From a bacterium (lineage in GTDB: Bacteria > SZUA-182 > DTGQ01 > JAFGSM01): DNA of 18,641 bases. The translations under genes were made by a program, and so were the position numbers. Numbering within the stretch: the first letter of the stretch is position 1; each line of letters opens with the position of its first letter. The notes under the pieces were generated by a model, which ran no database searches, was not told the origin of the DNA, and saw only the letters and a list, made by a program, of their open reading frames with translations. The DNA lies in NCBI GenBank assembly GCA_049472355.1, contig JBLIRP010000072.1:1-18641 (forward strand), written 5' to 3'. Shown piece after piece: positions 1 through 18,641 of this stretch.

Positions 1-1
1 A

Positions 2-574
2 GAGGACCTGACGCAGATGGAACTCCACGTGGCGGTTGACGAGGCGGATGTGGGGCAGGTGAAAAAGGGGCAGGATGCAACCTTCACGGTGGATGCATAT
101 CCGGATAGGGAATTTCCGGCCAGGATCACCCAGGTGCGTTATGCATCCCAGACCGTCGAGGGTGTGGTTACCTATGAAACCGTTCTGAACGTGGATAACT
201 CGGACCTGTTGCTGCGGCCGGGCATGACCGCCACTGCGGACATCGTTGTCAAGAGGGTCAAGGACGCGGTCCTGGTTCCCAATGCAGCCCTGCGTTTTAC
301 CCCGCCGGTGCAGCAAAATAATACATCACCGGGAGGCAGGGGCCTGGTGGGTGTGCTTCTGCCCCGTCCTCCGCGGAGAAATTCTCAGGCAGCGCAGCGT
401 CAGGTCAAGACCGCGAACTCTCATAATCAGCGCGTCTGGGTGTTACAGGAGGGAAGGCCCACGGCCATTCCCGTCTCCACAGGCGCATCGGATGGTCAGA
501 TGACCGAGGTGGTGTCAGGGGAGGTCGAACCGGGACTCCCACTGATCGTGGATGTGATGGGGGCAGGCAAATGA
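2..574 (+). CDS. macA: MacA-type efflux periplasmic adaptor (membrane fusion protein), 5'-truncated by the window
   Basis: The frame is open from base 2 (EDLTQMELHVAVDEADVGQVKKGQDATFTVDAYPDREF...LLRPGMTATADI...VLVPNAALRF), typical of the beta-barrel and C-terminal part of MacA/HlyD adaptors. ATGA overlap with the next gene. Confidence 0.9.
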   Translation, partial: EDLTQMELHVAVDEADVGQVKKGQDATFTVDAYPDREFPARITQVRYASQTVEGVVTYETVLNVDNSDLLLRPGMTATADIVVKRVKDAVLVPNAALRFTPPVQQNNTSPGGRGLVGVLLPRPPRRNSQAAQRQVKTANSHNQRVWVLQEGRPTAIPVSTGASDGQMTEVVSGEVEPGLPLIVDVMGAGK

Positions 575-1308
575 AAACCGGCACCTCGAACCATAGGGAT
601 GATCCGCATGACATGCCCCTCATCGATTTCAGTGCGGTGGCCAAGGTCTACGGCAGGGGCCAGGCAGCCATAAAGGCCCTGAGAGGCATTGACCTTCGGA
701 TTGACAACGGCGATTTCGTTGCGGTGATGGGGCCCAGCGGGTCGGGGAAATCCACCTGCATGAACATTGTGGGGTGTCTGGATATACCCACCTCCGGTTC
801 GTATCGATTCAAGGGGGTGGAGGTTGGCGCGCTCACCCGTGATCAACGCGCCCTTTTGCGCCGCAACTATCTGGGATTCGTGTTTCAGGGATTCGATCTT
901 CTCAACCGCACATCGGCCCTTGAAAATGTGGAGTTGCCATTGATCTATCGTCATGTTCCTGCAGGGGAGCGGCACGCCCGCGCCCATAAGGCGCTCGAGG
1001 CGGTGGGCCTCAAGGGGTGGGAAACGCATACCCCGGGCGAGCTCTCCGGCGGCCAGCAGCAGCGGGTCGCCATTGCACGTGCCATGGTGACGGAGCCCGA
1101 TGTATTGCTGGCGGACGAGCCCACCGGCAATCTGGATACGGTTAGAAGCAGGGAGATCATGGACCTGCTTTCCTCCTTTAACCGCGAGCAGGGCATCACC
1201 ATTCTCATGGTGACCCATGAGCCGGATATGGCCGCCTATGCCAAACGAATCATCCGTTTCCTCGACGGCGCCATCGATGCCGAGGAGCGAAACGGGGGTG
1301 ATGCATAA
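571..1308 (+). CDS. ABC transporter ATP-binding protein, MacB/LolD family
   Basis: Walker [16 protein letters not shown]-loop, signature [14 protein letters not shown], Walker [13 protein letters not shown]-loop VTHE. An alternative start at 613 is possible. Confidence 0.95.
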
Positions 1309-2519
1309 TGGTATGGGATACCATCCTTCTCGCCCTGCGGGAGATCCGGCGCAATGTCATGCGCTCCTCCCTCACCATCCTGGGGATCGTCATCGGTGTT
1401 GCAGCGGTCATCACCATGGTAACCCTCGGGAAGGGGGCCACGCTGAAGGTCACCTCCGATATAACAAAGCTCGGCACGAATATGCTTCAGCTACGGCCCG
1501 GCCAGGGCTTCCGGGGACCGGGCGGCACACGGGCCGCTGCCAGCATGTTTGATGTAAAGGATGCAGAGGTGATTAAACGGGATATCTCGGGACTGGCAGC
1601 CGTAGCCCCAGCAGCCTCCGATCGTGTACAGGCCATTTATGGGAATGTAAACTGGTCAACATCGGTCACCGGGAGTGACAATGCCTTTCTGCAGGTGCGT
1701 AACTGGTCCCTCAAGGAAGGAAGGGAGTTCACGGGCAACGAGCTGCAAGGCGGGAAGACCGTCTGCATCCTGGGTTCCACGGTGCGCGACAATCTTTTCG
1801 CCTCACAGGACCCCCTCGGGTCCACGATCCGTCTGAAAAGGCTCTCCTGCCAGGTCATCGGCGTGCTCGAGTCCAAGGGGCAGTCCGGTTTTGGCTCGGA
1901 CCAGGACGACTTCGTGCTTATACCGCTGCGCACCTTTCAGCGGCGCATTGCAGGGAACGATGATGTGGAGGTCATTTATATCTCCGCCCAGGATGGCGTA
2001 TCTACGGAAAAGGTCCAGCAGGATGTCGAACGGCTGATGCGCGAGCGTCGCCATATTGCGCAGGGGAAGGATGACGATTTCAATGTCAGGGACATGAAGG
2101 AGCTGGTGAGCACCCTGACCGGCACCACAAAGCTGCTCACCGCCCTGCTTGCCGCAGTTGCGGCGGTAAGCCTGCTGGTCGGGGGGATCGGGATCATGAA
2201 CATCATGCTCGTATCCGTGACCGAAAGGACCAGGGAGATCGGGATCAGGCTGGCCATCGGCGCCAGGGAACGGGAGGTGCTGATGCAGTTCCTGGTGGAG
2301 GCCGTGGTGCTCTCATCCCTCGGCGGGCTTGCGGGGATCATCATCGGCCTTTCCGCATCCGCCATCGGGGCGCATTTTCTTCAGGTCCCCTTTGTGTTCA
2401 CCCTGGGGATCGTCCTCCTCGCCTTTCTCTTTTCAGGGGCGGTGGGTGTGCTGTTCGGCTTTTTCCCGGCCCGCCAGGCTGCGCGCCTCAACCCGATCGA
2501 CGCCCTTCGGCACGAGTAA
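1308..2519 (+). CDS. macB: MacB-like ABC transporter permease (MacB periplasmic core + FtsX domain)
   Basis: RSSLTILGIVIGVAAVI TM1, large periplasmic domain, SLLVGGIGIMNIMLVSVTERTREIGIRLAIGA, FGFFPARQAARLNPIDALRHE. TAATG coupling to the ATPase. Confidence 0.95.
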   Translation: MVWDTILLALREIRRNVMRSSLTILGIVIGVAAVITMVTLGKGATLKVTSDITKLGTNMLQLRPGQGFRGPGGTRAAASMFDVKDAEVIKRDISGLAAVAPAASDRVQAIYGNVNWSTSVTGSDNAFLQVRNWSLKEGREFTGNELQGGKTVCILGSTVRDNLFASQDPLGSTIRLKRLSCQVIGVLESKGQSGFGSDQDDFVLIPLRTFQRRIAGNDDVEVIYISAQDGVSTEKVQQDVERLMRERRHIAQGKDDDFNVRDMKELVSTLTGTTKLLTALLAAVAAVSLLVGGIGIMNIMLVSVTERTREIGIRLAIGAREREVLMQFLVEAVVLSSLGGLAGIIIGLSASAIGAHFLQVPFVFTLGIVLLAFLFSGAVGVLFGFFPARQAARLNPIDALRHE

Positions 2520-2629
2520 GCGAGAAAAAACGGGTGCCCCAGGCCACGTATTGCCTGCCTGAAACACCCGTCATAGGCCTTTTTAGAACCAGAATGAGAA
2601 TATGGTTGGCATGGTTTGGCTGGATTTGC

Positions 2630-3352
2630 CTAATCAAACGCCATGTGCGTCTTCCAGACCTCCCATACCTTTCCCACGAGATCAGGCCCTGGTTTCAGCG
2701 TCATCTTTCCGGGCTTCCATCCCGATGGTGTCGCCTCCGTGCCCTTGCTGTTTCTCACGTGCTGAAACGCCTGGATCTGCCGTATTGACTCACTGACGTT
2801 TCTTCCCACGGGAGGTGTAAGCACCTCGTATCCCTGCACCACCCCATCCGGGTCGATAATAAACCTTCCCCGTGTCTCCACGCCCGCATCCTCATCGTAT
2901 ATGCCGTAGATGGTTCCCACCTTGCCCCCTGCATCGGAGAGCATGGCAAAAGGCACGCCGCCGGACACCATCTTGGAAAGCTCGTTGTCGTTCCACATCT
3001 TATGCACGAAGATGCTGTCAACGCTCATCGACAATATTTCCACGCCGAGCTTTTGAAATTCGGGGTATTTTTCGGCAACTGCCGAAATCTCGGTAGCTCA
3101 GACAAAGGTGAAATCACCCGGGTAGAAACAGAGTATAACCCATTTCCCCAGGTACTCGGATAGCTTTACCTGGACGAATTTTCCCTTATGATAGGCCGGT
3201 GCGACAAAATCAGGTGCCTTTCTGCCCACTTTGATCATTGCGCGTGCCTCCTTTGCACTGGGTTTTTCTTCCTGCTGTGGTTGTTCCTTCTCCGGCTCGC
3301 CGACAGGACCGCCCGTCGGCCTGGCGCAGCCGACCTTCATTTCTTCAGGCAT
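2630..3352 (-). CDS. prxU: Selenocysteine-containing peroxiredoxin (AhpC/Prx1 family, PrxU type), 240 aa with UGA=Sec at 3098-3100
   Basis: ORFs 3098..3352 and 2630..3043 are in the same frame. Reading through gives [38 protein letters not shown], matching AhpC FYPxDFTFVCPTE with TGA at the peroxidatic Cys. [10 protein letters not shown] and VGRNVSE motifs follow. Shine-Dalgarno AAAGGAGG upstream; SECIS-like hairpin downstream of the TGA. Confidence 0.93.
3070..3087 (-). promoter_or_regulatory. Bacterial SECIS-like hairpin of prxU
   Basis: Minus strand reads TGA GCTACCGAGA TTTCGGC AGTT GCCGAAA: 10-nt spacer, perfect 7-bp stem, loop containing GT. Confidence 0.8.
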
Positions 3353-3624
3353 ATTCCCCTCCTTTCCAAAGGTTATAAAAAATATTATACACGAATATCA
3401 CACGGATATTAAATATTGCCTTATAGGGCGATGATAATACGTCATCAGATAACCTTGCACCTGTGATCAGGCAGGCTGACAGGTATAACCATCATTCATC
3501 CAAGCTCTGGCAAGACCAGCCCTCTCGTTCGAAGAGGAGAATATCAACCATATATAAGCAGTGAATGGATTACAGGGGCGATAGGAGCAATGGTGGTGAT
3601 ATGGGTAAAGAAAGGGGGGAAGGC

Positions 3625-4824
3625 TCACGATTCTCGCACGCATTGAAGGCGACGATGGAGCCTTTCATTCCTGTAGAGCGCCTCCCAGAAGGGAAGGACC
3701 TCGCCGTCATCGGAGAGGTGATCGATACAGAATAGCCTGCATTCCGCAAGGTCGATGTTGCCCGGCTTAGGCCAGAAAAATATCTCCACCCTGAGCATGA
3801 GCCTGGTCTCCCGTGGGCCGGGTGGCTCGATGCGGAGCTTCAGCGCATTCTTCATGCCGGCACGATGCAGGATGTGCAGCCAATAGCGAGTCCCGTGCCC
3901 TCTTGACGTGCCGTATCGCTTGCCCAATGCCTCCAGTACATCAATGACAAAATAGTTCCCCGTTTTAAAGATGCGGTTGCACGAGTCATTGGTTTCGCAC
4001 ATCTCCTGTATGGAGAGGCCGGTTGCCTTGGATACCAGTTTTATCATTTCAGAAAGATAGATATACGAGCCCTCATGATAGATGCCGATTTCAGAGACAT
4101 TGCGCAGCCGGATCTGGCGGATGAAATCCAGGTTCCGCATCCCGAATCTGTAAATATCCCCGAATTCTCCCTCATTGACGCCCTTTGCAAGGGTCATGGA
4201 AAGGATAGTCCATACCTTGAGATCCTTGAGGTTTCGAAGCGCCCTGCATTTCGCCTCCCTGAGGTCCTCACCGCAGAAGTGGCAATGGGTTTCCTTGCGG
4301 AACCCGTTCAGGGAAAGGATGACATAGTGCAGCCCTGCCTCCTTGAGGATTTCGAGATAGGCCCTGTCGGCGAGTTTTATCCCGTTCGTAAGGAGCACGC
4401 TGAACCTTTGCCGGTGATTCTTCCGCACATAGGCGATCAATTCGGGGAGGTCGTCCCGCACCGTGGGCTCACCTCCGGAGAAGACGATATATCGCTGCCT
4501 GCTCCTGTCGATGATTGCCTTGATCTCATTCCGGGATAATTCATTCTCCAGACCTTTGTCGGGCAAGTAGCACCACCTGCAGCGAAGATTGCAGCGGTGG
4601 GTGATGGGTATGACCAATCCGTAGGGGCTGTGCCTTCTCCTCCTTGCCGCAACACAGGAAAGGTAGAGCCGGGCATCAGGGTCAAGGGTATTGGTAAACC
4701 TGCCATGACTCCTGCAATCCTTTGCCATGACGACCTTTCCCCCCTCCACCACCACCTGTGCATCTATCTCCTCAAGGCAGAGCGGGCACAGACTCCTGGT
4801 GGGCTTTATGACCATACTGTCCAT
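3625..4824 (-). CDS. Radical SAM protein, divergent MJ0619/Tes (tetraether synthase, GDGT-MAS)-like
   Basis: N-terminal TRSLC13PLC16-x20-C37RSH40GRF rubredoxin-like motif typical of this family; CNLRCRWC radical SAM motif; FSGGEPT; LLTNG; C-terminal NIDLAECRLFCIDHLSDDGEVLPFW resembling the family CCIH..DG..IPFC tail. Confidence 0.75.
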   Translation of the reverse strand: MDSMVIKPTRSLCPLCLEEIDAQVVVEGGKVVMAKDCRSHGRFTNTLDPDARLYLSCVAARRRRHSPYGLVIPITHRCNLRCRWCYLPDKGLENELSRNEIKAIIDRSRQRYIVFSGGEPTVRDDLPELIAYVRKNHRQRFSVLLTNGIKLADRAYLEILKEAGLHYVILSLNGFRKETHCHFCGEDLREAKCRALRNLKDLKVWTILSMTLAKGVNEGEFGDIYRFGMRNLDFIRQIRLRNVSEIGIYHEGSYIYLSEMIKLVSKATGLSIQEMCETNDSCNRIFKTGNYFVIDVLEALGKRYGTSRGHGTRYWLHILHRAGMKNALKLRIEPPGPRETRLMLRVEIFFWPKPGNIDLAECRLFCIDHLSDDGEVLPFWEALYRNERLHRRLQCVRES

Positions 4825-4832
4825 TTATCCCT

Positions 4833-5264
4833 TTACCCCTTTTCCATCCCCGCTGCTTCAATCTTCCGGATAACGGCTATGATAACGGAGAGCACCAATC
4901 CCAATAATGTCCCTACGACAATGCCAAATAGTGCGCCAATGCCCAGGATGCCAAGCAATGTCCCGACACCCTCATGAAGGCCTTTCGTATGTAAAATTAT
5001 ATTCGGGATGTGAACGGTAGGCCCGGAGATCAATCCCGCCAATGTACCGTACAGGGTGCCCATGATCACCCTTATCAGGAATGATTCGCTCTTGATCTCC
5101 AGGGTATATTGGGCATAGTAATAACCCACGAGCATACCGCTCCCGATCCCTGTGATGATACCCGGAGTACCCCCAACTTGTCCCATGAACCCGCCCGCAA
5201 ATGCCGAGATAATCGTTACCGCTATCTCTATCGCTATCTTTACATACTTAAATCCGTCTTCCAT
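4833..5264 (-). CDS. Small Gly-rich integral membrane protein, unknown function
   Basis: 143 aa with about 4 hydrophobic segments carrying GxxxG repeats; SD AGGAGG upstream; tight operon spacing on both sides. Confidence 0.8.
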   Translation of the reverse strand: MEDGFKYVKIAIEIAVTIISAFAGGFMGQVGGTPGIITGIGSGMLVGYYYAQYTLEIKSESFLIRVIMGTLYGTLAGLISGPTVHIPNIILHTKGLHEGVGTLLGILGIGALFGIVVGTLLGLVLSVIIAVIRKIEAAGMEKG

Positions 5265-5282
5265 GCATCCTCCTGTTCCTCA

Positions 5283-6494
5283 TTATCCATCTCCGAAGCC
5301 GAGCTTTGTATAGAGCAGAGGCACCGGCCCCTTTTCCATGGAGTCGAGGAGTTGATCGATTACCTGCATATCCCTGACCGGGAGCCGGTCAATGCCCATC
5401 TCTCTCATGCGCCCTGCAACTGAGGAGATGATACAGCCTGAAAAGGGGCGGGGCAAATATCGGTTCATGCGAGCATATATGGTATTGAAGGATTCATTGC
5501 ACAGGTTGCCGAATGAGAACGGCGAGAAATCGCAGGGGCAGACCTCGCCCTGGGCGTTGACATAGACGTGAACCCTGCCTGCACTGCACCCATAATTCCC
5601 CTGTGCCGTGATGTGTGCAAAGGACATGATGGCAGGCAGGGATATATCCCTGTTTATCGCATACTGGATCTGCCTCATGCGATCCCGGTCTTCCTCCCCG
5701 AACATCTCCTCATCGCCGTACAGGAGCCTCCCGCAGGGCTTTGGCTCCAGTAGCCGGATCTCATGGATACCCAGCCCTGCAGCAAAGCGGACAAATTCAT
5801 CCATTTTCTCCGAATGGAGCATCTGTTTTGTCATGACGGTGGATACGGCGGTGTAGATACCTGCTGCCAGGGCATGCTCGATGGCGGCTATGGCATCATC
5901 GAAGGCGGATTCGCTTCGCCTCATCCGGTTGTGCTCCTGGCTGTCGAGGCTTATCACCATAATGGTGAGCCCCGCCTGTTCCAATGTGCGTGCCCGGGAC
6001 CGGTCAAGGCCATGGCCGCTGGTAAAAAGGATGGTATACGAGCGGTCATCCACCATGCGCAGCAGCGGCTCCAGGTCATCCCTCAGGAGCGGCTCCCCGC
6101 CCGTGAAGCCGATGCACGAGACGCCGGCATCCTGGATCTGCCGGATGATGCGGCATATCTCCTCTGCAGGCAATCCATCTGTCTGCTCCTTGCGTGCATT
6201 GCTGCAATACAAGCACCTGAGAGGGCACCGGTCCGTGACCGATATGTAGCAGGAAAAGGGGCTCATGATCCCCTTCGAAAGGTTGCGGAAGGATTCCAGG
6301 GCCGTTTTGTAACTGCGGGAGGGGAATGGGGTGTACATGGAATTGATGAAGACCCGGTTGTTGTGAAGGGTGAATTTTTCGTGCCGCATCTGCCGGATCA
6401 TGAAGCATATGAATCCCGGCGGGAGTTGCAGGAGCTTTCTGTTAACGCCCCTTGCCATGGAAAGATACTTCCTGATCCCGGTCATATGTCTCAT
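5283..6494 (-). CDS. Radical SAM protein with C-terminal SPASM/Twitch-like domain
   Basis: CPLRCLYC motif, FTGGEPLLR, GCSAGR...GEVCPCDF. The start is placed at ATG 6494 (GAAAGG 9 nt upstream) because the ORF-track start at 6539 lies inside the tandem repeat. Confidence 0.85.
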   Translation of the reverse strand: MRHMTGIRKYLSMARGVNRKLLQLPPGFICFMIRQMRHEKFTLHNNRVFINSMYTPFPSRSYKTALESFRNLSKGIMSPFSCYISVTDRCPLRCLYCSNARKEQTDGLPAEEICRIIRQIQDAGVSCIGFTGGEPLLRDDLEPLLRMVDDRSYTILFTSGHGLDRSRARTLEQAGLTIMVISLDSQEHNRMRRSESAFDDAIAAIEHALAAGIYTAVSTVMTKQMLHSEKMDEFVRFAAGLGIHEIRLLEPKPCGRLLYGDEEMFGEEDRDRMRQIQYAINRDISLPAIMSFAHITAQGNYGCSAGRVHVYVNAQGEVCPCDFSPFSFGNLCNESFNTIYARMNRYLPRPFSGCIISSVAGRMREMGIDRLPVRDMQVIDQLLDSMEKGPVPLLYTKLGFGDG

Positions 6495-6502
6495 ATGCAA
6501 AG

Positions 6503-6749
6503 GCCTTTCATCTGAAAATCCCCTCCGGGGCATTTTCATGCTTCCTTGTGAGCCGAAGTCTCATCTGCGTTTCACTTCTGCATTCTACATTCGACATTCG
6601 TAGTTTCATCAGGCTCATGTGCGTTTCATCTGAAAATCCCTATTGGGCATTTTCATGCTTCTTTGTGAGCCGAAGTCTCATCTGCGTTTCACTTCCACAT
6701 TCTACATTCGATATTCGCAGTTTCATCAGGCTCATGAGCCTTTCATCTG
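6503..6749. repeat. Tandem duplication of a ~117-118 bp structured element, bounded by a 12-bp direct repeat
   Basis: Unit 1 at 6506-6623 and unit 2 at 6624-6740 are nearly identical. GCCTTTCATCTG occurs at 6503-6514 and 6738-6749, with a 1-mismatch copy at 6621-6632. Confidence 0.9.
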
Positions 6750-7591
6750 CCCACCATGAGATCGATGAGCGAAGCAAGGGTTATCGCCCGTATGAAAAAG
6801 AGCACCCCGTGCGAAAACAGCCTGTCTGAAAAAAAGAGGCTCACGACGAAAACCGGCAGCGTGATCACAAAACCGATGAGGTACACCATGCCGCACATAC
6901 CCAGGCAGAAGGGTGCACATGCAATGGGGATGGAGACGAGTGCGAGGATGGTCGCAAGCCTCCTCGTCTCTATGATCCCGATGAGGGAGGGGAGCGTATT
7001 GCCGCCCCCTGACCTGTCTCCGTGTATGTCCAGTATATCCTGTGAAAGCTCATACGACATGACCATAAGGAAGAGCCAGATGGGGAAGATGAAGAGGGAG
7101 TCGCGCCTCGGGGAGGGAGTGCCTCCTGATGTCAGGGCAAAGGAGAGGGGATAGATGGACACGACGAGCAGGGACACGAGTATGTCCTTAATATAGGCGA
7201 GCCTTTTTGAGTATAGGTTATAAAAGTACACTGCCAGGGTATCGAGCATGATCAATCCAAAAAACCATGCATTCACAATAGCCGCTATTAAGAGGCCCAT
7301 GAGGAAAAGCATACGGTACATCCACTGGGCGCCCCTTTTCGAGATAGCGGAGTTTATGAGGACGCGCCGGGGGTTGTTGATGATATCGTACCCCAGGTCG
7401 CAGCAGTCATTCATCATGTATCCCGCACAGATCAACAGGAAAAGGGATGCGATGCCGAGCGCGATAGTGAGGCTGACCGCACTATCCCTCAGCACGTCAA
7501 AAGAGCCATAGGCATAGAGAGAGATGGTGAAGACTCCAAGCAGGATGGAGAAGGCCTTCCCAAGCCTGAATACCTTGAGTATACGGAACAT
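6743..7591 (-). CDS. UbiA-superfamily prenyltransferase, DGGGP synthase (geranylgeranylglyceryl-phosphate geranylgeranyltransferase)-like
   Basis: AGYMMNDCCDLGYDIINNPRRVL (NDxxDxxxD) and YELSQDILDIHGDRSGGGNTLP (second Asp-rich motif, DGGGPS-like); about 8 TM helices. Confidence 0.85.
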   Translation of the reverse strand: MFRILKVFRLGKAFSILLGVFTISLYAYGSFDVLRDSAVSLTIALGIASLFLLICAGYMMNDCCDLGYDIINNPRRVLINSAISKRGAQWMYRMLFLMGLLIAAIVNAWFFGLIMLDTLAVYFYNLYSKRLAYIKDILVSLLVVSIYPLSFALTSGGTPSPRRDSLFIFPIWLFLMVMSYELSQDILDIHGDRSGGGNTLPSLIGIIETRRLATILALVSIPIACAPFCLGMCGMVYLIGFVITLPVFVVSLFFSDRLFSHGVLFFIRAITLASLIDLMVGR

Positions 7592-7609
7592 TATGCTGGT
7601 GCTGCCGGT

Positions 7610-8398
7610 TTACCTGCTCACCATGCACCGGTCCCTGATGGCCTTGTAGCTATTTATGATCTCCATTTTTTCGCCCTTGGACCGGGCAGCCTTCAGGTCC
7701 CGCATGACGAGTTTATACATGGCGATGGCATCCTTGGCCGTCAATGCCATCTGCCGATCGGGGATACCTTCGAGGCCCTGAAAAACGAGCCACTGATTGC
7801 TCGCACGGACGACCGAGAGTGCGTTGTTCACCACCCTTCCCCTGAAGGTGTAATTGTTTTCGTTGAGGAGCCTGACGTGCATGAGCCCATCGAGGTCCAT
7901 GTATTTTCGTATCCATCTACTCTGCACCTCGGGTATCCGGTAGGATGCCTCCCATGCAGGTTTGAAAAGGGCATTCACGATGAGGAATTCCTCCCGCGTA
8001 TCGACGGTGCCATCCTCGAAGAAGTACTTGGCATTCATGATGCCTTCGTCGGAAAGAGGGATGACCAGGGTCGGTTCCTTGCTTGTATCAAGGCCCCTCT
8101 CAACCACGAGTTCATCCCCCTTGAAGAAAATGGTGAATCCCAGATCCTGATGCTCCTCTGCAATGATATAAGCCACATCGAACATGTCTCTCGCATAGTC
8201 GACCGCAGCCTCAATGGCCGCAGCCTCCCCGAGGGTTTTTTCAAGTACAAGCTCCTCCGATGAGAGGTTATCCACCCTCCCCCGCGCATACATGCGACTG
8301 AAATCCACCCTCTTTTCCTTCGCCCATGGTTTACATCCGGATACGACCAGGAATATGCAGACCAGAAAACATAATGCCTTCACGCCATATCCCCTCAT
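7610..8398 (-). CDS. Lipoprotein of unknown function, possibly with SCP2-like lipid-binding folds
   Basis: Signal peptide MRGYGVKALCFLVCIFLVVSG-C (lipobox, Cys22); SD GGGAGG; two segments resembling SCP2 beta-strand/G..P motifs. Confidence 0.7.
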   Translation of the reverse strand: MRGYGVKALCFLVCIFLVVSGCKPWAKEKRVDFSRMYARGRVDNLSSEELVLEKTLGEAAAIEAAVDYARDMFDVAYIIAEEHQDLGFTIFFKGDELVVERGLDTSKEPTLVIPLSDEGIMNAKYFFEDGTVDTREEFLIVNALFKPAWEASYRIPEVQSRWIRKYMDLDGLMHVRLLNENNYTFRGRVVNNALSVVRASNQWLVFQGLEGIPDRQMALTAKDAIAMYKLVMRDLKAARSKGEKMEIINSYKAIRDRCMVSR

Positions 8399-8439
8399 GG
8401 CAACCTCCCGTGTTTGTGGTTCAATGCATGCCCTTATCC

Positions 8440-9594
8440 TTAGAAGAATGTTGGCAACCGATCAAACAACATGGATGATAACACAGGTTCAGACCAGGGC
8501 CCGAGGCATCGGCAGTCCCTTTCCGCATAGCTTCCGAAAAGGACCCTGTTCCCCGCCCTGCACCCCCCTCCGCAGAGATCCTTATATGAACAGGAGCGGC
8601 ATGCTTGGGGAAGGGTCATGAATTCGCAAAATTCGGCAGATCGATACCGCCGGGCGAAGATATCCCAGATAGTATCATCGAATACTTTCCCGAGACAAAT
8701 ATCGTCGATAAAGGGACAGGGAGTGACGCTGCCGTCGATCTTTACGGAGATCACATAATAGCCGCCCAGACATATCCTGCCGCAGAAGGTCAGGATCCTC
8801 GCAATATATCTGAAATGCTCAGGGCTCCAACAGGAAAGAATCGCATGCTTCACCTCGTGCCAGAGTTCCCGGCTGATCATGAGAGGATCATGGGCCGATT
8901 GGGGCACATACTGGTAGAAGAGCGGGGTTATGCCGAGCCCCTTTTGTACAAGATGCCTGATTTCACTGATATGCCCGACGTTCTCGCTGTGTATGGCAGT
9001 GAAGGTATACGTCTTAATGCCTGCATTCACAAGGTTTCTGATCCCGGTCATGGTCTCCTGCCAGGACCCAGGCTTCCCGGAAAACCGGTCGTGTTTTTCG
9101 GGGTCGTGAGAGATGAGGGTGACGATGGCCCTGTCGAGCCCTGCACGGTAAAGCCTTCGAGCGAGGCCCTCCGTTGCCAGGGTTGCGTTTGTGTAGAGCA
9201 CCGTCTTCCCAATGCCTGTGCGAGACCTTGCAAACCGGATTATCTCAGGGATGTCCCCGCGCAGGAGCGGCTCTCCGCCCAGAAGATCCAGTCGCACAGG
9301 CACATCTCCTATCTGTTCCAGAATGGAGAGGATGCGGGGCAATGGCAGTTCCCTGCCCCGGTTTGGCGCATAGCACATCCTGCAACGGAGGTTGCATGCA
9401 TCCGTGAGGTCAAGTTTGACGACATAGGGATAGCCTCCCACAAGGTGCCTTGAGAATGAACGGATACCGGTCTGGAGCAGGGAACCGGGGGCCGCCCTCC
9501 CCAGTGTGGCAAGGAGGAGATCCTGGCAGGGTATCATGGCCCTGGTCTTATATCTGGCTGCCAGGCCGGCCAATGTCAGCGCACGGCAGCTCAT
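8440..9594 (-). CDS. Radical SAM protein with full SPASM domain
   Basis: CNLRCRMC, LLGGEPLLR, LYTNAT; SPASM cysteines ICLGG..VTPCPF...CRSCSYKDLCGGGCRA...DCRC. ATGA overlap with the methyltransferase. Confidence 0.92.
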   Translation of the reverse strand: MSCRALTLAGLAARYKTRAMIPCQDLLLATLGRAAPGSLLQTGIRSFSRHLVGGYPYVVKLDLTDACNLRCRMCYAPNRGRELPLPRILSILEQIGDVPVRLDLLGGEPLLRGDIPEIIRFARSRTGIGKTVLYTNATLATEGLARRLYRAGLDRAIVTLISHDPEKHDRFSGKPGSWQETMTGIRNLVNAGIKTYTFTAIHSENVGHISEIRHLVQKGLGITPLFYQYVPQSAHDPLMISRELWHEVKHAILSCWSPEHFRYIARILTFCGRICLGGYYVISVKIDGSVTPCPFIDDICLGKVFDDTIWDIFARRYRSAEFCEFMTLPQACRSCSYKDLCGGGCRAGNRVLFGSYAERDCRCLGPWSEPVLSSMLFDRLPTFF

Positions 9595-10448
9595 GGCTTG
9601 ATGCCTATAAAGTATATAAAGCGAAAGGTAAGACGGACGCCGTTCATGCGGTCAACCGCCTCCCGGATTTTGTCATAGATGTATTCGCTGCGCTCCTCGC
9701 GCAATGCACCCCGGAAACCGGCGCAGGGCCCGGCGGTTTTCATCCACTCAACAAGGGATTCCCCTGTTTCAAAGTGGTGCACACAGGTCTTTTCGGAGAG
9801 CGTCCTGACCGAAAGCCCTGCACGCCCCACCATGCGCCTGAAGGCATCAATGCCTGGAGGAAAAAGGAGGGGAGGGAATGATCGCAACGAAAAAGGGTTC
9901 CTGAGCAATATCCTCGTCACGAGCCTCTGAAGCTCGGGCAGGGAGCCCCGTGTATTGACGAGCACGGCGATCCTGCCTCCCCTCGCGAGCACCCTCTGTG
10001 CCTCTTTCAAGATCCTTTCTGGGTCGCCGTATTCGAGGGACCAGCACGCTGCTATAACATCGATGGACTCATCCCCATGCCCCTGCAGGGCGCAGAGCAT
10101 GTCCTTATGCACAAACCGCGTTCCAGATGAAATGCCAAGCCTTTGTCCGGCAAGGGCCAGCATGGCACCCGAGATGTCGTACCCGATAACCGAGCCATTG
10201 GGCCGCACATACCCATCCAGTATTGCTGTGGCATGGCCTGTCCCGCATCCGAGGTCTATGCAGCGCATTCCAGCCCCTACATCCAACTCCTTCAGGATAT
10301 CCCCGGTGAATGCAGCAAGCAGCCTCCTGGTAACAGCGGCATCATAGGTCTGAGCGCATCGGTCATAATCATCCCCGTAGATGCCCGCATCGACCTTCCG
10401 GCCCAGCAACCTGTTAAGCAGTATCAGGGATCTCTGTGCAAGGCCCAT
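9591..10448 (-). CDS. Class I SAM-dependent methyltransferase (UbiE/BioC-like)
   Basis: Motif I CIDLGCGTG, motif II GYDISGAML, SIDVI, EAQRVLARGGRI; SD GGGAG upstream. Confidence 0.9.
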   Translation of the reverse strand: MGLAQRSLILLNRLLGRKVDAGIYGDDYDRCAQTYDAAVTRRLLAAFTGDILKELDVGAGMRCIDLGCGTGHATAILDGYVRPNGSVIGYDISGAMLALAGQRLGISSGTRFVHKDMLCALQGHGDESIDVIAACWSLEYGDPERILKEAQRVLARGGRIAVLVNTRGSLPELQRLVTRILLRNPFSLRSFPPLLFPPGIDAFRRMVGRAGLSVRTLSEKTCVHHFETGESLVEWMKTAGPCAGFRGALREERSEYIYDKIREAVDRMNGVRLTFRFIYFIGIKP

Positions 10449-10799
10449 AGGTATTTCTCCCCCGAAAAGGGAACGATCCGGTATAAAGGAAAAATAGCAA
10501 CAAGGAGAAAAGGCATATACACGTACTCAGCTCATTTTACCACAATCCACATGTTCTTGACATCCCGCATCCACCGGGTCCAGGCAGATGATAAAACGGT
10601 TCGGAAGGGCAGGCAGGCGCAGGCAGGCGGAATTACCCATGCAAAGGGGCCCTGACAAAACCACAGATACCCATATCCGAGCCAATAATGCGATCACCGA
10701 TTATGACGTGCAGGATGTCTGGTGGGGGCACTCGTCCGATATCCCGGCCCCGGAAACGATAGCGCGATTCATACCGTATGGATAAATGAGATGGAATTT

Positions 10800-11180
10800 T
10801 CAGGACCGATTTTCCACGATCCTTTCAAGCCCGCTCATCCTCATCCCTACGAGCCTGCCCCGCTTCTTCACGGTGAATCGTTTGAGGCATTCGAATGCCG
10901 CCCGTCTGAGCTCCTTTATGGAGATTGTGGGACCTGGAAGGGTAATCGCCCGTGTGTGCGTCTCGAAGTCACTGAACCTGATCTTTACGGCTACCGTTTG
11001 TCCCGTATACCCCTCCTTTTCCATATCCCGAGCCACCAGTTGTGTAATCCGTGTAAGCGCCCTGGCAATGTCCTGCCATGAACTAAGATCCTTTATTGGT
11101 CTCCCCTTGAGTTCAGGGTGTCTTTTAAGTTCAACTGCTGCAAAAAATGCATCCATATCCAGGTGCGGGATTCGTTTCAT
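10800..11180 (-). pseudogene. dinB: Internally deleted DNA polymerase IV (DinB) remnant
   Basis: MKRIPHLDMDAFFAAVELKRHPELKGRP (DinB N-terminus) is fused in frame directly to the little-finger domain (TVAVKIRFSDFETHTRAITL...RLVGMRMSGL). The catalytic SIDE motif and the thumb are absent. Confidence 0.85.
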
Positions 11181-11298
11181 ATACGCAGTATTCCGCATCC
11201 GTGCCGGTAGGGCGGCGGGTCCAACTCGCAATAATTAATTAATTAATCATATCCATGAAGCAATGAATGGGAAAATATAATCCATTTACGTCTATTAC

Positions 11299-11333
11299 TG
11301 TAAGGCATTGTGTAAGGCATTGTGTAAGGCATT
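11299..11333. repeat. 12-bp tandem direct repeat (TGTAAGGCATTG) x ~3
   Basis: Copies at 11299-11310, 11311-11322 and 11323-11333 in the divergent intergenic region. Confidence 0.9.
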
Positions 11334-11452
11334 AATAAGAGACTTCAGAGGCCATTAGGAATGAGGCTATCAATAGGAGGTGATGGGATGATTTTTGGTT
11401 CAACTTTTCCTTATGAGGTCTTATCGGATCCCATTGCGAAGGAGTGAGAAAC

Positions 11453-14400
11453 ATGGAAAACGATAGAAAACGTCAATCAGAAATGCATCGATTAAGAAGC
11501 CAATGGATATGGGGGCTTCTTTTTATATTTATTGTAAGCCTCATGATCAGCCTCATCCCTCTATCCCATGTGGCTTATGGATATAACGCCGGTCCATGGG
11601 AAGTCGCCATCCTCGAATATCTCTCCCCTCATGATCAGGGGGATATCACCCATCAGGTGGTTGATGGTGAAATGGCCTATATTGCCTATAAAGATGGTTT
11701 TGATGCCATTCACGACACATATTATATTGCAGCCGTCGATATTACCGATCAATTGGAGCCTGCAGTAATCTGGACTCAGAATATCCCCGATGATGTAGAG
11801 GATCTTGTTCTGGATGGCTCGAATCTTTTTATAATAACGAGCACAAAGGGTGTATGGGCTATAGATCTCTATGCCTCCGACGGCTCCAGGCTTACTGAGG
11901 CCGACATCTCCCAGATAACGAAGAAACAGCGGTATCGAAGCGTATACGACGTAGCTCCATACACAACGCAATTCCCCACCTATTATCAGACCAGCGGGAC
12001 GTTCGGTTTCGGCAGCCTGTTTGCCGGCTCCCTTCCGGGTCTGTATAGTACCGGATTCGGTTTCCCGTGGGGTTATCAGACGCCTGGCTCCTATTATCAA
12101 TGGAGTCAGCCTTCGTATCTGACACAGCCATGGAATATGGTGAGCCAATCCTATTCCACATACAATTTTGGGCAGTATTACCCCCCATCCGGCCTTTCAA
12201 CCCAGTACCTGACCACCGGATGGCCGTATTCCTCAATGAACTTTGGCTGGACCGGCCCCTCTGTCTGGTCTCCGTATAGTGTGATTCCCATAGGCGGGAT
12301 CACGTGGCCCACGATAACAGGCTCCTCTTCAAAGAAGACTTCCTCTTCAACGGTCACCAGATATCGCTCACCTGTGCCTGTCAAGCTGCCCATCGACAAT
12401 ACCTCAGGCACAGAGGAAACCGGCCAGATCACCCTGAGCCTTTACAATCTTGCAGGAGATAAGGTCAGCGACCAGACGGAGACCCTGACTATCCAGCCGG
12501 GAGAAAAGGAGTATCCCCTCGTCCTGAATAAGGTCCCTGAAGGCGCCAAGACGGAGGATCTTGCCCGGTACAACCTTCGCTACAAATTCGCCGCAGAGAA
12601 CGGCTCCCTCACCGGCCAGATGAGTCTCTTTCAGGTGGCTGACAAGATGGAGGTCCGCATCCTCGGATCGGATTCCATGTATGCCGGAAGGCCTACGTCA
12701 ATAGGGGTTCATGCCATTGTGCACGGCCAGCCTGAGTCCGTCCAAGGGGCCGGTGTTGACATAGAACTGGTCATGGGCAACAAAACGCAGCATCTGTATC
12801 AGGGTACGACGGATGCGGACGGATTTGTGGAGGCCCTTGTCACAATCCCAGAAAACGCCGGTCAGGCGAAGATCCGGGCAAAGGTAGCCTCCGATCTTGG
12901 TACGGAGACCGTCACCGAGGATGTCCAGATCGTCCGCCTGTTCAAGATCCTGCTGACAACGGATAAACCCATATACCAGCCGGGTCAGACCATCCACATT
13001 CGGACCCTGAGCTTCAAGAAGCCGGATCTCGTGCCTGAGGGGAACAAGGAGATCATTATTGAGTGCGAGGATCCGAAGGGGAACAAGGTCTTCAGGGTTG
13101 CGCCCGAAACGGATGAATTCGGGGTTGCATCCGCAGACTTCACCCTTGGCTCGGATATCAACATGGGCCTTTACACCGTCAGGGCCATCCTTACTGCGGA
13201 CGGCGCTTCCACCCAGTCTGAAAAGAAGGTGCAGGTGGAGCGGTATGTTCTTCCCAAATTCAGTGTGGACCTGAATACGGATGCGGACTATTACCGGCCT
13301 GCAGACACGGTGCACGGCGTAGTCCATGCCGCATACTTTTTCGGCAAGGACCTGGAGGACGCCTTGGTCACCATCGAGGCATCCAAGTTCGATGTGGAAT
13401 TCGTTCCCTTCCAGACCATTACCGGCCATACGGATTCGGAGGGCTTTTTCTCCTTTGACCTGACCCTTCCCAGCTATTTTGTCGGTCTCCCCCTGGAGCA
13501 GGGGAATGCATTCGTCAAGCTGGACATCAAGGTTGAGGATACCGCAGAGCATGAAGAGTCCGTTGTCCGAGAACTGACCGTGACTAAGGCCCCCATCCTG
13601 GTCAAACTCATACCTGAAAGCGGAACGATCGTCATGGGCGTTGAGAACAAATTATTCCTGCTTACCACCAATCCCAAAGGTCAGGGTCTTGCCACCACAA
13701 ACCTCGTAAATTTCAATAACCAGATCCTCACGGTAACGACCGATGAGCAGGGGGTCGGGACATTCACTATAACCCCTGACGAACAATCGAGCCTTCTCTT
13801 CCAGATCGCCTCCCAGGCAAACGGCCAGAGCGCCCTGGTCGAGATAGACCTTTCCAGTGAGGTCGGCCCGGTAAAGGTCCTGCTGCGCACGGACAAGGCC
13901 ATTTACACCGTGGGGGATGTCATGACCATCGATGTCTACACGCCCGAGGAGGTCATGGCACGGCGGATCTTTATGGATCTCATCAAGGAGCGCCAGACCC
14001 TCCTCACCAAAGGGGTGGACGTCAGCAACGGGCATGGACAGGTTGTGATAGATCTAAGCAACCACATGGCAGGCACCCTTCTGGTTGAGGCATACTATAT
14101 CGCGGAGGCAAAAGAGGCGGCATCGGACGTGTTTCGTGATAAGAAGATCGTGTATGTCAATCCTGCAACGGATATCCAGGTGACTGCCACCCTGGACAAG
14201 GAACAGTACCTTCCCGGCGAAAAGGCCAGGATTTCATTCCAGGTCACTCCCGCCCAAACCGCCGCCCTCGGAATCACCATTGTGGATGAGGCTGTATTTG
14301 CCCTCCAGGAGAACAGGCCCGGTCTCCTCAAGGTCTATTTCAGCATGGAGGAGGAGATCATGAAGCCCCGCTTCTGGCCCCTGATTGTCCCCTTTGAGGA

Positions 14401-17188
14401 GGCGGTCACCTCGGAGGAGCCTGCGGAGGAGGAACAGGAAGCGGCGGAGATCGCCTTTGTCACTGCAGAAGAGCCTGAGGACCCCAACCTGGATGCAAGC
14501 AGCTACCCCGACCTGGTGCAGCGGATGAAGGAGTCGGTCGCAAAGGACATCGACAAGGATGCTGATAAAATTGCCAAGGACCTGGGGAATTTATACGTAT
14601 ACAGTGAATGGGCATACACCAATGCCCTCGGTCAGGGGAGGATCAAGACCTATAAGGATCCATGGGGCAATTCCTATACGCTCACTGTAGGTTATAATCA
14701 AGTCTCCCTGACATCCAAAGGCCCGGATGGGAAGTCCGGGACCATTGATGATATCTACTATACAAAGCCTTACCAGCAGGTATACATGCCGGCACCGACG
14801 CCCATTCGTCAGCCTTCCGGTATCGGGTGGGGCGGCGGGGGGGTAATAGGGGTCCCCATCTTTATGATGCCCTCTTCATATTTTGGTCTGGGAGGTGGAG
14901 CCACCTCTTCCAGCGGAGTGTATAGCTATGCCTCGTATGGCAATATACAAAGACAAACAATGTCATCCTCCGGAACCACCTCAACCCAGACAAACGCCGG
15001 CTTTCTGGACCAGGCGAGCCAGCAGGGCCAGGAAACCCCCGGTGAAGAGCCGGAGGCCCAGGAGCCGCGCAAGATCAGGCGTGACTTCCCCGAAACCCTC
15101 CTCTGGGAGCCGCTGCTGATTACCGAATCGGACGGCACGGCCTTGCTTGATGCCAACATGGCGGATTCCATCACCACGTGGCGCATAAGCACCGTGGCAT
15201 CCACGACGGATGGCAGGCTGGGAGGAAGCACCGACGGGATCGTGGTGTTCCAGGATTTCTTCATTGATATCGACCTTCCCGCAGTGCTCACCCAGAATGA
15301 CGAGATCTCGCTTCCCATCGCCATCTACAACTACCTTGATGCATCGCAGGATGTGAGGATCGTCCTGAAGAAGGAGGTTGATGACACCTGGTTCGAGCTG
15401 ACCGGTTCAAATGAGAAGCAGGTGACCCTTGGAACTGGAGAGGTCAGCGTGGTCTATTTCCCCATCAAGGTGGTTGATGTGGGATGGCACGAGCTGACCG
15501 TATTTGGCTACGGCCCGGTTATGAGCGACGCGATCGCGAGAAGGATCGAGGTACTCCCGGACGGCATGGAATTTAACGTGAATGTGAGCGACCGGATGCA
15601 GGGGGATGAGACCAGTCATGTGATCCATATACCCTCTGACGCCATCGACGGGGCGAGCAGTATCCTGGTCAAGGTCTATCCCGGCATCTTCAGCCAGGTA
15701 GTGGAGGGACTTGACAAGCTCTTCAAAGTCCCCTATGGGTGATTCTGCCAAACCACGTCGGTGACGTGGCCGAATGTGCTTGTGCTTGACTACATGATCA
15801 CCACGAATCAGATCACCCCCGAGATCGAGATGAAGGCTCGTCAGTATGTGAACCTGGGGTATCAGCGTCTCCTCACCTTCGAGTCCCCCGGCGGGGGCTT
15901 TGACTGGTCCGGCAGTCCTCCCGGCAAACCCATCCTGACCGCTTACGGTCTCATGGAATTTACCGATATGGCAAAGGTGCACTATGTTGACCCTAAAATG
16001 ACCGAAAGGACCAGGGACTGGCTGGTAGACAAGCAGCAATCGGATGGCTCCTGGCCCACAGGCTATGACCTGTTCGGCACCCTGGGCACCCCCATGCAGA
16101 CTACCGCATTTTCCATTTGGTCGCTTGTGTACTCGGGATACCCCGTAAACAGCAATATCCTGAAGGCCATGAATTACATCAAGGCACGGGTGAATGAAAC
16201 CAGCGACAACTATACCCTGGCCCTCTGCGCCAACGCCCTGCTTGAGGCCAATCCGCAAGACGCTGCCGCACAATCCATCCTGGAACGTCTTGAGGCGGCA
16301 AAGGTCGTGCAAGGAGACACCGTCCACTGGATCTCCGGCGGGCAGAGCGTCACCTATTCACGCGGAAGCTATCTGAACCTCGAGACCACCGCCCTGGTCA
16401 CCCTGGCCTTTATGAAAGCAGGGTGGCGATATCCTCAGAGCATCGATGGGGCACTCAACTATATCATCAAACAGAAGGATGCATACGGACTCTGGGGACA
16501 GGTAGAGGCAACGGTGCACTGCCTGCGGGTGCTCATGATGGCCATGGGAGGCCAGACCGAGGAGATGGATGGGGAGATCCTCATCAGCATAAATGGTCAG
16601 ACCCTGGATAAGGACGACCTGCCCATCTTAAAGATCACCCCTGTGGACACCCCGGTGGTCAGGCTCATCGAGCTTGCCCCTTATACCCTGGAGGGTGACA
16701 ACACAGTGGGCATCCAGCTTGCCGGCGAGGGGAACATCCTCTACCAGATCGTGGGCACCTACTACCGGCCCTGGCAGGAGGTTGTTCTTCCCTCGCAGCC
16801 GCCGCTTTCCATCGATCTTTCCTATGACCGCACGACCCTCACGGTGGACGACACGATCCTGTGCACGGTAACAGTCACCAACAACGTGCCGGGCAGCGTT
16901 ACCAGGCTTGGGATGATCGACCTGGGCATCCCGCCGGGGTTCCGGGTCTTCTGGGAGGATTTTGAAACGGCAATGCAGGAAGACAAGATCTTCAAGTACG
17001 AATCCACCAACCGGCAGCTCAGCCTGTACCTGAACCCGATCCCCTACGGAACACCCGTTACCATTACCTATCGCCTGCAGGCCAAGTACCCGCTTAAGGT
17101 CTCCACGCCCAGATCCAGGGTCTATGAGTATTACAACCCGGATGTGAAGGATGAGTCAAAACCGGTGACCATCAGGGTGCTCAATTAA
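11453..17188 (+). CDS. Alpha-2-macroglobulin-family (thioester-protein family) protein, ~1911 aa, with in-frame UGA (probable Sec) at 15740-15742
   Basis: ORFs 11444..15742 and 15761..17188 are in one frame separated by a single TGA. MG motifs LTTDKPIYQPGQ, YVLPKFSV, LRTDKAIY, LDKEQYLPGE, IVDEAVFAL; A2M domain RRDFPETLLW, ADSITTW, FQDFFIDIDLP; thioester region VPYG*FCQTTSVTWPNV; GYQRLLTFE; receptor-binding domain MIDLGIPPGF and SRVYEYYNP. N-terminal hydrophobic signal/anchor. ATG 11453 has SD AAGGAG. Confidence 0.9.
15753..15769 (+). promoter_or_regulatory. Candidate bacterial SECIS hairpin in the A2M gene
   Basis: TGA TTCTGCCAAA CCACGTC GGT GACGTGG: 10-nt spacer, perfect 7-bp stem, G-starting GGT loop. 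A lower ATTC/GAAT pairing (15742-15745 with 15772-15775) is also possible. Confidence 0.75.
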
Positions 17189-17302
17189 TTGAAGGTACGG
17201 AGGAGCGAAGGTATGGAGGATTGGAAGGCATGAAGAGAATGAGCGGTTGTTGAGTCCTCTTGTATAACTGAACATTCACTCATTCATTCACTTATTTGGT
17301 CA

Positions 17303-17347
17303 TAAAAAGGGGGGGATAGCCAGAAGAGGGCTACCCCCCCCTTTTTA
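17303..17347. terminator. Rho-independent terminator (potentially bidirectional) after the A2M gene
   Basis: TAAAAAGGGGGGGATAGCC-AGAAGAG-GGCTACCCCCCCCTTTTTA: long GC stem with one mismatch, flanked by A5 and T5. Confidence 0.9.
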
Positions 17348-17357
17348 CCTCTAACCA

Positions 17358-17545
17358 TATTTCAGAGCAAACCCTCATGCCACTTTGTGGCACCACGAAG
17401 CATGAAAATCTATTTTCAAGACAAACCCTCATGCCGCTTTAGCGGCGCCACGAAGGATGAAAATATAATTTTCAATAGGATATGTGATATTTTCGGAGCA
17501 AACACCCGTGATCCATCGATCACCATGCAGAATGAAAGTTTTCAA
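17358..17545. repeat. Three ~54-bp structured intergenic repeats (two close copies, one degenerate)
   Basis: TTTC..CAAACCCTCATGCC-hairpin-CCACGAAG.ATGAAAAT at about 17358-17409 and 17411-17464; degenerate copy at about 17488-17538. Confidence 0.8.
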
Positions 17546-17823
17546 ACAAGTGATTAGTTGAGGAATTTTGCATAAAAGGCATCGATGTGGTTCCTGGCTC
17601 GTCCTTCTAGTCGAGTTCGCAGGGTGCCGGCGATCCAAAGAATGGAAACATTACTTTTATTTTCAGAACGTTATATCAATTAAGCTCCCCTGGCACAATA
17701 ATTGAGAAGGCATATGGCATCCGTCATGCATCGATATCAAGCTGGTTCGTTTGACAGCCTATTGTATATGATAGAATTTGTTATTCGACCATACCGCGTA
17801 TTTTTGAATGTGGGGAAGTCCCA

Positions 17824-18641
17824 ATGAACAGGGTGTTCAGGCACATCGGATGGGGTGTCGTATTCACAGGAATGTTGTGCCTTGGGGCCTGCCTCGATCC
17901 GACTGCAAACAGCTTCGATAAGACCGGGAGCAGTCATAAGACCGTGGTCATCAACGAAATCGTAGCCAGGGCGTCCGATGGCGACGATGACTGGATCGAG
18001 CTCTACAACGCAGGTGAACATGCCGCGTACCTGAGGGATTATGCGTTGGTCGACGACAACGTTGAGCGCGAGCCTGTTCTGCTGCCCGATATCATCCTGG
18101 AGCCCGGCGAGTTTATCATGATCCTGGCAACGGAGGAGGAACCTGAAGACGGCTCCCCGTACGTCCCCTTTCGATTGGGCAGCGATGACATGCTCATCCT
18201 CTACTGGGGCCTTTCCATTCTGGATGTGCTGAACTGGGAGGCGGGTGAGGCGCCTGCCGGGTACAGCTATGGCCGGTTTCCCGACGGTGTCGGTGCGGCG
18301 ACAACCCTGATACCCACACCGAACGTATCAAACAGGGAGATCTTTCTATCCGCCCTGGTGGTCAACGAGATCGTTGCCAGGCCTCTCGATGAAGGCAGTG
18401 ACTGGATCGAACTTTACAATGCCGCTGACTCTCCGGTATATATGGGGGATTACTCCATTGTCGATGATAACGTGTTGCACGATCCGGTGGTGCTGCCTGA
18501 TATGGTCCTGGAGCCGGGCGAGTTTTTCGTGATACTTGCGAGCGACGTGCCCCCCGGAGACGGCTCCTTTTATGTGCCCTTCAGATTGGGTGTGGATGAC
18601 TGCGTGACCCTCTATCAGGATGGGGACATCATGAATGTACT
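17824..18641 (+). CDS. Lipoprotein with tandem lamin-tail (LTD) domains, 3'-truncated by the window (not in the ORF track)
   Basis: My translation: MNRVFRHIGWGVVFTGMLCLGA-C (lipobox), then VVINEIVARASDGDDDWIELYN...LEPGEF...SYGRFPDG...PTP and a second VVNEIVARPLDEGSDWIELYN...LEPGEF. These are the LTD signature INE/DWIELYN motifs. No stop before the window end. Confidence 0.85.
   Translation, partial: MNRVFRHIGWGVVFTGMLCLGACLDPTANSFDKTGSSHKTVVINEIVARASDGDDDWIELYNAGEHAAYLRDYALVDDNVEREPVLLPDIILEPGEFIMILATEEEPEDGSPYVPFRLGSDDMLILYWGLSILDVLNWEAGEAPAGYSYGRFPDGVGAATTLIPTPNVSNREIFLSALVVNEIVARPLDEGSDWIELYNAADSPVYMGDYSIVDDNVLHDPVVLPDMVLEPGEFFVILASDVPPGDGSFYVPFRLGVDDCVTLYQDGDIMNV

Follow-up and report, generated by a model that had tools for sequence, protein, structure and literature searches.

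We found that a gene for a bacterial alpha-2-macroglobulin (A2M), located in the 18,641-nt stretch of DNA analysed here (the window), carries an in-frame TGA at the position of the thioester cysteine. Because this UGA and a hairpin behind it are conserved exactly at the thioester Cys, the A2M protein very probably contains selenocysteine (Sec) there. We propose with high confidence, on the strength of sequence comparisons, that the UGA is a Sec codon served by a stem-loop that SelB would read, and that the gene encodes one exported, Sec-containing A2M of 1911 residues. An earlier note on this DNA had suggested that Sec is inserted at residue 1430, and this is supported by Sec/Cys pairs among homologues, by a conserved hairpin, by selection downstream of the TGA, and by selB and a Sec-type selD in the genome. 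The features concerned are as follows.

11438-11444, + strand: SD-like GAAGGAG, 8 nt 5' of ATG 11453, read from the sequence
11453-17188, + strand: A2M/TEP-family gene, 1911 codons through one UGA, from ORF translation and Pfam
15686-16534, + strand: thioester domain (TED), PF07678 at 120.3 bits, interrupted close to its N-terminus by the TGA
15740-15742, + strand: TGA in frame where the thioester Cys aligns, the probable selenocysteine codon of U1430, with TGA in the same column of 13 loci and a Cys codon in 62
15742-15775, + strand: tentative lower stem around the hairpin, AUUC 15742-15745 with GAAU 15772-15775, from pairing in the alignment
15746-15748, + strand: TGC codon of Cys1432 at i+2, a Glu position in the family; all 5 UFCQ genes have Cys here, written with both TGC and TGT
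15749-15751, + strand: CAA codon of Gln1433, which supplies the acyl group in the thioester motif and does not vary
15753-15769, + strand: putative upper SECIS stem-loop of 7 bp with triloop GGU at 15760-15762, from perfect pairing of 15753-15759 with 15763-15769, conservation and the bSECIS constraints

The A2M frame (11444/11453 to 17188, + strand) has the TGA at 15740-15742 as its sole internal stop, and ORF translation bears out the earlier description of a frame of about 1911 codons interrupted only there. Counted from ATG 11453, the read-through protein comprises 1911 residues with U1430, C1432, and Q1433, the same numbering as had been given before; the ORF listing begins at the alternative GTG start 11444, which overlaps the SD of the gene, giving 1914 aa and U1433. 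The protein has a hydrophobic N-terminal signal/anchor, MG2, MG3, bait-region, A2M, TED, and receptor-binding domains (PF01835, PF17791, PF07703, PF00207, PF07678, and PF07677, all above cut-off), and Tyr/Ser/Gly-rich low-complexity inserts; NCBIfam held no model matching it at E <= 1e-5. The database gene call (P0003) covers 1429 aa from 11453 up to the TGA, and the Pfam TED_complement match runs across the TGA (residues 1415-1697) and is followed by A2M_recep. A structure model of 715 residues built from a 6-row alignment (pLDDT 51.7) was discarded in favour of one from a 67-row TED alignment, which is all-helical (pLDDT 90.0, pTM 0.89) and resembles the TEDs of CD109, A2M, A2ML1, TEP1, C4d, and C3d (TMq 0.76-0.83). 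In this predicted model, the TED is one folded domain across the TGA, and the U-F-C-Q motif occupies the N-terminal end of its first long helix.

The peptide around the TGA reads VPYG-U-F-C-Q-TTSVTWPN, so that the thioester column shows PYG-U-F-C-Q here versus G-C-F-E-Q in Cys homologues. Compared with the canonical C-x-E-Q motif, UGA stands for Cys and Cys for Glu, while Gln is kept; with the Glu missing, the site departs from the canonical thioester motif. Alignment of 75 related loci placed the TGA exactly at the thioester Cys, as the earlier note had read it, with TGA in the same column of 13 loci and Cys (TGT/TGC) in 62. The retention of Gln at i+3, also claimed there, holds across the loci, where this residue and the remaining motif context are invariant. 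Contigs from three independent DNA runs (three studies) list no alternative letter at the TGA, which answers the call to check this codon in sequence data; on these contigs and on conservation across genomes, we rejected a sequencing error. General recoding of TGA (code 4/25) was likewise rejected, as 4 out of 12 window genes examined end in TGA and a single internal TGA is present per A2M gene. A separate observation concerns an RNA-library contig from a relative of about 94% identity, which spans 304 nt (15688-15990) with 19 other letters and crosses the TGA; it is no proof of transcription.

The search for TGA/Cys pairs that had been advised for the thioester column yielded these 13 TGA and 62 Cys loci. 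The 13 fall into three clades: the small uncultured phylum of the window, Anaerolineae, and Gemmatales. Within the phylum, TGA is present at 5 loci, from 4 out of 20 genomes, and in other phyla and metagenomes at 8 of 66 further loci; a single-protein search of genome contigs had returned only relatives of at most 46% identity and missed the close ones. The genome of the window itself also encodes a Cys-form A2M paralogue (contig C91). Each of the five genes with U-F-C-Q (the UFCQ genes, 1759-2038 aa) contains exactly one internal stop, the TGA at the thioester column, and at least 480 open codons follow the TGA in each of the 13 loci. Downstream of the TGA, pN amounts to 0.18-0.25 and pS, which is saturated, to 0.66-0.86 (omega, dN/dS, 0.08-0.15), and purifying selection is no weaker than upstream, in line with the earlier statement that the C-terminal third shows no decay. 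Among database A2M calls, 12 out of 120 end exactly at the Gly before the thioester column, which indicates that the family is systematically mis-annotated.

The 7-bp hairpin starts at the 11th nucleotide after the TGA and places its loop 17 nt after the UGA; its perfect pairing, GGT loop, and position are as reported before. Perfect 7-bp hairpins with loops of 3-10 nt number 8 on the + strand of the window, and 0.59% of + strand window positions have a 7-bp hairpin with a G-first loop 16-37 nt downstream by chance. In the main text of a 2026 review, the bSECIS constraints comprise an apical loop of 3-9 nt, an upper stem of 4-16 bp, a G within the first two loop positions, a distance of 16-37 nt from the UGA, and an MFE of at most -7.5 kcal/mol (PMC13188914). 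As formulated there, all four constraints accommodate the hairpin (GGU triloop, 7 bp, 17 nt, and -9.2 kcal/mol when folded alone). In single-sequence MFE folds of 61-66 nt, the 7-bp hairpin was not selected and the folds did not outperform shuffled sequences (z +0.34 and -0.26), and we therefore rely on comparative evidence for it. An Rfam scan of 15500-16000 at E <= 10 returned two chance-level matches only and no SECIS family.

This comparative evidence is of several kinds. When the five UFCQ genes are compared, no run of unchanged nucleotides is longer than the hairpin stretch, which measures 23 nt and begins 9 nt downstream of the T of the TGA, and the second longest measures 8 nt; among 633 degenerate codons with an invariant residue, 63 are identical in all five genes. 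Across the stem alignment, 97.3% of cells are paired, versus 24-51% when the partners are slid. Two stem pairs differ in a compensatory manner between this clade and the Anaerolineae clade (C-G to G-C and C-G to U-A), and both changes also alter amino acids (Thr to Ser and Trp to Tyr); since the hairpin shows no variation inside the UFCQ clade, the covariation rests on these two between-clade events. At least 6 of the 7 stem pairs are kept in all 10 Sec forms of the UFCQ and Anaerolineae clades, and at most 4 in 56 of 61 Cys forms. The exceptions, 5 of the 61 Cys forms (L057 and L079-L082), retain 6-7 pairs, so part of the pairing potential of the stem comes from the encoded peptide. In the tentative lower stem (helix 1), 95% of cells are paired, two pairs vary one-sidedly, and two cells are unpaired; its outermost-but-one pair is C-G, U-G, or U-A among homologues. 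With synonymous-site constraint and two compensatory pairs, the hairpin proved to be conserved in homologues, which had been proposed as a check.

As for Sec genes in the genome, which were also to be confirmed, selB and a Sec-type selD were found, and selA and tRNA-Sec were not. The selB match (295.4 bits, cut-off 242) is cut by a contig end, and selD (382.2 bits) has one in-frame TGA and a hairpin whose GGA triloop lies 20 nt downstream of it. The window also contains a gene for the selenoprotein PrxU (NF040737, 405.9 bits) in which TGA stands for the peroxidatic Cys. The assembly is 87.5% complete; no match to selA was obtained in it, and the best match to tRNA-Sec reached 43.8 bits against a cut-off of 47, with none among the 32 tRNAs found by ARAGORN. 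In relatives, selA adjoins selB in 5 out of 5 cases and tRNA-Sec scores above the cut-off in 4 out of 5, and the selB gene here runs into the contig end, on the side where selA would be expected. That selA and tRNA-Sec were not found we read as a probable assembly gap.

If the TGA were a true stop, the gene would be either split or a pseudogene, and its product a 1429-residue protein without a TED, perhaps along with a separate C-terminal piece. Gene callers annotate such loci in this way (P0003, P0004, P0006, P0009, and others), and the MFE fold is unremarkable. We nevertheless regard this as extremely improbable, given a stop shared in one column by 13 loci of three clades with long open frames beyond it, the low omega downstream, and a break that would fall inside the TED fold. 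The only downstream start is a GTG at 15761, which lies within the hairpin and has no GGAG, GAGG, or AGGA in the preceding 20 nt; that this ORF is unlikely to be translated separately, for want of an SD, had been noted before and agrees with our reading. It also seems very unlikely, if somewhat less so, that a near-cognate tRNA (Trp or Cys) reads the UGA, or that termination is partial, with the hairpin acting as a selenium-free stimulator of read-through. The lack of a detected tRNA-Sec or selA in the same assembly would fit such read-through, but selB and Sec-type selD are present, the PrxU gene in the window has a like TGA, and the hairpin fits the bSECIS model and resembles that of selD in the same genome. 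Moreover, the TGA coincides with the only catalytic Cys column, which is the classical Sec/Cys pattern.

The main rival to a selenoester accepts Sec and dispenses with the ester: in the U-F-C-Q clade, Sec1430 and Cys1432 would form a redox-active selenenylsulfide (U-x-C), either with the TED converted to a redox or thiol-capture function or with the Se-S bond as a resting state. Pairs of the type C-x-U and C-x-x-U are redox motifs, and the Glu typical of the family is missing here. The Glu-to-Cys change at i+2, which the earlier note recorded without weighing it, is, in the sequences compared, clade-specific and strictly tied to Sec: Cys occupies this position in all five members of the UFCQ clade (5 of the 13 Sec forms), in 0 of 62 Cys forms, and in 0 of 101 motif-bearing database proteins. 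Cys forms nested inside the UFCQ clade have Gly or Thr there, and of 711 columns only i+2 and three others distinguish the Sec forms from these in-clade Cys forms. Against a selenenylsulfide, the Gln at i+3 and the other motif context are invariant, and the entire A2M architecture, including the bait region and the receptor-binding domain, is under purifying selection. The other two Sec clades, Anaerolineae and Gemmatales (8 loci), have U-F/M-E-Q without a second Cys, so Sec at the thioester column needs no partner Cys. On balance, we consider the selenenylsulfide rather unlikely.

We instead propose that SelB with Sec-tRNA(Sec) would bind the stem-loop at 15753-15769 (GGU, 17 nt after the UGA) and insert Sec1430, giving a single exported 1911-residue A2M with selenocysteine in place of the thioester cysteine. 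In the folded TED, the selenolate would attack the side-chain amide of Gln1433 to form an internal selenoester, and upon bait cleavage this selenoester would acylate a lysine of the attacking protease, as A2M/TEP thioesters do, and serve as a more reactive acyl donor. In synthetic ligation chemistry, a selenoester is a far better acyl donor to amines than a thioester. We lean slightly towards such an internal Sec1430-Gln1433 selenoester that acylates protease lysines and is more reactive than a thioester. Cys1432, which is confined to Sec forms and disappears with each reversion of Sec to Cys, would act as a companion to the selenium and might capture the selenol(ate) in an Se-S bond, either ahead of ester formation or once the acyl group has been transferred. 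Taken as a whole, the explanation that combines a Sec codon, a selenoester, and Cys1432 as companion is in our judgement likely. We offer more tentatively, as a possibility that falls a little short of an even chance, that the Sec1430-Gln1433 selenoester with Cys1432 as built-in partner gives these anaerobic sediment bacteria a faster-firing, self-quenching warhead. Cys1432 might then take over the acyl group by a Se-to-S shift or capture the leaving selenolate as Se-S after trapping.

To our knowledge, Sec serves in redox or selenium-transfer chemistry in every selenoprotein characterised, and we know of no job for the thioester position in A2M, C3/C4, and TEPs other than acyl carriage as an internal thioester. 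A full-text literature search brought up no account of an A2M/thioester-family selenoprotein. The terms macroglobulin, thioester, and MG2 are absent from the main text of the 2026 review (PMC13188914), as are non-redox and selenoester, and the same three terms are absent from four supplementary files of deep-Sep (PMC12013277) and from a BSepDB supplement (PMC13326102) of about 4 million characters that may be incomplete. The very probable presence of Sec at the A2M thioester site is a use of selenium that we did not find in the three selenoprotein catalogues searched. If the ester forms, the bond would be a protein selenoester, which is not known to occur in nature, and selenocysteine would then have its first biological role in acyl transfer and outside redox chemistry. 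The bacterial selenoproteome would gain an exported, very large selenoprotein family whose Sec-form genes are at present split by gene callers. In addition, the natural Sec/Cys series (U-F-C-Q, U-F-E-Q, C-F-E-Q, C-F-G-Q, and C-F-T-Q, sometimes in one genome) offers probes of thioester reactivity.

Among known thioester proteins, CD109, A2ML1, human alpha-2-macroglobulin, insect TEP1, and complement C3/C4 share the MG2, MG3, bait-region, A2M, TED_complement, and receptor-binding domains with the protein described here. The best sequence matches of solved structure are CD109 (8s3o, E 1.6e-54), A2ML1 (7q1y), and A2M (6tav), and the TEDs of these eukaryote-type proteins are also the best fold matches, with Gln at i+3 common to both. 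In contrast to them, the present protein is bacterial, has UGA (Sec) for the thioester Cys, Cys for the Glu at i+2, an N-terminal hydrophobic anchor, and Tyr/Ser/Gly-rich inserts, and its covalent chemistry is only predicted. Type I bacterial A2Ms (E. coli ECAM/YfhM and Salmonella A2M) are protease traps with a CxEQ-type thioester and MG domains, and are marked by a bacterial MG3, a lipoprotein signal, and a pbpC neighbour. We rejected a type I identity: no bacterial A2M is among the 35 PDB chains matched at E <= 1e-10, the bMG3 match is below threshold (19.6 bits, cut-off 34.9), the N-terminus as read from the sequence has no lipobox Cys, and no pbpC-like transpeptidase/transglycosylase gene is present among the 13 window ORFs scanned.

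Cys-form bacterial A2Ms (the C91 paralogue, L035, L039, L074, L076, and many metagenomic G-C-F-E-Q proteins) are closer, with 43-68% identity over the C-terminal 715 residues; they share the architecture of the Sec form, and the two forms interleave in the tree. They differ in having TGT/TGC at the column and, at i+2, Glu, or Gly/Thr inside the UFCQ clade, and never Cys. The Sec-form A2Ms of Anaerolineae (L049, L050, L052, L053, and L059) have TGA in the same column and a like hairpin with a GGC triloop, whereas those of Gemmatales type (L054, L055, and L083) have the same-column TGA with a different, longer hairpin and a 14-nt loop; both keep the Glu (U-F-E-Q or U-M-E-Q) and form separate clades in the tree. 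PrxU, SelD, and formate dehydrogenase likewise combine a UGA at a catalytic Cys, a downstream bSECIS hairpin, Cys homologues, and Sec-utilising genomes. Their Sec performs redox or selenium-transfer chemistry, whereas the predicted Sec here would occupy the acyl-carrying position of an exported structural trap.

Comparison with homologues shows that bacteria which use Sec keep the UGA at the thioester site of the window's alpha-2-macroglobulin (A2M) as a sense codon, together with a hairpin dedicated to it. The long plus-strand frame of this gene contains a single internal stop, the TGA at 15740-15742, in the peptide VPYG-U-F-C-Q-TTSVTWPN. In the ORF listing the frame opens at GTG 11444 (read-through protein P0001), but it is ATG 11453 that has GAAGGAG 8 nt upstream and at which P0003, the 1429-aa gene call of the database, begins. 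Counted from this ATG, the protein is 1911 residues long, with U1430, C1432 and Q1433, in agreement with the earlier note. Pfam domains above cut-off are MG2, MG3, the bait-region domain, A2M, TED_complement and the receptor-binding domain, and the TED_complement match (residues 1415-1697 of P0001) spans the TGA. A 'downstream ORF' had been described as opening at a GTG within the hairpin without a Shine-Dalgarno (SD) sequence; indeed, it opens there, and no SD-like purine run precedes this GTG. The surrounding features are as follows:

17-2519, + strand: MacAB-type tripartite exporter (tail of a membrane-fusion protein, ABC ATPase, MacB/FtsX permease), lying upstream of the PrxU gene
3238..2630, - strand: peroxiredoxin (PrxU) gene, TGA 3100-3098 at the peroxidatic Cys (FTFV-U-ATE)
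3625-10448, - strand: three radical-SAM genes, of which two encode SPASM domains and one an HMPTM-type zinc ribbon, then UbiA prenyltransferase, class-I methyltransferase and two ORFs without a Pfam match; has the look of a cluster for modifying a cofactor or a lipid/quinone
about 11950-12400 and about 14740-15040, + strand: two long Tyr/Ser/Gly/Pro/Thr-rich low-complexity segments of the A2M (P0001 residues about 170-330 and 1100-1200), the second in the expected place of the bait region, just ahead of R-K-I-R-R-D-F-P-E-T-L-L-W
15753-15759 / 15763-15769, + strand: perfect 7-bp hairpin with loop GGT, its first nucleotide the 11th after the TGA
17824-18639, + strand, running off the end: downstream neighbour of the A2M gene, Lamin Tail Domain repeats (PF00932, 72 bits)

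A six-frame search covered 41 genomes, namely that of the window and 40 relatives. The form with one TGA turned up once each in G004 and G009 and twice in G006, with identities of 65-72%, and the TGA form is present in 4 out of 20 genomes of the phylum (all its species genomes in the searched set). The five genes with the motif G-U-F-C-Q (UFCQ genes), the window's included, encode 1759-2038 aa, each with exactly one internal stop, and have an identical TGA column within G-U-F-C-Q-T-T-S-V-T-W-P-N. In Cys paralogues and homologues the motif is G-C-F-T-Q (window's genome, contig C91), G-C-F-G-Q (G011) and G-C-F-E-Q (G006, G026). The first of these (L044, C91:466-2622), which is cut by the start of its contig, shares 68% identity across its 715 C-terminal residues and has no hairpin. 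Wider scans of genome contigs (26 loci) and metagenome contigs (45 loci) yielded 71 loci, of which 66 cover the site; eight have TGA at the column (Sec forms) and the remaining 58 TGT/TGC (Cys forms). Five of these eight read U-F-E-Q (four Anaerolineae MAGs, one unclassified MAG) and three U-F/M-E-Q (two Gemmatales-type records, one metagenome contig). In total, TGA occupies the thioester column in 13 out of 75 loci and Cys in 62, and at least 480 open codons follow the TGA in every TGA form. Among the best 120 relatives in a collection of 5.8 billion proteins, 12 gene calls, including the window's own, end exactly at the Gly ahead of the column; the other motifs are CFEQ (98), CFTQ (2) and CFGQ (1), and 7 do not match the search pattern. 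Synonymous sites are saturated between the five UFCQ genes (pS 0.66-0.86), and constraint 3' of the TGA (pN 0.18-0.25, omega 0.08-0.15) is no weaker than upstream.

Hairpins comparable to that behind the TGA are rare on the plus strand of the window: there are eight, and a G-first one lies at SECIS distance for 0.59% of positions. The longest nucleotide run invariant in the five UFCQ genes, 23 nt from 9 nt after the T of the TGA, covers the hairpin, and the second-longest in about 5.7 kb measures 8 nt. Of the 633 degenerate codons whose residue is invariant, only 63 are identical in all five genes, yet this holds for each of the six that follow one another across the hairpin. When five UFCQ and five Anaerolineae-type sequences were aligned, 97.3% of stem cells were paired, versus 24-51% with the 3' partners slid; two upper-stem pairs differ on both sides (C-G to G-C, C-G to U-A), and a tentative 4-bp lower stem shows the series C-G / U-G / U-A. 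At least 6 out of 7 stem pairs are kept in all 10 Sec forms of these two clades, and at most 4 in 56 out of 61 Cys forms. Five Cys forms (L057, L079-L082; C-F-E-Q-T-T-x-x-x-W-P-N) retain 6-7 pairs; the pairing potential is therefore partly latent in the encoded T-T-x-x-x-W peptide, and such a latent hairpin may be what the SECIS was recruited from. The published bSECIS model (PMC13188914) sets four constraints (loop/stem size, loop G, UGA spacing and folding energy), and the window hairpin lies within all four: a 7-bp stem closed by a 3-nt loop, loop start G-G-U, 17-nt spacing and -9.2 kcal/mol when folded alone. Counting against the hairpin, single-sequence MFE folds around it are unremarkable, Rfam gave no match, and both compensatory pairs are single between-clade events in which amino acids changed too. 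The three Gemmatales-type Sec forms (L054:3388, L055:3388, L083:723) have a different, longer candidate SECIS (10+4 bp stem, 14-nt loop, no G at loop positions 1-2), and stem changes between L054 and L083 are all one-sided wobble changes.

The window's genome assembly (148 contigs, 87.5% complete) encodes selB (295 bits; C83:83199-84974, minus strand, cut at the contig end, 84977) and selD (382 bits), which has its own in-frame TGA in F-S-G-U-A-A-K and a hairpin with an 11-bp stem and GGA triloop 20 nt after the UGA. Neither selA nor tRNA-Sec was found in this incomplete assembly. Because selA and selB directly adjoin in each of five relatives (tRNA-Sec above cut-off in four) and selB is cut here, the missing selA, perhaps with selC, plausibly lies in the gap past the end of C83. 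The peroxiredoxin is a second selenoprotein gene in the window and matches the NCBIfam PrxU equivalog NF040737 (405.9 bits). A hairpin with loop AGUU begins 17 nt after its UGA, and the ORF listing holds only a truncated 137-aa piece of it. General recoding of TGA is excluded by its use as an ordinary stop in 4 out of 12 window genes checked. No alternative letter is listed at the TGA in contigs from three DNA runs, each belonging to a different study (marine sediment, mangrove, unspecified metagenome), and their depth at the site is 75-130 versus 6-8 in the flanks. Across 15736-15783 (TGA plus hairpin) depth is 10-20x that of the flanks in these runs, carried by many 31-43-nt contigs; this fits a k-mer common to many related genes, and many distinct A2M genes of those communities seem to carry the stretch.

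Sec forms fall into three clades in a tree of 71 rows (L028, L058, L068 and L106 were left out as too short). The window's clade (n=8, support 100) contains five Sec and three Cys forms, the Sec/Cys label changes at least five times over the tree, with three changes forced by starred branches, and a careful 18-row tree left this picture unchanged. An AU test rejected the five UFCQ genes, a group named after seeing the first tree, as one group (delta lnL 101, p 2.3e-5). Both trees and this test indicate that Sec and Cys were exchanged at least twice within the window's clade. The second residue after Sec or Cys (i+2) changes with each exchange, being Cys when Sec, Gly or Thr when Cys, and Glu in the outgroup. 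Cys at i+2 occurs in 5 out of 13 Sec forms, 0 out of 62 Cys forms and 0 out of 101 motif-bearing database proteins among the best 120 relatives. The UFCQ genes encode it by both TGC and TGT, suggesting that selection acts on the amino acid and not on the RNA. Sec and in-clade Cys forms are told apart by only 4 out of 711 alignment columns, and one of the four (Ser at i+6) corresponds to a codon of the hairpin.

We propose that Sec1430 would be inserted at the UGA in a SelB-dependent manner, that the protein would be exported via its N-terminal hydrophobic segment, and that an internal selenoester would arise between Sec1430 and Gln1433 and acylate an attacking protease once the bait is cleaved, with Cys1432 possibly in a partner role. 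The main rival explanation gives this i+2 Cys a different part, namely a Sec1430-Cys1432 selenenylsulfide with no ester in the UFCQ clade; the Gln of the proposed selenoester is present in all five UFCQ motifs. Full-text literature searching found no selenoprotein of the A2M/thioester family, nor did word look-ups covering a 2026 review and supplementary files of deep-Sep and BSepDB. The solved structures closest in sequence are of eukaryote type (CD109, A2ML1, A2M, C3 and TEP1), with no bacterial A2M among 35 solved-structure matches at E <= 1e-10. A model of the thioester domain (TED; 67-row alignment, pLDDT 90) places G-U-F-C-Q at the predicted N-terminus of the first long helix and resembles the TEDs of CD109, A2M, A2ML1, TEP1, C4d and C3d (TMq 0.76-0.83).

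Follow-up and report, generated by a model that had tools for sequence, protein, structure and literature searches.

An A2M-family gene on contig JBLIRP010000072.1 of the bacterial assembly GCA_049472355.1 carries an in-frame TGA where the thioester cysteine is expected and a Cys where the Glu of the C-x-E-Q motif is expected. Complement C3/C4 and A2M are defined chemically by their internal thioester, whose C-x-E-Q motif has been regarded as fixed. The locus raises the question of whether this TGA encodes selenocysteine (Sec, U) and, if so, what role a Cys at its i+2 position could have. The window analyzed here comprises the whole 18,641-nt stretch; positions 15740-15751 on its forward strand read TGA TTC TGC CAA, corresponding to U-F-C-Q in frame at the thioester site.

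With the TGA read as U, frame 11444-17188 encodes 1914 residues, among which U1433 is the sole recoded position (Table 1). Gene callers split the frame into ORFs of 1432 and 475 aa, and its start codon is ambiguous between GTG 11444 and ATG 11453. Pfam assigned MG2, MG3, A2M_BRD, A2M, thioester (TED), and A2M_recep domains to the one chain, while no NCBIfam model scored above cut-off for this protein family; hydrophobic N-terminal stretches similar to the one in Table 1 are present in other members of the clade described below. An AlphaFold2 model of residues 1205-1914, built with 86 sequences (pLDDT 88.3, pTM 0.82), matched native C3, CD109, C5, and A2ML1 in Foldseek with TM-scores of 0.70-0.80, as compared with 0.33-0.35 for C3b, and the Foldseek E-values were 1e-44 to 1e-42. 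The model places a helix at residues 1434-1453, with residue 1433 as its N-cap and Cys1435 and Gln1436 as its second and third residues. Since a TED and a C-terminal MG domain follow the other MG domains on a single predicted chain, the protein belongs to the thioester-containing (A2M/C3) superfamily, where we file it as a variant rather than a canonical thioester-bearing member, since its motif reads U-F-C-Q and C-x-E-Q is absent.

The best matches in both sequence and fold are animal CD109, alpha-2-macroglobulin, A2ML1, insect TEP1, and C3 (8s3o, 6tav, 7q1y, 2pn5, 2a73), which share with the predicted protein the layout of MG, CUB-like, TED, and C-terminal MG domains and a P-x-G-[C/U]-x-x-Q sequence that starts a TED helix. 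Unlike the animal members, the bacterial protein would have Sec in place of Cys; it also has Cys where they have Glu, its His/Asn loop is shorter, and it carries a bacterial N-terminal extension. No animal thioester protein with Sec was found in a literature search. The Type I bacterial A2Ms (E. coli ECAM, Salmonella SaA2M; 4u48) are likewise bacterial and exported and have a TED with a Cys..Gln-type site, but they are far more distant, with CLEQ in place of U-F-C-Q and a TED match of E 3e-6 for 4u48 versus 6e-22 for CD109; of 70 profile matches, the best 60 did not include 4u48, which stands here for enterobacterial Type I A2M (ECAM/YfhM). A bait-triggered trap is the likely mode of action in common with them (PMC4498604).

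Table 1 Features of the A2M-family gene and of the internal control in the window
Feature	Position	Strand	Basis
A2M-family thioester-containing protein, 1914 aa with TGA read through	11444..17188	+	ORFs, Pfam, fold
Hydrophobic stretch near the N-terminus, probably a signal peptide or a membrane anchor	11504..11575 (limits approximate)	+	Read from sequence
Gly/Ser/Thr/Tyr low-complexity linker ahead of A2M (MG7), probably the bait region	14771..15058 (limits approximate)	+	Inference from position and composition
TED, residues 1415-1697	15686..16534	+	Pfam PF07678, E 1.2e-34
In-frame TGA, predicted Sec1433, at thioester Cys position; helix N-cap in model	15740..15742	+	
TGC, Cys1435, replacing Glu of CxEQ	15746..15748	+	
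CAA, Gln1436, putative ester acyl donor; kept in 10/10 clade genes with readable motif	15749..15751	+	
SECIS-type hairpin, 7-bp stem, loop GGU, 17 nt after UGA; last three bases encode Trp1442	15753..15769	+	
Ser1489, in this copy alone; Tyr or Phe, probably an aromatic of the pocket, in the rest of the clade	15908..15910	+	Alignment
Gly1545, Asn in the other 13 clade sequences; aligned to the His/Asn target-preference site of animal thioester proteins	16076..16078	+	Gapped alignment, inferred
C-terminal macroglobulin (receptor-binding) domain	16913..17149	+	Pfam PF07677; Y-x-Y-Y-N-P motif conserved, as a thioester-protein pocket would predict
Internal control: in-frame TGA of peroxiredoxin (PxxxTxxU), hairpin of equal spacing and stem length	3098..3100	-	

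We regard the TGA at 15740-15742 as very probably a selenocysteine codon. It lies in frame on a conserved Cys column with homology on both sides, which is the pattern by which a bacterial selenoprotein is predicted from sequence. The hairpin that follows, whose stem begins 10 nt past the UGA (region MFE -10.3 to -13.7), agrees with the bacterial SECIS consensus of the review PMC13188914 on all four of its points. It is identical in all five U-F-C-Q genes of the clade (7/7 pairs each); 3-5 of the seven pairs are kept in the four Cys genes of the clade with DNA, and 1-2 in three CFEQ controls. Codons 1436-1441 are the same in all five U genes, as compared with 24 of 279 invariant residues that keep one codon elsewhere. 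Because the 61-nt region folds no better than its shuffles (z -0.26, no significant folding signal), the SECIS assignment rests on this conservation. The same hairpin geometry occurs at 141 of the 84,701 TGAs genome-wide, among which is the peroxiredoxin TGA (3100-3098) that served as the internal control; TxxU peroxiredoxins are a verified selenoprotein family (PMC13188914). Another TGA with a candidate hairpin, on contig C103, was rejected as a shadow frame, since a long, genuine ORF runs opposite to it.

A true stop at this position would leave either a broken gene or two chains, the second restarting at GTG 15761. Databases do annotate the halves separately, about 45 of the 101 U-F-E-Q loci surveyed below have no 7-bp stem in this register, and neither selA nor tRNA-Sec (selC) was found in this genome's assembly, which is 87.5% complete. 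Against a stop, TGA occupies the catalytic Cys codon in 105 listed loci that belong to several distinct lineages and keep the two halves in frame, the hairpin is conserved at silent sites, and selA scored above cut-off in all 31 carrier genomes tested (reached via 33 TGA loci), as compared with 46 of 61 genomes in a Planctomycetota sample that includes three carriers; related genomes are not independent. Both selB and selD were found in this genome, the latter carrying its own TGA, and because the selB match ends at the end of its contig, an adjoining selA may be unassembled. Kin genomes carry selA (5/5) and tRNA-Sec (4/5). We therefore consider a true stop very improbable; Sec read-through at this site would explain many split A2M annotations.

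That the residue at i+2 is Cys (TGC) and not Glu, as the initial annotation had stated, was borne out at 15746-15748: of the 391 database proteins covering the motif column, 386 have CFEQ and the others CLEQ (1), CFTQ (2), or CFGQ (2), such that Glu is present in 387 (472 proteins were examined; 81 lack the column). U-F-C-Q also occurs in four further genes of about 64-71% identity that encode the Cys by TGC or TGT, and the motif is for this reason not a chance occurrence or an assembly slip. Among sequencing reads (4 of 20 runs), a contig spanning the motif had 9 differences over 237 nt, with no change of the TGA or TGC among the rows listed; none of the contigs listed from these runs that span the motif was near-identical, and the reads were not counted as support. 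In two RNA runs, the fraction of words present was below 0.1.

How widely the Cys accompanies Sec was addressed with a pattern scan of a genome collection, which returned at least 120 loci; 15 chance matches (no open frame, alignment score <60) were dropped, leaving 105 A2M genes with TGA at the codon, including the low-scoring L063, which has broken flanks and was kept as U-F-E-Q. These loci span at least seven named phyla, and 101 of them keep Glu (Chloroflexota 43, Planctomycetota 38, Myxococcota 10, four other phyla 1 each, unassigned 6). Cys at i+2 was found in the other four, which lie in genomes G004, G006 (two), and G009. The U-F-E-Q macroglobulins thus share with the present gene the TGA at the thioester Cys but, unlike it, retain the Glu, which contradicts the notion of Cys as a general partner of the TGA: as judged from these loci, a Cys partner is not generally required for Sec at the thioester position. 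The converse concern, that C-x-C-Q might be common in Cys homologs regardless of Sec, found no example among the 391 database proteins, even with C-F-C-Q as the query of one search. A metagenome scan for non-Glu members gave 11 loci (six chance matches, three copies of a distant C-F-S-Q gene, and two C-F-G-Q genes of the clade) and no new U-F-C-Q.

The same survey bears on whether RNA structure, namely the lower stem of the SECIS element, and not the amino acid, holds the TGY codon in place. A 4-bp lower stem that uses the first two TGY bases can be drawn in the U genes, and the adjacent codons are fixed at silent sites. Glu codons, however, give a lower stem of equal length in a shifted register, 56 of the 101 U-F-E-Q loci share the 10-nt spacer and 7-bp upper stem while having GAR, and the Cys codon is variable at its third position, all of which make this explanation highly improbable.

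In trees that excluded the 13 motif codons and left out the truncated gene L158, the non-Glu sequences of this group formed one clade (100/100), with the distant C-F-S-Q gene far outside, which places a single loss of Glu on the stem of one small clade. The clade contains five U-F-C-Q genes (this gene, L157, L159, L160, and L161) and five Cys genes, of which the C91 paralogue and P0002 have Thr at i+2 and L151/P0003, L155, and the truncated L158 have Gly, together with at least six split C-terminal halves with an unreadable motif. The initial annotation had reasoned that the change from GAA/GAG to TGC needs three base substitutions and that the site was therefore remodeled; the codon arithmetic holds, but the loss of Glu is linked neither to this gene nor to its TGA. 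The closest Cys relatives are likewise without Glu (CFTQ, CFGQ), and TGC is one substitution away from GGC, the codon present in three of them. The three substitutions are thus part of the clade's history and not of this gene's, whichever direction Sec changed.

Within the clade, Cys stands at i+2 in each of the five Sec genes, and Thr or Gly in each of the five Cys genes. L157 is the sister of the C-F-G-Q genes (100/100), and neither the U genes nor the Cys genes form a clade of their own (AU p 2.5e-60; 3.8e-55), which indicates that both motif positions changed together at least twice. With two of two independent pairs in agreement (sign test p 0.5), the apparent coupling of Sec and Cys is not significant. 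The covariation expected by the initial annotation accordingly appears inside the clade (5 U-x-C versus 5 C-x-T/G) but not across the family. The ancestral state was likely U-F-C-Q, from which Cys was regained twice; such an ancestor fits the identity of the hairpin among the U genes, its decay in the Cys genes, and the Trp1442 kept there, whereas in the N-terminal tree two gains of Sec are one step shorter than the alternative direction. As proof of a Sec ancestor, Trp1442 is weakened by 5 of 263 Cys/Glu proteins that share the Trp, and L078, an unrelated gene with U-F-E-Q, carries this hairpin unchanged. In the trees, the U-F-C-Q clade lies apart from the U-F-E-Q loci; among the relatives sampled, CFEQ proteins are closest to it, a placement without firm support. 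A mosaic or conversion origin of the motif was rejected for long tracts, none of which was seen by segment trees and sliding identity, which leaves room for a tract of about 10 codons.

These counts would also be expected if the Cys were a passenger, i.e. if the i+2 position had relaxed after the loss of Glu on the stem, with Cys, Thr, and Gly all tolerated and the match to Sec produced by ancestry and two coincidences. There are only two independent contrasts, three residue types occur at i+2 in 10 genes, Cys is absent from the 101 other Sec genes listed, and one further, unrelated column (I1497/V) separates the U and Cys groups identically. On the other hand, the Cys has been retained, despite synonymous substitutions, in five genes that are about 60-75% identical, and it changes both times that Sec changes. 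The 1914-residue protein has only five true Cys, and a free surface Cys adjoining Sec would therefore be unlikely to be neutral. On balance, a passenger Cys seems unlikely to us.

Whether an ester could still form at the site was assessed from the residues around it. The internal ester links Cys and Gln in a 15-membered ring (PMC3274692); the Glu lies outside the bond. Gln is present in 10 of 10 clade genes, nine of which were found by protein similarity without a Gln filter, and these include genes without the second Cys. P1430, G1432, and P1443 are invariant across the clade, with both prolines flanking the nucleophile position U1433 and Q1436; the C-terminal Tyr motifs are conserved, as is most of the pocket. 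Because Gln and most of the pocket are kept, the ester probably survives in the clade. Loss of the Glu may nevertheless destabilize or abolish it, since in Salmonella A2M a Tyr of the C-terminal domain contacts the CxEQ Glu (PMC4498604). In C3, a QM/MM calculation assigns to Glu1012 both the orientation and the deprotonation of the ester-hydrolyzing water (preprint 10.64898/2025.12.13.694092), and the role of His1126 and Glu1128 is described in PMC6983669.

In this copy, two residues speak against an intact ester, as far as the alignment can tell: Ser1489, at a position that, from the alignment and by comparison with C3, probably belongs to the pocket, and Gly1545. At the His/Asn position, the alignment shows His in CD109 and C3 and Asn in A2M; by a rough count, 24 of 44 CFEQ proteins have a His-type loop, while 13 of 14 clade sequences have Asn. 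Asn at this position favors amine targets. The pocket Met position varies in the clade among Leu, Ile, and Met.

The geometry of the alternative bond was examined in a toy model of an idealized helix start (perturbed conformers with bond, angle, and clash limits), which does not use protein coordinates. An i/i+2 bond fit 20-29% of conformers for Se-S and 7-16% for S-S; a relaxed dihedral was reached in 1-5% and 0-1%, respectively, as compared with 8-23% for the i+3 control. By this model, an i/i+2 Se-S bond is possible, strained, and easier to form than S-S.

The initial annotation had proposed a U-x-C redox switch, in which Se-S would be the resting state and the ester would form only upon reduction, or in which the ester would be gone and redox chemistry would take place on an A2M scaffold. 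That Cys tracks Sec within the clade and that Se-S is reachable at i+2 and fits better than S-S agree with it, as do the disappearance of an otherwise near-universal Glu from the whole clade, the pocket changes in this copy, and the U-x-C motifs in predicted selenoprotein families (PMC13188914, Table 1). Those families include thioredoxin-like Sec.2, the SO_0444 family, and ferredoxin-thioredoxin reductase, in which Sec and Cys are two apart (UxC or CxU); they are predicted entries of unrelated fold, and while a helix N-terminus is common to both, in the present protein an invariant Gln at i+3 would compete for the Sec. Replacement of the ester is disfavored, since Gln, both Pro, and most of the pocket are kept, the Gln even in Cys-only members without a second Cys. 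Moreover, Gln as the third helix residue suits pairing with the N-cap, as reflected in the relaxed geometry above; the site would be buried in the native fold, by analogy; and no redox gene is shared by the neighborhoods of clade genes in 10 loci, where two-component proteins are the common neighbors instead. On balance, we hold a redox switch of this kind to be rather unlikely.

The reading that we favor, tentatively and with considerable doubt, is an exported, monomer-sized protein in which Sec1433 and Gln1436 form a selenoester without the water-activating Glu and the freed selenol is capped by Cys1435 through a strained Se-S bond. In its strongly supported first step, the hairpin at 15753-15769 would direct decoding of the UGA as Sec, and the Sec and Gln would then form the internal ester within a mostly conserved pocket. 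Selenoesters are more reactive than thioesters, and the loss of the i+2 Glu by the clade, together with Asn at the His/Asn position, could slow the wasteful hydrolysis of the more reactive ester and favor amine targets. Last and weakest in the scheme, bait cleavage would lead to acyl transfer to the protease or another target and free the selenolate, which Cys1435 would catch as a strained, reducible Se-S, shielding it from over-oxidation. Reversion of Sec to Cys would also have lost the second Cys, because an S-S ring fits worse there. In this picture the sequence, its conservation, the hairpin, and the tree are observed, and the chemistry is inferred at every step.

In favor of the capped selenoester, we count the coupling of the Cys (5/5 versus 0/5), the synonymous TGC/TGT variation, and the Se-S geometry. 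Counted against it are the 101 of 105 listed Sec-type loci that keep Glu and have no Cys, because of which neither loss of Glu nor gain of Cys is needed for a Sec warhead; the pocket-side residues lost at S1489 and G1545 in this copy and the variable Met position; the limitation to two independent pairs and the identical split at I1497/V; the small share of conformers with a relaxed Se-S dihedral; and the selA and tRNA-Sec not found in the 87.5%-complete genome. A further version, in which one Sec alternates between two bonds, a gamma-glutamyl selenoester to Gln and a selenenylsulfide to Cys, such that the trap is armed only when reduced and would amount to a complement/A2M-type covalent warhead under redox control, is in our view unlikely.

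Macroglobulin is absent from the 119-family selenoprotein catalogue in Table 1 of the 2026 review PMC13188914, and term searches of the deep-Sep, BSepDB, and SelCysML articles (main text) did not return the word. Within the coverage of our literature search, which lies outside subscription journals, no Sec-bearing thioester protein was found, nor were the bond and control principle of a redox-gated selenoester/selenenylsulfide warhead found described. The predicted protein would be a large exported one with a non-redox role for Sec, as compared with a catalogue of mostly oxidoreductases. The sites found here make up a natural series, C-F-E-Q, U-F-E-Q, U-F-C-Q, C-F-T-Q, and C-F-G-Q, some of which occur together in one genome, and with this series the role of the Glu, the feasibility of an internal selenoester, and its gating or protection by an adjacent thiol become testable.

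A paralogue of the U-F-C-Q gene (G000:C91:1-2625; 64% identity) belongs to the same genome as the window; in it the motif reads C-F-T-Q and the hairpin has decayed, so both forms occur in one genome. The C-F-G-Q copy L158 (G011:C31, about 60089-60560) is damaged: where the TED has barely begun, its reading jumps out of frame to the C-terminal end, which is an internal deletion, and the copy is probably a pseudogene.

The 7-bp hairpin stem is not shared by all loci that have TGA at the thioester codon (position i) and keep Glu. In L047, L057, L058, L084 and similar U-F-E-Q loci of Planctomycetota, the TGA is kept, the 7-bp stem is absent in the register of the focal gene, and selA was found wherever tested; these loci possibly use a different SECIS form. 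In the Myxococcota U-F-E-Q genes L078 and L060/L072/L136/L144, the residue at i+9 is Trp, not Tyr, and this Trp completes the stem. The L078 hairpin consists of the same 17 nt as that of the U-F-C-Q clade, yet L078 is unrelated to the clade in the tree, and the shared hairpin reflects either convergence or transfer.

Many TED proteins in the databases are annotated as 'hypothetical', span 465-485 aa and begin with V/M-T-Y/W-P-N directly past the thioester motif; these are probably the C-terminal halves of Sec-type genes. Glu was apparently lost separately in a distant A2M-like gene with C-F-S-Q (L146, L147 and L149). A second thioester protein, further removed, is represented by L023 (G004:C67:19562-20308), whose CGEQNM motif is very animal-like, and L024 (G009:C130).

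The remaining genes of the window include a 262-aa protein without a match in a Pfam search and a second TGA-containing gene, which standard gene calling breaks into pieces. The latter encodes a peroxiredoxin of an already known selenoprotein family, and the SECIS-type hairpin at its TGA has a z of -2.0.

Other features of the window
Feature	Position	Strand	Remarks
Efflux-type set: putative membrane fusion protein, ABC ATPase and permease	2-2519	+	
Peroxiredoxin, PxxxTxxU	2630-3352	-	TGA at 3100-3098, SECIS-type hairpin
Cluster: radical SAM genes (three, of which two have SPASM domains), UbiA prenyltransferase, methyltransferase, 262-aa protein	3625-10448	-	Pfam
DinB-type polymerase remnant	10800-11231	-	Short N-terminal piece fused to C-terminal domain
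Lamin-tail-domain protein, repeated	17824-18639	+	Pfam; truncated by contig end
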